Source of the DNA: Campylobacterota bacterium
GTDB taxonomy: Bacteria; Campylobacterota; Campylobacteria; Campylobacterales; JAJVLF01
DNA length: 64,000 nucleotides
Assembly: GCA_029255845.1 (NCBI GenBank)
Contig: JAJVLF010000013.1
Coordinates: forward strand, 1,469-65,468
Reading direction: 5' to 3'
Shown here: in pieces, positions 1 to 64,000 of the stretch
Layout of the letters: each line of letters begins with the position of its first letter
How positions within the stretch are numbered: position 1 is the stretch's first letter
Notes under the pieces: model-generated
The model's input: only the letters and a program-made list of their open reading frames with translations
Told to the model about the DNA's origin: nothing
Databases searched by the model: none
Made by a program: the position numbers and the translations under genes

Positions 1-94
1 ATACGGTGTAGCCGTAACTACATCTATTTTATAAAAATTGCTATAAGGCTAAAATATAATATTAGCTATTTATTTTGAATTAATAGAGGTTCCC
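1..94 (+). mobile_element. Foldback MITE family A, partial copy cut by the window start (central hairpin plus one arm)
   Basis: Equals the reverse complement of 3208-3301 bar 1 nt. Ends TTGAATTAATAGAGGTTCCC followed by TTAA (95-98). For MITEs the strand field is the strand on which arm mismatches become G:U. Confidence 0.85.
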
Positions 95-108
95 TTAAGT
101 AATCCCAC

Positions 109-1362
109 CTACCTAAAACTAAACTCCTCATAATGAATATCTTCCATTTCAATACCTTTTTCCATAAGACCTTTAATATATGTCTCTCTCATAATTTCTG
201 CTCCACATATATACACAGAATGGTTTTTAATAGTATTGACATTATATAATTTACTAATAGCAAAATGTCCTTTTTCGTGGGAGTCCCATAGGATAAATTT
301 TATATTTTTGTTTTTTGAAGTTATTTTTTCAATTTCATCTTTATAATTTGCTTCTTCCTCACTTCTTACACTCCAAATTAATGTAATATCAAAACTAGAA
401 TCTACTTCTTTTAAAAAGGATAAAAAAGGAGTAATGCCTATGCCTCCTGCTAGCCATAATTGTTTTTTATGTTTTGCATTTTTAAAGTTAAATACACCAT
501 AAGGTCCTTGGACTGTGGCTTTTGTGCCTTTTTTTATGGCGGTTTGTAGAGAAGCTGTGTAATCTCCTAAGGATTTAATTGTAAATCTTAATATGTCTTC
601 TTGTGAATTGTTGCTTATGGTAAATGGATGTGCTTCGTTTTTATTAAATCCATCTATTCTTAAAAATGCAAATTGCCCTGCTTCAAATTCAAGCTGTTTA
701 GAATCTGCTTTTAGGGTTAATTCTGTGATGTCATTTTTGAAATTTATTACATTATCTATCTTGTAAGGTAGTTTTTTATTAAACATATTAAATAAAAATG
801 CCTTATAAAACCAAGCAGAAATTCCTACTAGAGAAGCTAATAATACATAAGTTCTTACAATTGGTAATTCCCCTGTAAGGGATGTTACATTATACGAATG
901 AGCTATGCCTAATATATAAAATACTCCCATTAGCTTGTGGATGTTTATCCATTTATCGTATTTTAATACTCTTTTGAAAAAAGGCACGGCAGATAGTATT
1001 ACACCCATAAAAATTAAAATCATCGCAAAAAAACCTATCGGGATACCTATCTTAAATTCAAGTGCTTTTGGGATTACCATAAAATGCAAAATCAAAAGAA
1101 CCACAGCTATTACACCACTTCTTCTATGGATTAAATACATTTTATCTAAACCACCAAACATTTTTTCTAGCCATCTAGCTTTTGTGGACATTAAAAAATT
1201 CACAGCAAATACAGTAATGACCCAAGAAGAAAATACTTCTCCTATGACATGCTGTGCGCTGTATTTATAATCTCCAGTATATAGAGACAAATCAATAATC
1301 CAAAACCCAAAATGAATAAATGTAATTATAGGGAAATAATTTTCTTGTTTAATTCGTCTCAT
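109..1362 (-). CDS. Ferric-reductase-like membrane flavoprotein (multi-TM domain fused to FAD/NAD(P)-binding domain)
   Basis: 417 aa. Hydrophobic N-terminal half with conserved His residues, then HPFTIS (FAD) and LAGGIGITPF (NAD(P)) motifs. Confidence 0.8.
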   Translation of the reverse strand: MRRIKQENYFPIITFIHFGFWIIDLSLYTGDYKYSAQHVIGEVFSSWVITVFAVNFLMSTKARWLEKMFGGLDKMYLIHRRSGVIAVVLLILHFMVIPKALEFKIGIPIGFFAMILIFMGVILSAVPFFKRVLKYDKWINIHKLMGVFYILGIAHSYNVTSLTGELPIVRTYVLLASLVGISAWFYKAFLFNMFNKKLPYKIDNVINFKNDITELTLKADSKQLEFEAGQFAFLRIDGFNKNEAHPFTISNNSQEDILRFTIKSLGDYTASLQTAIKKGTKATVQGPYGVFNFKNAKHKKQLWLAGGIGITPFLSFLKEVDSSFDITLIWSVRSEEEANYKDEIEKITSKNKNIKFILWDSHEKGHFAISKLYNVNTIKNHSVYICGAEIMRETYIKGLMEKGIEMEDIHYEEFSFR

Positions 1363-1371
1363 AATGTCCCT

Positions 1372-1692
1372 TTATTTAGATTTAGAACTTATATAATCAA
1401 CTGCTAAGTTAATATCATCATCACTACACTCTTCGCAACCGCCTTTTGCTTTATGGTTATTTTCACCATTTAAAACAATACTTTTCATAGTTTCTAGTGA
1501 ATTTTTATCAAAAAACTCACTCCAATCTGACTTATCTCCAATAGCTGGAGCTCCACTTAACCATCCTTTAAGTCCTCCACTATGGCAAGAAGCACAAGTT
1601 TTTTCAAAAACCTTCTCGCCACTTGCATAGCTTACATTCATAAAAGCAATAGTTGCTAAAAAGCAAACTACTAATATATTTTTAAAAATCAT
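1372..1692 (-). CDS. Periplasmic mono-heme c-type cytochrome
   Basis: Signal peptide and a single CASCH heme-binding motif. Same strand as, and 9 bp downstream-adjacent to, the reductase gene. Confidence 0.8.
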   Translation of the reverse strand: MIFKNILVVCFLATIAFMNVSYASGEKVFEKTCASCHSGGLKGWLSGAPAIGDKSDWSEFFDKNSLETMKSIVLNGENNHKAKGGCEECSDDDINLAVDYISSKSK

Positions 1693-1694
1693 AA

Positions 1695-2165
1695 TTATCC
1701 TTTAAGTATTTTGGGTCTAAATGAACCCATTAAAATCTCAATCAATAAAGGGATTGAGTTAGAAGCACCTATCATTTCTTCAGTAGCAAGTCTGCTAAGA
1801 AACTCTTCACTAACTACATTGGTCTCTAAACCAATAAAAGCTAATTCTCTAAGCTCTGGCATCATAGGAACTAAAAAAACAAAAGCATTAATAGCAAGAA
1901 AAGCCATCATTGCTAATTTCACCTTTAACCAATTTGGCACAACCTCATAACTATAATAAAGATACAAATCACATATAAGCTTCAACCCCATACCTGGAAG
2001 TATCAAAATATAAGCACTAAGCTCTTTATAGGTATATACATTATAAGCAGTCTGTGCATCTGGATGTCCTAAAACTGCTCCTATAATTATGTGAGAGAGT
2101 ATTCCTCCCACATACATAATAGTCCCAATCTCGCCGATAAAATTCGCAAATTTTTCTTTATTCAT
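1695..2165 (-). CDS. Integral membrane protein of unknown function
   Basis: 156 aa with about 4 hydrophobic helices. Tightly packed with flanking same-strand genes. Confidence 0.55.
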   Translation of the reverse strand: MNKEKFANFIGEIGTIMYVGGILSHIIIGAVLGHPDAQTAYNVYTYKELSAYILILPGMGLKLICDLYLYYSYEVVPNWLKVKLAMMAFLAINAFVFLVPMMPELRELAFIGLETNVVSEEFLSRLATEEMIGASNSIPLLIEILMGSFRPKILKG

Positions 2166-2170
2166 TAGAT

Positions 2171-2668
2171 TTATTTTTTTCTAAATGGTGATTTTATATT
2201 TGCAAATTCTTCTTTTGATATTGAGCCATCATTGTTTGTATCAGCTGATTTAAATCTTTGGCTTGTTTTGTAATCTTTCATTTCTTTTTTACTTAATTTA
2301 CCATCAGTATTTACATCTTGTGCGAAAAATTCATTTTTAGATTTTTTTCTCATTTCCATATGTGATACAAATCCATCGTGGTCTAAATCACTTTCATTAA
2401 ACCATTTGTCCATTTTTTCTGGAAATCTTTTTGCTATAAAGTTATCTTTTGATTCTTTCATAGATACTTTATTGTCATCATTATCATCATTTCTTTTAAA
2501 TCTACTCTCTGAGATAGCAAAATATTCTGTTTTATCAACAAATCCATCTTTATCTTCATCAAATTTTGAAAACATTCTATCTGGCATATTTTTAAACTTA
2601 CCAAAACAACCCACAGTCGCTATAGCACCTATAACCACTAAACCTATAATTAAACTTCTTTTTGTCAT
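2171..2668 (-). CDS. Secreted EF-hand calcium-binding protein
   Basis: Signal peptide plus four EF-hand loops (DEDKDGFVDKTE, DLDHDGFVSHME, DVNTDGKLSKKE, DTNNDGSISKEE). Confidence 0.75.
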   Translation of the reverse strand: MTKRSLIIGLVVIGAIATVGCFGKFKNMPDRMFSKFDEDKDGFVDKTEYFAISESRFKRNDDNDDNKVSMKESKDNFIAKRFPEKMDKWFNESDLDHDGFVSHMEMRKKSKNEFFAQDVNTDGKLSKKEMKDYKTSQRFKSADTNNDGSISKEEFANIKSPFRKK

Positions 2669-2690
2669 TGTTGACCCTTTATAAATAAAA

Positions 2691-2709
2691 TACTTGTCTT
2701 ATGCAAGTA
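2691..2709. promoter_or_regulatory. Candidate MarR operator site 1 (TACTTG-N7-CAAGTA)
   Basis: 19-bp pseudo-palindrome TACTTGTCTTATGCAAGTA in the divergent region between the EF-hand operon and marR. Its near-exact inverted partner lies at 2737-2755. Confidence 0.5.
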
Positions 2710-2736
2710 AATGGAATTATATACAACCAAACTTAA

Positions 2737-2755
2737 TACTTGCTTAAGACAAGTA
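2737..2755. promoter_or_regulatory. Candidate MarR operator site 2 (TACTTG-N7-CAAGTA)
   Basis: TACTTGCTTAAGACAAGTA equals the reverse complement of site 1 with 1 mismatch. It overlaps the 5' end of the marR ORF as drawn by the track. Confidence 0.5.
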
Positions 2756-3207
2756 TAATATTAAAATTGTATAATTTCATTATGCAAAATATACAACTAG
2801 GAAAATCATTGGGGCATTTATTTCATTTTATTAATTTGAATATGAGAAAGAAGCTAGATAAGGACATAAGGGAGCTTGGTCTTACATCTTCACATCAATT
2901 TGGTGTGCTATTATTGCTAAGTAAAAGCAATCTATCGCAAAAAGAAATTTCAGATTCTACCTTAGCAGATGAGCCTTCTACTACGAGAATGCTAGAAAGA
3001 ATGATAAAAAAAGAGCTTATTTCTAAGAAAAAATCAGATAAAGATAAAAGAAAACAAATAGTTTTTATAACGAATAAAGGCAAAGAGCTTTTGAAAAAAG
3101 CAATGCCTTTGGCTAATGAGGGCAATAAAAAAATTGAGAATATATTAAGTAGTGATGAATTAGAAAATCTTTTTACTATTTTAAATAAAATAAAAGATGG
3201 TATTTAA
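2740..3207 (+). CDS. MarR-family transcriptional regulator
   Basis: Winged-HTH region LSQKEISDSTLADEPSTTRMLERMIKKELISKKKSDKDKRKQIVFITNKG. The track start is TTG; ATG at 2782 (MQNIQLG) is the more likely start. The stop TAA lies in the TTAA abutting MITE 3208-3368. Confidence 0.85.
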   Translation: MLKTSIILKLYNFIMQNIQLGKSLGHLFHFINLNMRKKLDKDIRELGLTSSHQFGVLLLLSKSNLSQKEISDSTLADEPSTTRMLERMIKKELISKKKSDKDKRKQIVFITNKGKELLKKAMPLANEGNKKIENILSSDELENLFTILNKIKDGI

Positions 3208-3368
3208 GGGAACCTCTATTAATTCAAAATAAATAGCTAATATTATATTTTAGCCTTATAGCAATTTTTATAAAATAGATGTAGCTACGGCTACACCGTA
3301 TTTTATAAAAATCACTCTAAAACTAAAATCTAACATTATCTAAATTATTTGAATTAATAGAGGTTCTC
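3208..3368 (-). mobile_element. Foldback MITE family A, complete 161-bp copy
   Basis: GGGAACCTCTATTAATTCAAA...TTTGAATTAATAGAGGTTCTC. Arms pair over about 70 nt around a TGTAGC-TACG-GCTACA centre. Flanked by TTAA (3204-3207) and TTAA (3369-3372). Confidence 0.9.
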
Positions 3369-3409
3369 TTAAGATAGCGAATTTTATAAAAATTTGATAG
3401 AATAAAAAA

Positions 3410-4969
3410 ATGAAAAAGATTATATTTAATTTATTATTAATTATCCTTACTATGCTTATCGTAAGCTGTGGAGATGATAATAAAGCAATTACGGATTTTA
3501 TACCAAAGATTGGTTCTGAAAACTTAAATACTCAAACTTCTTATAATATCTTTAATAAATCTAATATCGCAAGAAGCATTAAAGAAAAAAATCCTATAAG
3601 TAGGGGTTTTATGGTCGATGAAGAAGATAAAAAATTTGTTGTTGAAACTCTGACATATATTAAAAGTATTTTGATTATCAAAAAAGAAGAAGAGGCTACT
3701 ATTAATTCATTATTAGCAAATATCAATACATCTGAGTATGCTTCAACTATAAATGATGTTTATTCTATTTTAAAAATAAACAATATCACCACAAGCTCAA
3801 CAAAAGAAATGATTAAAACTTTTATGAGCAAAATATCGAAAGAGATTTATAATAAAAGACTACTTAGATTAAATAATGTAATTGACTTTAGTAAAAAAAT
3901 TGATTGCACACAATCATTAAATTTATCAAATGTGTATGTATCTAGTGATGACTCTATTAATACTACATATATAGATACAATAGAAAAAGAAGCGAAAGAA
4001 AAACTAAAAAACCTAGAAAGCGAATTAAAGGCATTAGATACGGCAAATAAAAACTATGCTATAAAAAAACAATTACTAGAAAAAGATATAAAAGAAGCTA
4101 AAGAATATCTAAATGGGCTTGAAGAAAATAATAAAGCTTTTAAAGAAAGCATAAAGCTATCAATAGAAAATACTTTAAAAGAAATATATGACATAGAGCA
4201 TTATGAGTGCATTACAGCAGAGCAAATTCAATATGGTAGCAGGATAAATACTAAAAAGGTAGGAGATAAATCTTTTACTACTATTGATGATAAATATAAA
4301 GATAGTTTGTATAAGGTGAGCTGGTTAGCTAAAGATAAATTAACATTTGATTTTTCTGGGGATTTGATTTTGAGATTAAATAATCATCAAATACTAGAAA
4401 GTATAAATAATCAAGAAGACTACACTAGGATAGATAGCAGAGTGATAAATGAGAAAAATAAAAAACTATATTCTATTTTTTTAAAATTTCCTAAAGATGA
4501 TTTAATATCACAGACTTTTTATAATATAGACTTAGATTTAAAAACTAGGCTTCCAAAAAATCAATATATGCAAAGCTTTAGGAAGTTTGATGGAAAAACA
4601 AAAAAAGAAACATATATAACTTATTCTCATTTTACCCCTTTGGGTATCGCTATATTTAGTTGCTCTAGTGAGGGTGGGATAATTTGCAATGATGACTCTA
4701 AATTTAGCTCTAGTTATGCAAAACTTAAATCCTCTGACTCATCCCTTAGAGCAAAAGCGAAAAATAAAAGCATAAGCAAGGATGACTCTTCTAGGAATTT
4801 TTTTGAGAATATAAGTAAAGAAATGGCACAAAAAATAGGGCTTACTACTGATATGGGCATATTGAAAAGTAAAATATCTTTAACACATTCTCGTGATATG
4901 TCTAGTATTTTATCTAATATAAATGTAGAGCAAGATAATAATTTTTATTTGGATAATTTGGATTATTAA
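3410..4969 (+). CDS. Lipoprotein with central coiled-coil, unknown function
   Basis: 519 aa. Lipobox LIVSCGDD after the signal peptide. K/E-rich heptad-like segment (EKEAKEKLKNLESELKALD...). Confidence 0.6.
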   Translation: MKKIIFNLLLIILTMLIVSCGDDNKAITDFIPKIGSENLNTQTSYNIFNKSNIARSIKEKNPISRGFMVDEEDKKFVVETLTYIKSILIIKKEEEATINSLLANINTSEYASTINDVYSILKINNITTSSTKEMIKTFMSKISKEIYNKRLLRLNNVIDFSKKIDCTQSLNLSNVYVSSDDSINTTYIDTIEKEAKEKLKNLESELKALDTANKNYAIKKQLLEKDIKEAKEYLNGLEENNKAFKESIKLSIENTLKEIYDIEHYECITAEQIQYGSRINTKKVGDKSFTTIDDKYKDSLYKVSWLAKDKLTFDFSGDLILRLNNHQILESINNQEDYTRIDSRVINEKNKKLYSIFLKFPKDDLISQTFYNIDLDLKTRLPKNQYMQSFRKFDGKTKKETYITYSHFTPLGIAIFSCSSEGGIICNDDSKFSSSYAKLKSSDSSLRAKAKNKSISKDDSSRNFFENISKEMAQKIGLTTDMGILKSKISLTHSRDMSSILSNINVEQDNNFYLDNLDY

Positions 4970-5034
4970 TATTTACATTATGAAACTTTTTGATTAATAG
5001 AGTATGATAAGCAAATATATTAATAAGGATAAAA

Positions 5035-6726
5035 ATGAGAAGTGATATAATAAAAAAAGGTGCTGATAAGACACCTCATAGAAGTCTGCTTCGTGCGACA
5101 GGATTACAGGATGAGGATTTTAAGAAGCCATTTATAGGGGTTGCTAATAGTTTTATAGAGATAATTCCTGGGCATTTTTTCTTAAATAAAGTGGCTGAGA
5201 TTATTAAAGAAGAGATTAAAAGTAATGGTTGTGTGCCTTTTGAGTTTAATACTATAGGGGTGGATGATGGTATCGCTATGGGGCATGATGGGATGCTTTT
5301 TTCTTTGCCTTCTCGTGAGCTTATTGCTAATTCTATTGAAACTGTGATGAATGCCCATAGCTTGGATGCTATGATAGCTATTCCTAATTGTGATAAGATT
5401 GTTCCAGGTATGCTTATGGGGGCATTAAGGGTTAATGTGCCTACTGTTTTTGTTAGTGGGGGTCCTATGGAGAAAGGGTATGATAAAGATGGGAAGCCTA
5501 TTGATTTGGCTACTGCTTTTGAGGCTGTGGGGAAATTTCAGATGGGTGATATTAATGAGAGTGATTTAAAAGATATAGAATGTAATGCTTGTCCTAGTGG
5601 AGGGAGTTGCTCGGGTATGTTTACTGCTAATTCTATGAATACTTTGATGGAGGCTATGGGGGTTGCTCTTACTGGTAATGGGACTATTTTAGCTTTGACT
5701 AAAGAGAGAGAAGAGCTTTATCGTCAGGCAGCTAGGAGGATTTGTGAGATAGCTAAAAATAAAGAACTTAGAAGCAAGTTAAAGTTTAAAAATGTTTTAA
5801 ATGAAAAAGCTGTTCATAATGCCTTTGTGGTGGATATGGCAATGGGTGGAAGCTCTAATACTATACTTCATATGCTAGCTATCGCTAAAGAAGCTGGGGT
5901 GGATTTTCATATATCTCAAATCAATGAAATAGCTAAACAAGTAAGCCATATAGCAAAAATATCTCCATCCCTTAGCACTGTCCATATGGAAGATATAAAC
6001 AAGGCAGGTGGAGTGAATGCGGTAATGAAAGAAATCTCTAAAAGAAGCGGTGTTTTGCATTTAGATAATCCTACTATTACAGATGAAAATTTAGGTGAGA
6101 GAATAAAGGATGCGAGCATAAAAGATGATAATATTATAAGACATATTGATAATGCTTATTCTCCTGTGGGAGGTCTTGCTATTTTATTTGGAAATATCGC
6201 GAAAGATGGCTCAGTGGTAAAAACTGCTGGAATATCAAAAAATATGCGACAATTCACAGGAAAAGCGGTATGTTTTAATTCTCAAAAAGAGGCAATTTCT
6301 GGGATTATGGGTAAAAAAATCCAAGCTGGAGATGTGGTGGTTCTAAGATACGAAGGACCAAAAGGAGGACCTGGAATGCAAGAAATGCTTAGCCCGACAA
6401 GCTTAATTATGGGCATGGGCTTAGGCGAGAGTGTAGCATTAATCACTGATGGAAGATTTAGTGGAGCTACTAGAGGGGCATGTATTGGGCATATATCACC
6501 TGAGGCTGCACAAGGTGGAAATATCGGATTAATTGAAGATGGTGATATTATAGAGCTTGATGTGGATAATTTTTCTTTAAATGCTAAAGTAAGTGATGAT
6601 GAGTTCGCAAAAAGAGCAAAGGATTGGACTCCTATTAAAAAAGAAGTTAAATCTTCATGGTTGAAGCAATATCGGGCATTGGTCATGGATTCTTCTCATG
6701 GAGCTGTGTTAGGATTTGGGGAGTAA
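5035..6726 (+). CDS. ilvD: Dihydroxy-acid dehydratase
   Basis: 563 aa full-length IlvD/Edd family. Motifs [16 protein letters not shown] and TDGRFSGAT. Confidence 0.95.
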
Positions 6727-7545
6727 TTGAAAGAGGTTTTAATTACGGGGTGTTCTAGTGGTATAGGCTTGCATTGTGCTATGTTTTTAAAAGAGCATAA
6801 TTTTAGAGTTTTTGCTACGGCTAGAAAAAATGAAGATGTCTTAATGCTTCAAGAAAAAGGATTAGAAGCTTTTCAATTAGATTTGCAAAATAAAGATAGC
6901 ATTCATAATGCTTTAAATGAAGTTTTAAAATTAACTAATGGTAAATTATATGCATTATTTAATAATGGAGCTTATGGTCAAGCAGGAGCTTTAGAGGATA
7001 TTTCTACTGAAGTTTTAAAAAAAGAATTTGAAACAAATGTATTTGGGTGGCATGAGCTTCAAAATTTAGTTTTGCCTATTATGAGAAAACAAGGATATGG
7101 CAAGATAGTCCAAAATAGCTCTGTGCTAGGATTTGTAAGCTTAAAATACAGAGGTGCATATAATGCTAGTAAGTATGCTATTGAGGGTCTTAGTGATACT
7201 TTAAGGCTTGAGCTTCTTGGAAGTAATATTTTTATCTCTCTTATAGAGCCTGGTCCTATTCGTAGTCATTTTAGAAAAAATGCTTATAAATCTTTTTTAG
7301 ATAATGTAGATTATGAAAATTCATTTCATAAAGATAATTATCAAAATATGATAAAAAGATTTGAAAGAAAAGGAAAAGACTTTTTTGAATTAAAAGAGAT
7401 TGCAGTTTCAAAAAAAGTATTAAAAATACTTAATGCCAAAAAACCACGAGCAAGATATTATGTAACATTTCCTACTTATTTATTTGGTTTTTTAAAGAGA
7501 ATACTAAGCACTTTTTGGATGGATAAAATACTTAGGTTTTTTTAG
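6727..7545 (+). CDS. Short-chain dehydrogenase/reductase (SDR)
   Basis: TGCSSGIG cofactor motif and YNASK catalytic motif. TTG start directly after the ilvD stop. Confidence 0.85.
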   Translation: MKEVLITGCSSGIGLHCAMFLKEHNFRVFATARKNEDVLMLQEKGLEAFQLDLQNKDSIHNALNEVLKLTNGKLYALFNNGAYGQAGALEDISTEVLKKEFETNVFGWHELQNLVLPIMRKQGYGKIVQNSSVLGFVSLKYRGAYNASKYAIEGLSDTLRLELLGSNIFISLIEPGPIRSHFRKNAYKSFLDNVDYENSFHKDNYQNMIKRFERKGKDFFELKEIAVSKKVLKILNAKKPRARYYVTFPTYLFGFLKRILSTFWMDKILRFF

Positions 7546-7558
7546 TTTAGAGGTTCCC
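7546..7558. repeat. Solo terminal stub of MITE family A/B (TTTAGAGGTTCCC + TTAA)
   Basis: 13-nt match to the element right terminus, between the SDR stop (7545) and the prs stop (7559-7561, inside the TTAA). Confidence 0.5.
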
Positions 7559-8488
7559 TTAAACATGAAATAAACCATGAACACTTTTGTTTTCATTAAT
7601 GCTAAGTATTACATTTGCGAAAATTTCAGAAGAAGAAAGAACTTTTATTTTAGGGCTTTTCTTAATAGGGATTGTATCAAGAACTATAATTTCATCTAAA
7701 TCACTATTTTCTAAATCTTTATATGCATTGCCACTAAATACAGGGTGCACAGCAAAAACTTGGACAGATTTGGCTCCTTTAGCTTTTAAGGCACTAGCAG
7801 CTTTTACTATGGTTCCTCCTGTGTCAATCATATCATCTATTAGGATTACTTCTTTGTTGTCTACATCGCCTATGATATTCATAACCTCGCTTGAATTTGC
7901 TTTTTCTCTTCTTTTGTCTATAATTGCAATGTCTAAATTTAGATGTTTGGCGACTGATCTTGCTCTAGCTACTCCACCTACATCGGGACTTGCTATGATT
8001 GTGTTTTCTAATCCCATATCTTTTATGTAATTTAAAAATATGATAGTTCCATATAAATTATCAACGGGAATATTAAAAAACCCTTGTATTTGAGCAGCAT
8101 GCAAATCCATAGTAACCACTCTAGTTGCACCTGCTACTTGTATCATATCTGCTACTAATTTGGCAGTAATGGGAACTCTTGGGAGAACTTTTCTATCTTG
8201 TCTGGCATATCCAAAATATGGTATTACTGCGGTTATGCTTTTAGCATTGCTTCTTTTTAGGCAATCACACATTATTAAAAGTTGCATTAGATGTTTATTT
8301 ACAGGATTATAGGTAGATTGTATAATAAATACATCTTGTCCTCTCACACTTTCATTGACTTGGACATTAGTTTCACCATCGCTAAATTCACTAATTGTAA
8401 CATCTACAAGGCTCATATCTAAATGCTTTGCCATTTTTTCGGCAAATTCGTCATTAGAACCACAAGAGATAATTTTAAAGTTTGACAT
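7559..8488 (-). CDS. prs: Ribose-phosphate pyrophosphokinase
   Basis: 309 aa. Motifs DLHAAQIQGFF and DDMIDTGGT (PRPP-binding loop). Confidence 0.95.
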   Translation of the reverse strand: MSNFKIISCGSNDEFAEKMAKHLDMSLVDVTISEFSDGETNVQVNESVRGQDVFIIQSTYNPVNKHLMQLLIMCDCLKRSNAKSITAVIPYFGYARQDRKVLPRVPITAKLVADMIQVAGATRVVTMDLHAAQIQGFFNIPVDNLYGTIIFLNYIKDMGLENTIIASPDVGGVARARSVAKHLNLDIAIIDKRREKANSSEVMNIIGDVDNKEVILIDDMIDTGGTIVKAASALKAKGAKSVQVFAVHPVFSGNAYKDLENSDLDEIIVLDTIPIKKSPKIKVLSSSEIFANVILSINENKSVHGLFHV

Positions 8489-8540
8489 TTCATTTCCATA
8501 TTATGAGATAAATATCCCAAATTATATCAATAATACTTTA

Positions 8541-8600
8541 GGAAACCTCTAAAAGTATAAAATAAAGCAGATAATAATCTATTGATAAAAAACACTTCTA
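8541..8600. repeat. Degenerate left-arm remnant of MITE family B
   Basis: GGAAACCTCTAAAAGTATAAAATAAAGCAGATAATAAT resembles GGGAACCTCTAAAAATACAAAATAAATAGATAATAT. Preceded by TTTA. No matching right arm. Confidence 0.45.
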
Positions 8601-8677
8601 AAAACACTCCCACAAAATAACATTAAAATAAACAATATATTCCTAATATGAGGAATTTAAAAGTATTATTTACTTAA

Positions 8678-8692
8678 GGGAAACTCTAAAAT
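8678..8692. repeat. Second solo left-terminus stub (GGGAAACTCTAAAAT) preceded by CTTAA
   Basis: Similar to the family B terminus GGGAACCTCTAAAAAT. Lies just 3' of the DUF4149-like gene. Confidence 0.35.
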
Positions 8693-9191
8693 CACTTCTG
8701 CACAGATTGTATAGCTTTAGTTAAAAAAATAATTCCCGCTCTAATAATAAGTAAAAATTTTATAACCTCTAAAATACCATATATAAAATGATAATAACTT
8801 TCAGGCAAAGGCTCATTTGATATAACCATATCAGCTCTCTCCATAAGAATAGGTAAAAGCCAGATATTTTGTATGATAAAAATGCTTATTGGTAATAGAT
8901 ATAAAATCCATATTTTTCTATTAGGTTTTATAAAAAACAATGAAGTAATAATTAAGGAAGATATTATCCATTCCATAATGCTTAAGGCTTTGAATATTAT
9001 CTTGCCTATTCCTAGCCCTAATGCTGTCGTTATATTAGGAGCTTGAAATTTTAATGGGGCTTCCATAAAAGAAATGCTAAAAATTGAGCCTACCCATATA
9101 AAGAGACCAATGCACTTCTAATTTGCATTGGTCTCATAAAGGTTAAACTTATGATTAATACTTGTAAATATACTTGTTTTTTATCTGACAT
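8692..9191 (-). pseudogene. DUF4149-like small membrane protein gene split by a 33-bp mini-MITE
   Basis: Removing 9103-9135 plus one ATAAA copy (38 bp) joins MSDKKQVYLQVLIISLTF (ATG 9189-9191) in frame to IWVGSIFSISFMEAPLKF... With the insert the 5' frame stops after about 33 codons. The track ORF 8692-9066 is the 3' part. Confidence 0.65.
9103..9135. mobile_element. MITE family C, 33-bp minimal derivative
   Basis: GAGACCAATGCACTTCTAATTTGCATTGGTCTC (12-bp stem). Flanked by direct ATAAA (9098-9102 and 9136-9140). Confidence 0.85.
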
Positions 9192-9192
9192 T

Positions 9193-9564
9193 TTATCTCC
9201 TAATTAACACACTTTGTATTTTATTGTTTTCACATTTATTTATACTAAGTCTTGCTACTGATTTCTCTATTGCTTCTAGTTCGTGAAGAATATTTTCTTT
9301 AAGATATATAATATCTCCACTTTTTAATATAAATACTTCTTTTTTGACTGTAAATTTTATTTCTCCTTGTATGCACATAAGAGTGATGGGGTATTTGCTT
9401 TTATGCTCTTTCATAATTTGCTTTTTATTAAAAGCTATGCGAACTTCTTTAGTAAGCTCATCATCCATCATTACATTAATGGACACATTTTTATCTGAAA
9501 ATTGGACATCTTTTAAAAATGATATTACTTGCATATTTATTCTTTTTTTTAATTTAGAGACCAA
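9193..9564 (-). CDS. Cupin-domain protein
   Basis: Cupin-like core (GEIKFTV...GDIIYLKENILHELEA). The track TTG start lies inside MITE 9557-9589; ATG at 9532-9534 (MQVISFLKD) is the likely start. Confidence 0.7.
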   Translation of the reverse strand: MVSKLKKRINMQVISFLKDVQFSDKNVSINVMMDDELTKEVRIAFNKKQIMKEHKSKYPITLMCIQGEIKFTVKKEVFILKSGDIIYLKENILHELEAIEKSVARLSINKCENNKIQSVLIRR

Positions 9565-9589
9565 TGCACTTCTAATTTACATTGGTCTC
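9557..9589. mobile_element. MITE family C, 33-bp minimal derivative
   Basis: GAGACCAATGCACTTCTAATTTACATTGGTCTC. Flanked by direct ATTTA (9552-9556 and 9590-9594). 1 nt different from 9103-9135. Confidence 0.85.
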
Positions 9590-9798
9590 ATTTAATGAAA
9601 CTTCTAATGCCATTATTATACCCTATTTTACATTGACTTAAATCAATAAATATATTGATATTGTTTTTATTAAATTTAAAAGTTGTCTTTAATTAATGAT
9701 AGATTAAAATATGCTATAATATTCTAATCAAAACAAAATTTAAGGAAGTATTACAACTTGATTATTCCCAGGAAAAACCCCATAAAGATAAATAAATA

Positions 9799-10827
9799 AT
9801 GGATATTTTAATAATATTATTCGTTATAGTGCTTAGTATCTCTTTTTTATGCTCTGTTTTAGAGTCTATATTGCTTTCAGTAACTCCTACTTATGTATCT
9901 CTTTTAAAAGATAAAAATCCATCAGCTGGTAAAAAATTAGAGTATTTAAAAAAGCATATAGATCAATCTATATCTTCAATTTTAATTTTAAATACTATAG
10001 CCAATACACTTGGAGCTACTGCTATAGGCTCACAAGCTAGTATGGTTTTTGATGGAGATAGTAATTTTATTTTTATTACTTCTGTTATTTTTACATTTTT
10101 AGTTTTATTTATTGCAGAGATTATTCCTAAAACTATAGGGGCTGTTTATTGGAAGCATTTAGCTGTTTCTGCTATTACAGTTATTAATTTTTTTATTTTT
10201 ATTACATATCCTATTATTAAAGGGACATTATTTGTAACAAGAAAAATAAATAAAAAAGGCATTAAAAATACTATCACTAAAGAAGAAATAATCCATACAG
10301 CATTATTAAGTGAAGAAGTTAACTCTATGGAATCAGAGATTATTCAAAATACTCTTGATTTGAAACAAACAAAAATAAAAGATATTTTAACCCCACGATC
10401 TGTAGTTTTTGCAATAGAGCAAGATACTATTATTAAAGATTTATTATCAGATGATAAATTATATAAATTTTCAAGAATACCTGTATATAAGGATAGTATA
10501 GATAATATAGTAGGTATTGTTTTAAGTAAGACTATATTTAAAGAAGCTATCCAAAATGATATATCAACAATAAAATTAATTATGAATAAAGCTGAGCAAA
10601 TAAATGAAAATCTGCCTGTTTCTAATGCTTTAAGTTTTTTTATAAAATCCAAGGCACATATGGCTGTTGTTTTAGATGGGTATGACCAGACAGAGGGTAT
10701 TGTTACATTAGAAGATTGTATTGAGACTCTTTTAGGTTTAGAGATTATGGATGAATGGGATACTACTGAAGATATGAGGAAATTAGCATCTGATCAAATG
10801 AAAGAAAATAGAAAATCTAAAGGATAA
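9799..10827 (+). CDS. CNNM/DUF21 transmembrane domain + CBS-pair protein (HlyC/CorC family)
   Basis: 342 aa. N-terminal 4-TM DUF21-like region, then a CBS-pair region (ILTPRSVVFAIEQD..., AHMAVVLDGYDQTEGIVTLEDCIETL). Confidence 0.85.
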   Translation: MDILIILFVIVLSISFLCSVLESILLSVTPTYVSLLKDKNPSAGKKLEYLKKHIDQSISSILILNTIANTLGATAIGSQASMVFDGDSNFIFITSVIFTFLVLFIAEIIPKTIGAVYWKHLAVSAITVINFFIFITYPIIKGTLFVTRKINKKGIKNTITKEEIIHTALLSEEVNSMESEIIQNTLDLKQTKIKDILTPRSVVFAIEQDTIIKDLLSDDKLYKFSRIPVYKDSIDNIVGIVLSKTIFKEAIQNDISTIKLIMNKAEQINENLPVSNALSFFIKSKAHMAVVLDGYDQTEGIVTLEDCIETLLGLEIMDEWDTTEDMRKLASDQMKENRKSKG

Positions 10828-10830
10828 TTT

Positions 10831-12243
10831 ATGAATAAAGATAATTATAGAATAGAAAAAGATACTATGGGTGAAATTAAAGTTGATAATTCTAAGTATT
10901 GGGGAGCTCAAACTCAAAGAAGTTTAGAGAATTTTAAAATATCTACTGAAACTATGCCTGATGAGATTATTAAGGCTTTTGCATATCTTAAAAAAGCTTG
11001 TGTAATGGTTAATTATGATTTAAAAAAAATTGATAAGATAAAATCAGATGCTATTATAAAAGCTTGTGATGATATTTTAGATGATAAATTAGAAGGGAAC
11101 TTTCCTTTAGTTGTGTGGCAGACAGGAAGTGGAACACAATCTAATATGAATATGAATGAAGTAATTGCAAATAGAGCTAGTGAGATTTTAGGAGATGATT
11201 TTAGAATTAAAAAGACAATTCATCCTAATGATGATGTAAATCTAGGACAAAGCTCAAATGACACATACCCAACGGCAATGAGAATATCTACTATTTTAGA
11301 AATAGAAAAAAAGATATTTCCATCATTAAATAAATTAAAAGATACATTAGAAAAAAAATCAAAAGAATTTGAAAATATAATAAAAATAGGAAGAACTCAT
11401 CTTCAAGATGCCACTCCATTATCTTTAGGACAAGAGTTTTCAGGATATTTTGCAATGCTAAAGTCCTCTTTATCTCAAATCAAAGAAGCCTCATTGCATA
11501 ATACTAATTTAGCGATAGGTGCTACAGCTGTGGGAACAGGGATAAATTCTCATCCAGATTTTTCTCCAATGGTTTCAGATGTGCTAAATAAAATATGCCC
11601 TAATGAGGAATTTACTTTCAAATCTCAAGAAAATAAATTCCATGCTTTAACTTCTCATGATAGTGAAGTAGTGCTAAGTGGTGCATTAAAAGGTTTGGCA
11701 AGTAATATGATGAAAATAGCAAATGATATAAGATGGCTTGCTTCAGGACCTAGATGTGGTATAGGAGAGCTTGAAATACCTGCAAATGAGCCAGGCTCAT
11801 CCATAATGCCAGGAAAAGTAAATCCAACTCAAAGTGAAGCCGTAACTATGGTAGCTGTGCAAGTAATGGGAAATGATACAGCCATAGGAATAGCTTCAAG
11901 TCAGGGTAATTTTGAGTTAAATGTATTTAAGCCTGTCATAGCATATAATTTATTACAATCCATAAGATTGCTTGGAGATTCTATGCTTAGTTTTGATGAA
12001 CATTGTGCTAGTGGGATTAAAGCAAATAAAGAAGCTTTAAATAAAAATCTTGAAAATTCATTAATGCTAGTAACGGCATTAAATCCTCATATAGGATATG
12101 ATAATTCAGCTAAAATAGCTAAAACAGCTCATAAAAATAATACTAGTTTAAAAGAAGAAGTTATCAAGTCAGGGCTTTTAAGCGAGGAAGAATTTGATAA
12201 ATATGTCAATCCTAAAGATATGATTTTTCCTCATTCAAATTGA
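10831..12243 (+). CDS. fumC: Class II fumarate hydratase
   Basis: 470 aa. Motifs GAQTQRSLENF and the fumarate-lyase signature GSSIMPGKVNPTQSEA. Confidence 0.93.
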   Translation: MNKDNYRIEKDTMGEIKVDNSKYWGAQTQRSLENFKISTETMPDEIIKAFAYLKKACVMVNYDLKKIDKIKSDAIIKACDDILDDKLEGNFPLVVWQTGSGTQSNMNMNEVIANRASEILGDDFRIKKTIHPNDDVNLGQSSNDTYPTAMRISTILEIEKKIFPSLNKLKDTLEKKSKEFENIIKIGRTHLQDATPLSLGQEFSGYFAMLKSSLSQIKEASLHNTNLAIGATAVGTGINSHPDFSPMVSDVLNKICPNEEFTFKSQENKFHALTSHDSEVVLSGALKGLASNMMKIANDIRWLASGPRCGIGELEIPANEPGSSIMPGKVNPTQSEAVTMVAVQVMGNDTAIGIASSQGNFELNVFKPVIAYNLLQSIRLLGDSMLSFDEHCASGIKANKEALNKNLENSLMLVTALNPHIGYDNSAKIAKTAHKNNTSLKEEVIKSGLLSEEEFDKYVNPKDMIFPHSN

Positions 12244-12698
12244 AAAAAGATATAAAGCTATATATAGATAATCTACCTCCTAAAAGAGCCGAAGCTATTA
12301 TCAAGCTAAGGCAAATTATAATACAAAATATTCCAGAAGGGTTTGAAGAAACTATGAATTACAATCTTCCTTCTTTTGTGGTTCCTCATTCCATTTATCC
12401 ATCTGGGTATCATTGTGATAATAAACTCCCACTACCTTTTATTAGTATAGCTTCACAAAAACATTTTATATCATTGTATCATATGGGCATTTATAGTGAT
12501 ATAAGTTTATTAGAGTGGTTTAAAACTGAATATGCAAAAGTAGTTGACACTAAATTAGATATGGGAAAATCATGCATAAGATTTAAAAATATAAATAAAA
12601 TTCCTTTTGATTTAGTGGGAAAGTTAGCTACAAAAATGACGGCTAAAAAATGGATTAGTATTTACGAGAAAGAAAGACAAAAGCAATCTCAAAGTTAA
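12240..12698 (+). CDS. DUF1801 (YdhG-like) domain protein
   Basis: 152 aa. TTG start overlaps the fumC TGA (ATTGA). Weak family recognition from the N-terminal pattern. Confidence 0.55.
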   Translation: MKKDIKLYIDNLPPKRAEAIIKLRQIIIQNIPEGFEETMNYNLPSFVVPHSIYPSGYHCDNKLPLPFISIASQKHFISLYHMGIYSDISLLEWFKTEYAKVVDTKLDMGKSCIRFKNINKIPFDLVGKLATKMTAKKWISIYEKERQKQSQS

Positions 12699-12964
12699 TT
12701 ATTAAGTAATATTTTCTTTGTAATCCCTTATATTTAGGGTGTTTTTGTTATTCTAAAGCTAGACCCCTAAATAAGGTTATAAGTTTTATTTTATCTATTT
12801 TTATGTTTTTTTTAAGCTAAAAAATGACTTTTTATAGAAATAAATATTACAAATAAGTGTCAATATTAGGGGGTAAAAATTTTTATTTATGTTTTTTTTA
12901 AAATTAATAATTATAAAAAGTGTTGATTGATAGAATACTCCTAAATTTCATATATGGATATTAA

Positions 12965-15337
12965 ATGACTCAAAGTTTTATTAGAATTACTAAAAGAGAT
13001 GGCACTTTTCAGCCTCTTGATATTAGTAAAATACAAGAATTTACTTCTTTGTCCGTGCAAGGCTTAAAAAATATAAATCAAAGTGAGCTAGAAGTAGATG
13101 CTAGAATAAAATTCTATGATAAAATGACTACTAGCGAAATTCAAGAAGCATTAATTAAAACAGCGGTCGATAAGATAGACATAGATAGACCTGATTGGAC
13201 TTTTGTTGCTGCTAGATTATTTTTATATGATTTATACCATAAAGTAAATTCACAAAATTTTTATCCGAGTTTATCTCATTACCTAGATATATGTGAAAAA
13301 GAAGGCAGAATATTAAAATCTTTAAGAAATGGCTATGACTTAGATGAGCTTAGTGGATACATCAAGCAAGAGAGAGATTTACAATTTACTTATCTAGGAA
13401 TTAAAACTCTTTATGATAGGTATTTAATAAAAAATAGAGGTGGTGAGCCTATAGAGTTGCCTCAGCATATGTTTATGGCTATTGCTATGTTTTTAGCTCA
13501 AAATGAAACCAATAAAATGGAAATGGCTAAAAAGTTTTATGATTTAATGTCTAAATTTGAAGTAATGCCAGGAACTCCTACTATATCAAATGCTAGAACA
13601 CCAAGACATCAATTATCATCTTGTTATATAGGTAGCACACCTGATAATATCGAAGGTATTTTTGATTCTTATAAAGAAATGGCATTGCTTAGTAAATATG
13701 GCGGTGGAATAGGTTGGGATTATTCTAAGCTAAGAGGAATGGGAAGCTTTATAGATAATCATAAAAATGCAGCTAGTGGTTCTATTCCATTTTTAAGAAT
13801 TACAAATGATGTGGCATTAGCTGTTGATCAATTAGGCACAAGAAAAGGTGCTATCGCTGTATATATGGAGCCATGGCATGTGGATGTGGAGCTATTTTTA
13901 GAGCTCAAAAAAAATACAGGTGCAGAGGCTTTAAGAACTCATGATTTATTTCCTGCTTTATGGATAAATGATTTATTTATGAAGAGAGTTAGAAATAATG
14001 AAAATTGGAGCCTATTTGACCCATTTAGAGCTCCTAATCTTACAGAGCTTCATGGTGAAGAATTTGAAAAAGTTTATGAAGAATATGAGAAAAATCCTTT
14101 AATAAAAAGAGTAAATATAAATGCTAAAGAATTATGGAAAAAAATCCTAATAAGCTACCATGACACAGGAAGCCCATTTCTTACATTTAAAGATACAGCA
14201 AATAGAGCTAACCCTAATAGCCATAAAGGGATTATTAGAAGCTCTAATTTATGCACAGAGATATTTCAAAATACAAGCCCTGATTATTATAGAGTAAAAG
14301 TTATTTTTGATGATGCCACAGAAGCATTTTATGAAGAAGAAGCAATGGTTCTTAATGATGATGGCGAAAATAAAAGAGCTAAAAAAATATCATCTTTAGA
14401 TACAATAAATAATAAAAAAGTTTTTTGTGTAGAAAAAGTCCCAACTGAGGGAGATACAGCTGTATGTAATCTAGCTAGTGTTAATGTTTCAAAAGTTCAT
14501 ACTAAAGAAGATATAGAAAGAGTAGTTCCTATCGCTATAAGAATGCTAGATAATGTAATTGATTTGAATTTTTATCCTAAAGCTAAAGTAAAACGAACTA
14601 ATTTAAAATCAAGATCTATTGGCTTAGGTGTGATGGGTGAAGCTGAAATGTTAGCAAATAAAAAAATACATTGGGGAAGTGATAAGCATTTTAATACCAT
14701 TGATGAATTAATGGAGACTATTAGCTATAATGCTATTAATTCATCTTGTGAATTAGCTAAAGAAAAAGGCTCTTACAGAGATTTTGAAGGCTCTAAATGG
14801 TCGCAAGGTATATTTCCTAAAGATATGGCGAATGATAAAGTTAAAGAGCTTACAAATAGAGATGAAGTTTATGATTGGGATAAATTAAGAGAAAAAGTCC
14901 AATCACAAGGTATGAGAAATGGCTATTTAATGGCGATAGCTCCTACAAGCTCTATATCTATTTTAACAGGGACAACTCAAACTATCGAGCCTGTATATAA
15001 ACATAAATGGTTTGAAGAAAATTTAAGTGGTTTTATACCTACAACAGCTCCTCATATTAGTGTTGAAAATTATCCATATTATGACCAAGCTTATAAAATA
15101 GAACAAACAGACTTAATAAAAGCAGGAGCGATAAGAGCAAAATGGCTTGACCAAGGGCAAAGCTTAAATATATTTATAAATGAAGAAAAGGCAACAGGAA
15201 GAAACTTAAATGCTATATATACATTAGCATGGGAATTAGGACTAAAATCAACTTATTATCTAAGAAGTGAAAGTGCAAAAAATTCTTCAGATGTAGATAT
15301 AATGAATAGAGATGATGAATGCACGGTTTGTCAATAA
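12965..15337 (+). CDS. nrdA: Ribonucleoside-diphosphate reductase alpha subunit (class I)
   Basis: 790 aa. N-terminal ATP-cone (ITKRDGTFQPLDISKI), active-site SNLCTEI, C-terminal CxxC tail (ECTVCQ). Confidence 0.95.
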   Translation: MTQSFIRITKRDGTFQPLDISKIQEFTSLSVQGLKNINQSELEVDARIKFYDKMTTSEIQEALIKTAVDKIDIDRPDWTFVAARLFLYDLYHKVNSQNFYPSLSHYLDICEKEGRILKSLRNGYDLDELSGYIKQERDLQFTYLGIKTLYDRYLIKNRGGEPIELPQHMFMAIAMFLAQNETNKMEMAKKFYDLMSKFEVMPGTPTISNARTPRHQLSSCYIGSTPDNIEGIFDSYKEMALLSKYGGGIGWDYSKLRGMGSFIDNHKNAASGSIPFLRITNDVALAVDQLGTRKGAIAVYMEPWHVDVELFLELKKNTGAEALRTHDLFPALWINDLFMKRVRNNENWSLFDPFRAPNLTELHGEEFEKVYEEYEKNPLIKRVNINAKELWKKILISYHDTGSPFLTFKDTANRANPNSHKGIIRSSNLCTEIFQNTSPDYYRVKVIFDDATEAFYEEEAMVLNDDGENKRAKKISSLDTINNKKVFCVEKVPTEGDTAVCNLASVNVSKVHTKEDIERVVPIAIRMLDNVIDLNFYPKAKVKRTNLKSRSIGLGVMGEAEMLANKKIHWGSDKHFNTIDELMETISYNAINSSCELAKEKGSYRDFEGSKWSQGIFPKDMANDKVKELTNRDEVYDWDKLREKVQSQGMRNGYLMAIAPTSSISILTGTTQTIEPVYKHKWFEENLSGFIPTTAPHISVENYPYYDQAYKIEQTDLIKAGAIRAKWLDQGQSLNIFINEEKATGRNLNAIYTLAWELGLKSTYYLRSESAKNSSDVDIMNRDDECTVCQ

Positions 15338-15353
15338 TAGCTACTATTAATTA

Positions 15354-16238
15354 ATGACTTTCTCAAATATACTACTAAAACTACAAGAATATTGGGCATT
15401 ACAAGGCTGTAATATATTACAGCCTTATGATATACCAAGTGGAGCAGGGACATTTCATCCATCAACTATGCTTAAAAGCCTTGATAAAGATGATTATTCT
15501 TGTGCTTATGTAGCACCTAGTAGAAGACCAACAGATGGGCGATATGGCAAAAATCCTAATAGGCTAGGAAGCTATTATCAATTTCAAGTAATTATAAAAC
15601 CAAGCATAGATAATATCCAAGAGCTATATTTAAAAAGCTTAGAATATCTAGGATTAAATATCCAAGAAAATGATATAAGATTTGTAGAGGATAATTGGGA
15701 ATCTCCTACCTTAGGAGCATGGGGTTTAGGATGGGAAGTATGGCTTAATGGAATGGAAGTAACTCAATTTACATATTTCCAGCAAGTAGGTGGAATAGCA
15801 TGCGAAAATGTATCTGTAGAAATAACCTATGGCACAGAAAGATTAGCTATGTATTTGCAAAATGTAGATTCTATATTTGATATAGTATGGAATAAAACAA
15901 AAGATAAAACTAGCACTTATAAGGACATTCATTTAATATCTGAGCGAGAATTTTCAAAGTATAATTTTGAGATAGCAAATGTAGAAAAATTATTTCAGCA
16001 TTTTGAAGATGCTAAAAATGAATGTCTGTATATTTTAGATAATAATCTTCCTTTACCTGCTTATGATCAAATTCTTTTTGCTTCTTATTTATTTAATATA
16101 TTAGATGCAAGAAAAGCAATTTCCGTTACTCAAAGGCAAAACTATATCCTTCAAATTAGAGATTTATCTAGTAAATGTGCTAGTCTTTATAAATCTTTAG
16201 AGGATGAGAGAATTGAAATTATTAACGGAAATCTTTAA
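15354..16238 (+). CDS. glyQ: Glycine--tRNA ligase alpha subunit
   Basis: 294 aa. Highly conserved GlyQ sequence ([10 protein letters not shown]..., [20 protein letters not shown]). Confidence 0.95.
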
Positions 16239-16266
16239 AAACACCCTCACTATTTATAAAACTTAA

Positions 16267-16427
16267 GGGAACCTCTATTAATTCAAATAATTTAGATAAT
16301 GTTAGATTTTCGTCTTATAGTGATTTTTATAAAATGCGGTATAGCCGTAGCTATATCCATTTTATAAAAATTGCTATAAGGCTAAAATATAATATTATCT
16401 ATTTATTTTGAATTAATAGAGGTTCCC
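16267..16427 (+). mobile_element. Foldback MITE family A, complete 161-bp copy
   Basis: GGGAACCTCTATTAATTCAAATAATTTAG...TTTGAATTAATAGAGGTTCCC. Flanked by TTAA (16263-16266) and TTAA (16428-16431). Lies 3' of glyQ. Confidence 0.9.
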
Positions 16428-16534
16428 TTAAGTATCAGGTAATAAAAAATTAACTTTCCCTCAATTTTCAGAAAACATCTTAAATCTTAACTTAACAAGA
16501 TAGGTGAGACTAAACTCTAATATCTTATTCGGAC

Positions 16535-16552
16535 ATGGGACTTTAGTCCCAT
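16535..16552. repeat. Solo hairpin ATGGGAC-TTTA-GTCCCAT resembling the IS200 subterminal hairpins
   Basis: 7-bp stem. Compare TATGGACTTTCAGTCCATA (49445-49463) and CGGACTTTCAGTCCG (49417-49431) at the IS200 right end. Confidence 0.4.
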
Positions 16553-16571
16553 CTTTAAAAGATACAAAAAA

Positions 16572-16961
16572 CTATCCTTTAACTTTCAAAGACAACAAAA
16601 ACCTATCTAAAATAATATAAGCAGATAAAGAATCTATCCTCCCATCCTTTTTATGCTTAAAAATACCTTTACTTAATTCCTTAGCCTCAAAAGAAGAAAA
16701 ATCTTCATTTTGCCATCTTATCTCACCTTTAAAGTCTAAAAGAGATATAAAATGTTTTATTCTTTTTTGCATATTATTTTTATCTTCATCGAGAGGTAAG
16801 CCTACCACTAGTAGATTTATATTATATTCATTTAGTGATTTTAGCACATCCAAGGAAGCTTGATCTCTATTTTTTCTTATGATTGGTTCTATGGGAATGA
16901 GGATATTTTCTAAATAGATTGCTAAGCCTATTCTTTTTAGACCTACATCTATGCTAGCTAT
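16572..16961 (-). CDS. ruvX: Holliday-junction resolvase-like nuclease RuvX/YqgF, start codon unresolved
   Basis: The track ORF (16572-16853, TTG) lacks the N-terminus. The catalytic N-terminal motif IASIDVGLKRIGLA is encoded in frame upstream. The frame is open to 16985 but contains no ATG/GTG/TTG. Confidence 0.7.
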   Translation of the reverse strand: MASIDVGLKRIGLAIYLENILIPIEPIIRKNRDQASLDVLKSLNEYNINLLVVGLPLDEDKNNMQKRIKHFISLLDFKGEIRWQNEDFSSFEAKELSKGIFKHKKDGRIDSLSAYIILDRFLLSLKVKG

Positions 16962-16977
16962 GTTTTGTTTAGTCTGT

Positions 16978-17424
16978 TTATACAGTTACATTAAACCTTC
17001 TGTAGTTATCTACTGGAACAGGCTCTTTCATTATACCTTTTGCATCCATTACTTCTTTTATATTTGATACCATTTCATTTACATATACATTTACATTTTT
17101 AGCTTTTTTGGAAAAGTTATCTATATTTAAAGTATTTTCTATTTGGTTTAAAAGCTGTGTGTCAGTATTTCCAAAGATAGCTTTTTTGATATTTTGTGCA
17201 TTTAAGTGACTTTTATCGTAAAGCTTTTGCTTGATTTCTGTATTAGTAGGTTTTGCTTGAGGAGAGTTTTTAATATCATCGACTAAAACTTTTTGACCTG
17301 ATTTTACAACTTCTATATTAGAAGTTGATTGAGGGTCATTTAGGGCATTAGGATGTTTTGATAAAGCATTTTTATTGTATGCAGATGCAACATTTTGTGT
17401 ATTATAAGCGGACTGAATACTCAA
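16978..17424 (-). CDS. Hypothetical protein
   Basis: 148 aa. TTG start 7 nt after GGAGG. No recognisable domain. Confidence 0.5.
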   Translation of the reverse strand: MSIQSAYNTQNVASAYNKNALSKHPNALNDPQSTSNIEVVKSGQKVLVDDIKNSPQAKPTNTEIKQKLYDKSHLNAQNIKKAIFGNTDTQLLNQIENTLNIDNFSKKAKNVNVYVNEMVSNIKEVMDAKGIMKEPVPVDNYRRFNVTV

Positions 17425-17487
17425 ATCAAAACCTCCTTTAGAAATATTAAACGAATTATAATATTTTTTTACTTAAACAAAGTTTAA

Positions 17488-17648
17488 GGGAACCTCTAAA
17501 AATACAAAATAAATAGATAATATCATATTTTCACTTTATGATAATTTAAAAATATTAGATGTAGCTACGGCTACACCGTAATATTTTAAAATCACCATAA
17601 AGCAAAAATCTGACACTATCTAAATTATTTGTATTTTTAGAGGTTCCC
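17488..17648 (-). mobile_element. Foldback MITE family B (sub-family of A), complete 161-bp copy
   Basis: GGGAACCTCTAAAAATACAAA...TTTGTATTTTTAGAGGTTCCC. Flanked by TTAA (17484-17487 and 17649-17652). Followed by a GGGAACGG stub. Confidence 0.9.
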
Positions 17649-17743
17649 TTAAGGGAACGGTGTATCTTAAATGTCTAGTCCTTGAATAAAAAAGTATTTT
17701 AAGAAATCTTTTTCGTAAAAAAATTAAAATATGGGGATATTAA

Positions 17744-18496
17744 ATGAAAACAATATTATTTGTTATAGTTGGGATGTTATTAGTAGGATGTGGTAGCTCT
17801 GGAAACAATAATGGTTCTGGAAATACTGGTGGTGAAGCTTCAATAAAAAAGGACAAAGAGCAAGCAACAGACAATACTAATAAAACCTCTTATGAGACAG
17901 TTCAATATAAAGCTACGATAAAAACTATATGGACAGCAGAAAACTTTGCTACAAATTTTCCAAGTGGGAGACATTTTTCTCAAGTCATAGGGATGACACA
18001 TAATGAAAATATCAAATTATTTAATGTCGGCTCTAAAGCAACTAATGGTATTAAAGAAATGGCAGAAACAGGAAAAACTACCATAACAACAAATGAAATT
18101 AAAAACTATGTTTCTAATAAAAATGCAGGACTTGTCATAAAAGGCTCTTCACTTTCTTCAAGTGTCGATACCGTAAGTTTTAATTTTAATATTAGCTCTA
18201 ATCATAGCTTAATATCTATAGTAAGTATGATAGCTCCTAGCCCAGATTGGTTTATAGGGATAAATTCTTTAAATTTGATGGAAGATGGGGAATGGATAAA
18301 AGAAAAAATAATAGATTTAAAAGTCTATGATTCTGGAACTGATAACGGAAATATATTTACTTCATCAAATGAAGCAACAACCCCACAAGAAAACATTACT
18401 AGATTAAGCACTTCTTCTAGTGATACTGATTTTCAAGATGGAAAACATAGAAGCTCTAATAACTTTAGGGAACCTCTATTAATTCAAATAATTTAG
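17744..18496 (+). CDS. Spondin_N-domain lipoprotein with MITE-derived C-terminus
   Basis: Lipobox LLVGCGSS. Spondin_N-like pattern (IWTAENFATNFPSGRHFSQVIGMTHN ... SPDWFIGI). The last 9 codons (REPLLIQII) and the stop are encoded by MITE 18468-18628. Confidence 0.7.
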   Translation: MKTILFVIVGMLLVGCGSSGNNNGSGNTGGEASIKKDKEQATDNTNKTSYETVQYKATIKTIWTAENFATNFPSGRHFSQVIGMTHNENIKLFNVGSKATNGIKEMAETGKTTITTNEIKNYVSNKNAGLVIKGSSLSSSVDTVSFNFNISSNHSLISIVSMIAPSPDWFIGINSLNLMEDGEWIKEKIIDLKVYDSGTDNGNIFTSSNEATTPQENITRLSTSSSDTDFQDGKHRSSNNFREPLLIQII

Positions 18497-18628
18497 ATAA
18501 TGTTAGATTTTAGTTTTAGAGTGATTTTTAGAAAATACGGTGTAGCCGTAGCTACATCTATTTTATAAAAATTGCTATAAGGCTAAAATATAATATTAGC
18601 TATTTATTTTGAATTAATAGAGGTTCCC
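18468..18628 (+). mobile_element. Foldback MITE family A, complete 161-bp copy
   Basis: Flanked by direct TTTA (18464-18467 and 18629-18632). Inserted 3 codons before the original stop of the Spondin_N gene. Confidence 0.9.
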
Positions 18629-18732
18629 TTTAACCACATATAAAAACATCTATGTTAGTGGCTCAATTTTTAATAAATAAATTTATCATTAGACTTCTTG
18701 CAAAACCCATCAAATTGGATATATGAGTTATA

Positions 18733-18893
18733 GGGAACCTCTATTAATGCAAAATAAATAGCTAATATTATATTTTAGCCTTATAGCAATTTTTATAAAA
18801 TAGATGTAGCTACGGCTACACCGTATTTTATAAAAATCACTCTAAGACTAAAATCTAACATTATCTAAATTATTTGAATTAATAGAGGTTCCC
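18733..18893 (-). mobile_element. Foldback MITE family A, complete 161-bp copy
   Basis: Inverted relative to 18468-18628 and 104 bp away. The flanks TATA and TTTA are not identical. Confidence 0.85.
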
Positions 18894-19347
18894 TTTAATG
18901 ATAATTTATGCTTGGTGTCTATAAGAGTTTTTCTACTGTTAAATGGGAAAACAGTATGTTTGAGTAAGCTTTTTAGCTTTCCCTCTAAGAAGTCCCTCTC
19001 TAAAGTTAATTCACCTACTTTTTTAGCCATAGAGTCTTTATCTCTTTTTAGAACTTCTATTGTTTCTTTATATTCTCGGACTACTACACTTTTATCAAAT
19101 GCTAGGCTCATATTGTCTAAGAATTGTTTTTTCCAATCTCTTAGGCTTTTTGGTAATATTTCATACTTACTAGCTATCTCATTTAATGTTTGTTCACATT
19201 CTAAAACTTCTAATACTAGTTTAGATTTGAAATCTGCTGTGTACTTTTTTCTTTTTGTGCTCATTGTTTTTGTCTCCATTTTTTATGTTTTATTTTATCA
19301 TTTTGGAATAAGGAAATTCTTATTTTTGGTTACAATTATGAGGGACA
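18894..19347 (-). mobile_element. IS3-family insertion sequence remnant (left end + orfA only)
   Basis: OrfA HTH region MSTKRKKYTADFKSKLVLEVLECEQTLNEIASKYEILPKSLRDWKKQF...ERDFLEGKL. The minus-strand terminus begins TGTCCCTCATAATTG at 19347. Homology stops at MITE 18893. No orfB. Confidence 0.75.
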
Positions 19348-19352
19348 TTATA

Positions 19353-19432
19353 GGCTATACCGCATTTTATAAAAATCACTATAAGACGAAAATCTAACAT
19401 TATCTAAATTATTTGGATTAATAGAGGTTCCC
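19353..19432 (-). mobile_element. Half copy of MITE family A (from the central loop to the right terminus)
   Basis: GGCTATACCGCATTTTATAAAAATCACT...TTTGGATTAATAGAGGTTCCC. Breaks in the central hairpin, 5 bp from the IS3 terminus. Confidence 0.8.
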
Positions 19433-19447
19433 ATAAAAAGGATTAAT

Positions 19448-19951
19448 ATGTCATGTGATTTATGCAATAGCGAAGAGGAATTATCAGAATATGTGGTAGC
19501 CCCAAAAGAAGATACAATTACAATCTGCAAGCATTGTGCAAATAATATAAAAAATCCAAAAGAGAATGAAAATCATTGGAAATGCTTAAATGACAGTATG
19601 TGGAGCGATTCTCCCGCTGTGCAAGTAGTAGTATTTAGATTACTCTCTCACTTGGGTGAGCAAGATAAATTAGATATGATGTATTTAGAAGATGAAACAA
19701 AAGTATGGGCTAAAGAGGATTTAAGGACATCAAATAAAGAGCCTGTGAGAGATTCTAATGGCACAATTTTATCAGAGGGTGATTCTGTAAGTATCATTAA
19801 AGATTTACCTGTTAAAGGAGCAGGATTTACTGCCAAACAAGGAACCACAGTAAAAAATATCCGTATGGTGCCAGATGATAATACACATATTCAAGGTCGT
19901 GTAAATGGGACTATTATATTTATTGTTTCTGCATTTTTGAAAAAATTATAA
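19448..19951 (+). CDS. phnA: PhnA/YjdM-family zinc-ribbon protein
   Basis: N-terminal CDLC...CKHC zinc ribbon. C-terminal PhnA domain (DSNGTILSEGDSVSIIKDLPVKGAGFTAKQGTTVKNIRMV). Confidence 0.85.
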   Translation: MSCDLCNSEEELSEYVVAPKEDTITICKHCANNIKNPKENENHWKCLNDSMWSDSPAVQVVVFRLLSHLGEQDKLDMMYLEDETKVWAKEDLRTSNKEPVRDSNGTILSEGDSVSIIKDLPVKGAGFTAKQGTTVKNIRMVPDDNTHIQGRVNGTIIFIVSAFLKKL

Positions 19952-19963
19952 AACTTACTAAAA

Positions 19964-20021
19964 GAGACCAATGCAAATTAGAATCACCCTATCTTATGCA
20001 CTTCTAATTTGCATTGGTCTC
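19964..20021 (-). mobile_element. MITE family C, 58-bp internal-deletion derivative
   Basis: Both termini plus TCACCCTATCTTATGCAC from the right interior. Direct TAAAA flanks (19959-19963 and 20022-20026). The SNF2 stop codon (20021-20023) spans its edge. Confidence 0.85.
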
Positions 20022-23000
20022 TAAAACAACAATTTCATCAATTCTTTCCCCGTAATTTTTTCACTAGAGTCCCCTTTATATATCCCCTCTTGTAAAGATA
20101 GTTTTTTCTTTTGTAATTCTAATATCTTCTCTTCTATACTATTTTCTACAATAAGCTTATAAACAAATACTGCCTTATTTTGTCCTATTCTATGAGCTCT
20201 ATCTGTAGCTTGATTTTCTACAGCAGGGTTCCACCATGGGTCGTAGTGGATGACTGTGTCGGCTTGGGTTAGGTTTAGTCCCACTCCTCCTGCTTTTAGG
20301 CTTATTAAGAATATTTGGACATCTCCATTGGTGAATTTATTAATTACCTCTTCTCTTTTTCTTGTTGAACCTGTTAGCTTTGTGTAGCTGATATTTTTAT
20401 TTATTAATTCTTTTTCTATTATTGATAGCATTGAAGTGAATTGTGAAAATACTAATATTTTTTTATCTTCTTGTAATAGCTCATCTATTAAATCTAAGAA
20501 TAATGCTAATTTAGCAGATTCATTGACTTTTTTTGCTTCAGATATTTTTACTAATTTAGGATCACAGCATACTTGTCTTAGCTTTAATAAGGCATCTAAT
20601 ATGGTTATATGAGATTTTGCTAAGCCTTTAGTTTTGACTATGTCTCTAACTTTCTTTTCCATAGTAATTCTTATGCTCTCATATAATTTTGCTTGTTTTT
20701 TATCAAATTGAGTGTATTTTATTATCTCTGATTTTGCTGGTAGCTCTAATAAGACATCTTCTTTTTTTCTTCTAATCATAAATGGCTTTATTTTAGCATT
20801 TAGCATTTCTTGTTTTTTAATATTGCCTTCTTTTTCTATTGGGTTTTGATATAACTCCTTAAATCCTTTTAAGCTTTTTAGAAATCCTGGCATTAAAAAG
20901 CTAAATATAGACCAAAGCTCTCCTAGGTGATTTTCGATAGGTGTGCCACTAAGAGCTAATTTATGTTCACTTTTAATAGTCTTAATAGATTGGGACATTT
21001 TAGTTTGTGGGTTTTTAATTTTCTGAGCTTCATCTAAAATAATATAACTAAATTTATGCTCATTAAATCTATCTATATCTCGCACTACCAAAGAATAAGA
21101 AGTAATAATTAAATCATTTTTATTAATTTTATCAAACTCTTTAAACCGTTCTAATCCCCCATATAAAGATAGAACTTTGAGTTTAGGAGTAAATTTAGCT
21201 ATTTCATTTTTCCAATTAGCCACCAAAGAAGTAGGCACTACAATTAAGCTAGGTTTTTTTAATAGCTTTTGCTCTTTTAATCGCAATAAATGTGCTAAAA
21301 CTTGGACTGTCTTACCTAGTCCCATATCATCTGCTAAAATACCAGAAAATCTAAACTCATATAAAAAATTAAGCCAATTAATTCCTTCTTTTTGATAATC
21401 TCTTAAAGTTAGTTGCAAATTCTTTGGAGGCTCTATTTTCTCAATTTTTTCAAAATCATTCAGTTTTTTAGAAAGCTCTAAAATCTCCTTAGAGCCTTTC
21501 CATACAATACTATCATCGATATTTCCTAAAAGATGAGACTCAAAAGAAGATACTCTTATTTCCCCACTATCGTTTTTATCATCATAAAGCTCAAAGATAA
21601 TATTTAAAATAGGCCTTAATGAGCTTGATTTAATCCTAGCAAAGTGATTAGGTTTAACCTCGACATTTACATACTCTTCTAATTCATCAAAATCATCATA
21701 CTCTTGTAAAAGATTACTAATTAATGGAGCTAAAGACACACTTTGACCTGCGAAATCTATATTAAAAGACAAAGAAAACCAATCATTACTATCTTCACTT
21801 TCAACAACCACAAGAGCATCATCTTCAAATGTTAAATTAAAACTATCATCAAAAATTACATCAAAACCATCTAGCTTTAATTTGTCCAAGCCATCTTCTA
21901 AAAACTTATGCCAAAAATCTAATTGTTTTTGTTTATTAGAAATATTGCCTAAATGAAAATATAAATATGTAGCTTCTTTAGCGGAACTAAAGCCTAAATC
22001 TTCTAGTTTATTTTTAGCTTTATTTTCAAATTCTAAATCTCTAATAATTTCAATTTGTTGATTATCTTCAAAAATAATAGTTTTATCATTTTGAGGGTAG
22101 TAATTACTAAGCACATTTTTATATACAAAATCTAATTGAATTATATTTCTATTCATTTTATTTGATAACATTAAAGACGGTATAGGCTTTTGTTTGATAC
22201 TTGAAACTTCAAATCCTAAAGGAGGAGATATATCAATAGCATCTAATTTTCCTAAAAGAGCTTGATACATTTTAGACATTTGATAAGTCTCTATTTCAGG
22301 TGTATTTGTGAGTTTGCGGAGCATGTCTTCATTAATATTACTATTTATTTTATGGACTTCCTTTTTCTTTGGATTGATGATAAATAATGGTTTTGTAAGC
22401 ACGATATGAGATGTTTTATCAATATCCATTTGTATTTGATATTTGTTTACTGTAGTAGATTTCCATGATAATTTAATATTTTGTAATTCTTGTGAATATG
22501 TAAGGGGGCTTTGATTATTTTTATAAAAAGCACGATTTGTTTCAAGTATAGCCATTAAGATATTAGCACCGAGCTTACCTTCTAATTTAATTTCATTAGC
22601 ATAACGAGCATAAACATATAGAGGGTTGCTGTAAGCAACTTTAAGCATATCAAGTATTTCTAAATCTTCTTCGTTTAATATATCACTATAAGAATTATGA
22701 TGTAATAATCTATCCATAGATACTTTCTTGCCGTGAGAGATTTCTCCATTTTGAAGAAAAGAAACTCTATAGCATTTGACATCACTATATGCATGGCTAT
22801 CTTTATTGTATAAGCGATAAATCATCATAGAATTACTTGATACATTTTTCACATTATCATTTTCAAATTCATTAATCCAAGAATCAAATGAGTTTTCATC
22901 ATATACAACCATAGCATTCTTAGAACTATTCGCATAAAGCAAACAAGAAGCTACAACATGCTTGCAATTATGCTTTATAGGACAGCTACAAACCCCAATA

Positions 23001-23212
23001 ATAATTACTCTATCATTAAATTGCACAATAGAAATATCTTGCTCATACATAAAGCTACCTTGCACATTACTTTTTATTTTCACACTAATATCCGAACCTT
23101 CTTCTATATCGAATATATCGATATTAGCACTATCATTATAATACCTAAGTCCTCTTGCGTAATAGTTTTTATTTTTAATTGCATTTTTAATCTGTGTATT
23201 ATTTAGGGTCAT
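20021..23212 (-). CDS. SWIM zinc-finger + SNF2-family helicase/ATPase
   Basis: 1063 aa. SWIM CSCPIKHNCKHV near the N-terminus. SNF2 motifs DDMGLGKT, DEAQKIKN and QATDRAHRIGQ. Confidence 0.9.
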   Translation of the reverse strand: MTLNNTQIKNAIKNKNYYARGLRYYNDSANIDIFDIEEGSDISVKIKSNVQGSFMYEQDISIVQFNDRVIIIGVCSCPIKHNCKHVVASCLLYANSSKNAMVVYDENSFDSWINEFENDNVKNVSSNSMMIYRLYNKDSHAYSDVKCYRVSFLQNGEISHGKKVSMDRLLHHNSYSDILNEEDLEILDMLKVAYSNPLYVYARYANEIKLEGKLGANILMAILETNRAFYKNNQSPLTYSQELQNIKLSWKSTTVNKYQIQMDIDKTSHIVLTKPLFIINPKKKEVHKINSNINEDMLRKLTNTPEIETYQMSKMYQALLGKLDAIDISPPLGFEVSSIKQKPIPSLMLSNKMNRNIIQLDFVYKNVLSNYYPQNDKTIIFEDNQQIEIIRDLEFENKAKNKLEDLGFSSAKEATYLYFHLGNISNKQKQLDFWHKFLEDGLDKLKLDGFDVIFDDSFNLTFEDDALVVVESEDSNDWFSLSFNIDFAGQSVSLAPLISNLLQEYDDFDELEEYVNVEVKPNHFARIKSSSLRPILNIIFELYDDKNDSGEIRVSSFESHLLGNIDDSIVWKGSKEILELSKKLNDFEKIEKIEPPKNLQLTLRDYQKEGINWLNFLYEFRFSGILADDMGLGKTVQVLAHLLRLKEQKLLKKPSLIVVPTSLVANWKNEIAKFTPKLKVLSLYGGLERFKEFDKINKNDLIITSYSLVVRDIDRFNEHKFSYIILDEAQKIKNPQTKMSQSIKTIKSEHKLALSGTPIENHLGELWSIFSFLMPGFLKSLKGFKELYQNPIEKEGNIKKQEMLNAKIKPFMIRRKKEDVLLELPAKSEIIKYTQFDKKQAKLYESIRITMEKKVRDIVKTKGLAKSHITILDALLKLRQVCCDPKLVKISEAKKVNESAKLALFLDLIDELLQEDKKILVFSQFTSMLSIIEKELINKNISYTKLTGSTRKREEVINKFTNGDVQIFLISLKAGGVGLNLTQADTVIHYDPWWNPAVENQATDRAHRIGQNKAVFVYKLIVENSIEEKILELQKKKLSLQEGIYKGDSSEKITGKELMKLLF

Positions 23213-23382
23213 TTTTTTCTTTCATTAATTTAGCTATTTCAATGCTTCTTTGCTCTAATCCTTGCTCCATCCCATTGCCTTCCCATCTTCTTTAGTTTTT
23301 CTCAAAGCTAATTTCTCAATAGAAATAAACTCAACTCTTTTATGTTGTTGATATATTTGTATATCTGATTTTAGCCCTACTA

Positions 23383-23544
23383 GAGACCAATGCAAATTAG
23401 AACCACCTAATCTAGGGAGCTATAAGACATCATAAAGCAATTTTTTTGTTAAAAACATAGCTTTTGCTATGATTTGAACAAAAAAATCACTTTCTAATAT
23501 CTTCTATCACCCTATCTTAGGCACTTCTAATTTGCATTGGTCTC
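23383..23544 (-). mobile_element. MITE family C, full-length 162-bp copy
   Basis: GAGACCAATGCAAATTAGAA...TTCTAATTTGCATTGGTCTC. Direct TACTA flanks (23378-23382 and 23545-23549). 170 bp upstream of the SNF2 start. Confidence 0.9.
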
Positions 23545-23575
23545 TACTAAAATTCTTGAATCAAACTTTGACATA

Positions 23576-23722
23576 TTATCTATAATGCTTTTTAGCCCAC
23601 TTAATCTTGTAACCAATAAGAAAATCTAAATGGCTTATATTGTTATCTTCTTGTAGATTACGGTTTATTTTTTCAGATAATGTATTTCTATTATTTTGAT
23701 TTGTGAAAAATTTTGAATTCAT
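23576..23722 (-). pseudogene. Possible N-terminal fragment of a nuclease/helicase-type gene
   Basis: MNSKFFTNQNNRNTLSEKINRNLQEDNNISHLDFLIGY... resembles, from memory, the FFTN...(L/V)(V/I)GYF start of PLD-helicase fusion proteins. Stops after 48 codons. Confidence 0.25.
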
Positions 23723-23764
23723 ATTGTTTTTTTGTTTCTTTTTAGGCGCAATTATATCATTATA

Positions 23765-23840
23765 AAATTTAGTTTTAGAGTTATATAATATCACTTTTAA
23801 TTCAATCCTAATTAAATTATTTGTATTATTAGAGGCTCCC
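23765..23840. repeat. Degenerate/rearranged remnant of MITE family A/B
   Basis: ...CTAATTAAATTATTTGTATTATTAGAGGCTCCC followed by TTAAG. Explains the N-terminal part of track ORF 23576-23905. Confidence 0.45.
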
Positions 23841-24057
23841 TTAAGAAAAAGAAAGTAAAATACCCACATTAGTAAAATTATCAAATCGGCTCTCATTAAA
23901 TACATAATTTAAGGGATTGGCTTTGGTGATTTAATAATAGATTTATTATTAATTAGAAATTTGTAGAATTATTTATTTTTTAGATGAATATAGTCATTAT
24001 TTATATAATATGATGGTTATTACAGTAGAGGTGTGCAAATAAAATACATCTCATCTT

Positions 24058-25908
24058 ATGTATATATTCAAGTTTTTAAAATCTTTCTTAATTAAATTAC
24101 ACAAAAAAATTAAAATAAATAGGAAAACTATGCAACCAAAAGACTATAGAAAAATAGATTTAGAGCTTACAGCAAAGCTTAAGCAATTCGTAGAAGATAA
24201 TAATAAGATACATATTGATAGATTAAACCCTCATTATAAACTTGATTTAGAAACTGACAAAAAAGTAAGGATTATTCCTCTTGGTGGATTAGGTGAGATT
24301 GGTGGGAATATTACTGTTTTTGAAACTGATGATCAAGCTATTGTAGTAGATGTAGGGATGAGCTTTCCTGATGAGACTATGCCTGGTGTGGATATATTAA
24401 TACCTGATTTTTCTTATATTAGAAGTATTAAAGATAAGATTATTGCTGTTGTTATTACTCATGCTCATGAGGATCATATAGGTGCTATGCCTTTTCTTTA
24501 TAAAGAAATGCAATTTCCTGTATATGGGACTTCTTTAGCTCTTCAGATGATAGCTAGTAAATTTCACGAGCATAGGCTACAGCAACATTATCATCTTTTA
24601 AATCCTATAAAAAAAAGAGAAATAGTTAAAATAGGACCATTTGATATAGAATGGATGCATATCACACATTCTATTATTGATTGCTCATCTCTTGCTATTA
24701 CTACCCAAGCAGGGACTATCATACATACTGGGGATTTTAAGATTGACCATACTCCTATTGATGCTTTTCCTACTGATATACATAGATTTGCTCATTATGG
24801 GGAAAAAGGGCTTATGCTTTTAATGAGTGATAGCACGAACTCTTATAATGCTCTTCCTACAAAAAGTGAAATGGTTGTTGGTAAGACATTTGATAAGATT
24901 TTTGCTGAATCTAAAGGAAGAATTATTATGTCAACTTTTTCTTCAAATACTCATAGAATTTACCAAGCGATACAAAGAGCCATCACTTATAAAAGAAAGC
25001 TTTGTGTAATTGGAAGATCAATGGAGAAAAACTTAGATATAGCTATGAAATTAGGATATGTAAAGGTTCCTCAATCAATGATAATAAAAGCAGATGAGCT
25101 TGATAAGTATGCAGATAATGAGCTATTAGTAGTAACTACAGGTTCTCAAGGAGAGCCTATGAGTGCATTATTTAGAATGGCTACTGATGAGCATAGACAA
25201 ATCAAATTAAAACCAACTGATGAAGTGGTAATCTCTGCTAAAGCGATACCTGGAAATGAGGCTAGTGTATCTTCTGTAATTAATCATATATTAAAAGCGG
25301 GTGCTAGAGTGATTTATCAAGATTATGCGGATATTCATGTGAGTGGTCATGCTTCTGCTGAAGAGCAAAAATTAATGCTTAGATTATGTAAGCCTAAATT
25401 TTTTATGCCAATTCATGGTGAGTATAATCATATCACAAGACATAAGAAAACAGGTATAGAATGTGGGGTATTAGAGAAAAATACTTATCTTATGACTGAT
25501 GGAGAAATTATAGAAGTTTGTCCTAAATACATTAAAAAAGTAGGCACAGTTCGTTCAGGAAAGTCATTTGTTAATAATAATACAAATACTATAATTGATT
25601 CAAATGTAGTGAATGATAGAAGCTCTATCGCTGATAATGGGATAATGGGAATTTCTATTGTGCTTGATAAAAACTCTCTAAAAATGCTTTCAAGAGTTAA
25701 AATAAACTCAAGAGGTGTTATTAATAATACAGATTTTAGAGCTATAAGTGGAGAAATTGAATTTGTAGTTAAAAATACTCTAAATGGCAAGAAAGATGGC
25801 AAAAACTCCAAATCTTTAGAGCAAGAATTGAGACAAGTTATTAAAAGAATTATCGTTAAAAAGTATAAGAAATACCCTATTATCGATATTTCAGTGTTTT
25901 ATGTTTAA
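24058..25908 (+). CDS. rnj: Ribonuclease J
   Basis: Metallo-beta-lactamase HAHEDHIG plus beta-CASP region. Likely start is ATG 24130 (MQPKDYRK) after AGGAAAA. Confidence 0.9.
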   Translation: MYIFKFLKSFLIKLHKKIKINRKTMQPKDYRKIDLELTAKLKQFVEDNNKIHIDRLNPHYKLDLETDKKVRIIPLGGLGEIGGNITVFETDDQAIVVDVGMSFPDETMPGVDILIPDFSYIRSIKDKIIAVVITHAHEDHIGAMPFLYKEMQFPVYGTSLALQMIASKFHEHRLQQHYHLLNPIKKREIVKIGPFDIEWMHITHSIIDCSSLAITTQAGTIIHTGDFKIDHTPIDAFPTDIHRFAHYGEKGLMLLMSDSTNSYNALPTKSEMVVGKTFDKIFAESKGRIIMSTFSSNTHRIYQAIQRAITYKRKLCVIGRSMEKNLDIAMKLGYVKVPQSMIIKADELDKYADNELLVVTTGSQGEPMSALFRMATDEHRQIKLKPTDEVVISAKAIPGNEASVSSVINHILKAGARVIYQDYADIHVSGHASAEEQKLMLRLCKPKFFMPIHGEYNHITRHKKTGIECGVLEKNTYLMTDGEIIEVCPKYIKKVGTVRSGKSFVNNNTNTIIDSNVVNDRSSIADNGIMGISIVLDKNSLKMLSRVKINSRGVINNTDFRAISGEIEFVVKNTLNGKKDGKNSKSLEQELRQVIKRIIVKKYKKYPIIDISVFYV

Positions 25909-26018
25909 TAAAACTTTAATGTTCCTTTAAGCCTAGATTAATTTAATTGCTATACCATTACATCGGAATAAAAATTTTTAATTATTCCGAGATTAAAAAA
26001 AAGAAAAGGTTTTATTGT

Positions 26019-26471
26019 ATGAAGAAGATTTTATTTTCGTTAAGTTTGATGGTTGCTACTGCAACTGCTGTTTTAGGTGCTGACTGGAGTTTTAATGGTA
26101 TGTTTAAAGACATGAAAGATACTGTTACTGATGTAAGTGATGATATGAGAGATAGCACTAAGTCTATTTCTAAAGATTCAACTGAGCATTCTAAAAGTGC
26201 TGAAAGAACAACTTCAAATGTTTCTAGAGATTTAAAAGATAGCGAAATAGCTACTTCAAAAGATGCTAGATTAACTGGAACTAATATGAGTGATAATGCT
26301 AGAATTTCACTAATTCAGTTAAGTAAAGATGCTAGAGTTGCATTAGAAAAAACTGTTAAAGATGCTTTAGAAGCTTCAAAAACAGCTTCTGGTGATGCAA
26401 AAGATACATTTATCAAAATAGCTCAAGAAGCTCAAGATGCGATAAATGATATTGATGATAAAGTAAAATAA
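26019..26471 (+). CDS. Small secreted D/K/S-rich protein, paralog 1
   Basis: Signal peptide MKKILFSLSLMVATATAVLGADW. Collinear with 27111-27566 over the whole length. The track start 25947 is probably too far upstream. Confidence 0.7.
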   Translation: MKKILFSLSLMVATATAVLGADWSFNGMFKDMKDTVTDVSDDMRDSTKSISKDSTEHSKSAERTTSNVSRDLKDSEIATSKDARLTGTNMSDNARISLIQLSKDARVALEKTVKDALEASKTASGDAKDTFIKIAQEAQDAINDIDDKVK

Positions 26472-26497
26472 CTTTTTCATTTTTATGTATACGATAG

Positions 26498-26521
26498 CAA
26501 ACTACATTTATTTGTAGTTTG
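26498..26521 (+). terminator. Hairpin 3' of paralog 1
   Basis: CAAACTACA-TTTATT-TGTAGTTTG (9-bp stem). No clear U-tract. Confidence 0.35.
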
Positions 26522-26652
26522 TGTCGATATACGATGATGCATTCAATTTCTAATCTCGAATAATCCACAAAAATTAACAATAAATAAAATCATTGTCATT
26601 ATAATGACAATGACTTTATCGTAAACTCTCTACTTTTATCAAATACACTAAA

Positions 26653-26981
26653 GGGAACCTCTAAAAATACAAAATAAATAGATAATATCATATTTTCACT
26701 TTATGAGACCAATGCAAATTAGAACCACCTAATCTAGGTAGCTACAAGACATCATAAAGCAATTATTTTGTTAAAAACATAGCTTTTGCTATGATTTGAA
26801 CAAAATAATCACTTCCTAATGCCTTCTATCGACCTATCTTAGGCACTTCTAATTTGCATTGGTCTCTTTATGATAATTTAAAAATATTAGGTGTAGATAC
26901 GGCTACACCGTAATATTTTAAAATCACCATAAAGCAAAAATCTGACACTATCTAAATTATTTGTATTTTTTAGAGGTTCCC
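26653..26981 (-). mobile_element. MITE family B copy carrying a nested family C MITE
   Basis: Direct TAAA flanks (26649-26652 and 26982-26985). Collinear with 17488-17648 except for the 162-bp insert plus a 5-bp duplication. Confidence 0.9.
26705..26866 (-). mobile_element. MITE family C, full-length copy nested in family B
   Basis: Direct TTTAT flanks (26700-26704 and 26867-26871). The uninterrupted target CACTTTATGATAATTT is present in copy 17488-17648. Confidence 0.9.
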
Positions 26982-27110
26982 TAAAAAATAAACACTTAAT
27001 AGTGTTAACTTTAAATCTCAATATAAGCTCAAATTAACTTTACTTCATTATAATCTCAAACGAAATAATAATTTATAATTATTTCTAAATTTAAAAAAGG
27101 TTTTATTAAT

Positions 27111-27566
27111 ATGAAAAATATTTTATTGTCGTTACTTTTAATGGTTGCGAGTGCAACTTCTGTATTTGGTGCTGATTGGAGCATGAATAATATGTTTAAA
27201 GATATGAAAGAGGCTGTAACTGATGTAAGTGATGATATGAGAGATAGTGTTAAAACTATGTCAAATACTTCGGTAGAGCATTCTAGAAGTGGTGAAAGAA
27301 CAACTACTAATGTTTCTAGAGATTTCAAAGATGCTGAAATATCTACTTCTAAAGATGCTAGATTAACTGGAACTAATATGAGTGATAATGCAAGAGATTC
27401 ATTAGTTCAATTAAGTAAAGATGCTAGAGCTGCATTAGAAAAAACAGTTAAAGAAGCTTTAGAAGCTTCAAAAACTGCTACTGGTGATACGAGAGATGCA
27501 TTTATAGATATTGCTAGAAATGCTCGTGAAGCTATAGATGATATTGATGACAAGAAGAAAAAATAA
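27111..27566 (+). CDS. Small secreted D/K/S-rich protein, paralog 2
   Basis: Signal peptide MKNILLSLLLMVASATSVFGADW. Shares long identical stretches with paralog 1 (SKDARLTGTNMSDNAR, LEKTVK.ALEASKTA). Confidence 0.75.
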   Translation: MKNILLSLLLMVASATSVFGADWSMNNMFKDMKEAVTDVSDDMRDSVKTMSNTSVEHSRSGERTTTNVSRDFKDAEISTSKDARLTGTNMSDNARDSLVQLSKDARAALEKTVKEALEASKTATGDTRDAFIDIARNAREAIDDIDDKKKK

Positions 27567-27580
27567 TTCTTATTAATTTA

Positions 27581-27605
27581 ATACAAGCTACAAAGTAGCT
27601 TGTAT
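27581..27605 (+). terminator. Hairpin 3' of paralog 2
   Basis: ATACAAGCTA-CAAAG-TAGCTTGTAT (10-bp stem). Confidence 0.35.
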
Positions 27606-27782
27606 TATAGAAAAGCTATAAGAATAGATTATCTATTTTTATAAGTTTTCTATATAAATAAAAAAGGCTTCACTATCAAAAAAACAATTATATTATTTTT
27701 ATTTTTTACTTTATCTCTATCTAATTTTTTAAATGCTAAAACGATAAAGTTTGTAGGAAATATAGTTTCTAATGGACAAAAA

Positions 27783-28517
27783 ATGATAGGGACTAAATAT
27801 ATGGGTTATGTGTCTAAAGTCTATGTGGATATTGGAGATAGAGTTGAAAGAGAAGATGATTTATATGAAATAGAATCATCTGAATTTGACTTAATAAGAA
27901 TACAATCAGAGCTAATGGCAGACCAAGCAAAGCTTGTTGTTGAGTATTGGAAAAATAGAGTAAATAGGCTTGATAAGAAAAGAAAAAGAGTCCAGAAAAT
28001 GAAAATGGGAGATTTTCAATTTGATTTAATGGATATGGAAAGCCAAGCAGATAATGCATTAGTTATGCTAGAAGCTGCAAAAATAGCTGTGAAAAATGCT
28101 GTAGAAAAAACAAAAGAAATAATGTCAGTTTTTAATCATCTAAAAATGAAAGCTCCATCAGATGGTATCGTAGTAGAGCGAAATATAAAAGTAGGCGATA
28201 TGGTAATGCCTGGAATGCTTGCTATATTAATAGTAGATACTGAAGATGTATATGTGGATATTTCTATTGCTGAGAGTTTATTAAAATACTTTTATGTTGG
28301 TAAAATAGCAAAAATAAAACTTCGCTCATTAGATAAGACTTTAAGTGGAAAAGTAAAATCAATAGTCCCAAGCTCTAATTTCGTAACACATAAAATAAAA
28401 GTAAGACTTTCAATCAACGAAAAACACCCAAGAATTTTACCAGGAATGTATAGTGAAGTATTTATGGAAATACCACTTAAAAAAAGCGATAAACTACTAC
28501 AAGGAATGGAAAAATGA
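27783..28517 (+). CDS. HlyD/membrane-fusion-protein-like periplasmic adaptor, start unresolved
   Basis: Lipoyl-like hairpin YVSKVYVDIGDRVEREDDLYEIES plus coiled coil. The in-frame upstream region 27645-27782 encodes a signal peptide (KKTIILFLFFTLSLSNFLNA) but has no ATG/GTG/TTG. Confidence 0.7.
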   Translation: MIGTKYMGYVSKVYVDIGDRVEREDDLYEIESSEFDLIRIQSELMADQAKLVVEYWKNRVNRLDKKRKRVQKMKMGDFQFDLMDMESQADNALVMLEAAKIAVKNAVEKTKEIMSVFNHLKMKAPSDGIVVERNIKVGDMVMPGMLAILIVDTEDVYVDISIAESLLKYFYVGKIAKIKLRSLDKTLSGKVKSIVPSSNFVTHKIKVRLSINEKHPRILPGMYSEVFMEIPLKKSDKLLQGMEK

Positions 28518-29314
28518 TAAAAAATAACTTCATATCTGGAGCTATTATCTTATGCTTATTAGGTGGGTTAATCTTTTTTGCACAAAAGACATATGATAAT
28601 GCCATCATATATGAAAAAGCCTACACTAAAACAGTCGATAAAGATGATAATCTTGCTTCTAATATCATTAGTAGTTTGTTCCCATCTAGTGAATCAGACA
28701 ATAAATCTGAAAAAAGTGCTAAACTAAAAAAATTGCAAGAAATAGCACAGCAATCTATGTTCGAGTTTGTAGGTTTTCTAGCTTTATCTCTTATAGGATA
28801 TTTTTTATTCACTAAGTTTGCATTTGTCATTTATCTTCATTTATCTTCATTGATAGCATTAGTTTATGGTGTGATTACCCCTATATTTTTTATATTTGTG
28901 CATAAAAATTTTGGTTTAGCAGATATTACATTAGAATTTGATTCTAATAGTATCATCACATCAATAGAAAAACTATTCAATCAAGATAATTACTTTGTGG
29001 GAGGTATTATTTTATTCTTTTCCATTATTTTTCCATTAATTAAAACCCTACTTTCACTTTCTTTGAACATACTAAAAGAAAAAAACTTTTTGCACATACA
29101 TAAAATATCTAGCACTTTATCATCTCTTAGTAGGTGGTCTATGAGCGATGTTTTTGTATTATCAATATTTTTAGTTTATTTATCTCCTAAAAAAGGTGGG
29201 AACATAGAAACAGAATTAGAAATGGGATTTTATATTTTTCTTTCTTATGTTGTTTTATCTATTATTATTTCTGCTATTAATTCTATTAAAAAAGAAGAGG
29301 CGAAAGAAGAGTAA
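28514..29314 (+). CDS. PqiA-like integral membrane protein
   Basis: 266 aa, multi-TM. The RWSMSDVFVLSIFLVY motif is typical of the PqiA family. Overlaps the upstream gene by 4 nt. Confidence 0.55.
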   Translation: MIKNNFISGAIILCLLGGLIFFAQKTYDNAIIYEKAYTKTVDKDDNLASNIISSLFPSSESDNKSEKSAKLKKLQEIAQQSMFEFVGFLALSLIGYFLFTKFAFVIYLHLSSLIALVYGVITPIFFIFVHKNFGLADITLEFDSNSIITSIEKLFNQDNYFVGGIILFFSIIFPLIKTLLSLSLNILKEKNFLHIHKISSTLSSLSRWSMSDVFVLSIFLVYLSPKKGGNIETELEMGFYIFLSYVVLSIIISAINSIKKEEAKEE

Positions 29315-29330
29315 AGAAAATATTACATAG

Positions 29331-29354
29331 AAGTTTCTAATTTGCAGTGGTCTC
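29331..29354. repeat. Solo right terminus of MITE family C
   Basis: AAGTTTCTAATTTGCAGTGGTCTC versus consensus GCACTTCTAATTTGCATTGGTCTC. A left-terminus-like CCCAATGCAATATT follows at about 29370. Confidence 0.5.
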
Positions 29355-29395
29355 ATATTTTATAATACTCCCAATGCAATATTCTTATAAGCCCA

Positions 29396-30286
29396 TTATT
29401 GATATAATCCAGTGCTTAAATATCTTTCTCCTGTATCACAAAGAATAGTTATTATATTTTTATCTTTGTTTTTAGCTAATACTTCTAAAGAAGCAAATAC
29501 ATTTGCACCTGAAGATATTCCTACGATTAATCCCTCATTTTTAGCTAAATTCCTCGCTGTCTCAAAGGCATTTTCATTTGATACAGTTATGATTTCATCA
29601 ATTAAATTTATGTTTAGGTTTTTTGGTATAAATCCAGCTCCTATTCCTTGTATTTTATGAGGAGATGGGGCATTACCTGAAATTACAGAACTTAATTCTG
29701 GCTCAACGGCAATTATTTTTACATCTTTTAGTTTTTCTTTAAGAACCTTTCCGATACCACTTAAAGAACCACCAGTTCCACAAGCTATAACAGCTATATC
29801 TATTTTTTCATCCATATCATTTAAAATCTCAATGGCTGTTGTTTTTTCGTGAATGGATGGATTATCTTTATTTTCAAATTGTTGTAATATGATAGAATTA
29901 TCTTTTTGAGCTATTTCATTTGCTTTTGCGATAGAGCCTTTCATCCCTTTACTAGCAGGAGTAAGAACTAAAGTAGCTCCTAAGGCCACAAGTAAATCTC
30001 TTCTTTCTTGACTCATAGAATCAGGCATAGTTAAAGTAAGCTTTAAACCTAAAGAGGCACATTGACTAGCTAAAGCAATTCCAGTATTTCCGCTAGTAGG
30101 CTCTATAATATGAGTGTCTTTATTAATATCTCCTCTTTTTAGAGCTTCGTGTATCATATTAAAACCTATTCTATCTTTTACACTGCTCGTAGGGTTCATA
30201 AATTCACATTTTGCATATATGCCAGATTTTAATTTTATTATTGGGGTGTTTCCGATTAATTCACCTACATTATTTGCTATTTTCAT
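29396..30286 (-). CDS. cysK: Cysteine synthase A (O-acetylserine sulfhydrylase)
   Basis: 296 aa. PLP-lysine motif SVKDR, GNTGIALA and GTGGS loops. Confidence 0.93.
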   Translation of the reverse strand: MKIANNVGELIGNTPIIKLKSGIYAKCEFMNPTSSVKDRIGFNMIHEALKRGDINKDTHIIEPTSGNTGIALASQCASLGLKLTLTMPDSMSQERRDLLVALGATLVLTPASKGMKGSIAKANEIAQKDNSIILQQFENKDNPSIHEKTTAIEILNDMDEKIDIAVIACGTGGSLSGIGKVLKEKLKDVKIIAVEPELSSVISGNAPSPHKIQGIGAGFIPKNLNINLIDEIITVSNENAFETARNLAKNEGLIVGISSGANVFASLEVLAKNKDKNIITILCDTGERYLSTGLYQ

Positions 30287-30323
30287 ACTTTATCCTTTTT
30301 AAAAGTTTTTTAAAAGTATTATA

Positions 30324-30941
30324 TCATATTAGTGCTTTTTTTAATTTATCTAAAAATAAATCTCTTTTTATATTCTTAGCCCCGAAATTAGCAAAAAGCT
30401 CAGAATAAATCTGACAATCAATAAAATCAAAATTTTCCTGCTTAAGCTTTTCAAATAAAGAACAAAAAGCAACTTTACTAGCATTTGATACAGTAGAAAA
30501 CATAGATTCCCCACAAAAAACTTTCCCAATCACCACACCATATAACCCACCAACTAGCTCATCATCTAAGAAGCTTTCCACACTCATAGCATATCCTTGT
30601 TTATGTAGTTCATAATAAGATTTTATTAGTTTGTCATTTATCCAAGTATCTTTATGATTTTTTTTATGAGTGGTTTTGCATTTTATTAGCACTTCTTTAA
30701 AGTTTTGATTAAATTTGATAGTAAATTTATTTTGTTTTAAAACCCTCTTTAAACTTTTGCTTATTTTAAAATCTTCCATTTCTAGTATAAATCTAGGATC
30801 TGGAGACCACCATAAAATAGGCTCTTCATTATACCAAGGGAAAATTCCATTTAGATAAGCTTCTAAGAGTGTGCTTGTGTTTAATTCCCCTCCATGTGCC
30901 AAAAGACCATCTTTATTTGCTTCTTTTGGGTTAGGAAACAA
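30324..30941 (-). CDS. aat: Leucyl/phenylalanyl-tRNA--protein transferase
   Basis: 205 aa. Motifs ILWWSPDPR and VGGLYGVVIGKVFCGESMFS. Confidence 0.9.
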   Translation of the reverse strand: MFPNPKEANKDGLLAHGGELNTSTLLEAYLNGIFPWYNEEPILWWSPDPRFILEMEDFKISKSLKRVLKQNKFTIKFNQNFKEVLIKCKTTHKKNHKDTWINDKLIKSYYELHKQGYAMSVESFLDDELVGGLYGVVIGKVFCGESMFSTVSNASKVAFCSLFEKLKQENFDFIDCQIYSELFANFGAKNIKRDLFLDKLKKALI

Positions 30942-33587
30942 CTATATAGAGTATTCTTTAATTGATTTTTTAAATTCTTTGATTGTGGAAATTCTATTAA
31001 AGAAATTATTTTTAGCTATTAATATTTGTGTTTTTAAAACTTCTATATCATTATCACTAAAGTCATTTAAAGTTTTTATGATAGTTTTTATTTCATCCAA
31101 ATAAGCCAAATCTGCTACTTTACTTTCTTTTATATTTGCAAAAGAATATTTTTCTAATTCTTTAGCCTGATATTTTGTATGATTTATAGAAACAAGCTCT
31201 AAATTATATACAGCTCTTTTTAATATTTCTAAATCAAATTTTTCATGATCTACAATATAAAGACATATATTAATTAAGCCTGATATTTTGTGGTTTTGCT
31301 TATCTATCATATGAATATCTAAATTATATTCTTCTGTGAAATGTGCATATATAGGGCTATTTTTAGCCTGTATGGCAGACATAGTCAATTTATGCATTTT
31401 GATATTTTTCTCTAAGCTTTTTTTAACAATCATAGGTATATTTTTAATAGAAAAAGATGGTATAGAGTATATGATAGTATCTACTTTAGCAGTTGCTTTA
31501 AAAATTGTTTTTGTATTATATAAGCTATGTTCTTCGCCAAAAAAATCTCCTTTTTTAACCTCATATATACATTCATCTAATAAATCAATAATTATCTTAC
31601 CTTTATGGACAATAGATAATGATTTCATATTATCAATAGATTCACCTTTTTTATATTCCACAATATCTAATGTTTTTGCTACTTCATTTTTAACTTTACC
31701 AGAAAGAAAATCTCTAAACAGGGAGGAGGATTGTAAAAATAATCTTCTTTGTTTAAATTTAAGATATGTATCTTTTAATATATTATTTTTAATAAAATTT
31801 AGAAAAATATTTTTTGGGATACATAATAAGCTAGAATAACTCTCTGTTCTATAAGTATATTCTGATTTAGAATCATGTAAAACCTCAACTTCTCCTATAA
31901 AGCTACCAAAACCAATATTACCAATTTGTTTAGACTCACCATTTATAGTGCTAATATTTCCTGTGATTATCATATATACATATTCTAATTCAAAATCTTT
32001 TCTGCATATTATTTTTTTAGGATTAAACACTTTAATGCTATTATTTAAAAGAGCTATTAAGATATTTTCATTTGTATTAATAAAATATGTTTTTAAAATA
32101 TTCATTGCTTTTTGAAATATTAAATTGCAATTATTTTCAATCATTATCTCAGAAGTTCCAAAATGCACATCTGAACCAAGGAGTTTTTGCTCCATATTTA
32201 ATTCATTAGCAATATGAGCTAGAATAATATTTTTACTTTTATCATCTATAAAATCTTCGTATGAGCCGTGTATCATTCCTCCACCAATGTCTATTTTTTT
32301 AACATCTGTGGTTTCTAAATAATTCTTTTTTACTTCTTTTATTTTTTCTTTACTTAGCCCTATTTTATTTGTTTTATTTATCTCCATACTATCTAGCACT
32401 TCAAAAGAAGTAATATCAGCCATATGATAATATGTCTTATATCCATCTTTATCTAATGCTCTAAATTGAAATAAAGTAGTCTCAATAGGATGAGGAGAAA
32501 ATATAGGCTTAACTTCTAAACCATCTATATTTGACCATTCACCATCTTTTAAAGAATGAAATTCAAAAAATTTATCTAGTAATTCCTCATTTTCTAAATC
32601 CAAAATAGACAATAACTTTTTCATTACAGAGAGCCTAACAAGAGGAGTAGAATAGTATTGCACCTTGTGGTCTAATTCCATCAATGAAATAATACCACAA
32701 AAGTGGTCATCATGAGCATGTGTATGAAAAATACCCTTAATCTCATTTAAGCCTATCCCTAAAGACTTTAGAGTATTATCGATATTAGGCCCAGCATCTA
32801 CAAGATATATATCACCTTGAAATACTATGACACTAGACATAGAAGGCTGTGCTATATTCCATCCATCACCCTCACCACTATTTATGATAGAAAAATAATC
32901 TCTTTTAATGTGGCTATGTCCTAAGGCATAAGGAGAAGGATATTTATCTGCCTCATATAAATTTAAATCAACTTCTATACTATTTTTGTTTCCATTATCA
33001 TCATAAGTGATTTTAAATATATTAATTCCAATTCTTTCAATAGAGACATTATTTTTTACTTCGATAGGTTCGTTTTCTATATATACAGGTTCTATAAGCT
33101 CTTTTGGAGATTTGAATTTACCAAAAGCAAATTTAAGCTTCATTTTTAAAATATCTTCTGCTTCTTTTTCACTTAGTCCAGCAGAAAACATTTCTTCTTT
33201 TGTAACTAATCCATAATTCCCACGATGAATATATTCTAATTGTGATTTAACTTGGTCTGTAGCCCCAGCTATTATTGGTTTATCGCCTGTGTTATTTGGA
33301 TGATTTGGTATTATCATACCTTGTCTGTATAGCATTTGAAGTATAGGAAACTCTGCTAAATTTGAGAAAAACCCATTTTGTATAGATAAATCAGAAAGCA
33401 AAATAACATTAGGTCCATTTTCTGCAAACATACCATTAATATCATTTCTTCTAATAAGATCTCTTTTAATTAAATGCTTAACAATATCCGCAGGAGCAGA
33501 GCATAATATACGGACATTAGCCTTAGGTATATTTATATAATAAACACCAGAACAAATACTTATCCTATATATTGGTGGTGGTGTCAA
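30942..33587 (-). CDS. Multidomain protein: N-terminal unknown region + metallo-beta-lactamase fold + two cNMP-binding domains + hemerythrin-like C-terminus
   Basis: 881 aa. HTHAHDDH metal motif. Two CAP-type segments (GSFIGEVEVL, GDFFGEEHSL). The C-terminal AHFTEEYNLDIHMIDKQNHKISGLIN resembles the hemerythrin W..e..iD.qH pattern. The stop abuts the aat start. Confidence 0.7.
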   Translation of the reverse strand: MTPPPIYRISICSGVYYINIPKANVRILCSAPADIVKHLIKRDLIRRNDINGMFAENGPNVILLSDLSIQNGFFSNLAEFPILQMLYRQGMIIPNHPNNTGDKPIIAGATDQVKSQLEYIHRGNYGLVTKEEMFSAGLSEKEAEDILKMKLKFAFGKFKSPKELIEPVYIENEPIEVKNNVSIERIGINIFKITYDDNGNKNSIEVDLNLYEADKYPSPYALGHSHIKRDYFSIINSGEGDGWNIAQPSMSSVIVFQGDIYLVDAGPNIDNTLKSLGIGLNEIKGIFHTHAHDDHFCGIISLMELDHKVQYYSTPLVRLSVMKKLLSILDLENEELLDKFFEFHSLKDGEWSNIDGLEVKPIFSPHPIETTLFQFRALDKDGYKTYYHMADITSFEVLDSMEINKTNKIGLSKEKIKEVKKNYLETTDVKKIDIGGGMIHGSYEDFIDDKSKNIILAHIANELNMEQKLLGSDVHFGTSEIMIENNCNLIFQKAMNILKTYFINTNENILIALLNNSIKVFNPKKIICRKDFELEYVYMIITGNISTINGESKQIGNIGFGSFIGEVEVLHDSKSEYTYRTESYSSLLCIPKNIFLNFIKNNILKDTYLKFKQRRLFLQSSSLFRDFLSGKVKNEVAKTLDIVEYKKGESIDNMKSLSIVHKGKIIIDLLDECIYEVKKGDFFGEEHSLYNTKTIFKATAKVDTIIYSIPSFSIKNIPMIVKKSLEKNIKMHKLTMSAIQAKNSPIYAHFTEEYNLDIHMIDKQNHKISGLINICLYIVDHEKFDLEILKRAVYNLELVSINHTKYQAKELEKYSFANIKESKVADLAYLDEIKTIIKTLNDFSDNDIEVLKTQILIAKNNFFNRISTIKEFKKSIKEYSI

Positions 33588-33659
33588 TAAAACTTCCTTA
33601 CTTAATTAATAATGTTTATTATAATAACGAAACATTCTTAAATTTGGAAAATAAAAGGC

Positions 33660-34457
33660 TTATAATATATTTCTTTTTCGCAAAAATACAGGAAATCTAG
33701 GTTTGCCATATTTAGTAAATCCTTGATGTTTAAATGTAATAAAAGAGCCTATTTTAGGAGGATTTACTCTATTTTGATAGCTTAATCCTGAGCCTATTTT
33801 AAAATTTATTCCATTTTCTAACTGGCATTTTATAGCTCCAATAACATTAGAAAATTTTCCATTACCTTTAGTATATCCTAAAACCTTACATTCAGTATCT
33901 TGAAAACTTTTAACCTTTAAGGCTTTTGAAGTTCTTTTATCAATATACAAAGCATTAGGGTCTCGCACTACAACACCCTCTCCGCCTTTTTCTTCTATAT
34001 CTTTTAAAAACTTTTGCAAATGAGCATTATTTTTTATCTTTATTTGAGGAATTATTTTTAAAATATCACTTTCATAATACCTAGCCTTATCTATCCTTTT
34101 AAATAAACCACCTTTAGCATTAGGAACTTCAAAGATATAATGCTTAATCTCTCTCCATTTTAAAGATGGTTTTTTATCTCTAACTATAGAGCTTATATTT
34201 TCAAAATCTTCTCGCCTTGTCCATAATTCACCATCTAATTCAAATGAAGGATAGTTTTTAATAAACCATTTTGGTGCATGGATAATATTACCCGCACGAC
34301 TTAATAGGTTTTCGCCATCCCAATAAGCTCTAATGCCATCTAGTTTTTCACTCATTACCCAATTTGTAATATTTTGGTCTTTATAAGTTTTTAAGAGCAG
34401 TAGTTTTGGTTTGTTTGATAAAAGAAAAAGAGGGATAAGAAATAAAAAAAGTTTCAT
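33660..34457 (-). CDS. Secreted minimal ATP-dependent DNA ligase (LigE type)
   Basis: 265 aa with signal peptide. Adenylation motif SEKLDGIRAYW, then EGVVVRDP and ALKVK motifs. Confidence 0.85.
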   Translation of the reverse strand: MKLFLFLIPLFLLSNKPKLLLLKTYKDQNITNWVMSEKLDGIRAYWDGENLLSRAGNIIHAPKWFIKNYPSFELDGELWTRREDFENISSIVRDKKPSLKWREIKHYIFEVPNAKGGLFKRIDKARYYESDILKIIPQIKIKNNAHLQKFLKDIEEKGGEGVVVRDPNALYIDKRTSKALKVKSFQDTECKVLGYTKGNGKFSNVIGAIKCQLENGINFKIGSGLSYQNRVNPPKIGSFITFKHQGFTKYGKPRFPVFLRKRNIL

Positions 34458-34502
34458 TATTATTACTATAACCCTCTTAAATGAGGGCTAGAGTTTTATG
34501 TA

Positions 34503-35882
34503 TCATTTTAAAGAACTAGCACCTTCTAGGTCTATATTATCCAAGGTGCTTAAATCATTATAATTATTTAAAAACTTTTTAATAATATCTGTAGATACTC
34601 CATTTTCATTAGAAAAAACATGGTCTTGACTTGGAAAGAAGAAATGCCTACTATTTGATAAATGTTTTTGTGCATTAATAGCCCAATATTTAGTAGTTTG
34701 CAAATCTAAACCAGCAGTAAATATAATAGTAGGAATATCAGTCTTTAAAGGTTCCATTTCTTTTTTGTTTGGAACTGCTTTGAAATAAGGTCTCATAAAA
34801 TCTACTTCTGATACATCAAGAGGAGCTCCACCTTGGAATTTATTTAAAGCATTTACTACATTATTCCCAAAACCAAAATCATAAGGTTTCTGCTCACTCA
34901 TAAAATAAGCTTCTTCATACATAATTACTCCAAGAGAAAACACATCAGAACTGCTTCTATAAGCAAATTTAGAATCTATTTCTCGAGATAATGACTTAAC
35001 ATCCCCACATGAAGCTGACATTATTCCTTCTACTTCTGCTTTTACAGGAGAAGCATTAATGTTTACATATGCCATTGATGCTATAAGTTTTAACCTAGAA
35101 ACCGCACATGAATTAGGCTCTTTTAATGACTCTTCTAATTTATCTTTAAGTTTTGCATTTGGATATTCCTTATCATATCTAATAGATAAATCACTAAGCT
35201 TATCTAATATAGACTCTTTCGCTTGTGAAATACCATTTGCTTCTATTGTAAAAAAACCATCTAAAATCATAGCAGATACTTTATTTGGATAGTCTCTAGC
35301 TATAGTTGAAGCTAATCTAGTTCCATAAGAATATCCTGCTAATATTACTTTTGGTATTTTTTCTTTTTCTAATATTTTATCCAAATCATAAGCTATATTA
35401 GCACTAGTATAATCTGAAAGCTTAATATTATCTTTTTCTAAACTCACCATACAGCTTTTAAATCTTTCCTTATCTAGTCCAGCATATGTAAATAAATCAT
35501 CACATTTAGGATATGGTTCAGTAAATCCTGTCCCTCTATAATCCATAACTATCATATCTCTATCGTCAAAAAGATATGATAAGCTATGTATGTTTATATC
35601 AGCCTGAAAAATATTAGAAGGACCTGGACCACCTACTAAAAAAACAATAGGCTCTTTATTGCTAGATTTATTACTAGCAGGTATGATAGAATAATAAACT
35701 TTTAACATCCTTTTATCATTAGCATCATTAGGAGAAGCCTTAACCTCTAAAAAATCACATTTTGCTTTAGCAGTCCTCATCTCGGAACTAAAACATTTAT
35801 TACTATCTCCACTATCTCCTCCACCACAAGAAAGAAAAAACACAGACAAGAAAAAACCAATCAATAAATTAAGCACTTTCAT
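34503..35882 (-). CDS. Alpha/beta-hydrolase lipoprotein (prolyl/tripeptidyl aminopeptidase-like)
   Basis: Lipobox FFLSCGGG. Oxyanion region VGGPGPS. Nucleophile elbow GYSYGT. Confidence 0.75.
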   Translation of the reverse strand: MKVLNLLIGFFLSVFFLSCGGGDSGDSNKCFSSEMRTAKAKCDFLEVKASPNDANDKRMLKVYYSIIPASNKSSNKEPIVFLVGGPGPSNIFQADINIHSLSYLFDDRDMIVMDYRGTGFTEPYPKCDDLFTYAGLDKERFKSCMVSLEKDNIKLSDYTSANIAYDLDKILEKEKIPKVILAGYSYGTRLASTIARDYPNKVSAMILDGFFTIEANGISQAKESILDKLSDLSIRYDKEYPNAKLKDKLEESLKEPNSCAVSRLKLIASMAYVNINASPVKAEVEGIMSASCGDVKSLSREIDSKFAYRSSSDVFSLGVIMYEEAYFMSEQKPYDFGFGNNVVNALNKFQGGAPLDVSEVDFMRPYFKAVPNKKEMEPLKTDIPTIIFTAGLDLQTTKYWAINAQKHLSNSRHFFFPSQDHVFSNENGVSTDIIKKFLNNYNDLSTLDNIDLEGASSLK

Positions 35883-36055
35883 TCTATTCCTTTTTATAGG
35901 AGCTTATAAAAACTAGAAGCTCTCTTTGATGTTTTGATTATATTAATAAAATCTTAAACTATACTAAAAGATATATTTTTTACAACTTTTAAACAAGCTT
36001 TAATGTAAAATAATGTAAAATAGCGAACTTAATTTTCAAAGGAAGATACTTTTAA

Positions 36056-36367
36056 ATGTATGCAATAATAAAAGCTGGTGGTAAACAGCATAAAGTTACT
36101 AATGGAGATTATCTAAATATAGATAGAGCTCAAGTAGAAATCAAAAGCGAGATGGTTTTTGATAAGGTTTTAAGCATTGGTGGTGGAGATGATGTTAAAA
36201 TAGGAAGTCCTTATGTAAGTGGAGCTGTTGTAAAAGCTGTCGTAATTGGACATGATAAAGATAGAAAAGTTATTATCTATAAAAAAAGAAGAAGAAAAGA
36301 TTCTAAACTTAAAAAAGGTTTTAGAAGATCTTACACTCGAATTCAAATTACAGAAATTACAGCATAA
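36056..36367 (+). CDS. rplU: 50S ribosomal protein L21
   Basis: MYAIIKAGGKQHKV... typical L21. Confidence 0.95.
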   Translation: MYAIIKAGGKQHKVTNGDYLNIDRAQVEIKSEMVFDKVLSIGGGDDVKIGSPYVSGAVVKAVVIGHDKDRKVIIYKKRRRKDSKLKKGFRRSYTRIQITEITA

Positions 36368-36393
36368 GTCTGGCATAAATAAAGGAATAAAAA

Positions 36394-36648
36394 ATGGCAC
36401 ATAAGAAAGGTCAGGGTAGTACCCAAAATAATAGAGATTCAGCAGGTCGAAGGCTTGGTGTAAAAAAATATGGTGGTGAGGTTGTGAGGTCTGGTAATAT
36501 AATACTAAGACAAAGAGGCACTAAGATTCATATTGGTAATAATGTAGGTATCGGTAAAGATCATACTATTTATGCTATTATTGATGGTATAGTTAAATTT
36601 GAGCGAAAAGATAAAAAAAGAAAAAAAGTTTCTGTTTATCCTGCTTAA
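36394..36648 (+). CDS. rpmA: 50S ribosomal protein L27
   Basis: [24 protein letters not shown]... typical L27. Confidence 0.95.
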
Positions 36649-36720
36649 TCAATTCTCATATCAAGAGGCTTTTCTAGCTTCTTGTAATCCCTCTTTTAAA
36701 AATAAATATTTAGGTTTTAT

Positions 36721-37782
36721 GTGTTTGTAGATAGTATAAAAATTTCTATTTCTTCTGGAAACGGTGGTGCTGGATGCTCTTCTTTTAGAACTGAAAAGTT
36801 TGTCCCTCATGGTGGTCCTGATGGTGGCGATGGTGGAAAAGGTGGCGATGTTCTTTTTGTAGCAGAGCATAATCTTGACACTCTTAGCTTTTACAAAGGC
36901 AAAAAGAAGCTAAATGCCGATAATGGAAAAAATGGCGGAACTAGAAAATGCTATGGAAAAAAAGGTGCTAACTTAGTGCTAAAAGTTCCTCTAGGAACAC
37001 AAGTATTTGATGATGATGAAAATGAGCTACTTTTTGATATAGATGGCGATGGGGAAGTTTTATTTTTAAAAGGTGGATTAGGCGGGCTTGGTAATTATCA
37101 TTTTAAAAGCTCCACTAATCAAAAGCCAACTTATGCACAAACAGGAATTAACGGTGAAACTAAAAACCTTAGATTAGAGCTTAAATTAATCGCTAATGTA
37201 GGACTTGTAGGATTTCCTAATGTAGGAAAATCTACTTTAATTTCTGTAGTTTCAAATGCAAGACCCGAAATACAAAATTATGAATTTACTACTTTAACTC
37301 CTAATCTAGGGGTTGTTAAAATAAATGATTGGGATTCTTTTGTGATGGCGGATATTCCTGGTATCATAGATGGGGCTAGTTCTGGTAAGGGCTTAGGGAT
37401 ACAATTCTTAAAGCATATTGAGAGAACTTCTATGCTTTTATTTATGGTTGATGTGAGTTTTTACATTGATTTAGATGATCAATATAAAAAGCTTCAAAAA
37501 GAGCTAAAATTATATAGCGATGTTTTATCTAAAAAACCTTTTGCTATTGCTATCACTAAGATGGATATGGCAAATGAGGATTATAATCGTGATGATTTTT
37601 TCGCAAAAAGCAATATTGATATTAATGATTATGAGCAAAATGAAGATAGATGGAGTTTGAAAGAAGATTTTTCAAATCAAGAAAACAAAGCATTATTTAT
37701 TATAGAAATATCATCAATTAATCAGCAAAATATAGAAAGCCTAAAGAAAGAACTTTTTTTTAATATAAAAAGTAATCAATGA
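36721..37782 (+). CDS. obg: GTPase Obg
   Basis: MFVDSIKISISSGNGGAGCSSFR Obg fold. G motifs GFPNVGKST, DIPG and TKMD. GTG start. Confidence 0.93.
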   Translation: MFVDSIKISISSGNGGAGCSSFRTEKFVPHGGPDGGDGGKGGDVLFVAEHNLDTLSFYKGKKKLNADNGKNGGTRKCYGKKGANLVLKVPLGTQVFDDDENELLFDIDGDGEVLFLKGGLGGLGNYHFKSSTNQKPTYAQTGINGETKNLRLELKLIANVGLVGFPNVGKSTLISVVSNARPEIQNYEFTTLTPNLGVVKINDWDSFVMADIPGIIDGASSGKGLGIQFLKHIERTSMLLFMVDVSFYIDLDDQYKKLQKELKLYSDVLSKKPFAIAITKMDMANEDYNRDDFFAKSNIDINDYEQNEDRWSLKEDFSNQENKALFIIEISSINQQNIESLKKELFFNIKSNQ

Positions 37783-38546
37783 AACGAATAGTTCTAAAAG
37801 TAGGAACTTCAAGCATAACTAATGAAGATGGATTATGTGAAGATAAGATTAGTAATATAATTAATTTATTAATAGATTTAAGAGATAAATATGAGGTTAT
37901 CCTTGTATCATCTGGTGCTGTATCAGCAGGATATAGCAAAGTAAAACTCGATAGAAATGATTTAATCAATAAACAAGTCCTCTCTTCAATAGGACAACCA
38001 AAGCTTATGTCTATCTATAAACATAAACTAGATGAAAAAAATATCGTTCTTGCTCAAGCCTTATTAACAGCTTCTATATTTGATTCAAGAATACAAACAA
38101 CAAATGCCTTAAACTCCATAAATTGTATGCTTGAAAATAAAATATTACCAATAATAAATGAAAATGACAACATAGATACAAGTGAATTAAGATTTGGAGA
38201 TAATGACCAGCTTTCGGCTTATGTATGCCATCATTTTAATGCCTCTTTGCTTGTTATTTTAAGTGATATAGATGGATATTATGATAAAAATCCAAATACT
38301 CATAGTAATGCTAAGCTTATAAAAGAAGTTAATAAAATAGATGAAAAAGAATTTGAGAAAAAAGCCTCTCCAAATTCAGAATTTGCTACAGGTGGCATAC
38401 TCACCAAGCTTATATCAGCAAAATTTTTAATGGAAAATAATCATTCTATGTTTTTAAGCAATGGCATAAATTTACAAGACACTAGAGATTTTCTATTAAA
38501 AGACAATCACCTCGGCGGAACATTATTTAAAAAAAATGGAGCATAA
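37779..38546 (+). CDS. proB: Glutamate 5-kinase (short form without PUA domain)
   Basis: 255 aa. Motifs VLKVGTSSIT and FGDNDQLSA. Start overlaps the obg stop (ATGA). Confidence 0.9.
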   Translation: MKRIVLKVGTSSITNEDGLCEDKISNIINLLIDLRDKYEVILVSSGAVSAGYSKVKLDRNDLINKQVLSSIGQPKLMSIYKHKLDEKNIVLAQALLTASIFDSRIQTTNALNSINCMLENKILPIINENDNIDTSELRFGDNDQLSAYVCHHFNASLLVILSDIDGYYDKNPNTHSNAKLIKEVNKIDEKEFEKKASPNSEFATGGILTKLISAKFLMENNHSMFLSNGINLQDTRDFLLKDNHLGGTLFKKNGA

Positions 38547-39577
38547 TGAAATTACATCACTTATCGCATATAGACTTAGATGGCTATAATGCACAGCTTA
38601 TATCAAGCTTATATATCAAAGACTGTGAATTTTATAACACAAATTACGGCAATGAAATTACAGGCAAATTTGATAAAATTATGGAGCAAATAAACCAAAG
38701 CTTAGAAAATGATTTTTTTATTTTAATAACAGATGTAAATCTAAATATGGAACAATGTGAGCATGTAGATAAACAAGTAAAAGAATCAAATAAAAATATA
38801 AAACTACAATTACTAGACCATCATATTACAGGAGCTTCATCAGCTAATAAATTTGATTGGTATTACCTAGATGACAAAAAATCTGCCACTTTAATTACTC
38901 ATGAATATTATAAAAAAAATTACAAATTACTAGATAGTGAGCCAAACACATGGCTAGAAAAACTAGTAAATGCAACAAATGCAATAGATATATGGATAGA
39001 AGATAGCCCATATTTTGAGTTTGGAAAAACCCTATCAAAGCTAGTAAATGAATCAAGAGAGCTTTCAAAAGAAAGCTTTGGAAATATAGACAATAAATAT
39101 AAAATAGCCCTACTTAAAGAAGCAACAAAATTTATATCCAAACAAGACCCACACATAGCCCTAGATGAAAATATATATTTTCTAAAAAGGGATTACCTAA
39201 ACACAAAAAACATAAAAGACACCTTAGATAATATTAGCTCAAATTATGTAGTATCATTAATAAAAGAACAAGAAGAAAAATTCATCTACAATTTCAAAGA
39301 ATACAAAGGCATTATTACCTTTAATCTTTCACATATTTCAAACACAGCAAATATGTTTTTAACACTAAATGATGACTATGATTTTTTTATGAATGTAAAT
39401 TACAGAGGTGGATTAAGTATAAGAAGCAATAACAAAGTAAATGTAGCAGATATGGCAAGCAAATACTTTGGAGGTGGCGGTCATATAAATGCCAGTGGTG
39501 GCTTTATGAATGATTTTAAAAATATATATTTTTATGATGATATGAGGAGTTTTGTAGAGAATAAAATGTTGCATTAG
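38546..39577 (+). CDS. DHH/DHHA1-family phosphoesterase
   Basis: Motifs HIDLDGY, LLDHHIT and GGGGHINASGG. Confidence 0.75.
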   Translation: MKLHHLSHIDLDGYNAQLISSLYIKDCEFYNTNYGNEITGKFDKIMEQINQSLENDFFILITDVNLNMEQCEHVDKQVKESNKNIKLQLLDHHITGASSANKFDWYYLDDKKSATLITHEYYKKNYKLLDSEPNTWLEKLVNATNAIDIWIEDSPYFEFGKTLSKLVNESRELSKESFGNIDNKYKIALLKEATKFISKQDPHIALDENIYFLKRDYLNTKNIKDTLDNISSNYVVSLIKEQEEKFIYNFKEYKGIITFNLSHISNTANMFLTLNDDYDFFMNVNYRGGLSIRSNNKVNVADMASKYFGGGGHINASGGFMNDFKNIYFYDDMRSFVENKMLH

Positions 39578-39615
39578 TTTGGTTTTGTATTTTTTTAAAT
39601 CAAGGTCATACTTAT

Positions 39616-39652
39616 GGGAACATCTATTAATTTTGAATTAATAGATGTTCCC
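39616..39652. mobile_element. MITE family A, 37-bp minimal derivative (termini only)
   Basis: GGGAACATCTATTAATT-TTG-AATTAATAGATGTTCCC. Both arms carry the same C-to-A / G-to-T change relative to full copies. Confidence 0.7.
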
Positions 39653-39667
39653 TTCAATTTCTAAAAA

Positions 39668-40006
39668 CTATTTAGGCAATTCACACTTATCAAGAGGAAT
39701 TATTTGACCTTTAAAATCCGATGTATCTTGTCCTACAAAAACCAATGTCCCTGACACAAAGTTAAAGCTTTTATTATTTATTTTTATTCCATCACATGTG
39801 ATATCTTTATTCCTATTAAATAAATTAATGATTTTTGCATGTTTTTTTTCTATGCTTTTTTGATTGTTTGTAAAGATTGATATCATCGCTATCATCGCTA
39901 TAAATAATATTACAGATATTAACTTATCATTTTTTATCTTATTAGCGATAGCATATATTGTAAAAGCAATTATAGCTACCGTGGCTAAAATTACTAATAT
40001 TTTCAT
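39668..40006 (-). CDS. Small membrane protein, unknown function
   Basis: 112 aa with two N-terminal TM helices. Start abuts the murC stop. Confidence 0.5.
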   Translation of the reverse strand: MKILVILATVAIIAFTIYAIANKIKNDKLISVILFIAMIAMISIFTNNQKSIEKKHAKIINLFNRNKDITCDGIKINNKSFNFVSGTLVFVGQDTSDFKGQIIPLDKCELPK

Positions 40007-41313
40007 TATGCCATACCTCTTAATTGATAAGTAATGTCTCCAGCACCAAAGCCTACTACTAAGCCATTGTTTATGTTTTTAAGGACTTTATTATTTTTCA
40101 TAATTAATATGTCTTCATTTTCTATTTTTACATTATCTGCCATTAGTAAATTGTAATTTTTAAAATCATTTTTAAAATCTATATTTACTTTTTTTTCTCC
40201 AACACCCCATACAGGAAGTATAATTAATTCATCACATCCATCAAAGCATAATTTAAAGTTTTCTAAATTATCTATTGTTCTTGAGTATTTATGTGGTTGC
40301 CATATGGCACTCACTTTGTCTATATTGTTTAGATTTGCATATTCTTTAATTGATGCTAGGGTTTTTTTGATTTCAGTTGGATGGTGTGCATAATCATCTA
40401 TTAGGATGTAGTTATCTTTCTTTATGATGTCAAATCTTTTTTTAATTCCCATAAAATTATTTAGATTAGCTCTAATTTCTTCAATGTCCATTTCATTTTT
40501 CGCAGATAAAATAGCCAAAGAAGCATTTTCTGCCATAAATTCACCAATCCCCCATACACGAAAAGAGCCATAGTTTTTTAAGTCAAATTTAGTATATGGT
40601 TCGTGATTATCTAATAAAAAAGATACATTTGTAATATCTCTTTTAGGATATAATTTTTCTATATAAGATTTATTGCATTTATTTAGCCATTCATCGTCTC
40701 CATTTACCACAGAAACAGTGGAAGATTCTATAAATTTTTTATAAGCACCATAAAATCTATTTAAATCATAATTATAATATTCCATATGTTCTGGTTCTGT
40801 GTTTGTTACTATAGAGCAATGCGGGTTTGAGTTTAAAAAACTTTCATCACTTTCATCTGCTTCAAAAACTAGAGAATTTCCTTGCTTAAATATCATATTA
40901 GATGATGTATTTTTCATTTCAGCACCTATAATAGCTGAGCTTTCTTGCATTATGGTTGATAAAATAGATGATGTTGTGCTTTTTCCATGCGCCCCACAAA
41001 CAGAATATACTTTTTTTTCATTGGTTATAAATGGTAAAAAGTCTTTTCTTGAAAAGCATTTAATATTCATCTTTTTTGCTTTTATAATTTCTGGATTTGT
41101 TTCTTTGATAATGCTTGAATAAACAATAATATCTTGATTATTTATATATTTCTCATTATGAGGAGTATTGACAGAAATTCCTTCCATTTTTAAACTATCT
41201 GTAATGCTAGTAGCTATTAAATCTGAGCCACTTATTATGTGGTTTAGTTTTTGTAAATACCTAGCTAATCCAGATAATCCTATTCCGCCAATTCCAATAA
41301 AATGTATTTTCAT
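40006..41313 (-). CDS. murC: UDP-N-acetylmuramate--L-alanine ligase
   Basis: 435 aa. Motifs FIGIGGIGLSGLA and GAHGKSTT. Confidence 0.92.
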   Translation of the reverse strand: MKIHFIGIGGIGLSGLARYLQKLNHIISGSDLIATSITDSLKMEGISVNTPHNEKYINNQDIIVYSSIIKETNPEIIKAKKMNIKCFSRKDFLPFITNEKKVYSVCGAHGKSTTSSILSTIMQESSAIIGAEMKNTSSNMIFKQGNSLVFEADESDESFLNSNPHCSIVTNTEPEHMEYYNYDLNRFYGAYKKFIESSTVSVVNGDDEWLNKCNKSYIEKLYPKRDITNVSFLLDNHEPYTKFDLKNYGSFRVWGIGEFMAENASLAILSAKNEMDIEEIRANLNNFMGIKKRFDIIKKDNYILIDDYAHHPTEIKKTLASIKEYANLNNIDKVSAIWQPHKYSRTIDNLENFKLCFDGCDELIILPVWGVGEKKVNIDFKNDFKNYNLLMADNVKIENEDILIMKNNKVLKNINNGLVVGFGAGDITYQLRGMA

Positions 41314-41358
41314 TTTCTCTCTTTTTTTATGTTTATTTTTAAATCGTTCAAACTAATA

Positions 41359-42480
41359 TTATTTTAATATCTTTTTAAGGTTAATTAAAGCTTTCTTCAT
41401 AATATGCTCATTTTCCACTAAGGCAATCCTAATAAAATCATCAGAAATATTATTCTCTCCTAAGTATGCTCCAGGAAGAACTCTTATGTGATATTCTTTG
41501 AAAAGTTTTTTAGTTAATTCTAAGGCATTTTCTACTTTTATCCATAAATAAAATGTGCAATTAGAAGTATCTATATTTAGAATTTCTTTTACTAGTTGTT
41601 TATTTTTTTCATATAATGAATTAAAATATTTAATACTTTCCTCATCCTTCCAAGCAACACATGAGGCATATTGTAAAGGTAATGGCTGAGCACATCCTGA
41701 TTGGGTTCTAAAATTCATATATGGTTTTATTATGCTTTCATCCCCAGCTAGAAAGCCTGACCTTAGAGATGGGGAAGAGTTTCTTTTCGATATAGAATTA
41801 CACACTAATATATTTTTAAAATCTTTATTACCTGCTTTTATGCTAGCATTTAGAAGTGATATAGGTGGAGTGCCATTATATATTTCTAAATAACATTCAT
41901 CGTTTAATAAGACAAAATCATACTTTAAAGCCAATTTAACTAAATTAGCTAATTCATCAATGTCTAAAATAGAAGCTGTTGGATTATTTGGAAAATTAAT
42001 TATCACTAAATCACATTTACTTATTTCATCTTCATTAATTACAGGCTTAAAATCATTTTCTTCTAGTAAATCTATATAATAAATACTAGAATTAGTGATA
42101 ATAGCAGAGCTTTTGTATATCTGATAAAATGGATTAGTAAAGCCCATTTTAGGATTTTCTTTATTATGTAAATAAAATATAGGGAAATTAAATAAAACTT
42201 CTCTAGTGCCTAAAGTAGGAACTATCTGTTCAGGTTTTAATTCAATACCTAGTCTATTTTTATTAAACTCAATCATAGAAGATTTTAATTGCTCAATCCC
42301 CGCACTTGGAGGATATTTATTGAATTTATCTATATGAGATATACATTCTTGTTTTATATTATCAGGAGTATCAAATTTTGGCTCTCCTATAGCTAAATCT
42401 ATAAGAGGGTATTCTAAATTTGGCTCAATATCTTTTAATAAATTATTAAGCCTCGTAAAAGGATAAAATCCAAAATCCAA
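41359..42480 (-). CDS. Class I/II PLP-dependent aminotransferase
   Basis: 373 aa. Motifs NFPNNPT and SISKRNSSPSLRSGF (PLP-Lys). TTG start. Confidence 0.8.
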   Translation of the reverse strand: MDFGFYPFTRLNNLLKDIEPNLEYPLIDLAIGEPKFDTPDNIKQECISHIDKFNKYPPSAGIEQLKSSMIEFNKNRLGIELKPEQIVPTLGTREVLFNFPIFYLHNKENPKMGFTNPFYQIYKSSAIITNSSIYYIDLLEENDFKPVINEDEISKCDLVIINFPNNPTASILDIDELANLVKLALKYDFVLLNDECYLEIYNGTPPISLLNASIKAGNKDFKNILVCNSISKRNSSPSLRSGFLAGDESIIKPYMNFRTQSGCAQPLPLQYASCVAWKDEESIKYFNSLYEKNKQLVKEILNIDTSNCTFYLWIKVENALELTKKLFKEYHIRVLPGAYLGENNISDDFIRIALVENEHIMKKALINLKKILK

Positions 42481-43686
42481 TTAATTCTCCTTTAGGAATT
42501 TTTTGATATTTTTCCCTGCTTGTCTTATTCTATTTTTATTTTCTAAAAGAGCTATTCTCACATAATCATCTCCATATTCTCCAAAGCTACCACCAGGAGA
42601 AACTGCCACATTTGCCTCACTTAAAAGCTTTTTGCTAAACTCTAAACTCTTCATTCCCTTTAATTGCTCGGGTATTTTTGCCCATATAAACATAGTAGAT
42701 TTTGGAGGATTTAGCTTCCATCCAGCATTAGCAAAGCTATCAACTAAAACATCTCTTCTTTTTTGATACACCATTTTAATATCTTCTACACATCCTTGAG
42801 GACCATTTAAAGCTATAGTTGAAGCTACTTGAATAGGGGTAAACATACCATAATTAGTCCATGATTTTAGCTTTTGTAAAGCACCTACTAGCTTAGCATT
42901 CCCACAAAAAAATCCTACTCTCCATCCAGCCATATTATATGATTTAGATAAAGTGAAGCTTTCAATTGCTACATCCTTAGCTCCCTTAACGGAGAGAATA
43001 GATGGTGTTTTATATCCATCATAAGTTAAATCCGCATAAGCTATATCGCTAATTATATAAAATCTTTTTTCTTTTGCTAATTTCACTAATCTTTCATAAA
43101 AATTCTCTGTAACAGTTACACAAGTCGGATTATGAGGAAAATTAACTAAAACAAATTTAGCCTTTTTGCCATCTTCATCTATTTTTTGCTCTAACTCTGA
43201 TAAAAATTTATCTTCATCTAACTCATAATCATCATTAAAGCTTATCCCCATTTTACGAACCTTAGCTCCAGAAATAGAAAAAGCATAAGAATGAATAGGA
43301 TAAGTAGGCTCAGGAACTATAGCTATATCTCCATCATTAGCAATAGCTTGAATTAAATGCACATAACCATCTTTACTTCCCATAGTAGCTATTGCTTCAG
43401 TATTTGGGTCTATGTTTGCATTATATCTTCTCTTATACCAATTAGAGATAGCTAGTCTTAATTTATATATACCTATAGAAGAGCTATATCCGTGATTTTT
43501 ATCTTTTTTACTAGCTTCTATTAGTTTATTTATTATATGTTTTGGAGTAGGTCCATCTGGATTACCCATAGAAAAATCAATTACATCTTTGCCTTTTCTT
43601 CGTAAATCCATTTTTATTTTGCCCACTTCAGCAAAGACATAATTTGGCAGTTTTTCCATTGTTTCAAAGATTATTTCATTAAACAT
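42481..43686 (-). CDS. Class I PLP-dependent aminotransferase (aspartate/alanine type)
   Basis: 401 aa. Motifs NFPHNPT and SKSYNMAGWRVG (PLP-Lys). Confidence 0.85.
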   Translation of the reverse strand: MFNEIIFETMEKLPNYVFAEVGKIKMDLRRKGKDVIDFSMGNPDGPTPKHIINKLIEASKKDKNHGYSSSIGIYKLRLAISNWYKRRYNANIDPNTEAIATMGSKDGYVHLIQAIANDGDIAIVPEPTYPIHSYAFSISGAKVRKMGISFNDDYELDEDKFLSELEQKIDEDGKKAKFVLVNFPHNPTCVTVTENFYERLVKLAKEKRFYIISDIAYADLTYDGYKTPSILSVKGAKDVAIESFTLSKSYNMAGWRVGFFCGNAKLVGALQKLKSWTNYGMFTPIQVASTIALNGPQGCVEDIKMVYQKRRDVLVDSFANAGWKLNPPKSTMFIWAKIPEQLKGMKSLEFSKKLLSEANVAVSPGGSFGEYGDDYVRIALLENKNRIRQAGKNIKKFLKEN

Positions 43687-43687
43687 C

Positions 43688-44518
43688 TTATCTCTTTGTT
43701 AGCAATATTGATATGCCGTGTTTTATATTTTTTATGACATATTTATCTGTTATTTTGATATATTTTGTTTTCTTTGGGATAAATAGCCTCATTCTATTTA
43801 CCTTTTTATCTTTCTCTATTATTTGAATTGGATTAAGACTTTTATCAAAAAACACAATATAAGGATGCCATTTATTTTTACCATCACTGCTAATGTTTAT
43901 AACTTTTGCATTATTTATTTTTAAATGTATATCATTTATTATTTTTTTAATTTTAATTTTTCTATTATTTTCTATATTAAATGTATTATGAAGCTTTAAT
44001 CTAGAGCTATTAATATAATAATCCCATGATGTATGAGAGCCTTTATAGACATCTACAATTTCTATACCTCGTTTTTGAAATTCTTTATGTAAGCTAATAG
44101 GGTTTATCATAGCTTCTGATTTCAAAATAAGTTTTAATTTTAAAGTTTGTTTAATATATTTTATATTTTTCACAAAGATAAAGTTAAAACCTAAATTCAA
44201 AAAAGACTCTTTAATATTCTTAATAAGAAAAACTGAATTATTACTAACTTTAGCATCAATATTAATCTCAAGATCCATTTTTTCTTTATAAAATAAATTA
44301 AACAAACCATTTTTTCTTAATTTTCTAATTATCAGCAAAGATCGTGCATTATATTTATCTTTCATAAAACTAGATTCATTTTTAAATATAGAATGAATTA
44401 ATCTTTTATGTTCTAGATATGCATCTTCACCTATAAAATTATGCACCTTATCTAAAACTATAGAAGAATAAGTATTAGAAATTAAAAATACAAGTAAAAA
44501 GAGGAAAACTCTTACCAA
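43688..44518 (-). CDS. Secreted hypothetical protein
   Basis: 276 aa with signal peptide. No recognised domain. Confidence 0.5.
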   Translation of the reverse strand: MVRVFLFLLVFLISNTYSSIVLDKVHNFIGEDAYLEHKRLIHSIFKNESSFMKDKYNARSLLIIRKLRKNGLFNLFYKEKMDLEINIDAKVSNNSVFLIKNIKESFLNLGFNFIFVKNIKYIKQTLKLKLILKSEAMINPISLHKEFQKRGIEIVDVYKGSHTSWDYYINSSRLKLHNTFNIENNRKIKIKKIINDIHLKINNAKVINISSDGKNKWHPYIVFFDKSLNPIQIIEKDKKVNRMRLFIPKKTKYIKITDKYVIKNIKHGISILLTKR

Positions 44519-45366
44519 ACAAATCCTCCATTAAGAGCTAAAACATCTTCTTTTGTTATTTTATATAAAAAACCATTTTTATAATAAAAGAATAATTTAT
44601 CAAAAGTCCTATATTTCGTGGATTTATTATTATTTCTATTTATGAAATTAAGATACCCATGACCAGTTAAAATAATAGTATTAGATTTTAATTTATAAGA
44701 TGCTAAACCTGAAACAATATCTCCTATTTGTTTTTTATTATTCAAATTAATAAGTCCTAACCATAACTGATTATCCTTAAAAGGCTCAAGAAGAAGAACT
44801 CCATTTTTAACTTTATACATTTTTTTTGCTTTACTTAAATCAAAAACATTTTTCTTTACTTCTTTTTTCTTTACTTTTTTAAAAATAACTTTTTTCTCTT
44901 GCTTTATTACTTCTTTAGTATTATTTTCTTTTCTTTTTTCTTTTTCTATAAATAAGACTTTTTTCTCTGATGTCCCATCATCTTTAAAAATCATCCAAAA
45001 CATCACAAGAACTATAGTAAAAATAGAAGCAATAATAATCAAATAATTATTACTATCTAATTTATTTTCTTTGATGTCTTCATCATTCATAAAGACTTTT
45101 GGACTATCATCTTTTTTATTTATTTCTTGAGGTTCATCTATAATTTTAGCTTTAGGATGATAAAACTCTTCATATTCATCTATTAAAAACTGTAAATCAA
45201 AGTCATATTCATTAGATATAGAGTGAATAAATCCATTAAAATGTGCTTTAATTTTTATTTTATCATAATCTTTATCTTTTATATAAACAATAAATTCAAC
45301 AAGAATATGAGTATTCTTGGAAATCTCTTCATTTGGAATTTCTAAAAATTTCTTAAAATCATTCAT
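44512..45366 (-). CDS. Single-pass membrane protein with RodZ_C/DUF4115-like C-terminus (tentative)
   Basis: Central TM (IIIASIFTIVLVMFWMIF). C-terminal LWLGLINLNNKKQIGDIVSG...IILTGHGYLNF resembles the RodZ C-terminal domain. Confidence 0.4.
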   Translation of the reverse strand: MNDFKKFLEIPNEEISKNTHILVEFIVYIKDKDYDKIKIKAHFNGFIHSISNEYDFDLQFLIDEYEEFYHPKAKIIDEPQEINKKDDSPKVFMNDEDIKENKLDSNNYLIIIASIFTIVLVMFWMIFKDDGTSEKKVLFIEKEKRKENNTKEVIKQEKKVIFKKVKKKEVKKNVFDLSKAKKMYKVKNGVLLLEPFKDNQLWLGLINLNNKKQIGDIVSGLASYKLKSNTIILTGHGYLNFINRNNNKSTKYRTFDKLFFYYKNGFLYKITKEDVLALNGGFVW

Positions 45367-45375
45367 TTTATAACC

Positions 45376-46068
45376 TTAACCTACCCTATTTAGTCTATCT
45401 ATTAATATAGATGTAGCACATGCTACATTTAATGAATCAAAGTCATTTTGCATATTTATGCTCAAAACCTCATCCATTTTTCTTAAAATCTTACCACTAA
45501 GACCATCATGCTCATTACCTACAAATAAAGCCTTAGTATCTTTTTTTAATAATCCCTTAGTATCATTACCCTTGCTATCAGCACCATAGCACATAAATTT
45601 ATTTTGCCCTAAATAATTAATCAAAGAATCACTATTTTCTATTAAGCTAACCTTAATATCAAAAAATGCCCCCATACTAGTCCTAATAATCCCCTCAACT
45701 GAAGTGCCTCTAACCCCAGATATAACAACCTCATCCACACCTAAAGATAAAGAGCTTCTAATAATAGAGCCAATATTCCCAATATCTGTAACCTTATCTA
45801 AAACCACAATAAACTTACTATCTTTAGATATCTCATTAGGAAGCTCAATATCATCAATCTCTAATAAAATGCCTTGATGATTACCACCCCTTGCCATTGC
45901 CTGAGCTTTTTTATTATCAAGTTTTATAATTTCTACATTTAATCTTGCGAATTGACTAAATAGCTTTTTATCTATCTCTTTAGATAAATAAACTTTTCGA
46001 ATAATTTTGTAATGCTTTTTCAAAACATACAATGAAACTTGTTTAGAGAAAATAATCATAATCATCAC
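45376..46068 (-). CDS. SpoU/TrmH-family RNA 2'-O-methyltransferase (RlmB-like)
   Basis: Motifs GNIGSIIRS, VGNEHDGLS and LNVACATSILI. Confidence 0.85.
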   Translation of the reverse strand: MMIMIIFSKQVSLYVLKKHYKIIRKVYLSKEIDKKLFSQFARLNVEIIKLDNKKAQAMARGGNHQGILLEIDDIELPNEISKDSKFIVVLDKVTDIGNIGSIIRSSLSLGVDEVVISGVRGTSVEGIIRTSMGAFFDIKVSLIENSDSLINYLGQNKFMCYGADSKGNDTKGLLKKDTKALFVGNEHDGLSGKILRKMDEVLSINMQNDFDSLNVACATSILIDRLNRVG

Positions 46069-46090
46069 TTAAAAATAAGCTGTATTTTAG

Positions 46091-46195
46091 CAAGTTTTAC
46101 TGTAAAATAGCTGATAATGTAAAAAGAATATGCGATATTTTATAGAGCAGTTTATAATAAAATTGCTTATTTTTTAAGCAGTTTACTGTAAAATA
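46091..46195. promoter_or_regulatory. Three direct repeats GCA(A)GTTT(T)A-NNN-TAAAAT in a divergent promoter region
   Basis: CAAGTTTTACTGTAAAATA (46091-46109), GCAGTTTATAATAAAAT (46147-46163), GCAGTTTACTGTAAAATA (46178-46195). Upstream of the Fis-HTH gene. Confidence 0.35.
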
Positions 46196-46200
46196 CAACA

Positions 46201-46905
46201 ATGATTAAAAAAATTATAAAAAGTATGAAATTAAATAAAAATATAGTCGCATCATCCATATTAAATGGTCAATTATACACAGGTAAATTAGTTTTAGTAA
46301 AATCCATATATACTGATATAAAGTTTATTGACGGTGAATTTATTGATGAATATAAAGATGTTTTAAATAAAGAAAAAAAGATTATCATTTATAATTTTGA
46401 AAAAATACAAAATATGGATTATATAGATTTTAACAATATACAAATTATTGCTATATCTAATTATAAAAGTATCCCTAAAAGTATCCAAAATAAATTCGCT
46501 TTTATATATGAAATGCCATCTTTTAGAACAAGAACAAATGAAATAAAAAAATTCATAAAAAAAATTAGCCTAAAAGCCCAAGCCTCTTTGAATGTCCAAA
46601 TGGACGAAGAAATACATATAGAAAACCTAGACTTATCGCAAAATTTCCAATCAATAGAAGCCTCCATATACAAAGAAATAATCAAAAATACATTATCAAA
46701 AGAAGAAATCGAAGATGTATTATACATATATTTATACTCCCTTATAGATGGAGAAAATGATTATAAAACATTAATTAAGATTTTTGAAAGACCATTAATT
46801 AAAGCTGGACTAAATAAATATAAATCATCTCTTAAACTTTCCAAAATTCTAGGTATTAATAGAAACACTCTAAGTAAAAAGGTAAAAGAAAATGCCATTA
46901 GATGA
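46201..46905 (+). CDS. Degenerate sigma-54-activator-like protein with Fis-type HTH
   Basis: C-terminal HTH SKILGINRNTLSKKVKENAI. A middle segment resembles the distal AAA+ region (FAFIYEMPSFRTRTNEIKKFIKK), but no Walker A is visible. Confidence 0.55.
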   Translation: MIKKIIKSMKLNKNIVASSILNGQLYTGKLVLVKSIYTDIKFIDGEFIDEYKDVLNKEKKIIIYNFEKIQNMDYIDFNNIQIIAISNYKSIPKSIQNKFAFIYEMPSFRTRTNEIKKFIKKISLKAQASLNVQMDEEIHIENLDLSQNFQSIEASIYKEIIKNTLSKEEIEDVLYIYLYSLIDGENDYKTLIKIFERPLIKAGLNKYKSSLKLSKILGINRNTLSKKVKENAIR

Positions 46906-47575
46906 TTTATCATTTATATTAGAAAATGACATAAATCCTTTTATCATTTTTAATTCTAGCGGAGAAATATCATTTCTAAATAAAAGTGCAAATATGTTTT
47001 CTAGTGCCCATATATCTAAAGAGTTATATGCTTTAGCATTAGAATATGCACCCAAAAACTTTGGCTTTAAAACAAGCTATATGGATTTATATTATGAGCC
47101 AAAGAGTTTTTATGCTATTATGGTTGCTTATCAAAATGAAAATAATATTTGCTTACTTTTATATAACAAACATATAGAACATAAGCTCAATGAAAGTGGC
47201 AATATAGAAAGTAATTTAAATATACTTTTAGAATCAAGTATGGAATATTTCATCATCCACAAACAACCAAAGATAAGATTATTTACAGATTATGATATAC
47301 CATTAGTAAAAATAAATCAAAATAAATTCCTAATCTTAATGAGAAAACTCCTAGATTCATACACTCTAAGCACTTATATAGACATAACTCTAAAAATAAA
47401 AATAGGTAAAATGATAGAAATAAACAATAAAAGACATCATATTATAGAAATAATAATAAAATCAAATCAAAGAGATGAAAACAGTGATGAAGAAATTAAA
47501 AAAATAGCTGACACTAGCAATATCCTACTTTTTTTTGATAAAACAAATAGTATATTAGAGGTTGCTGGGGTTTAG
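46892..47575 (+). CDS. PAS-like + degenerate HATPase-like protein
   Basis: 227 aa. Overlaps the upstream gene by 14 nt. N-terminal PAS-like fold pattern. No obvious phospho-acceptor His box. Confidence 0.45.
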   Translation: MPLDDLSFILENDINPFIIFNSSGEISFLNKSANMFSSAHISKELYALALEYAPKNFGFKTSYMDLYYEPKSFYAIMVAYQNENNICLLLYNKHIEHKLNESGNIESNLNILLESSMEYFIIHKQPKIRLFTDYDIPLVKINQNKFLILMRKLLDSYTLSTYIDITLKIKIGKMIEINNKRHHIIEIIIKSNQRDENSDEEIKKIADTSNILLFFDKTNSILEVAGV

Positions 47576-47596
47576 AGTTATGGTTCAATCTATCAA

Positions 47597-48718
47597 TTAC
47601 CTATACTCATAATCCAATAACTCAACATCATTATTCTTTTGCCGTAAATAAAGCTTTAAAAATATATCATTAATAATATATTCCCCTAAAGCAATTTTTT
47701 TAATTAGCCCCATATCCTCTAATGAACAATGCACATTATACAAGCTTTTACTATCAAGTTTTGATTTTTCATTATTGGCAATAGAATAAAGAACATCAAG
47801 ACTATGTTTTTTTTGTTTTGCTTTTGATATAAGCTCATCAATATATGCTTGATTAGATTGTATTACTTCTATTAGCACGGTATATACATCCTTTTCTTTT
47901 AATTCTTTAATATTATTAGCGATAGATATAAAATATAGTTTTTGTAATACTTGTAATGAATAATCTGGATGACCACCTAAATACTCCAATAAATATCGTA
48001 AAGAGTGAACCTTGATTGATTTTTTATCAAATACCCTTTTGCTATAAATATATAGCTCATCAATATCTAAAGGTGGTAAATCTACAATAGAAGCAAAATG
48101 AAAAAATGCAGATGATTTTTTCTCAAATATCTTAGTCATTATAGTTTCAATACTGCCTAAAAATATATATGTTATATTTTTATGATGTTGCATAACAGAC
48201 CTAGATTTATCTAATACATCATTAGATGATATTTTTAATATATCTTGAAACTCATCTAATACAAACTTTATATTTATATTTTTCTTAATAGCTATAGTAT
48301 TCATTACATCTAAGCTATGCAAGAAGTATTCAACTTCATCAATATCATCTTTTTCATACATTTTAATAGTGATTTCTGCTATATTATCTATTTTGAATTT
48401 TTGAAGAGATTTTAATAAATCAAACATAGAATTTTTTACTTTATATAAAAAATTATCTATTGCAGAAATTTTATATGCTTCATTTATTATATTATTTGCA
48501 AGTGATTTAATAGTGCTTACTCTTTTTATATCAATATACACAAATTCATAACTTGGGTTACTTTCAAGCAAATGCTTAATTATAGATGTTTTCCCAAATC
48601 TCCTAGGAGCTTTTATCATAAATGATTGATTTTCTTCTATGTATGTTTTAAATAAAGGCAAATGCTTTTTTCTATCTATAAAGTCTTTACTAGTTACAGG
48701 TTTTCCAGTTTTAAACAT
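47597..48718 (-). CDS. Orphan AAA-type ATPase (Arch_ATPase/ATPase_2-like) with C-terminal winged-helix-like region
   Basis: Walker A APRRFGKTS and Walker B FVLDEFQD. 373 aa. Confidence 0.7.
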   Translation of the reverse strand: MFKTGKPVTSKDFIDRKKHLPLFKTYIEENQSFMIKAPRRFGKTSIIKHLLESNPSYEFVYIDIKRVSTIKSLANNIINEAYKISAIDNFLYKVKNSMFDLLKSLQKFKIDNIAEITIKMYEKDDIDEVEYFLHSLDVMNTIAIKKNINIKFVLDEFQDILKISSNDVLDKSRSVMQHHKNITYIFLGSIETIMTKIFEKKSSAFFHFASIVDLPPLDIDELYIYSKRVFDKKSIKVHSLRYLLEYLGGHPDYSLQVLQKLYFISIANNIKELKEKDVYTVLIEVIQSNQAYIDELISKAKQKKHSLDVLYSIANNEKSKLDSKSLYNVHCSLEDMGLIKKIALGEYIINDIFLKLYLRQKNNDVELLDYEYR

Positions 48719-48745
48719 ATTATTTTCTTTGTATATATATTTTAT

Positions 48746-48813
48746 GGATAATTATATCTATTAAATTAATGGAAGTCAATATTAGTAGATGATTGTATCT
48801 ATTAAATTGATAG
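48746..48813. repeat. Two ~27-bp direct repeats upstream of the ATPase gene
   Basis: GGATAATTATATCTATTAAATTAATGG (48746-48772) versus AGATGATTGTATCTATTAAATTGATAG (48787-48813). Confidence 0.4.
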
Positions 48814-48904
48814 ATAGTATTTTTAAAATACACTATTTTTTCTTATACATAGAATAAATAACATCCTTATGCTTATTTTCCACCACAAAACGATTTATTG
48901 TCCC

Positions 48905-49470
48905 AACACGCTAGTTAAAACTATGCACTTTTAGTGCAAGGCTTTCAGCTTCTACAAACATCCAAATGATACAATAAAACCATGAGACATGGAAATCACA
49001 CAATAAGCCAACTTCAAGCCCATATAGTATGGGTAACTAAATACAGATACAAAGTATTAAAGGGAAACATACAGCAAAGATGTAGAGAACTATTAATCCA
49101 AATATATGACTCAGAAGATATAAGAATACTTAAAGGAGTAGTAAGCAGAGATCACATTCATATGCACATAGAATACCCACCAAGTAAATCATTAAGCGAC
49201 ATAGTCAAAAAACTAAAAGGAAGAACTTCAAGAAAGCTACAGATGGAATTCAAAGAACTTTCAAAACAATATTGGGGAAAACATTTCTGGGCAATAGGTT
49301 ATGGAGTATGGAGCACAGGAAATATAACAGAAGATACAGTAGATGAATATTTAGAACACCATCGAAGTCCATCAAACAAAGACACAGGAACAATGATTTT
49401 GGAATAAAAATCATTGCGGACTTTCAGTCCGTATCTTATGAACCTATGGACTTTCAGTCCATAGTGGTTG
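48905..49470 (+). mobile_element. IS200-type (IS200/IS605 family) element; boundaries approximate
   Basis: tnpA flanked by subterminal hairpins: TGCACTTTTAGTGCA (48924-48938), CGGACTTTCAGTCCG (49417-49431) and TATGGACTTTCAGTCCATA (49445-49463). No tnpB. Confidence 0.75.
48982..49407 (+). CDS. tnpA: IS200/IS605-family Y1 (HUH) transposase TnpA
   Basis: 141 aa. HUH motif HIHMHIEY. Motifs IVWVTKYRYKVL and FWAIGYGVWSTG. Confidence 0.9.
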   Translation: MRHGNHTISQLQAHIVWVTKYRYKVLKGNIQQRCRELLIQIYDSEDIRILKGVVSRDHIHMHIEYPPSKSLSDIVKKLKGRTSRKLQMEFKELSKQYWGKHFWAIGYGVWSTGNITEDTVDEYLEHHRSPSNKDTGTMILE

Positions 49471-49644
49471 AGTACTCTTACTCTCTCGTGGTTTATATCC
49501 ATATATTATATATACTTTTTTTAGATATATTAATATATGAAAAAATAGAATATAAAATACCATTAGTTTAAAATTTACTTAAAAATTATAATAGTCCTTT
49601 AACCCCTTTATGGTATCATATATTCAAAAAACAAAAGGATTATT

Positions 49645-51207
49645 ATGAAATATCTAATGGCAATAGATGCAGGGACAGGGAGTGTGAGGGCTGTTATTTT
49701 TGATGAAAATGCTAAGCAAATATCTGTTTTTGCTAAGGAATGGACTCATTATAAAGATGGTGATGTTGAAAATAGTATGAGCTTTGATTGTGAGGGGAAT
49801 TGGGAGATTATTTGTTCTTGTATTCAAAATGCTATTTCTATTGCTGGTGTTGATAGTGAAGATATTTTAGCTATTAGTGCTAGCAGTATGCGAGAGGGGA
49901 TTGTGGCTTATGATGGTGATGGGAAAGAGGTTTTTGCTGTGGCTAATGTGGATTCTCGTGCTAGTGAGGAAGTTGGGTATATTAATGAGAAGTTTCCTAA
50001 ATTAGAAAAAGAGTTTTATGATATATCTGGTCAGACATTTGCACTTGGGGCTTTGCCTAGGTTGATGTGGTTAAAAAATAATAGATTAGATGTTTATAAT
50101 AAAGTTAAAAAAGTTTCTATGATTAGTGATTGGGTGCTGTATAAGCTTAGTGGAGTTATTGCTTCTGACCCTAGTAATGGGGGGACTAGTGGGGTGTTTT
50201 CTTTGGAAAAACGAAAATATGTTTCTAAGATGGCGAAAGAGCTTGATATTAAAGATGATATTTTTCCAGATGTTTTAGAGGCTGGGGAAGTTATGGGGGT
50301 TGTTAGTCCAAGTGTTATTAATAAAACTACTCTTTCAAGTAAGACTAAAATAGTTATGGGTGGTGGTGATGTTCAGCTTGGGGCTGTGGGGCTTGGGGTT
50401 GTTAATGAAAATGAAGTGGCTATTTTAGGGGGGTCATTTTGGCAACAAATAGTTAATATTCCTAAAAATATAAAACCTCCTAAAGATATGTCTTTAAGAG
50501 TTAATCCTCATATTATTTCTAGTTTATCTCAAGCGGAAGGGATAAGCTTCTTTTCAGGGCTTATATTAAGATGGTTTCGAGATGTGTTTGCTTATGAAGA
50601 AAGTGAGCAAGCAAAAAAAGAAAATACAGATGTATATCATATATTAGAGCAAAAAGCTTCTAAAGTCCCCGTAGGTTCTTATGGAATAATGCCTATATTT
50701 TCAGATACTATGAAATATAAAAAATGGTATCATGCCTCACCTAGTTTTTTAAATCTCTCAATAGATAAAGATATATGCAATAAAGCCTCTATGTTTCGAG
50801 CTTTACAAGAAAATGCTTGTATAGTATCTGCAATAAATTTACAAAAAATACAAAAATGGACAAATACTACAATAGAGAGTATAGTATTTGCTGGGGGAGC
50901 AAGTAAAGGGGAGCTGTTTTGCCAGATATTAGCAGATGTAAGTGGATGTAAAGTAAAAGTTCCTAAAGTTATAGAAGCTACATCTTTAGGATGTGCTATT
51001 GTGGCAGGAGTGGGTGCTGGGATATATGAGGATGTCGCAAAAGATTCTAAAAGATTGGTTGAGTGGGATAGAGAGTATATCCCAATTATGGAAAATACAA
51101 AAAAGTATAAAGATATACAAAAGAAATGGGAAAAGGCTTATGAAGCTCAATTAAAATTGGTTGATGATGGAATAACTATCTCTATGTGGAAAGCACCAGG
51201 GTTATAA
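49645..51207 (+). CDS. lsrK: Autoinducer-2 kinase (FGGY family, LsrK-like)
   Basis: 520 aa. Collinear with E. coli LsrK as I recall it (YLMAIDAGTGSVRAVIFD, GGGDVQLG, MPIFSD..K.WYHA.PSF.NLSID, C-terminal WKAPGL). Confidence 0.8.
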   Translation: MKYLMAIDAGTGSVRAVIFDENAKQISVFAKEWTHYKDGDVENSMSFDCEGNWEIICSCIQNAISIAGVDSEDILAISASSMREGIVAYDGDGKEVFAVANVDSRASEEVGYINEKFPKLEKEFYDISGQTFALGALPRLMWLKNNRLDVYNKVKKVSMISDWVLYKLSGVIASDPSNGGTSGVFSLEKRKYVSKMAKELDIKDDIFPDVLEAGEVMGVVSPSVINKTTLSSKTKIVMGGGDVQLGAVGLGVVNENEVAILGGSFWQQIVNIPKNIKPPKDMSLRVNPHIISSLSQAEGISFFSGLILRWFRDVFAYEESEQAKKENTDVYHILEQKASKVPVGSYGIMPIFSDTMKYKKWYHASPSFLNLSIDKDICNKASMFRALQENACIVSAINLQKIQKWTNTTIESIVFAGGASKGELFCQILADVSGCKVKVPKVIEATSLGCAIVAGVGAGIYEDVAKDSKRLVEWDREYIPIMENTKKYKDIQKKWEKAYEAQLKLVDDGITISMWKAPGL

Positions 51208-51222
51208 GGTGGCTTTAGTTTG

Positions 51223-51240
51223 GTGAGGTTGAAACCTCAC
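51223..51240. terminator. Hairpin between convergent lsrK and the pseudouridine synthase gene
   Basis: GTGAGG-TTGAAA-CCTCAC followed by a T-rich run on the + strand. Confidence 0.45.
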
Positions 51241-51259
51241 TTCCAAGTTAATTTTTTGG

Positions 51260-52036
51260 TTATTCGTCCTCTTTAGGTTCTTTTTTTTCGGGAGCTTTTT
51301 TGCTCATCATTTCTCTTAATGTGTCATACTCTTTAGAAGATAAAAATCTAGTTTTCCCTGATGGTAGATTATTAAGTGAAAAAGGTCCATAAGATATTCT
51401 TTTTAAATCTAAAATCTTTCTATCAAAGTGAGCAAAAAATCTTCTTAGTTCTCTGTTTCTACCAGATTCTAGCCCTACTCTTATTCGTGAATAATTTCTT
51501 GTATTTTTTAATATCTCATATGACAGAAATTTGCCTCCATCCATTGAATCTATATTTGCTAAAGGATGAGCTCCTGCATTGGTGTCTAAAAATACTCCTT
51601 CTTGCATGGCTTGTTTCATTACATCCGTAATTTGCCCATCTAGTTTTAGATTATAAACTCTTTCTATTCCTTTTCTCATTAGCTTAGTGGCTATCGTAGG
51701 GGAATCTGTCAATAATAAAACCCCCTCACTTTGAAAATCTAATCTTCCTATCGTTATAAAATGCTTAAACTTACTTGATATAGAATGATATATTGTTTTT
51801 CTTTCTCTATCATCTTTTTTAGTTGTAAGCTCACCTTTTTGTTTATTGTAAATAATCACCGAATAGCTATCATCTACTCGCACTATCTTACCATCTAGCT
51901 TTACTTCTTGTTTTATAATATCTACAAAATCTACCACTACTTGACCATCTACTTTAATTCTTGCTTCTTTTATTAATGTGTCTGCTTCTCTTCTTGAGTA
52001 TTTTGTGTAATGAGAGAGGAATTTATTTAATCTCAT
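51260..52036 (-). CDS. rRNA pseudouridine synthase (RsuA/RluB family)
   Basis: N-terminal S4 domain (MRLNKFLSHYTKYSRREADTLI). Catalytic GRLDFQSEGVLLLT. Confidence 0.88.
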   Translation of the reverse strand: MRLNKFLSHYTKYSRREADTLIKEARIKVDGQVVVDFVDIIKQEVKLDGKIVRVDDSYSVIIYNKQKGELTTKKDDRERKTIYHSISSKFKHFITIGRLDFQSEGVLLLTDSPTIATKLMRKGIERVYNLKLDGQITDVMKQAMQEGVFLDTNAGAHPLANIDSMDGGKFLSYEILKNTRNYSRIRVGLESGRNRELRRFFAHFDRKILDLKRISYGPFSLNNLPSGKTRFLSSKEYDTLREMMSKKAPEKKEPKEDE

Positions 52037-53001
52037 TTTATCCCCATTTCTACTAAATCATGAAGATGAAGAACACCTATGATTTCTTTATTTTCTTTGG
52101 TAAAAGCTAGTAATTGTATTTTATGTTTTTCCACATATAGCAAAGCATCTTTAGCTAACATATCCTCATTATGGCATATATGGGGCTTTTTATTTGCATA
52201 CATAATGGCTTTATTTTCTAAAGAAAAACCATCATTTCTTAAAGCTCTTCTTAAATCCCCATCGCTTAAAATCCCCATTAATTTAGTTTCTTTATTTACT
52301 ATTAATAAGTTTCCTAATTTACCCTCAGTCATTACTGATATAGCATCTTTTAAAATACAATCCTCATATACAATGGGGAGGTTGTCATATCTTAATAAAT
52401 TTCTAGCTTTGACAAAAAGCATTTTGCCTAAAGACCCACCAGGATGAAAAGAAGCAAAATCATTTTTCTTAAAATCCCTAGCTTTCATCAATGCAACAGC
52501 GATAGCATCCCCTAAAGCCATAGTTAAAGTAGTAGAAGAAGTAGGAGCTATATTTAAAGGACAAGCTTCTTTTTTAATAGCAATTGAGAGAAAAATATCA
52601 CTTTTAATAGCCAAAGAAGACTGCTCAAAACCAGCCATAGAAATAGTTTGAACATTAAGCCTTTTTAGATGGGGCATTAATGCAAGTATCTCCTCGCTTT
52701 CTCCTGAATAACTTATAACAATAACTAAATCATTCTTATCAATCATTCCCAAATCCCCATGCATAGCCTCCGTAGGATGGACGAAAAAGCTACTAGTTCC
52801 AGTGCTTGAAAGAGTAGCAGATATTTTAGAGCCTACTAATCCACTCTTACCTACTCCTATAATGACTACTTTTCCTTTTATAGAAAGGATTTTCTCTATT
52901 GTTTTATTAAAGTTTTTTAAATTATTTTTAGCATAAAGCAAGGCATTTGCCTCTATTTCAAAAACCTCTTTTGCTATATTTTCATAGTTTGTATTTTTCA
53001 T
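52033..53001 (-). CDS. kdsD: Arabinose-5-phosphate isomerase (KpsF/KdsD: SIS + CBS pair)
   Basis: SIS motif GVGKSG. C-terminal tandem CBS. 322 aa. Confidence 0.9.
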   Translation of the reverse strand: MKNTNYENIAKEVFEIEANALLYAKNNLKNFNKTIEKILSIKGKVVIIGVGKSGLVGSKISATLSSTGTSSFFVHPTEAMHGDLGMIDKNDLVIVISYSGESEEILALMPHLKRLNVQTISMAGFEQSSLAIKSDIFLSIAIKKEACPLNIAPTSSTTLTMALGDAIAVALMKARDFKKNDFASFHPGGSLGKMLFVKARNLLRYDNLPIVYEDCILKDAISVMTEGKLGNLLIVNKETKLMGILSDGDLRRALRNDGFSLENKAIMYANKKPHICHNEDMLAKDALLYVEKHKIQLLAFTKENKEIIGVLHLHDLVEMGIK

Positions 53002-54293
53002 TTATTAAGATACCTTATATTATTTGAAAACTCAAAGCTTTTAAAAGAAATAATGCTAATAATTTCCCCCTTAGAAACATTATCAATCTCACTATGAAAA
53101 ACCGCCATAGCATTAGCATCCCGAATAGGGCTTATCATCCCTGAATTATATTTATTATTTCTAATAGCTTCAAATTCATTATCTTCTACTCTACCTAAAA
53201 CTATATTAGCTTTATGCCTAGCCACTCTAAAATCTGCTTTGTTTTTAACCATCACAGGCTTAGTAAAATAATCATTATATCCACCATTTTTACGAAGAGC
53301 AGGTAAAATAAAATTAAAAGTAGCCAATATACAAGACATAGGATTTCCAGGCAAAGCAAACACAAAAGTCTCATCCATTTTTCCAAAAAGCACAGGTTTT
53401 GCTGGTTTTAGATTTATTTTATGAAAGATAGTTTTCATATTATTTTCTTCATAAGCCTCTTTCATAAAGTCAGCCTCACCCATACTAACTCCACCTGTAG
53501 AAATAATAAAATCATAAGACTTCAAAGAAGAAATAAATTCTATCATTTTTTCTAAATTATCTGGCATTACCCCCTTATAATCCGCATTAAAACCAAAATC
53601 TTTTAAAATAGACTTAATAGCAACAGAATTAGAATTATAAGTAGCAAACTCTCCAGACTCTTCCCACGGCTCTATAATCTCCTCTCCACTTGATACAATA
53701 GCTATTTTTGCTTTATCATAAACATCAACAAAAGGCTTTCCATTAGAAGCCAGTAAAGACACATTTACTCCATCAAGCAAACATCCTTTCTCTAGTAGAT
53801 TATCTCCTTTTTTAAGCTCTTCTGCTTGTTTTCTATAATTATCCCCATTTTTTAATTTAGGCAATTTAACAATATCCCCATCCACAGACAAAGCATCCTC
53901 AAAAGGACAAACCGCATTAGCACTATCAGGCATCTTAGCACCTGTCATAATCTTAACACATTCCCCTTTTGATATTTGATAATCCCCATAATCCCCCGCA
54001 AAAATACTCTTAACAATCTTAAAACTCTCACTATCATCATCACTATGCACCGCATATCCATCCATAGCAGAATTATCAAAAGCAGGAGCATCTCTAAATG
54101 CTTTAATGTCCATCGCTAAAACATCCCTATCTAAATCATAAATGGACTTTATAGATGATGATTGTTTTTTTGTTATTGAAGACATAATAAAATCTATAGC
54201 TTCTTCATAACTAATTAATTTTTTCAACAATTTCCTTTGAAATTTTGGATTATTATAGCAAGATAGTTTGCTGTATTGTATTAAAAATACCAA
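52998..54293 (-). CDS. moeA: Molybdopterin molybdotransferase
   Basis: MoeA pattern ISYEEAIDF..., SAMDGYAV, ISTGGVSMGE and LPGNPMS. The true start is probably downstream of the track TTG. Confidence 0.88.
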   Translation of the reverse strand: MVFLIQYSKLSCYNNPKFQRKLLKKLISYEEAIDFIMSSITKKQSSSIKSIYDLDRDVLAMDIKAFRDAPAFDNSAMDGYAVHSDDDSESFKIVKSIFAGDYGDYQISKGECVKIMTGAKMPDSANAVCPFEDALSVDGDIVKLPKLKNGDNYRKQAEELKKGDNLLEKGCLLDGVNVSLLASNGKPFVDVYDKAKIAIVSSGEEIIEPWEESGEFATYNSNSVAIKSILKDFGFNADYKGVMPDNLEKMIEFISSLKSYDFIISTGGVSMGEADFMKEAYEENNMKTIFHKINLKPAKPVLFGKMDETFVFALPGNPMSCILATFNFILPALRKNGGYNDYFTKPVMVKNKADFRVARHKANIVLGRVEDNEFEAIRNNKYNSGMISPIRDANAMAVFHSEIDNVSKGEIISIISFKSFEFSNNIRYLNK

Positions 54294-54439
54294 TGAAAAA
54301 CAAAATAAACCAAAAGCTTTTAAATGTAATTTTAACGACTGAAATTATATAAAATATAGGCTATCTATTTAAAGCATTATACTAAACAACACTCTTTTTA
54401 AAAGACTAATAGGAGTAAAAAAAAGAAACCTACAATACA

Positions 54440-54589
54440 ATGGTAAAAGTTTTCAAGGAATATGAAAAAGAAAGAATAAAAAATCATGGTATAGGAGGAA
54501 GAAAACAATCTTTATGCGAAGAAGAAAAAGTTCTATTTTTTTTAGAGTATTATAGTGTAGTAAATACTCTTATTGCAAATCAAAACTAA
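54440..54589 (+). pseudogene. N-terminal remnant of an IS5-like (HTH_Tnp_4/DDE_Tnp_4 type) transposase
   Basis: 49-codon ORF MVKVFKEYEKERIKNHGIGGRKQSLCEEEKVLFFLEYYSV... matches the GRx..L..Eeqll..L.Y pattern of such transposase N-termini. No DDE part follows. Confidence 0.35.
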
Positions 54590-54612
54590 CACAAATTTAG
54601 TTTTATTAAGTG

Positions 54613-55629
54613 TTATAAGATAGAAACCCTATCATCACTCATAACTACCATATTTTCAAACCTAACTCCAAATTCATTAGGGATATAAATACCAGGTTCT
54701 ATGGTGAAAACCATATTATTTTCTATAATATCACTGGATTTACTAGATATAAAAGGAAGCTCATGAATATCTAGTCCTACTCCATGACCTGTGGAATGCA
54801 CAAAGTATTTACCATAAGCTGATTTTTCTATTACTTTTCTTGCTATGGTATCTATATCACTTGCTTTCATTCCTACTCTTGCTTGTTTTATGGCTTCATC
54901 ATGTGATTTTCTCACTATGTCGTATATTTTTTGATGATTTTTATTTTTAAATTTTTGCTCATCTTTAAAATGAATGTCTCCATGTATATCGCATACTCTT
55001 GTTCTATCAGAACAGTATCTTTTATATTTAATACCAGCATCTACTAATAATAAATCTTTTTCTTGTAGCTTAAGTTCTGAGGGGTGAGCATGGGGTTTTG
55101 CTGAATTTGCATTAATTGCTACTATGGCATCAAAGCTTGTGCCTAGTTCTAGTTTATTAGTCATATATGATAAATTTTTAAAAGATAGGTATTTTTCTGT
55201 TTTACCAATTCCTTTTTTAGATAGGTATTTTGCAAATTTATCAAAACCTTTAGCACCTAAATGGACAGCTTGTTTTAAAAGCTTAATTTCATCATCACTT
55301 TTAACCATTCTTTTTTTCTGAGATAGCCTTTCTTTGGTATCTACTTTAGGTAAAATATCTTTAAATACTAAATATTCTTTCATGCTCCATTCATTAGAAT
55401 CTAATGTGATTTTACTAATATGATATTTTTTTAGAGTGCTAATTGCCTCATCTAGTAAATTACTAGCGATAATTACTTGAGAATTTAAAACTTTTTCATT
55501 TGCCTCAATCTCATATCTGCTATCTGTAAAAAAAAAGCTATCTTTTCCTAAAGAGAGATAAATAGCATTATCACAGCTATATCCACATTCATAATAAATA
55601 GCATTTTCATTTTTATGGATATAATTCAT
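54613..55629 (-). CDS. M24-family Xaa-Pro aminopeptidase/dipeptidase
   Basis: Motifs HSTGHGVGLDIHE and TIEPGIY. Confidence 0.88.
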   Translation of the reverse strand: MNYIHKNENAIYYECGYSCDNAIYLSLGKDSFFFTDSRYEIEANEKVLNSQVIIASNLLDEAISTLKKYHISKITLDSNEWSMKEYLVFKDILPKVDTKERLSQKKRMVKSDDEIKLLKQAVHLGAKGFDKFAKYLSKKGIGKTEKYLSFKNLSYMTNKLELGTSFDAIVAINANSAKPHAHPSELKLQEKDLLLVDAGIKYKRYCSDRTRVCDIHGDIHFKDEQKFKNKNHQKIYDIVRKSHDEAIKQARVGMKASDIDTIARKVIEKSAYGKYFVHSTGHGVGLDIHELPFISSKSSDIIENNMVFTIEPGIYIPNEFGVRFENMVVMSDDRVSIL

Positions 55630-55632
55630 AAA

Positions 55633-56097
55633 TTATTTATTTTCATTCTTTTTTGCTTCTATTTGCTCAAGTATAATCTGATGCACAGAAATCATAGCTA
55701 AATGATAAGAAAAAGCCCCAAATCCTGTAATCACACCCATAGAAGCTCCAGCAGTTATGCTTTTTTGTCTAAACTCTTCTCTTTGATAAATATTAGAAAT
55801 ATGAACTTCAACAGTAGGAATATTTACAGCCATTAATGCATCTTTAATCCCTATAGAAGTATGACTAAAAGCTGCTGGATTAATGATAATCCCATCTACA
55901 CTGCCAAATGCTTCTTGAATTCTATCTATTATTTCTCCCTCTAAATTACTTTGGAAAAATTCAATTTCTATGTCATTTTCTTTAGCATACTTTTCCATAC
56001 CTAAATGGATTTGCTCTAAAGTTAAAGGTCCATAAATGTGCTGTTCTCTGATACCTAGCATATTTAAATTTGGTCCTTGTATTACTGATATTTTCAT
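55633..56097 (-). CDS. aroQ: Type II 3-dehydroquinate dehydratase
   Basis: Motifs IQGPNLNMLGIRE, INPAAFSHTS and EVHISNI. Confidence 0.93.
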   Translation of the reverse strand: MKISVIQGPNLNMLGIREQHIYGPLTLEQIHLGMEKYAKENDIEIEFFQSNLEGEIIDRIQEAFGSVDGIIINPAAFSHTSIGIKDALMAVNIPTVEVHISNIYQREEFRQKSITAGASMGVITGFGAFSYHLAMISVHQIILEQIEAKKNENK

Positions 56098-56106
56098 TTT
56101 AGCTCC

Positions 56107-56511
56107 TTAATTTATTTCTCCCTCACTTGCCTTAAGCAAGACATCATCTAATAAGCTTTTCATATTTTTTACATTAAGAGCCCCTATGAATTTTTTTAAT
56201 ACTTTTTTATCTTTATTTAAAAAATAAAAAGTTGGAGTTCCTCTTGCATAAAGCCCTCTTAATGTCCTATTCTTAGTTATATTTATATAAGAATAATGGA
56301 AATTTTCTTGTATAAAACTTACTAGTTCATAATTTTCAAAAGTTTTATCCATAACTATTTGACAAGCATCACAATCATCTTGACCATACATTAACATAAT
56401 AACTTTATCATCTCCTTTAGCCTCAGCAACAGCACTCTTAAAGCTCATAGGCTCCAAGAAACTTGAATACATAAATGATATAAACAAAAAACAAATTAAT
56501 ATATATCTCAT
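56107..56511 (-). CDS. Periplasmic thioredoxin-fold protein
   Basis: Signal peptide and CDAC (CxxC) motif. Adjacent to ccdA. Confidence 0.7.
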   Translation of the reverse strand: MRYILICFLFISFMYSSFLEPMSFKSAVAEAKGDDKVIMLMYGQDDCDACQIVMDKTFENYELVSFIQENFHYSYINITKNRTLRGLYARGTPTFYFLNKDKKVLKKFIGALNVKNMKSLLDDVLLKASEGEIN

Positions 56512-57291
56512 CTAAACTCCTATCTGACCAAATGTATCTAATAATACACCTGTGAAAAAACCTAAATTACCACTAATAATAGCTAATCCTATTAGCACTA
56601 ATAAGCTACCACCAAATATTTCTATTTTTCTAAAATGATTTTTAATAGATTTAAAAACACCGAGTGCATAAGAGGTAAGCAATGCAGATAAGATAAACGG
56701 CAATGCTAATCCAGCTGTATATATCACCATTAATAATAATCCTTTATTAGCTCCTCCCTCACTAGCAGCTAAAGAAACAATAGAGGCAAAAATAGGACCA
56801 ATACAAGGAGTCCAACCTAAGGCAAAAGAAACACCTAATAAAAATGGAAATATTGCTTTAATTATCTTAGCAATAATTCCTTTTTTATTTTTAGAATCTA
56901 TAGTTAAATCAGCTCTTTTTTCATACATTAGAAATTTAATTTGAATAACTCCCATAAAATGCAATCCAAAAACAACTATAAGACCTCCTGCTACATAATT
57001 AACCCAATCATATTGAAAAATATCACTAGCCAAATTCGCCATAACAGCACCAAGTATAATAAAAACAAGAGAAAAACCAGCAACAAATAAAAGTGAAGTT
57101 TGTAATATTTTCATTCTTTGAGCAAAAGACATTTTCTCATCATCACTATCACTAAGCACAGAAATAGACATACCTGTGATATAAGAAAGATAAGCAGGTA
57201 TCAAAGGCAAAACACAAGGACTAAGGAAAGTCAAAATCCCCGCTAAAAAACTAATAAGCAATGGCCAACTATCAAACATTTCAGCAAACAT
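56512..57291 (-). CDS. ccdA: Cytochrome c biogenesis thiol-reductant transporter CcdA/DsbD-type
   Basis: Motifs LSPCVLPLIP and WTPCIGP in TM helices. Confidence 0.88.
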   Translation of the reverse strand: MFAEMFDSWPLLISFLAGILTFLSPCVLPLIPAYLSYITGMSISVLSDSDDEKMSFAQRMKILQTSLLFVAGFSLVFIILGAVMANLASDIFQYDWVNYVAGGLIVVFGLHFMGVIQIKFLMYEKRADLTIDSKNKKGIIAKIIKAIFPFLLGVSFALGWTPCIGPIFASIVSLAASEGGANKGLLLMVIYTAGLALPFILSALLTSYALGVFKSIKNHFRKIEIFGGSLLVLIGLAIISGNLGFFTGVLLDTFGQIGV

Positions 57292-57333
57292 AATTATCCT
57301 TTAAATAAAATCATTTTTGTATTTTAGCTAAAA

Positions 57334-58005
57334 CTAATTAAACTTCGATTTCTTTTTAGCTAAATATCTAAATATTTTGAGAGATTTTAACTCTTTATAA
57401 TTTATATTATAATAAATGAGATTAAGGTATGCTAATAATTCCACTCTTTTTATATCTTTTTCTAGGCATATATTTTGGCTTATATAAAAAGGTATTTTTA
57501 TTTTCTTTTTTAGAAATTTCTTTTGAATTTTATTATATAATTTTTTATGTGTATTTATGGAAAATGTAGCAAAGACAAAAGGTAAATTATAGCGATTAAA
57601 CCAATATTCCCCTAAGTCTATAGATGATTTCTCTTGTTTTAAATAAACCTTTAATGCTCTATCTCCTATGACTACCTCCCCTTGGACATTTAATACTTTT
57701 GCTAAGAGGTTTGATGTATCGCTATTATTATCTTTTTTATTTTCACCTTTTAGAACTAAAACAGATTGCACTTTGCCTTTTGCTGATATGCCCATTGTGA
57801 TTTTTTGATTTCTTTTTGATTTTATGCTTGATATAAATGCCGAGCTTATTCGTCTATTTTTGAATTTTTTATTTATTTCTTTTGGGGTGCCTTTGTGATG
57901 AAGCATTATTTTATATAATGATGGATAGTATTTTTTTATGAAAAGTTTAAAAGGTAATAGGTTTAAGTATTCTATATTTGCTAAAATCAATGTTATAATA
58001 TCCAT
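57334..58005 (-). CDS. mqnA: Chorismate dehydratase MqnA-like (futalosine pathway)
   Basis: Patterns SSAFISS, VIGDRAL and DLGEYWFNRYNLPFVFATF typical of the MqnA/VitK2_biosynth family. Confidence 0.6.
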   Translation of the reverse strand: MDIITLILANIEYLNLLPFKLFIKKYYPSLYKIMLHHKGTPKEINKKFKNRRISSAFISSIKSKRNQKITMGISAKGKVQSVLVLKGENKKDNNSDTSNLLAKVLNVQGEVVIGDRALKVYLKQEKSSIDLGEYWFNRYNLPFVFATFSINTHKKLYNKIQKKFLKKKIKIPFYISQNICLEKDIKRVELLAYLNLIYYNINYKELKSLKIFRYLAKKKSKFN

Positions 58006-58048
58006 ATATTTAAGTTATCGCTATTTTAACAAATTAAAAGGTGTTTAT

Positions 58049-58486
58049 ATGCTTAGCCTACATCAAAATGAACTCAATGTGCAAGAAATATTTAATGGAT
58101 GGTATATTAATAATAATCATAAAAACTATGGGGCTTTTATTAGTTTTGTGGGGATAGTGAGAAGTGAAAATGACATAGAGGCTCTTAGTTTTGACATTTA
58201 TGAATCTATATTGCAAAAGTGGTTTAATGACTGGAAACAAAAACTAGAAAAAGAAAATGTCCTCGTTTGTATGGCTCACTCCATAGGCGATGTGAAGATA
58301 AATGAAAGCTCTTTTTGCTGTGCTATACTCTCAAAACAAAGAAAACAAGCATTAAAATACATAGATTTATTTGTAGAAGACTTTAAAGCAAATGCCCCTA
58401 TATGGAAATATGATGTAATTAATTCTAAAAGAATTTATGCCAAAAGCAGAAGCCATCAAATAGATGGGAGCGGTATTTTAGCATGA
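58049..58486 (+). CDS. moaE: Molybdopterin synthase catalytic subunit
   Basis: MoaE patterns GAFISFVGIVR and FKANAPIWK. ATG 58049 after AAAAGG is preferred to the track start 57938. Confidence 0.8.
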   Translation: MLSLHQNELNVQEIFNGWYINNNHKNYGAFISFVGIVRSENDIEALSFDIYESILQKWFNDWKQKLEKENVLVCMAHSIGDVKINESSFCCAILSKQRKQALKYIDLFVEDFKANAPIWKYDVINSKRIYAKSRSHQIDGSGILA

Positions 58487-59076
58487 GTTTGAAAACATTA
58501 CTTCAATCATATTCTAATTTTAGAGAAAATGAAGATAAAAAGCCAAAAGACAAATTAAATAACCTAGCTAATGAGGGTCAAGACCCTAATGTTTTATTTA
58601 TCACTTGCATAGATAGCAGACTAGATCCTACTATGTTTTTTGAAAATAGCTTAGGAGATATGTTTGTGGTGCGAAATCCTGGTAATTTTGTTTTGCCTTT
58701 TAGTAAGACTTATAGCGGGATAGGTGCTTCTATCGAATTTGCTTTGGCATTTTTTGACATTAAAGACATTATTATATGCGGTCATTCCCAATGTGGAGCT
58801 TGTGAAGCTATATCTAAAAAAATAGATGTAGGAGAAAACAAGCAATTAGCCCAATGGCTAGAACAAAATAAAATAATAGGCAAAAGGCATTTTTTTACAG
58901 AAAACCCACAAGAACAATTTGAAAAAGAATCACTTTTACAACAAAGCAAAAATATAAAAACCTACCCCATAGTAAAAAAAGCTCTTAAAAAAGGAACCCA
59001 CCTACATAGCTGGTATATAGATATGAAAACATCACTTGTTTATAAATATGATGGGCATAAATTTATAGAACTATAA
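58483..59076 (+). CDS. Beta-class carbonic anhydrase
   Basis: Zinc ligands CIDSR and HSQCGA. Confidence 0.85.
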   Translation: MSLKTLLQSYSNFRENEDKKPKDKLNNLANEGQDPNVLFITCIDSRLDPTMFFENSLGDMFVVRNPGNFVLPFSKTYSGIGASIEFALAFFDIKDIIICGHSQCGACEAISKKIDVGENKQLAQWLEQNKIIGKRHFFTENPQEQFEKESLLQQSKNIKTYPIVKKALKKGTHLHSWYIDMKTSLVYKYDGHKFIEL

Positions 59077-60372
59077 TTGAGAATATTTCTTTCTTTATTA
59101 TTATTTATTTTTATAAACCTTACTCTTTATTTCACTTCTTCATATGAGTTCATAAATGCAGATAATGATTATTATTTAATCAATCATTATGAATTGTTTT
59201 ATGATTTAACTCACCAAATAAAATCAATATCTAGCTTAAATATAATTAATGCTATCTTCATAGCTAAAATCATAACCTTATCCCCTATAATCATCATCTT
59301 TGCTTTTATTTACAGGAAAACACCCTCAATTGATTATTATTCTCTTAGCACCACTATTTTTATTTTTATTTTTTTATCCATATTTTTTATATCTAATCAA
59401 AACCAAAAACCAAAAATGAATACTTTTCACAGCGATAAACTAAAACAAGAAGTTTTCATACCTAGCTTAAAACCAAGAGAATATAATATAAAGAATTATC
59501 ACATATTTCTTATTCTATCTTTTATAGCATTAATCTTCATTAGGAGATTTATTGCTTCACCTTTTTTAGTTTTGATACTGCTACCTAGCATACTAATGTC
59601 TTTATATCACATATACACATATAAAAACTATCACCTACCCATCATTAATAGCGACATAATAGATATTAATAATTCATTAATTATATCTTTAAAAAGAGAC
59701 GAGGAAAGATTAAAATATCATTTTAAAAATAATATTTTTATATCAGATGATTACATATTATCAGACATAATATCTCATTACAACCATAAAATACTAAATA
59801 AAAGTTTATTTTATTTAAAATATTTTGACTCAAACAACACTATGAAAAACATCCTAACAAAAGGAAACAAAACAGCCCAAGATAAAGACATCTTCATATA
59901 CACAAACAAAAACACCTTCCACAACCTATACTCCATATTCCAATTAGCCTCCTACGACATCATAAAAAATAAAGCAAGTGATATTTTAGTAGATATAGAT
60001 TTTATCACAAATAAACTAGACACTAATATGCTATATCACAAATCAATAACAAAAAACATATACAAAACAAGCCAAGCCATTTTCAACCTATCAAAAGGAA
60101 TACTAACCATAAACAATAAAAAAATGCCCATAAACAATGCCTTCCTAGTAAATAAAAAAGTCCAAAAAATCCAATACAACAACAACAGCAAATCAAAAAT
60201 TATCGCCATCATCATAGATGAAAAATATATGCTCCTATGCCACCAAGAATACATTAAAAGCTTTTTCATACAAGCATTAATTTTTAAAAATTATTCTAAT
60301 CCTTTTGTGAGCAGTGTTTATGATAAAAAGGGTGTTAAGATTATAAAAATAACAAATCCTACTAAGAAGTAA
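59077..60372 (+). CDS. Polytopic membrane protein with large soluble C-terminal region, unknown function
   Basis: 431 aa. TTG start directly after the CA stop. About 5 TM helices in the first 190 aa. Confidence 0.5.
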   Translation: MRIFLSLLLFIFINLTLYFTSSYEFINADNDYYLINHYELFYDLTHQIKSISSLNIINAIFIAKIITLSPIIIIFAFIYRKTPSIDYYSLSTTIFIFIFLSIFFISNQNQKPKMNTFHSDKLKQEVFIPSLKPREYNIKNYHIFLILSFIALIFIRRFIASPFLVLILLPSILMSLYHIYTYKNYHLPIINSDIIDINNSLIISLKRDEERLKYHFKNNIFISDDYILSDIISHYNHKILNKSLFYLKYFDSNNTMKNILTKGNKTAQDKDIFIYTNKNTFHNLYSIFQLASYDIIKNKASDILVDIDFITNKLDTNMLYHKSITKNIYKTSQAIFNLSKGILTINNKKMPINNAFLVNKKVQKIQYNNNSKSKIIAIIIDEKYMLLCHQEYIKSFFIQALIFKNYSNPFVSSVYDKKGVKIIKITNPTKK

Positions 60373-60399
60373 AAATTTTAGAACAACAAGGATATTTCA

Positions 60400-60613
60400 A
60401 TGATTAAAGATAAAGCTTATTATTACTAATAAAACACTTATATACGAACCAGCTAATCTATCTAAAGCTAAAAAAATAAATATTACCATACCAACAGATA
60501 AATTAATAAATCTTGATATTATGGCAAAACAGCTTAATATGAATAGGTCAAAATTACTTACATCTTTAACTGATAAATTATTAAATGGGGATATACAGAT
60601 AAAGTCATCATAG
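60400..60613 (+). pseudogene. Possible ribbon-helix-helix (CopG/antitoxin-like) gene remnant
   Basis: Frame 60404-60610 encodes ...KKINITIPTDKLINLDIMAKQLNMNRSKLLTSLTDKLL (RHH pattern). The only RBS-preceded ATG (60400) is 1 nt out of frame. Confidence 0.3.
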
Positions 60614-60710
60614 CCATATATAAGGGTTTTTAGCACAATATATTAAATTTTGGGAGGTGATGAAAATATGATGTTATCTTATTGTTATTTATTTTATAGT
60701 TAATTAACTT

Positions 60711-60872
60711 GAGACCAATGCAAATTAGAACCACCTAATCTAGGGAGATACAAGACATCATAAAGCAATTATTTTGTTAAAAACATAGCTTTTGCTATGA
60801 TTTGAACAAAATAATCACTTTCTAATGCCTTCTATCACCCTATCTTATGCACTTCTAATTTGCATTGGTCTC
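60711..60872 (-). mobile_element. MITE family C, full-length 162-bp copy
   Basis: Direct AACTT flanks (60706-60710 and 60873-60877). Central CATAGC-TTTT-GCTATG hairpin. Confidence 0.9.
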
Positions 60873-61078
60873 AACTTTTGATATTCTTTAAATATTTAGA
60901 AAAAAGTATTTTCATTACCTGAATATATGTTCGTAAAACCAAGATTTTTATTCGTATAGCATTTGTATGCACAAATACATATCATCATTTTTTTATGCAA
61001 GATTGCTTAAATCTTGCTAGAAAACGAAGCAAAAAACCACTCTTTCACTTCCTTGACCCCTTAAGGGCAACCTTAATT

Positions 61079-61151
61079 ATGTCTTAAAGCCTAAAAATTG
61101 CAAACTCGCCTTTGGCTCAGACATACAATTTTTTATACGGCTTTAAGACAT
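61079..61151 (+). other. Long interrupted hairpin in an ORF-free region
   Basis: Perfect 13-bp stem ATGTCTTAAAGCC/GGCTTTAAGACAT, extended by TAAAAATTG/CAATTTTTTA. Followed by ATTTTT. Confidence 0.6.
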
Positions 61152-61402
61152 ATTTTTAAGCTTGCTCATAGGCAGAGGGCGGATAAGGATTTAATAGTTT
61201 AAAAGACATAATACAAGCTAAGGCTTGTATTATGGAGTATGTGGGTTTTAGTGATGGAGCTATGTTTTATCGAAGTAGGGTAAGTTTTTAGTAAACAGTA
61301 AATCTCTGATCCGCATTTCTCTAAATTAGCTGAGAGTTTGCCTCTTATTAAGTTTTGAGTGGATTATACGACGAGGAAAAGATTAAAGTTTTTAATTGTG
61401 TA

Positions 61403-61431
61403 TTGACAATACATCTACAAATTGATAGAAT
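61403..61431 (+). promoter_or_regulatory. Near-consensus sigma-70-type promoter for brnTA with an overlapping palindrome
   Basis: TTGACA (61403-61408), 17-nt spacer, TAGAAT (61426-61431). Palindrome GTATTGACAATAC (61399-61411) overlaps the -35. Confidence 0.55.
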
Positions 61432-61463
61432 AATCTACTTCCTATTTAAACAAGGTTTTAAAA

Positions 61464-61745
61464 TTGAATAAAATAATAAAGTGGAATGAAGAAAAAAATC
61501 AACTTTTAAAACTGCAAAGGGGTGTAAGCTTTGATGATGTTCTTAATAAAATTGCAAATAATGAAATATTAGGAAGAAAAATACATCATAATAATGAAAA
61601 TTATTCTAATCAAGAAATTTTCATTTTTGAAATTAATGATTATATTTATTATGTTCCTTTTGTTGAAAATGAAAATGAAATATTTTTAAAAACAATCATA
61701 CCAAGTAGAAAATTAACAAAAGAGCATAAAACAAATGAAAAATAA
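61464..61745 (+). CDS. brnT: BrnT-family (DUF497) type II toxin
   Basis: IKWNEEKNQLLKLQRGVSFDDV matches the W(D/N)E.K...N..KHGVSF.. signature. 93 aa. TTG start. Confidence 0.75.
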   Translation: MNKIIKWNEEKNQLLKLQRGVSFDDVLNKIANNEILGRKIHHNNENYSNQEIFIFEINDYIYYVPFVENENEIFLKTIIPSRKLTKEHKTNEK

Positions 61746-62022
61746 AACAATACTTGACAATGAAGAATTAAAATTATTAGAAGCGATAGAATCAAATGAT
61801 TTTATAGACTCTCCATTAAAAGAGCAAGAAATGATATATTATAAAAATCATGCTAAATATACAAAATCTTTACAAGAAAAAAGGCAAACTACTATTAGGT
61901 TTGCTATTAGTGATTTAGCTATTATTAAAAGTAAGTCGAAAGAGTTAGGGATAGGGTATCAAAATTTAATTCAGGTTTTAGTGCATGATTATGCTCTTGG
62001 GAAGATTAAACTTAATATATGA
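61735..62022 (+). CDS. brnA: BrnA-family antitoxin (CopG/RHH-like)
   Basis: TTIRFAISDLAIIKSKSKELGIGYQNLIQVLVHDYALG matches the BrnA C-terminal pattern. Overlaps brnT by 11 nt. Confidence 0.75.
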   Translation: MKNKTILDNEELKLLEAIESNDFIDSPLKEQEMIYYKNHAKYTKSLQEKRQTTIRFAISDLAIIKSKSKELGIGYQNLIQVLVHDYALGKIKLNI

Positions 62023-62134
62023 TGTTTCCTCTTGTGCTAATTGTGTTCAATGATAGTATATAATCTCGTTCTATCTTTTTTAAGGTATAGCAAGTAAAAA
62101 ATATCTTCTGAAAAATAGGGAAATGATTTGCATA

Positions 62135-63370
62135 TTATATTAAACTATCAATTATTTCATCATCAACTATTAAGTCCCATCTTTCTGACAAAAACAGTAA
62201 TATTTTCTTACTACGATTATCTATAATTTCAGGTGTCCATTCTCCATTTTGACTCACTTCTATTTCGCTATAGCTACCTTTGAAAAATATTTCTTTTTTA
62301 TCATTAAAACATTTATTTTTTAAGCTTGAATTTTTAGAAGTTGACAATAAAACTAAATTACCTAATGCGTGTAATTTTCTACTTCTTTTTTTCCCTATTA
62401 ATTGAGAATAGTTATCTTCCCAACATTTATCTTTTGGGGTTTGTGGGTAGATATGCTCTATCGTTTCTTTATTTATTTCTTCCCACTGTAATTTAATTTC
62501 TCCTTTTGATTTTTCTTGTAAAAATAGTTCATATTCATATAATAAATATTTCAAACCCTTCCAACTATACCAGCCTTCATATTTTTCAAAATGCTCACGA
62601 ATATCATTTTTAAAATTATCTGGTCTTACCCATCTATATACATTATCATCAGAATAAATTTCTTGTTTCATATTATCAATTAATTTATCAATATTTTTAT
62701 TTTCATGAAATTCATTAGCATATTTATAAAATCTACTATCTCCAGCTATTAGACTAATATGCTCATACATTACTTTATGAGAATCTTCTTTAGCTACAAA
62801 TATAAAAGAATGACCACCTTGTAATGCTTCTCTAGCAAATGGCTCATGAGCATATAAATCATCACCTAATAGTATAATGTCTAAATTTAGAAGTTTGTTA
62901 TGCTTTAACCATCTTTTTGAAGCATTAATCTCACAATCTTGTTTCTTAGTTCCATCACTATTTTCTATAAGTTCAGGCATTAAAGAAATAACTTTATTTA
63001 TATTTGGTGATACTATGACTGGAGTAATTGCTTGATGTGAGTATGTTGTTTGTTCATCTTTATATTCTTTGGTTAAACATTTTGAACATTTAATTGTTTT
63101 TGATGAGTGATATCCAGTTCCATCTAATGCAACTAGGTATTTATTCATATGTTTATAAGAGTTTAGTATTTTTGCTTCTTTTAGATAATTTAAACATTCA
63201 TTATATAGAGGTTTTAGACAAATTGGCTCTATAGAGTCAAGTATATCTCTAATATGGTTATCACTTGGTATTTTATCTATACCAAATAAACTATTTGCAT
63301 TATTTCTTCCTTCTTTTTCTTCCATCTTTCTTTGAAACTCTAAAAAACTACTTGATTGCATATGAAACAT
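62135..63370 (-). pseudogene. In-frame chimera: N-terminal half of a DDE transposase fused to the C-terminal DUF1524 (GmrSD-type HNH-like) domain
   Basis: aa 1-205 look like a transposase (DGTGYHSSKTIKCSKC, LLGDDLYAHEPF, FIFVAKEDSHK). aa ~250-411 look like DUF1524 (TIEHIYPQTP...LHALGNLVLLSTSKNSSLKNKCF). The frame stays open upstream to 63499 without a canonical start. Confidence 0.55.
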
Positions 63371-63673
63371 ACTAAATGCTGATAATACTATATCTTCTAT
63401 TTTAATACTTGTATTTTTTCCTTTTCTTTTATCTTTGAAGCTTTTGCTATTTTCTTTTAATGAGTTTATGAATGTTTTAAATATTTTCTTGTTTATTTTT
63501 TATTCTTTTTGTTGATTTGAGGGAGGTTTTATTTTAGCATAAAATTGTGTTTTTTAAAATTAGAATTGCTGGAACTCCATTGAGAATATACATTTATTAA
63601 TACAAAAAAAGAAATTCCTAAAGTTCTTGTAGTATAATTTATCTTAAAAAATAACTAAAATAAAGGAAATTTT

Positions 63674-64000
63674 ATGGAAAATAGTATTAAGACGATACCA
63701 TTGCTTCACAGCGAAGTAGATTGTATTCATATGGATATAAACTCGATAGATAAGACATATAGAGATAAGGATTTATATGCTTTAAAGGTCAAGGGGGATG
63801 GGATGATTCCATATATCAATGATGGAGATATAGCTTTATTTTATAAATTTAAAGATGAAGAAAGTGCCACAGGGGATGGGAAATACATTATTGATACGAA
63901 AAAGGGAGAAAAAGTAGAAAACCTTAAGTTTTTATTAAATGGAAATATAAGAGTAATAAGTGAAAACCCTACTTATCATATAGATGAGGAAATAGATGGT
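63674..64000 (+). CDS. S24 (LexA/CI C-terminal)-like domain protein, 3' end outside the window
   Basis: ATG 63674 after AAAGGAAA. ALKVKGDGMIPYINDGDIALF aligns to the S24 GDSM..P.i.dGD motif, with Gly at the catalytic Ser position. No N-terminal HTH. Confidence 0.55.
   Translation, partial: MENSIKTIPLLHSEVDCIHMDINSIDKTYRDKDLYALKVKGDGMIPYINDGDIALFYKFKDEESATGDGKYIIDTKKGEKVENLKFLLNGNIRVISENPTYHIDEEIDG

Follow-up and report, generated by a model that had tools for sequence, protein, structure and literature searches.

What is the repeat that recurs about once per 8 kb in this Campylobacterota contig (28% GC), and what has spread it? The window, that is, the whole 64-kb stretch of DNA analysed, contains a 161-bp, AT-rich (25-26% GC), non-coding and almost fully palindromic repeat with the termini GGGAACCTCTAWWAATWC, whose size lies in the MITE range of about 50-1000 bp and is below any transposase coding length. 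Six copies are full, and about seven others are partial: halves, stubs or a 37-bp mini element. The copies are very probably non-autonomous MITEs that descend from an IS5-family (IS5-group) IS and are moved in trans by a DDE transposase of that group, encoded elsewhere. They fall into two sub-families, A and B, and are distributed as follows, together with one nested element of a second family.

1..94, minus strand: sub-family A copy (element positions 1-94) truncated where the window begins, with TTAA at 95-98 after the terminus; 98% identical to copy 18733-18893 across 94 nt
3208..3368, plus strand: full sub-family A copy with a MarR-family gene on one side and a 519-aa ORF on the other; flanks TTAA/TTAA
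7546..7558, plus strand: isolated 13-nt terminus TTTAGAGGTTCCC with TTAA after it, in the interval between prs and a short-chain dehydrogenase gene
8541..8576, plus strand: degenerate left terminus GGAAACCTCTAAAAGTATAAAATAAAG, 86% identical to sub-family B positions 1-35
16267..16427, minus strand: full sub-family A copy in the convergent glyQ/ruvX intergenic region, 28 bp past the glyQ stop; flanks TTAA/TTAA
17488..17648, plus strand: full sub-family B copy with termini GGGAACCTCTAAAAATAC; flanks TTAA/TTAA
18468..18628, minus strand: full sub-family A copy within a Spondin_N gene; flanks TTTA/TTTA, direct
18733..18893, plus strand: full sub-family A copy with TATA/TTTA flanks, which differ at one base
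19353..19432, plus strand: sub-family A half copy with the right-hand part only (element positions 82-161), 94% identical across 80 nt and located 15 bp upstream of phnA/yjdM
23813..23840, plus strand: solo right terminus followed by TTAA, 93% identical to sub-family B positions 134-161
26653..26981, plus strand: full sub-family B copy (parts 26653-26704 and 26872-26981) with the nested element inside; flanks TAAA/TAAA, direct
26705..26866, plus strand: 162-bp element of a second MITE family, with terminal inverted repeat GAGACCAATGCAAATTAGAA and a 5-bp duplication TTTAT, nested in copy 26653
39616..39652, unstranded: 37-bp mini element made of two 17-nt termini with a 3-nt loop between them; flanks TTAT/TTCA

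Sub-family A copies are 95-99% identical to one another, while A and B share 81%. Both ends of each 161-bp element carry identical termini, the first 21 nt pairing perfectly with the last 21 nt in most copies, and an 18-mer of the terminus, allowing up to three mismatches, occurs 16 times where 0.12 occurrences are expected by chance. Most copies are intergenic; their orientation varies, and divergent gene starts are among the sites. An earlier note on this DNA had placed the full copies, the half, the copy at the window start and the 37-bp mini element correctly, and its observation that the A/B difference (ATTAATTC versus AAAAATAC) is mirrored at both termini holds on re-examination. Of the stubs, 7546-7558, 8541-8576 and 23813-23840 are real, whereas 8678-8692 is a weak case, as is the note's start at 23765 for the stub 23813-23840.

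A scan of the whole window against Rfam at gathering thresholds returned no family, blastn of the element against the PLSDB plasmids returned no match, and exact matches were found neither for the terminal 21-mer in IMG/VR viral contigs nor for a family-specific 29-mer in JGI metagenome contigs. A text search of the literature for GGGAACCTCT retrieved unrelated primer sequences only, and among the papers searched none links MITEs with Campylobacterota, Arcobacter or Sulfurovum. Integron attC sites (R''/R' core RYYYAAC...GTTRRRY) were considered and rejected, as the ends GGGAAC...GTTCCC have the wrong purine/pyrimidine pattern and the neighbours are the housekeeping genes glyQ, ruvX and RNR, not the adjacent integrase and cassette array that attC needs.

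Movement is recorded in the flanks. Five of the six full copies lie between identical 4-mers (TTAA at 3208, 16267 and 17488, TTTA at 18468 and TAAA at 26653), exactly as the earlier note had reported, and its view that these are target duplications is borne out: they are direct and far above chance (p ~1e-9 against a window background of 1.2%, p = 1.5e-5 if restricted to A/T 4-mers, p = 0.0016 under a strong target-preference model). The flanks of the sixth copy, 18733 (TATA/TTTA, one mismatch), did not appear in that note. In other genomes, the 4-mers around 47 short elements bounded by the same terminus are identical in 30 cases and differ by one base in 10; TTAA is again the commonest. For E. 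coli IS5, the 4-bp duplications fall at YTAR sites, TTAA included (PMC5009759). TTAA, the commonest target, fits this pattern; TTTA, TAAA, TTAT and TATA, also frequent, fall outside it, and the IS clade discussed below seems to target A/T-rich 4-mers more generally. The mismatched flanks of copy 18733, and the position of TTTA, TAAA and TTAT outside strict YTAR, are points against the IS5 reading.

The parent family was identified through its ends. The terminal 21-mer of the MITE recurs as the transposase-distal inverted repeat in an IS5-family IS of ~1.3 kb. A Methylococcales MAG holds at least nine copies of such an IS, 1329 bp long with the ends GGGAACCTCTATAAATTCAAA and GGGGATCTCTAAAAATACC, eight of the nine with perfect 4-bp duplications (TTAT, TAAA, AGTA, TTAA twice, TTAC, TATA and TTTA). 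Its 369-aa protein scores as NCBIfam NF033581 IS5_4 (E = 2.8e-89) and contains the Pfam domains DDE_Tnp_1 (PF01609, E = 1.5e-28) and, N-terminally, DUF772 (PF05598, E = 9.2e-22). About 70 metagenomic relatives (56-93% amino acid identity, roughly 1.29-1.35 kb) have the distal end GGGAACCTCTATTAATTGAAA, which agrees with the first 21 bases of the A terminus at all but one position, and the proximal end GGGCATCTCTAAAAATAC, which bears the B motif. Their flanking 4-mers are A/T-only in 76% of cases, despite contigs of 40-60% GC. Two further points weigh against the IS5 reading. The short IS contigs have identical flanks in only 13 of 54 cases, which we assume probably reflects assembly collapse of multi-copy ISs, and full-length ISs with the exact 21-mer occur in one genome only among the matches listed (80 loci). 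Two apparent full-length elements from a Planctomycetaceae MAG, L005 with 2.3 kb between its termini and L044 with 1.3 kb, are separate MITEs around ordinary genes.

The search for an IS with matching inverted repeats, suggested in the earlier note, led to the 1329-bp Methylococcales element, and that note's description of a non-autonomous foldback MITE with its transposase elsewhere is supported: the same 21-mer ends full-length ISs that encode an IS5-family DDE transposase, and tblastn confirmed that the 64-kb window contains no IS5-type transposase. The note had not recognised the element; the family was previously unnamed, but its kind is recognisable from the termini as IS5-derived. Sub-family A carries the distal-type end of the IS on both termini and sub-family B the proximal-type end on both. 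A single enzyme could move A and B because it naturally handles both IS ends.

Mobilisation in trans by an enzyme of the IS5 clade in this host is what the shared ends suggest. The enzyme might be encoded in another part of the genome or on a plasmid, or have come from an element no longer resident. It would bind the ~21-bp termini GGGAACCTCTAWWAATWCAAA, excise the MITE and insert it at an A/T-rich site cut with a 4-bp stagger, where repair would duplicate those 4 bp; TTAA would be favoured, with TTAT, TAAA and similar sites used less often.

Since the window lacks a transposase that would decide the matter, the preference for TTAA might also point to a different mover, either an IS1380/piggyBac-like or an IS630/mariner-like transposase. 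TTAA is the classic piggyBac target, and IS1380 duplications are 4-5 bp long. However, piggyBac ends begin CCC...GGG, with a polarity opposite to that of these elements, the duplications here are 4 bp and variable (TTTA, TAAA, TTAT, TTAC, AGTA) with no fixed TTAA or TA, and the 21-nt terminus matches the ends of about 80 IS copies, all of which encode IS5_4-type DDE_Tnp_1 proteins. No IS1380- or IS630-type gene with GGGAACCTCTA ends was seen in the 170 loci fetched, for which tblastn was run with the IS5-type protein only. Such a mover is therefore extremely improbable. An affiliation with the REP/BIME or IS200/IS605 type, defined by a fixed tetranucleotide without duplication and by RAYT/TnpA(Y1), was likewise rejected, as the 4-mers here are duplicated and variable and the enzyme of the partner IS is of the DDE type.

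The elements are also strongly structured. The 161-bp element folds into a single long hairpin (DNA dG -38.4 kcal/mol, z = -10) with a 66-bp stem, in which eleven pairs have changed on both sides with pairing kept; copy 16267 alone has two private compensatory pair changes close to the centre. Sub-families A and B have the same stem mismatches (positions 22-23, 25-26, 35 and 39), and therefore their common ancestor was already an imperfect hairpin; the shared mismatches leave the origin of each sub-family by fold-back copying of one IS end poorly supported. In every copy, a central GC hairpin between A and T runs is scored as an intrinsic terminator whichever strand is read (10 sites, where 1.4 would be expected). 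As judged from this predicted two-way terminator, the copies probably also affect transcription of their neighbours.

These features raise the question of whether the repeats are mobile at all. Immobile structures conserved by the host, such as intergenic two-way terminators or REP-like palindromes copied by recombination and not by transposition, would share the terminator-like hairpin, a mostly intergenic location and covarying stem pairs that resemble structural constraint. They would not be bounded by direct 4-bp duplications of variable sequence, which REP/RAYT and IS200/IS605-type elements do not make, nor by termini identical to IS5-family ends. Moreover, one copy lies within a coding sequence that another strain has intact, the copies occur in either orientation, even between divergent gene starts where a terminator is useless, and Rfam holds no match, so that an immobile origin is very improbable. 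A bolder extension of the IS5 reading keeps mobility and supposes that the hairpin itself is selected, either because the IS5-clade enzyme would prefer hairpin or cruciform substrates or because terminators or RNA stabilisers that can move would benefit the host. A single IS5 clade, its 21-nt end nearly invariant, would then repeatedly have spawned hairpin MITEs with unrelated cores and be an unusually promiscuous source of MITEs across the bacteria, with MITE pairs also shuffling gene fragments from strain to strain. This extension is conceivable but doubtful.

The five-copy cluster within 3.2 kb bears on both the recent history of the family and the reliability of the contig. Besides the MITEs, it contains the following features.

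17649..18467, plus strand: 819-bp segment comprising the 5' three-quarters of a Spondin_N lipoprotein gene, with MITE copies exactly at both boundaries
17744..18496, plus strand: truncated Spondin_N ORF of 250 aa, the last 9 codons and the stop being provided by the MITE at 18468
18848..19279, minus strand: IS3-type orfA fragment (Pfam HTH_Tnp_1, E = 1.2e-10) between a full MITE and the half MITE

The 819-bp segment is 100% identical to positions 63-881 of contigs from two other runs (L084/L085), with no match beyond; in these contigs the Spondin_N gene is intact (330 aa) and a MITE stands at neither boundary. Correspondingly, the 250-aa ORF (Pfam Spond_N, E = 8e-50) equals the intact 330-aa protein (P0130) through residue 241 and diverges from the MITE boundary onwards. 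In a similar way, the IS3-like orfA fragment ends in a C-terminal tail and stop encoded by MITE 18733-18893; this fragment belongs to another transposon and is not the mobilising enzyme. Within this Campylobacterota lineage the activity of the family is recent: it has truncated a gene, lies at the breakpoints of rearrangements specific to strains, and has itself been hit by another MITE. Relatives at ~85% DNA identity contain shorter foldback versions of the same family, one of them flanked by TTAA/TTAA.

In the search for empty sites that the earlier note had proposed, the near-identical strains yielded MITE-free alleles at two boundaries, and the right junction of copy 17488 is the point where 100% identity to them begins, but the far flanks are not shared: identity stops exactly at the element ends, and the outer flanks differ from those in the window. 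Among the strain comparisons, no filled/empty pair sharing both flanks was found, and the glyQ relatives (L081, L082, L083 and L170) are uninformative about empty sites, synteny being gone right after glyQ. Because the outer flanks differ between the window and L084/L085, a rearrangement or mis-join at the repeats has occurred near the Spondin_N segment. The order of the cluster segments may partly reflect MITE-mediated rearrangement or the assembly path and not five independent insertions. The 17488-18628 block may have moved as one composite unit, a reading that gains no support from its outer flanks, which differ (TTAA versus TTTA).

Could the cluster then be an artefact, in which the assembler walked through 161-bp repeats and joined segments from elsewhere in the genome? 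The contig comes from an uncultured organism (metagenome), synteny of relatives breaks exactly at MITE positions, and the identity of the 819-bp segment with contigs in which the gene is intact ends exactly at both MITE boundaries. Against this, three MITE junctions are confirmed as filled by two Logan contigs, although their independence is partial, as the runs possibly contain the same reads as those behind the contig. One of them (L086, run SRR29001134) begins 29 nt inside copy 3208, is 99.9% identical onward and so reproduces the junction of that copy; the other (L168, run SRR29001158, k=31 assembly) reproduces 16428-17487 with a B-type end on one side and an A-type end on the other. Furthermore, the copies bounding the 819-bp segment are both flank-matched (TTAA/TTAA and TTTA/TTTA), which by our estimate random joins would give only ~4% of the time, even with strong target preference. 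An assembly origin of the cluster is accordingly judged unlikely.

With the IS5 reading, an unnamed repeat family of a poorly sampled Campylobacterota lineage gains a concrete parent (an IS5-group IS) and a proposed mechanism, its A and B sub-families corresponding to the two different ends of that parent. At a density of about one per 8 kb, 161-bp repeats will cause breaks or mis-joins when metagenomes of this group are assembled. The family is an ordinary kind of element, well preserved and previously unnamed, whose ends match those of an IS5-family IS present in many bacterial phyla. The same 21-nt IS5 end bounds no fewer than 15 MITE families, whose cores are unrelated and which span about seven phyla; this makes a tidy case for studying how MITEs arise and why so many become hairpins. 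Current understanding is not overturned by these results.

Placed among known systems, the family is closest to the IS5 group: its termini match ISs that score as NF033581 with DUF772 and DDE_Tnp_1, the ends start with GG, and the duplication is 4 bp. It differs in that the window elements are 161 bp long without a transposase, whereas IS5 ISs measure ~1.2-1.3 kb, and its targets, any A/T-rich 4-mer, seem looser than the YTAR of E. coli IS5. The end of E. coli IS5 is GGAAGGTGCGAA, which differs from the GGGAACCTCTA of these elements. A tblastn search with the IS5_4-type transposase returned thousands of enterobacterial IS5-type genes at <60% identity, and the closest annotated plasmid IS is unnamed and only 58% identical. 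In Porphyromonas gingivalis (BrickBuilt, MITE239 and MITE293) and Neisseria (ATR, with parent ISNme1), short, non-coding, multi-copy and mutually nesting MITEs have terminal repeats equal to those of resident IS5-family ISs (PMC4596501). Those MITEs have irregular duplications and are not full-length foldbacks; their GAGACCTTTGCAAAA-type ends resemble the window's second family and not the 161-bp family. The Correia elements of Neisseria, enterobacterial ERIC, pneumococcal RUP/BOX/SPRITE and Coxiella QMITEs are hairpin-forming MITEs that affect transcripts; they are AT-rich and intergenic, form stable stem-loops, some with terminator-like hairpins, cluster and insert into each other (PMC10969869). 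They have different parents and duplications and no sequence similarity to the 161-bp family. The parent of RUP, for example, is IS630, and the Correia element duplication is TA. MITE-flanked class 1 integrons of Acinetobacter are a precedent for MITE-flanked cargo (PMC10969869). Like these pairs, two copies in the window bracket a segment, the 819-bp gene fragment, whose outside neighbours are strain-specific; unlike them, the outer flanks are TTAA and TTTA, and the cargo is a gene fragment and not an adaptive cassette.

Full copies of the 161-bp foldback element were recovered by repeat finding, by alignment and by a blastn search of the window with two reference copies, and the repeat family reported in the earlier note is therefore real. 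It comprises:
3208-3368, full copy
16267-16427, full copy
17488-17648, full copy
18468-18628, full copy
18733-18893, full copy
26653-26981, sixth copy, a full B element into which a 162-bp element of a second family, with a 5-bp duplication of its own (TTTAT), is nested
1-94, copy cut by the window start
19353-19432, right half copy
39616-39652, 37-bp mini
7546-7558, solo terminus
8541-8576, solo terminus
23813-23840, solo terminus

The 18-nt terminus occurs 16 times in the window when up to three mismatches are allowed (0.12 expected). Identity is 95-99% among the copies of sub-family A and 81% between A and B, which differ at 30 of the 161 positions. The flanking 4-mers are TTAA/TTAA in three copies, and TTTA/TTTA and TAAA/TAAA in one each; these five identical pairs were correctly listed earlier, but the flanks of copy 18733 (TATA/TTTA) had been left out. 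Identical 4-mers 161 bp apart are found at 1.2% of window positions, or at 7.7% when both are A/T-only, which places the probability of matched flanks in five of the six full copies between 1e-9 and 1.5e-5. As the TTTA and TAAA pairs are direct, they represent duplications and not extended inverted repeats. Both the original observation and the interpretation placed on it are sound.

The origin of the termini is revealed by other genomes. The terminal 21-mer GGGAACCTCTAWWAATWCAAA, scanned in one genome per species, is present at no fewer than 80 loci. Among the matches listed, the taxa are Methylococcales, Planctomycetaceae, Nitrosomonadales, Chromatiales, Sulfurovum, 'Deltaproteobacteria', Cytophagaceae, Flavobacterium, Synechococcus, Opitutaceae, Lentisphaeria and others, and the majority are MITEs, with two inverted termini separated by 100-200 bp. 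A Methylococcales MAG differs: there, this 21-mer bounds a 1329-bp element (L025 2155-3483) that is present in at least nine copies and has GGGGATCTCTAAAAATACC as its opposite end. Perfect 4-bp duplications border eight of nine copies (TTAT, TAAA, AGTA, TTAA twice, TTAC, TATA and TTTA). The 369-aa protein of this insertion sequence (IS) matches NCBIfam NF033581, 'IS5 family transposase' (IS5_4, E = 2.8e-89), as well as Pfam DDE_Tnp_1 and DUF772; against plasmids, it matches thousands of enterobacterial IS5-type genes, all below 60% identity. A Pseudosulfitobacter IS (58% identical) has the ends GGGCATCTCTAAAAATTG / GGGCACCTCGATTTTTG and the duplication CTTA. Metagenomic relatives (80 loci encoding transposases of 56-93% identity) show a uniform layout of 1.29-1.35 kb, with GGGCATCTCTAAAAATAC at the end beside the transposase start and GGGAACCTCTATTAATTGAAA at the far end, although some members carry GGGAACCTCTAAAAAT at both ends. 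Their flanks are A/T-only in 76% of cases, even though the contigs have 40-60% GC, and TTAA is the commonest; for IS5 of E. coli, the documented target is YTAR, which covers TTAA, and 4 bp are duplicated (PMC5009759).

The far IS end equals the A-type MITE terminus at 20 of the first 21 bases, and the near end bears the B-type motif CTCTAAAAATAC. Thus, the three substitutions noticed earlier on both termini between A and B correspond to the two kinds of end that the parent IS naturally has, sub-family A carrying one kind on both termini and B the other. A single enzyme that already handles both IS ends could move A and B alike; its gene would be expected to be low in GC, of IS5_4 type (NF033581), and to lie between GGGAACCTCTATTAATTC and GGGNAYCTCTAAAAATAC. 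This one nearly invariant 21-nt IS end is used by 15 or more MITE families that have unrelated cores and come from ~7 phyla; the genomes behind the phylum count are all MAGs, so some of the taxonomic labels may be binning errors.

Two MITEs with the same IS5-type termini, at L015 371-499 (Gammaproteobacteria MAG) and L013 2032-2141 (Nitrosomonadales MAG), have cores built from the GTCATTCCSGCGAARGCSGGAATCCAG palindrome. Since the motif is common to two different orders, this core may be a separately spreading module. By core sequence, an element of Flavobacterium sp. NORP82 (L061) groups with the family of Planctomycetaceae NORP218, from the same study, and a Sulfurovum sp. NORP77 locus (L006) belongs to the same observation. 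The Flavobacterium-Planctomycetaceae grouping could reflect horizontal spread or binning contamination.

As single-stranded DNA, the 161-bp element forms one long hairpin (dG -38.4 kcal/mol, z = -10). Between A and B, several stem pairs are altered on both sides with Watson-Crick pairing kept, along the whole stem and not at the termini only, and copy 16267 has two additional both-side changes near the centre. An alignment of eight sequences contains both-side changes at 11 of 66 pairs, with a covariation score of 0.107 versus 0.044 ± 0.008 after shuffling (reached in none of 500 shuffles); shifting the partners by 1-3 columns gave at most three such pairs. The covariation could mean that structure is under selection, acting either on the element or on the host. 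Quasi-palindromes tend to be 'corrected' by template switching, and such correction could also have produced it. Stem mismatches are common to A and B, so the ancestor was already an imperfect hairpin. Strong hairpins are likewise formed by several, though not all, of the other families with the same terminus. Every copy has at its centre GGTGTAGCCGTAGCTACATC and then a T run, mirrored on the opposite strand, and this centre is scored as an intrinsic terminator whichever way it is read; 10 terminator sites are predicted in 16000-19700 (1.4 expected), nearly all within MITEs, while promoter-like sites show no enrichment (23 versus 22.3). Terminator activity of the central hairpin would be a plausible side effect.

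Five of the copies lie in a cluster with the following order:
glyQ
MITE 16267
ruvX and a 148-aa gene (minus strand)
MITE 17488
Spondin_N lipoprotein gene
MITE 18468
104 bp
MITE 18733
IS3-type orfA fragment (HTH_Tnp_1)
half MITE 19353
phnA

Two ORFs terminate within MITE sequence: copy 18468 supplies the final nine codons and stop of the Spondin_N ORF, and copy 18733 the tail (last 15 codons) and stop of the orfA fragment. The 250-aa Spondin_N protein of the window belongs to a cluster at ≥90% identity that includes a 330-aa member, which is the same through residue 241 and departs exactly at the MITE start. The longer protein is encoded on L084 and L085, contigs from two Logan assemblies (runs SRR29001134 and SRR29001157). 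Both are 100% identical to 17649-18467 and match no other part of the window; this is the exact interval between the MITE end at 17648 and the MITE start at 18468, with one copy each of TTAA and TTTA included. The gene is whole there and neither boundary carries a MITE, indicating that the element boundaries are as originally placed and that MITE presence varies between near-identical strains. The site does not qualify as clean and empty, since beyond either boundary L084 and the window have different sequences. Recombination between MITE copies after insertion is a possible cause, as is movement of the 17649-18467 block as a unit.

A third possible cause is a wrong assembly path through the repeats. 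Two independent assemblies speak against a wholesale artefact: contig L168 (SRR29001158, k=31) gives 16404-17512 with an A-type end on one side and a B-type end on the other, and L086 (SRR29001134, k=31) has its start 29 nt into copy 3208 and matches at 99.9% identity from there on. As these Logan runs may have supplied the contig's own reads, an artefact in the cluster order is considered improbable but retains some weight. Distant relatives add support to mobility in the lineage. In those at ~85% DNA identity, ribonucleotide reductase-glyQ synteny is kept but is gone directly after glyQ; in one at ~80%, the 148-aa gene and ruvX are kept and homology ends at 17487, the base adjoining the MITE. 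Foldback versions of this family, 75-100 bp long, occur in two relatives, and one of them is flanked by TTAA/TTAA.

A second MITE family, with perfect 20-nt termini (GAGACCAATGCAAATTAGAA), is present at:
23383-23544, 162 bp
26705-26866, 162 bp, nested in copy 26653 of the first family
60711-60872, 162 bp
19964-20021, 58-bp mini
near 9135, solo end
near 9589, solo end
near 29354, solo end

All four bounded copies, the mini included, have perfect 5-bp duplications (TACTA, TTTAT, AACTT and TAAAA). The terminus resembles the IS5-family ISNme1/BrickBuilt end GAGACCTTTGCAAAA (PMC4596501).

The window has 28.4% GC and ordinary chromosomal genes (ribonucleotide reductase, glyQ, ruvX, phnA/yjdM, SNF2 helicase, RNase J, ilvD, prs and fumarase). 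Judged from the glyQ product, whose nearest named relatives (~75-77% identity) are Arcobacteraceae, Campylobacterota and 'Epsilonproteobacteria' MAGs and a hydrothermal-vent metagenome, the host is evidently an uncultured Campylobacterota. Side observations concern several further loci. The orphan IS3-type orfA (18848-19279, minus strand, with 19300-19352; HTH_Tnp_1, E = 1.2e-10) is without orfB and has a full MITE on one side and a half MITE on the other; this arrangement suggests that an IS3-family element inserted into the centre of a MITE and was later truncated. In ruvX (16572-16975, minus strand), the full-length ~135-aa frame is open (…NIASIDVGLKRIGLA…), but no ATG, GTG or TTG lies near the N-terminus and the first listed start gives only 93 aa, suggesting a non-standard or damaged start. 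A 152-aa DUF1801 ORF (12254-12706) separates fumarase from ribonucleotide reductase, a gap of only ~22 bp in the syntenic relative L083 (85% DNA identity), and thus is a small gene that was gained or lost in a lineage-specific way. On either side of the nested-MITE site, 25994-26293 and 27086-27385 are 300-nt stretches with 82% identity, parts of the adjoining ORFs 25947-26471 and 27111-27566; these ORFs have no Pfam match and appear to be tandem paralogues. Immediately downstream of the second-family MITE 60711-60872, the region 61464-63370 holds a BrnT-like toxin ORF (a weak match, under the Pfam cutoff) and an adjacent small ORF beside a GmrSD-type restriction endonuclease gene, and could represent a small islet with a defence or toxin-antitoxin function.

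A MITE is defined jointly by small size, absence of coding capacity, inverted repeats at the termini, duplications of fixed length, numerous similar copies and ends in common with an autonomous IS, and the 161-bp element has all of these. It is thus a foldback MITE of IS5-group origin whose activity in this lineage was recent. Integron attC sites, REP/RAYT elements, IS200/IS605-type palindromic elements and piggyBac/IS1380/IS630 parentage were each rejected for it. In the literature library searched, neither this family nor any Campylobacterota MITE was described. Three features go beyond the routine: the clean match of sub-families A and B to the two parent-IS ends, the covariation over the full stem, and the reuse of a single IS end by so many MITE families. 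Bacterial MITEs with IS5-family parents are already known, among them Neisseria ATR and the MITEs of P. gingivalis (PMC4596501), and hairpin structure, clustering, nesting and terminator-like cores have been described for other bacterial MITEs (PMC10969869).

Follow-up and report, generated by a model that had tools for sequence, protein, structure and literature searches.

Two unrelated families of short, near-palindromic elements, A/B and C, are dispersed over a 64-kb stretch of DNA of an uncultured Campylobacterota member (64,000 nucleotides, the window). Both are non-autonomous DNA transposons (MITEs). Where the arms of an element differ, the differences form G:U pairs on one strand and A:C mismatches on the other. 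At the sites listed originally, the polarity is uniform within each family. Together with covariation between the arms, it supports selection on a strand-specific fold. On balance, these are probably MITEs in which the hairpin of one strand is under constraint, those of A/B being moved by an IS5-family enzyme, and in which the folded molecule is most likely a transcript.

The window has a G + C content of 28%. Its NrdA matches model PRK08447; its GlyQ is 72–77% identical to proteins of MAGs labelled Arcobacteraceae, Campylobacterota or Epsilonproteobacteria. MITE copies, full or partial, number at least 11, with remnants in addition; the sample of the window's own families consists of only these ~11 copies. 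Elements of A/B are 161 bp long, those of C 162 bp. Sub-families A and B are ~82% identical and have ends and asymmetries in common. Family C has different ends, and its similarity to A/B is no better than that of shuffled controls; it is therefore an independent family and was rejected as a sub-family of A/B. The original prediction of three MITE sub-families is revised to two sub-families of one family, A and B, and a separate family C, distinguished by its ends and by target-site duplications (TSDs) of 5 rather than 4 bp.

The strand on which arm differences give G:U is termed favoured, and its sign is given for each copy. Family A copies are located at 3208–3368 (161 bp, favoured −, TSD TTAA), 18468–18628 (favoured +, TSD TTTA, providing the stop codon of ORF 17744–18496) and 18733–18893 (favoured −, head-to-head with 18468–18628, imperfect flanks TATA/TTTA). 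A further family A copy, at 1–94 (favoured +), is truncated by the window start, corresponds to the 3' 94 nt of the favoured strand, is 98.9% identical to a family A copy by blastn and has a private G→A change in the central stem, resulting in C·A on the favoured strand. Sub-family A' comprises a 161-bp copy at 16267–16427 (favoured +, TSD TTAA), 29 nt downstream of glyQ, and a half copy at 19353–19432 (favoured −), equal to the 5' 80 nt of the favoured strand. Assignment of the + strand as favoured in 16267–16427 and 18468–18628 agrees with the original prediction. Family B copies are located at 17488–17648 (161 bp, favoured −, TSD TTAA) and 26653–26981 (favoured −, TSD TAAA); the latter is split by a family C copy at 26705–26866 (favoured −), which duplicates TTTAT of B (B positions 48–52). 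The other full copies of family C, 162 bp each, are located at 23383–23544 (favoured −, TSD TACTA) and 60711–60872 (favoured −, TSD AACTT).

All MITE features tested are present in A/B and C. Elements are 161–162 bp in length. Typical copies have stop codons in all six frames, within 10–16 codons of either end. Terminal inverted repeats are formed by the first 20–21 nt, identical between the arms in A, B and C. TSDs of A/B are 4 bp in five of six copies (TTAA in three, TTTA, TAAA), the sixth being 18733–18893 with its imperfect flanks. TSDs of C are 5 bp in all three full copies (AACTT, TACTA, TTTAT) and in all three short derivatives. At least 11 copies are dispersed in 64 kb, and insertion is recorded directly for the nested C copy, for which the intact B copy 17488–17648 represents the empty site. 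No empty site for A/B was found at the loci of relatives that were compared. In two relatives with GlyQ >90% identical, the DNA is only ~85% identical, synteny ends precisely where the element lies, and at most a single decayed 75-bp derivative is present.

The A/B end GGGAACCTCTAWWAATNCAAA also borders a multi-copy IS of ~1.3 kb in a Methylococcales MAG, which is among the matches listed for a genome scan with the A/B end pattern. The pattern, GGGAACCTCTANNAATNCAAA, is exact at one end of this IS; the other end is an imperfect repeat. The IS encodes a 369-aa IS5-family transposase (NF033581, 7e-90; DDE_Tnp_1 and DUF772, PF01609 and PF05598), and the full-length IS has a 4-bp TSD, TTAT. The AT-rich 4-bp TSDs of IS5-derived elements are seen in the window as TTAA, TTTA and TAAA. 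Since the same 21-nt ends bound an IS with an IS5 transposase and a 4-bp TSD, A/B elements are probably IS5-family-derived MITEs. They would be moved in trans by an IS5-family transposase, and C by an enzyme generating 5-bp duplications. Among the matches listed from species-representative genomes, the A/B end pattern occurs in MAGs of many phyla; most of these matches are MITE-like, 100–180 bp in length, and share the 21-nt ends but have unrelated interiors, and most of the other families with A/B-type ends are not end-to-end hairpins. The sequence pattern for finding the autonomous partner of family C is GAGACCAATGCAAATTAGAA.

No IS5 transposase cognate to A/B was found in the 64-kb window by tblastn. 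ORF 18848–19279 is a remnant of an OrfA of the IS3 type. Two small ORFs close to the short derivatives of C, considered as transposase genes, are a cupin and an ORF without match. No Y1 transposase is present among the window ORFs checked. Assignment to single-strand elements of the IS200/IS605 type (REP/PATE), which lack terminal inverted repeats and TSDs and have sub-terminal hairpins and a Y1 transposase, was rejected: the terminal inverted repeats of the window elements are perfect over 20 nt, and their TSDs are of fixed length. Plasmid records contain no match to A and none to C. Viral sequence scans gave unrelated matches only, or none. Three metagenome matches to the A/B centre were obtained; the one examined is located in coding sequence of 58% GC and is attributed to chance.

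For comparison of the arms, the left arm was set against the reverse complement of the right arm, ungapped. Transitions are found in family A (3208–3368) at arm positions 35 (A/G), 47, 48, 55 (all C/T) and 56 (A/G), in family B (17488–17648) at 33, 35, 45, 46, 54 and 56, and in family C (60711–60872) at 22, 23, 45, 49, 56 and 57. At each of these sites one arm has A or C and the other G or T, with uniform polarity per family. The original prediction gave 17 of 17 sites as polarised. All of them were reproduced; an unlisted private G/A of opposite polarity at arm position 2 of 3208–3368 brings the count to 17 of 18. The base flanking the central stem of family A obeys the same rule, as predicted, and gives G:U on the favoured strand (columns 74/91).

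Mismatches other than transitions are also polarised. Those caused by transversions are, on the favoured strand of family A, G·A at arm positions 30, 39 and 52 (3:0), and on that of family C, G·A or G·G at 21, 25, 29, 30, 38, 41 and 51 (6–7 sites) versus one C·U at 69. The remaining mismatches in A/B and C are U·U or A·A, strand-symmetric in kind. The complementary strand has A·C, C·U and C·C at the same sites. Tandem wobbles are four in number (A 55/56, B 45/46, C 22/23, C 56/57), all of them 5'-UG/3'-GU, the arrangement preferred in RNA helices. Columns with G:U in at least two copies versus those with A:C are 10:0 in A/B and 6:0 in C (p = 0.002 and 0.03, with the strand picked post hoc).

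Both strands of 16267–16427 fold as RNA far below shuffled sequences, at −86.2 kcal/mol for the + strand (z −18.5) and −69.0 for the − strand. Values for the + and − strands are −56.4 and −73.6 in family A (3208–3368), −60.0 and −86.1 in family B (17488–17648), −64.8 and −89.1 in family C (60711–60872). In all eight full copies the favoured strand is more stable, by 17–26 kcal/mol as RNA and by 6–11 kcal/mol with DNA parameters. The folding of both strands, proposed with the original prediction as a check, thus gave a strong difference. MFE folds contain 5–7 G:U pairs on the favoured strand versus 0–1 on the other. The A/B apex has a terminator-like score on both strands; on the favoured strand, an 8-pair stem richer in G+C precedes a U-rich run. 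As predicted, the opposite strand of family A has a C(UACG)G loop. No match to a known RNA family was found in Rfam, only sub-threshold plant miRNA-precursor models, which are generic long hairpins.

Covariation among copies, proposed as a check with the original prediction, was found in both families. The A/B alignment comprises eight sequences on the favoured strand and 78 pairs of the full hairpin. Paired cells make up 90.8% on the favoured strand versus 83.7% on the complementary strand, where only two G:U cells occur, each in a single copy. Both sides are changed in 13 of 78 pairs, versus 7.0 ± 1.6 in shuffles (0 of 500 reach 13) and 1–2 with a slid partner. Five of these double changes are transitions, e.g. 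38/126 (U:A↔C:G), 54/110 (A:U↔G:C), and 71/93 and 76/89 in A'; seven are A:U↔U:A transversions. Column 49/115 passes through C:G, U:G and U:A across the sub-families. Intermediates between Watson-Crick states in A/B are G:U only, on the favoured strand (columns 48, 49, 56). The three C copies differ at 11 positions, four of which form two compensatory pairs (35/128, 61/102); three Watson-Crick↔G:U switches (45, 46, 52) are also present. The improved pairing claimed for 16267–16427 is borne out: relative to A, pairing is restored at positions 30, 48 and 52, and at 70 and 74 both arms have changed in compensation.

A double transition requires one fold-friendly and one unfriendly change on the favoured strand, so both mutation types occurred in A/B lineages. 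As the intermediates are nevertheless all G:U, a one-sided mutation bias alone cannot give the pattern. The seven A:U↔U:A double changes are unusual for the evolution of an RNA stem and could instead have arisen by templated copying between the arms. Covariation would also be expected of a DNA palindrome kept by other means.

A 141-bp family of Gallionellaceae/Nitrosomonadales MAGs, with at least 14 full copies in several organisms among the matches listed, has the same ends as A/B and an unrelated interior. Its RNAalifold consensus is −57.4 versus −35.9 kcal/mol between the strands. The favoured strand has 60 G:U cells versus 5 A:C cells. Double-changed pairs are 13 in number, above shuffled and slid controls. 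Columns with the mismatch in at least two sequences are 7 G:U and 0 A:C; singletons are 6 G:U and 5 A:C. A Planctomycete family of 129 bp with the same ends gives a weak, ambiguous signal.

Pooled over the three families, mismatches present in at least two copies are 23 of the G:U type and 0 of the A:C type on the favoured strand, whereas single-copy changes are 8 and 7, respectively (Fisher p = 0.0005; joint binomial ~1e−6, with the strand picked post hoc per family). Private A/B transitions on the favoured strand are G→A (position 2 of 3208–3368; centre of 1–94) and T→C. Transitions in both directions at similar frequency, which the original prediction had named as evidence against itself, are thus found among single-copy changes (8:7), but not among inherited ones (23:0). 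Young changes are unpolarised, and only polarised ones are inherited, as purifying selection would leave them, whether it operates over time or when new copies are made.

The reading of the arm differences as selection on a single-stranded fold, made in the original prediction, is supported by the energies, the covariation, the exclusive G:U intermediates and the replicate in the 141-bp family; those of the checks suggested with it that were run turned out favourably. Each element is a near end-to-end palindrome of 70–79 pairs. In the ancestral lineages of the present copies, a constraint would have preserved the hairpin of a single strand. At sites of arm difference, the kept strand bears only mismatches that a folded single strand can accommodate (G·U, G·A, G·G, U·U), and the sub-families differ by compensatory double changes via G:U. 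The folded molecule would be a transcript, a ~160-nt stem-loop RNA with a terminator-like apex, and the hairpin RNA may serve as transcript end, stabiliser or RNase III target, as in other bacterial MITEs. The mismatches may additionally guard against a perfect long palindrome in the DNA. The anatomy of the elements, the polarity, the energy asymmetry, the covariation and the recurrence in an independent family are direct results; from these sequence patterns we infer selection as the cause, RNA as the molecule, and the role of the hairpin.

RNA is more likely than single-stranded DNA as the folded molecule, given the larger energy gap with RNA parameters, the RNA-type tandem wobbles, published precedent and the terminator-like A/B apex. 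Several observations count against RNA. Orientation relative to neighbouring genes is mixed in the window, as the original prediction held: the favoured strand is sense at 16267, 18468 and 23383, antisense at 3208, 26653/26705, 60711 and 1–94, and the consistent orientation of a functional RNA is not seen there. In the tandem gene contexts of the 141-bp family, few as they are, it is sense in 4–5 and antisense in 1. Because the first nucleotide of the element already belongs to the hairpin, no promoter for the entire fold can lie within the element. The UNCG-type loop is on the opposite A/B strand. The persistence of the asymmetry with DNA parameters (6–11 kcal/mol) counts against the transcript reading as well; G·T is the most tolerated mismatch in DNA too.

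An alternative is a constrained fold of single-stranded DNA, formed at the replication fork or during mobilisation, with well-folding elements leaving more descendants. Integron attC sites and IS200/IS605 elements make use of hairpins of one DNA strand, and a filter that acts when elements propagate, not on every copy in place, would suit a polarity that is found in inherited variants (23:0) and not in single-copy ones (8:7). The mixed orientation relative to genes and the persistence of the asymmetry with DNA parameters also speak for it. This explanation is unlikely, as A/B has the ends and 4-bp TSDs of an IS5-family DDE transposon, and to our knowledge IS5-type DDE transposons move by duplex cut-and-paste with no single-strand step. 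The energy difference with DNA parameters is, moreover, much smaller than with RNA parameters. Derivatives of 33, 41 and 58 bp without the long stem still lie between apparent TSDs, so mobility may not depend on the long fold. It is likewise quite doubtful that the strand-specific hairpin is needed for propagation of the element and not for a host function, such that MITEs with the IS5-type ends of a duplex cut-and-paste transposon family, and also family C, would undergo recognition, protection or copying in folded single-stranded form (fork DNA or RNA); that reading is drawn from A:C-type changes being 0 of 23 among inherited variants in three independent families and yet 7 versus 8 among single-copy changes.

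Without selection on a fold, the polarity would have to arise from strand-biased mutation (deamination of C and A on an exposed strand of master copies) combined with quasi-palindrome correction between the arms. The favoured strand is indeed G/T-enriched (GC skew +0.10 to +0.25), every wobble site is explicable there as C→T or A→G, and the many A:U↔U:A double changes suit templated arm copying better than stepwise compensation. A bias of at least 7:1 would be required for 23:0 (at least 5:1 for the window alone), recurring in three independent families, whereas single-copy changes are unbiased (8:7) and private A/B transitions, G→A or T→C on the favoured strand, are the opposite of the bias required. 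Deamination also does not give the transversions needed for the G·A and G·G mismatches, and window copies are present in both orientations. This origin is accordingly considered rather improbable. Very improbable is an asymmetry due to a duplex-DNA signal in one arm, such as an outward promoter or a host-protein site. In A, the arms differ at positions 35 and 39 such that one has TCTAAC and the other TATAAT, ~36–41 nt from the end and reading outward; the B counterpart is TATGAT. Such a signal covers two of the ~13 polarised A/B positions and none in C, leaves the double compensatory changes and the energy asymmetry unexplained, and is accompanied by promoter-like matches no commoner than in shuffled sequence (23 versus 21.3 expected).

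The putatively selected hairpin, probably of RNA, has counterparts among known elements. IS5-derived MITEs, e.g. MITEAba12 of Acinetobacter, are like A/B short, non-coding and dispersed, with terminal inverted repeats and 4-bp AT-rich TSDs; the arms of A/B differ in being complementary along the whole 161 bp, not at the ends only. Transcripts of MITEs form stable stem-loops, and those of Correia elements are cleaved as hairpins by RNase III, with an effect on the expression of neighbouring genes (PMC10969869). Correia elements (NEMIS) of Neisseria, MITEs of ~100–155 bp, resemble the window elements in their long transcript hairpins, although the latter are known from sequence alone. Only the ~26-bp ends of Correia elements pair, and their TSD is TA, unlike in the window elements; we know of no report of strand-polarised wobble in them. 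ERIC/IRU elements of Enterobacteriaceae are imperfect palindromes of ~127 bp forming a single long stem-loop (PMC2267715), and their effect on mRNA decay depends on the placement of the element in the transcript (PMC10969869). They are unrelated in sequence and have no known transposase or clear TSD, whereas the IS family of A/B is identified. Elements of the bcr1 type in the Bacillus cereus group are ~155 bp in length, have 5-bp direct repeats, are transcribed, and keep their RNA-level structure by compensatory changes (PMC3184786). They are very like family C in size and in the 5-bp duplications; host phylum and sequence differ, and transcription was shown for bcr1 while the window elements are read from the DNA only. 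A function of MITEs as Rho-independent terminators has been proposed (PMC10969869). The A/B apex is like that of SPRITE and other terminator-like MITEs, but is a predicted one and is set within a much longer stem.

In size, in hairpin form and in the signs of a conserved structure, the window elements are thus similar to Correia and ERIC elements, and above all to bcr1. They are a fresh example of a known element type, not a new type. In the literature searched, which is thin on older work, no description of MITEs in Campylobacterota or of strand-polarised mismatch spectra in bacterial MITEs was found. The usual picture of bacterial MITEs is that of passive remnants whose duplex ends alone are recognised; here, the sequence by itself tells which strand matters, in two unrelated families from a single genome and a third from another bacterial class. 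Comparison of G:U with A:C, of G·A with C·U, and of shared with private sites is a cheap, annotation-free test of strand-specific constraint, and the polarity indicates which strand RNA-seq or Northern work should target. If it is true that the constraint acts on propagation, MITEs derived from DDE transposons would have an unrecognised single-strand step.

Short derivatives of both families are present in the window. Internally deleted derivatives of family C are located at 9103–9135 (33 bp, flanks ATAAA/ATAAA), 9557–9589 (33 bp, flanks ATTTA/ATTTA) and 19964–20021 (58 bp, flanks TAAAA/TAAAA). A 41-bp perfect-palindrome derivative of family A ends is located at 39614–39654, with GGGAACATCT... 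present in both arms. Further short derivatives or solo ends are located at 7540–7560, 8541–8576 and 23813–23842. The 33-bp C derivatives are recurrent internal deletions between short direct repeats, so palindrome instability is real in this genome.

The strand-polarised wobble of the window elements, in which the favoured strand forms G:U pairs where the other has A:C, is also present in a 141-bp MITE family of Gallionellaceae/Nitrosomonadales, aligned from L042 5698-5838 and 13 other loci (among the matches listed). Polarity of this family reaches into the terminal repeat, which reads GGGAGCC at one end versus GGGAACC at the other. Consensus energies of its two strands are -57.4 versus -35.9 kcal/mol.

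Sub-families A, A' and B of the 161-bp IS5-type MITE also share conserved non-pairs. Every A/B arm has a symmetric 5-nt internal loop at positions 22-26, counted inward from the element end (e.g. 16288-16292 with 16402-16406), composed on the favoured strand of U·U, A·A, an isolated A:U, U·U and U·U; the A:U is left unpaired in predicted folds. Neither this loop nor the G·A at arm position 39 varies across A, A' and B, while neighbouring pairs covary. These invariant non-pairs may serve in recognition.

Among the matches listed (L005-L093, loci from a scan of species-representative genomes), MITE-like elements of metagenome-assembled genomes across many phyla carry the 21-nt end GGGAACCTCTAWWAATNCAAA almost unaltered. 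Planctomycetota, Gallionellaceae, Methylococcales, Synechococcus, Syntrophorhabdus, Alphaproteobacteria and Sulfurovum are represented; examples are L012 2557-2686, L028 371-499 and L036 2890-3052. Interiors of the listed elements are unrelated to one another. The same end with unrelated interiors across phyla implies an IS5 subgroup that is very widespread, conservative and a repeated source of MITEs.

In the window, a copy of family C, a separate 162-bp MITE, lies at 26705-26866 within a B copy (26653-26981 in all), with TTTAT duplicated; this nested pair is also evidence of a filled versus an empty site. Short C derivatives of 33 bp (9103-9135 and 9557-9589) and 58 bp (19964-20021) are flanked by 5-bp direct repeats, and the two arms of a 41-bp A derivative (39614-39654) share one C->A change. 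Deletion end-points are identical in the two 33-bp forms and lie between ATGCA repeats; therefore either a 33-bp element transposed or hairpin-mediated deletion recurred.

Around 18467-19279 lies a cluster of mobile-element debris. Two head-to-head A copies (18467-18894) form a 168-nt inverted repeat, 98% complementary, with a spacer of 92 nt. The adjoining ORF 18848-19279 (143 aa) encodes an IS3-type transposase OrfA domain (HTH_Tnp_1, 1.2e-10), extends at its 3' end into one of the A copies. A half copy of the element lies a short way past the ORF.

Gene ends are supplied by element insertions at 3205-3207 and 18468-18496. The stop codon of a MarR-family gene (2740-3207) falls within the TTAA duplication of copy 3208-3368, and ORF 17744-18496, for a spondin-domain protein, stops about 9 codons inside copy 18468-18628. 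A perfect TATAAT occurs on the favoured strand in one arm only of A copies (16385-16390, same place in the others); its B counterpart is TATGAT (17522-17527). Both sites that create the motif, arm positions 35 and 39, are asymmetric. Facing outward some 36-41 nt in from the end of the element, it could be an outward promoter. Promoter-like matches show no enrichment over shuffles.

A SNF2-family helicase of 1063 aa is encoded at 20021-23212. Partial matches, all below cut-offs, are to pilus-regulating Snf2, SCO1167-family and ZorD (Zorya) models. Family C elements lie on both sides of this gene: the 58-bp derivative abuts its 3' end, and 171 nt separate its start from a full copy upstream.

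In a related species (locus L097; GlyQ >90% identical, DNA about 85%), synteny with the window breaks exactly at the start of copy 16267-16427, downstream of glyQ. The only A/B trace near glyQ there is a decayed, internally deleted 75-bp derivative (L097 11841-11915).

Follow-up and report, generated by a model that had tools for sequence, protein, structure and literature searches.

A palindromic 162-bp repeat family in a deep-sea Campylobacterota genome is very probably a non-autonomous transposon (MITE)

The repeat family C is very probably a non-autonomous transposon bounded by terminal inverted repeats (TIRs), that is, a MITE. It was identified in a 64,000-nucleotide stretch of DNA, hereafter the window, which is a gene-dense piece of bacterial chromosome with 28% G+C. 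Six complete copies and one solo end are dispersed over these 64 kb, and one more copy is present in another lineage. A first-pass annotation had already read the family as a MITE, and this reading is upheld by the TIRs, target duplications with a fixed length of 5 bp, the empty and filled versions of one insertion site, the dispersal of the copies, and closed reading frames. Family C is an unreported MITE family of an ordinary, well-known kind.

The 20-nucleotide terminus GAGACCAATGCAAATTAGAA occurs 11 times in the 64-kb window, compared with 0.04 occurrences expected by chance. Up to three mismatches were permitted in this search, and every match had one at most. The family-C features of the window are:

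23383–23544, plus strand: full-length copy of 162 bp with perfect 20-bp TIRs; target duplication TACTA at 23378–23382 and 23545–23549; placed between a 109-aa ORF and the start of a Snf2-family helicase gene
26705–26866, plus strand: full-length copy of 162 bp; target duplication TTTAT; nested in a family-A MITE copy
60711–60872, plus strand: full-length copy of 162 bp; target duplication AACTT; intergenic
19964–20021, plus strand: 58-bp internal-deletion derivative; target duplication TAAAA; exactly between the convergent stop codons of yjdM-like and Snf2-family genes
9103–9135, plus strand: 33-bp derivative; target duplication ATAAA; downstream of a cupin gene
9557–9589, plus strand: second 33-bp derivative; target duplication ATTTA; 23 bp upstream of the cupin ATG
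29335–29354, unstranded: solo terminus with one mismatch (GAGACCACTGCA...; GAGACCACTGCAAATTAGAA on the minus strand), between PqiA-like and PLP-enzyme genes

On re-reading, the six complete copies have the same coordinates and the same perfect 5-mers as in the first-pass annotation. The plus orientation that it had assigned to the three full-length copies and the 58-bp form is shared by all six complete copies in an nhmmer profile search, which detected no further family-C copies in the window. The solo terminus, previously placed at 29331–29354, is present and is slightly shorter in our delimitation. Within window positions 29320–29359, the sequence ATATT is located 10 nucleotides upstream of the solo end and again after it. 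This pair could mark a 30-bp remnant with its duplication, or could be due to chance in A+T-rich DNA.

Perfect 5-bp direct repeats flank all six complete copies in the window, and seven of seven when the copy from a cold-seep relative (contig L084) is included. At the base composition of the window, a matching 5-mer arises by chance with p = 0.0023 per copy. The duplicated bases are A or T at 33 of 35 positions (94%), compared with a background of 72–75% (p = 0.001–0.004).

The copy at 26705 is inserted into a copy of another MITE family, family A, and the corresponding empty site is preserved in a family-A paralogue:

26651–26977, plus strand: family-A MITE copy with GGGAACCTCT... termini, target of the 26705 insertion
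17486–17650, plus strand: uninterrupted family-A paralogue, with a single TTTAT where the 26705 copy inserted

The interrupted family-A copy reads ...CACTTTAT and TTTATGATAA... on the two sides of the element, whereas the paralogue at 17486 reads ...CACTTTATGATAA... at this place. In a wider reading, ...TTTTCACTTTAT and TTTATGATAATTT... are separated by the 162 bp in the interrupted copy, whereas 17486–17650 has the uninterrupted ...TTTTCACTTTATGATAATTT... sequence. The empty and filled sites occur in one genome and therefore show that TTTAT was duplicated on insertion. The 26705 insertion is younger than its host family-A copy, because it is nested inside it. The first-pass annotation had proposed recent mobilisation of DDE type. 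Transposition is confirmed by the empty and filled sites, but its recency is not, since the window copies differ from one another by 3.7–5.6%. The DDE assignment is derived from the TIRs and the fixed length of the duplication, and we infer from these sequence features that a DDE-type enzyme probably acts on the elements in trans.

The second lineage that carries family C is a relative of the window's host. The RNase J of the window is only about 60–64% identical to those of Arcobacteraceae, Sulfurimonas, and other Campylobacterota; close relatives of the host are known from a metagenome of a hydrothermal vent and from cold-seep water of the South China Sea (PMC9357000). Contig L084 of the cold-seep relative contains a full 162-bp copy at 900–1061, which is 96.9% identical to the 23383 copy. 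It is flanked by ATTAT on both sides, so that the duplicated 5-mers for which the first-pass annotation had looked to other copies are found there. The RNase J gene of L084 has only 82% nucleotide identity to that of the window, and the neighbours of the L084 copy, a DUF4395 gene and an AsnC-type regulator gene, have no counterpart in the window. Because the element is far more conserved than the host genes and occupies a different locus, it has probably either spread horizontally or been kept under strong constraint. The non-orthologous locus rules out a palindrome confined to orthologous sites, which the first-pass annotation had named as the contrary case, and the nested 26705 copy contradicts it as well. 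No family-C copy was found in about 28 kb read from relatives at 84–86% identity (L082, L088, and L089), which are not syntenic with the window at the insertion sites. The contigs of the relatives at 91–93% identity (L085 and L086) end at or before the repeats.

The family-C copies are not an assembly artefact, since independent assemblies reproduce their junctions. From the same sample, a Logan contig covering window positions 19993–23410 ends 28 bp inside both flanking copies. An identical 58-bp form occupies the identical TAAAA site in a contig from a second run (L090). The same-species NCBI MAG GCA_030618665.1 is 99.86% identical to the window over 4.3 kb and has both 33-bp copies. Both are also present in a Logan contig from a third project, and another Logan contig extends to both of them, ending inside the 9103 copy.

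Structural differences between strains were observed around several repeats. A contig from a further run within the project (L090, locus 1–570) matches window positions 19433–20012 at 100% identity, and upstream of yjdM it contains the 3′ end of a UvrD-like helicase gene, which replaces the window's cluster of family-A copies and an IS3 remnant. The break is positioned exactly at a family-A terminus (window 19433) and is explained either by a rearrangement between strains or by incorrect joining of the MAG contig at the repeat. A strain sequenced in a different project, 99.25% identical, has the 33-bp copy downstream of the cupin gene (window 9072–9135) in the segment L093:880–956, and the flanks of this copy do not match; one is TTTAT, and the other, ATTTAAGTTAAATT..., is absent from the window. 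These flanks suggest recombination between two copies, or a different allele. From position 60981 onward, the MAG GCA_030618665.1 (L096:1–279) does not differ from the window; upstream of this point, a family-A end and about 195 bp of other sequence replace the region with the 60711 copy (window 60373–60980). The intergenic region around the 60711 family-C copy is thus structurally polymorphic.

The family-C element is a palindrome over nearly its whole length. The arms are 79–84 nucleotides long, 80–81% complementary, and 4 nucleotides apart. They meet at the centre CATAGC-TTTT-GCTATG, and Watson-Crick pairs are formed at 63 of the 81 mirror positions, in agreement with the near-complete palindrome described by the first-pass annotation. 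Folded as single-stranded DNA, the element reaches −42.3 kcal/mol (z = −12). Every copy has the termini GAGACC...GGTCTC at both ends. The 20-bp TIRs are perfect in every full copy, and imperfect similarity between the inverted repeats extends to about 35 bp. The element has no coding capacity, with stops throughout all six frames, and its copies therefore cannot be retrieved through peptides. The outermost six bases, GGTCTC (for example, window positions 23539–23544), correspond to the recognition site of the type IIS enzymes BsaI/Eco31I. The window contains four other GGTCTC sites outside the elements, and no functional link is apparent. Excision by a BsaI/Eco31I-type enzyme was rejected, because the geometry of its cuts would fail to restore matching flanks, and because GGTCTC is unexceptional in the rest of the window.

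The short derivatives differ in the extent of their internal deletions. The 58-bp form is composed of nucleotides 1–20 (left 20 nt) and 125–162 (right 38 nt) of the full-length element, and its junction is located beside the imperfect direct repeat CCACCTAATCT / TCACCCTATCT. The 33-bp forms are composed of left nucleotides 1–12 (12 nt) and right nucleotides 142–162 (21 nt), with the junction at the direct repeat ATGCA, which occupies nucleotides 8–12 and, in the T138 variant, nucleotides 137–141. Judged by their sequences, the 58-bp and 33-bp junctions are products that would be expected of slippage across a long palindrome. The 33-bp copy at 9103–9135 forms a hairpin with a 12-bp stem and a 9-nucleotide loop. 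The copy at 9557–9589 has the identical deletion junction and differs from it by one substitution. As the two copies share one junction and have separate duplications, either the 33-bp form itself transposed, or the deletion occurred twice. The arrangement of a small gene between two 33-bp hairpins was also considered as a pair of integron attC sites, which was rejected because each hairpin has its own 5-bp duplication.

The arms of the palindrome appear to change in concert. The comparison of full-length copies comprises only four sequences, three from the window and one from L084. They differ at 15 variable positions, six of which form three mirror pairs with the pairing kept:

positions 8/155: A-T to C-G, in the L084 copy
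positions 35/128: G-C to T-A, in copy 26705
positions 61/102: T-A to A-T, in copies 26705 and 60711

Slid-partner controls returned no such pairs. When the 15 changes were randomly re-placed in 200,000 trials, at least three mirror pairs never arose, and at least two arose in 0.03% of the trials. Four other paired positions have uncompensated changes. The mirrored substitutions indicate that something keeps both arms symmetrical, and a plain DDE model does not predict them. The symmetry could be due to selection on a DNA or RNA hairpin, to arm-to-arm correction, or, at position 8, to co-variation with a variant transposase. Coming from four sequences, the upkeep of symmetry is a lead, not a settled result. 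The solo end of the window is the same C8 terminus variant as the L084 copy; therefore, at least two subfamilies are present in both lineages.

A hairpin with mirrored substitutions could also be maintained as a regulatory palindrome of the host, such as a terminator, an RNA-stability hairpin, or an sRNA, that is conserved or was spread by recombination and not transposed. The placement of the copies, all of which are intergenic, is consistent with such a role, as is the position of the 58-bp form exactly between convergent stop codons. Furthermore, one strand of the element's centre contains a promoter-like TTGTTA-16-TGnTATGAT, and the opposite strand has a small terminator-like hairpin with a T-run. 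However, promoter-like matches in the element are no commoner than in shuffled sequence. An Rfam scan of the element returned no family at threshold, and the sub-threshold matches are generic long-hairpin models of miRNA precursors, far under their gathering scores. The orientation of the copies relative to neighbouring genes is inconsistent, the locus in the second genome is non-orthologous, and one copy is inserted, with a duplication, inside another MITE. The empty and filled sites refute a non-mobile version of this explanation, which we consider extremely improbable. As a MITE, family C may still have copies with a secondary, exapted regulatory role.

The Pfam sweep for a transposase partner covered window ORFs of at least 90 aa, except two long ORFs (NCBIfam only or outside the scan), and the NCBIfam scan covered ten ORFs adjoining the copies. 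No transposase gene with family-C ends was found among the ORFs covered by this sweep. Terminus searches of the window (20-mer with up to three mismatches and 12-mer with up to two) returned the known copies and two isolated 12-mer near-matches, which is the chance level. Two transposase-related genes are present:

18848–19279 (remnant 18848–19347), minus strand: IS3-type orfA remnant (HTH_Tnp_1) with no orfB, identified by Pfam
48982–49407: intact gene of an IS200-type Y1 transposase of 141 aa, Pfam E = 3e-39

Neither gene is bounded by, or near, a family-C terminus. The first-pass annotation had seen no autonomous partner in the window; this holds with respect to matching ends, but the two unrelated transposase-related genes had been missed. 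The IS3 remnant has an end-like sequence TGTCCCTCATAATTG (TGTCCC...) about 70 bp upstream of its ATG, which is unrelated to the family-C termini. The remnant is located within a half copy of family A, and a full family-A copy truncates it. Elements of the IS3 family (IS2 group) have termini 5′-TG...CA-3′ and a 3–5-bp duplication. A MITE derived from them was rejected, since the length of the duplication fits, but the termini are GAGACC...GGTCTC and not TG...CA.

The complete Y1 gene at 48982–49407 raises the alternative that a HUH/Y1 transposase moves family C as a hairpin of single-stranded DNA, similarly to REPIN/RAYT systems or IS200/IS605 derivatives. REP/REPIN elements, which are associated with RAYT (Y1) transposases, are short hairpin-forming repeats with evolutionarily maintained stems, and do not have an architecture of TIRs and target duplications. 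Y1 elements of the IS200/IS605 type insert beside a fixed short target without duplication and have no TIRs. Family C resembles REP/REPIN elements in being a short hairpin repeat with maintained stems in a window that contains a Y1 gene. Its strong single-stranded DNA hairpin with mirrored substitutions would suit a Y1 enzyme, and so would the shared plus orientation of the six complete copies, although the two-sided p of the latter is only 0.03, too weak to interpret. In contrast to REPINs, seven of seven family-C copies have 5-bp duplications, which differ between copies, and the empty site shows that the duplication is a true one. The repeats have no association with the Y1 gene. The latter belongs to an apparently intact IS200-type element (about 48900–49480) with its own subterminal hairpins, for example, GCGGACTTTCAGTCCGT and TATGGACTTTCAGTCCATA, which are unrelated to families A and C, and there are no GAGACC termini nearby. 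We regard movement by the Y1 transposase as very unlikely. An IS200/IS605-derived or REPIN element was rejected on the combination of perfect TIRs with variable duplicated 5-bp flanks.

A search of 185,579 species genomes returned no exact match to the 20-mer terminus, and neither the exact 20-mer nor a degenerate 18-mer terminus was found in IMG/VR. A plasmid collection contained no family-C match. The only terminus match in JGI metagenomes, L081, comprises 21 matching nucleotides on a GC-richer, unrelated contig and looks like a chance match. A full-text literature search for the terminus sequences returned unrelated primers only, and literature searches on MITEs of vent Campylobacterota gave nothing relevant.

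The canonical ends of families that generate 5-bp duplications are GGGG in Tn3, and TG...CA in IS3/IS2, Tn7, Mu, and Tn402. The family-C terminus GAGACC... matches none of them. Inverted repeats of the Tn3 family are about 38 bp long and begin with GGGG. Family C could be a derivative of the Tn3 family, moved by a Tn3-type transposase of about 1000 aa that is perhaps plasmid-borne; a plasmid-borne enzyme would also account for the two host lineages. The imperfect inverted-repeat similarity to about 35 nucleotides is near the Tn3-family length, but is not specific to inverted repeats, because the whole element is palindromic. The ends begin with GAGACC instead of the conserved GGGG, no Tn3-type transposase or resolvase was found among the window ORFs swept, and the plasmid collection gave no match. 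Tn3-derived MITEs (TIMEs), described in Pseudomonas spp., generate 5-bp, A+T-rich direct repeats (PMC4133298), which the 5-bp, 94% A+T duplications of family C match. Family C is like TIMEs also in being non-coding and bounded by TIRs. It has no sequence similarity to TIMEs, and its host is a low-GC deep-sea member of Campylobacterota and not a Pseudomonas species. Two TIME copies can bracket a gene, and here two 33-bp copies bracket the cupin gene; however, these have their own separate duplications and thus did not move as a composite. Taken together, a Tn3-type origin appears quite unlikely to us.

The classical palindromic MITEs of bacteria are Correia/NEMIS in Neisseria, ERIC/IRU in enterobacteria, and RUP in pneumococcus, all of which duplicate TA. 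They are about 100–160 bp long, intergenic, palindromic over nearly their whole length, and accompanied by shorter variants with internal deletions; their hairpins can affect transcripts. Family C shares their size, near-whole palindrome, intergenic placement, and internal-deletion variants. It differs from them in its variable 5-bp duplication, in its host phylum, and in having no sequence similarity to them. A TA-duplicating MITE (Correia, ERIC, RUP, or IS630-type) was rejected, since the flanks of family C are 5-mers of varied sequence.

Family A, from the same genome, is more abundant than family C. It is about 165 bp long and palindromic over its whole length, with the termini GGGAACCTCT...AGAGGTTCCC. 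Its copies in the window are:

1–96: partial copy
3206–3370: copy
16265–16429: copy
17486–17650: copy
18466–18630: copy
18731–18895: copy
19339–19434: half copy
26651–26977: copy
23810–23849: remnant
39622–39661: remnant

Five of the copies are clustered at 16.2–19.4 kb, and fragments are present in relatives (L082:3955–3999 and L084:5347–5393). Families A and C are similar in size, palindromic structure, intergenic placement, and copy multiplicity, but they have unrelated termini. The flanks of family A are interpreted as a duplication of 4 bp (TTAA in four cases, TAAA, and TTTA), in contrast to the 5-bp duplication of family C. The nested pair of A and C elements is flanked by paralogous small ORFs at 25947–26471 and 27111–27566, which are 82% identical over a 300-nucleotide stretch and have a weak YtxH-like match; the arrangement is like a tandem duplication with repeats between. 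Possible defence-related genes adjoin family-C copies (window 20021–23212, 61464–62022, and 62135–63370). They include a helicase of the Snf2 family that resembles ZorD and DrmD models below threshold, a BrnT/BrnA-like toxin-antitoxin pair, and an endonuclease of the GmrSD type.

For family C as a MITE, we propose the following mechanism. A transposase encoded elsewhere would bind the approximately 20-bp TIRs, which continue imperfectly to about 35 bp. The 162-bp unit would then enter A+T-rich DNA, mostly between genes, where the target strands are cut with a stagger of 5 bp, and repair of the gaps would generate the 5-bp duplications. The 58-bp and 33-bp forms may have arisen by slippage that bridged the long palindrome at short direct repeats; they retain both termini and may still be mobilisable. 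The symmetry of the arms may be kept through selection on a DNA or RNA hairpin, or through arm-to-arm correction. The target preference for A+T is a probable feature of this system, and the mobility of the short forms is a possible one.

The results document a previously undescribed MITE family in an uncultured lineage of Campylobacterota from vents and seeps, the genome of which is densely populated by such elements. Assemblies break, and strains differ in structure, at or near MITE copies, in some cases exactly at the boundaries. This bears on the quality of MAGs, the contigs of which break or may be mis-joined at the family repeats. Since copies are located immediately beside start and stop codons, they are also relevant to gene calling. 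Family C leaves the current understanding of transposition unchanged. Its mildly interesting aspects are the arm symmetry kept by paired changes, the tiny derivatives with their own duplications, and the near-identity across diverged deep-sea lineages. It is conceivable, though unlikely, that the hairpin is the functional unit, that it is moved by, or evolves together with, an undescribed transposase lineage of deep-sea Campylobacterota that recognises a structured or strictly symmetrical end, that the 33-bp form is mobile, and that the family has recently spread horizontally. If so, the 33-bp form would be among the smallest transposable units known, and the near-identity between lineages with approximately 82%-identical genes would be a sign of this recent spread. 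The mirrored substitutions and the 33-bp derivatives make family C a compact system for studying the minimal needs of a transposase and the symmetry of palindromes.
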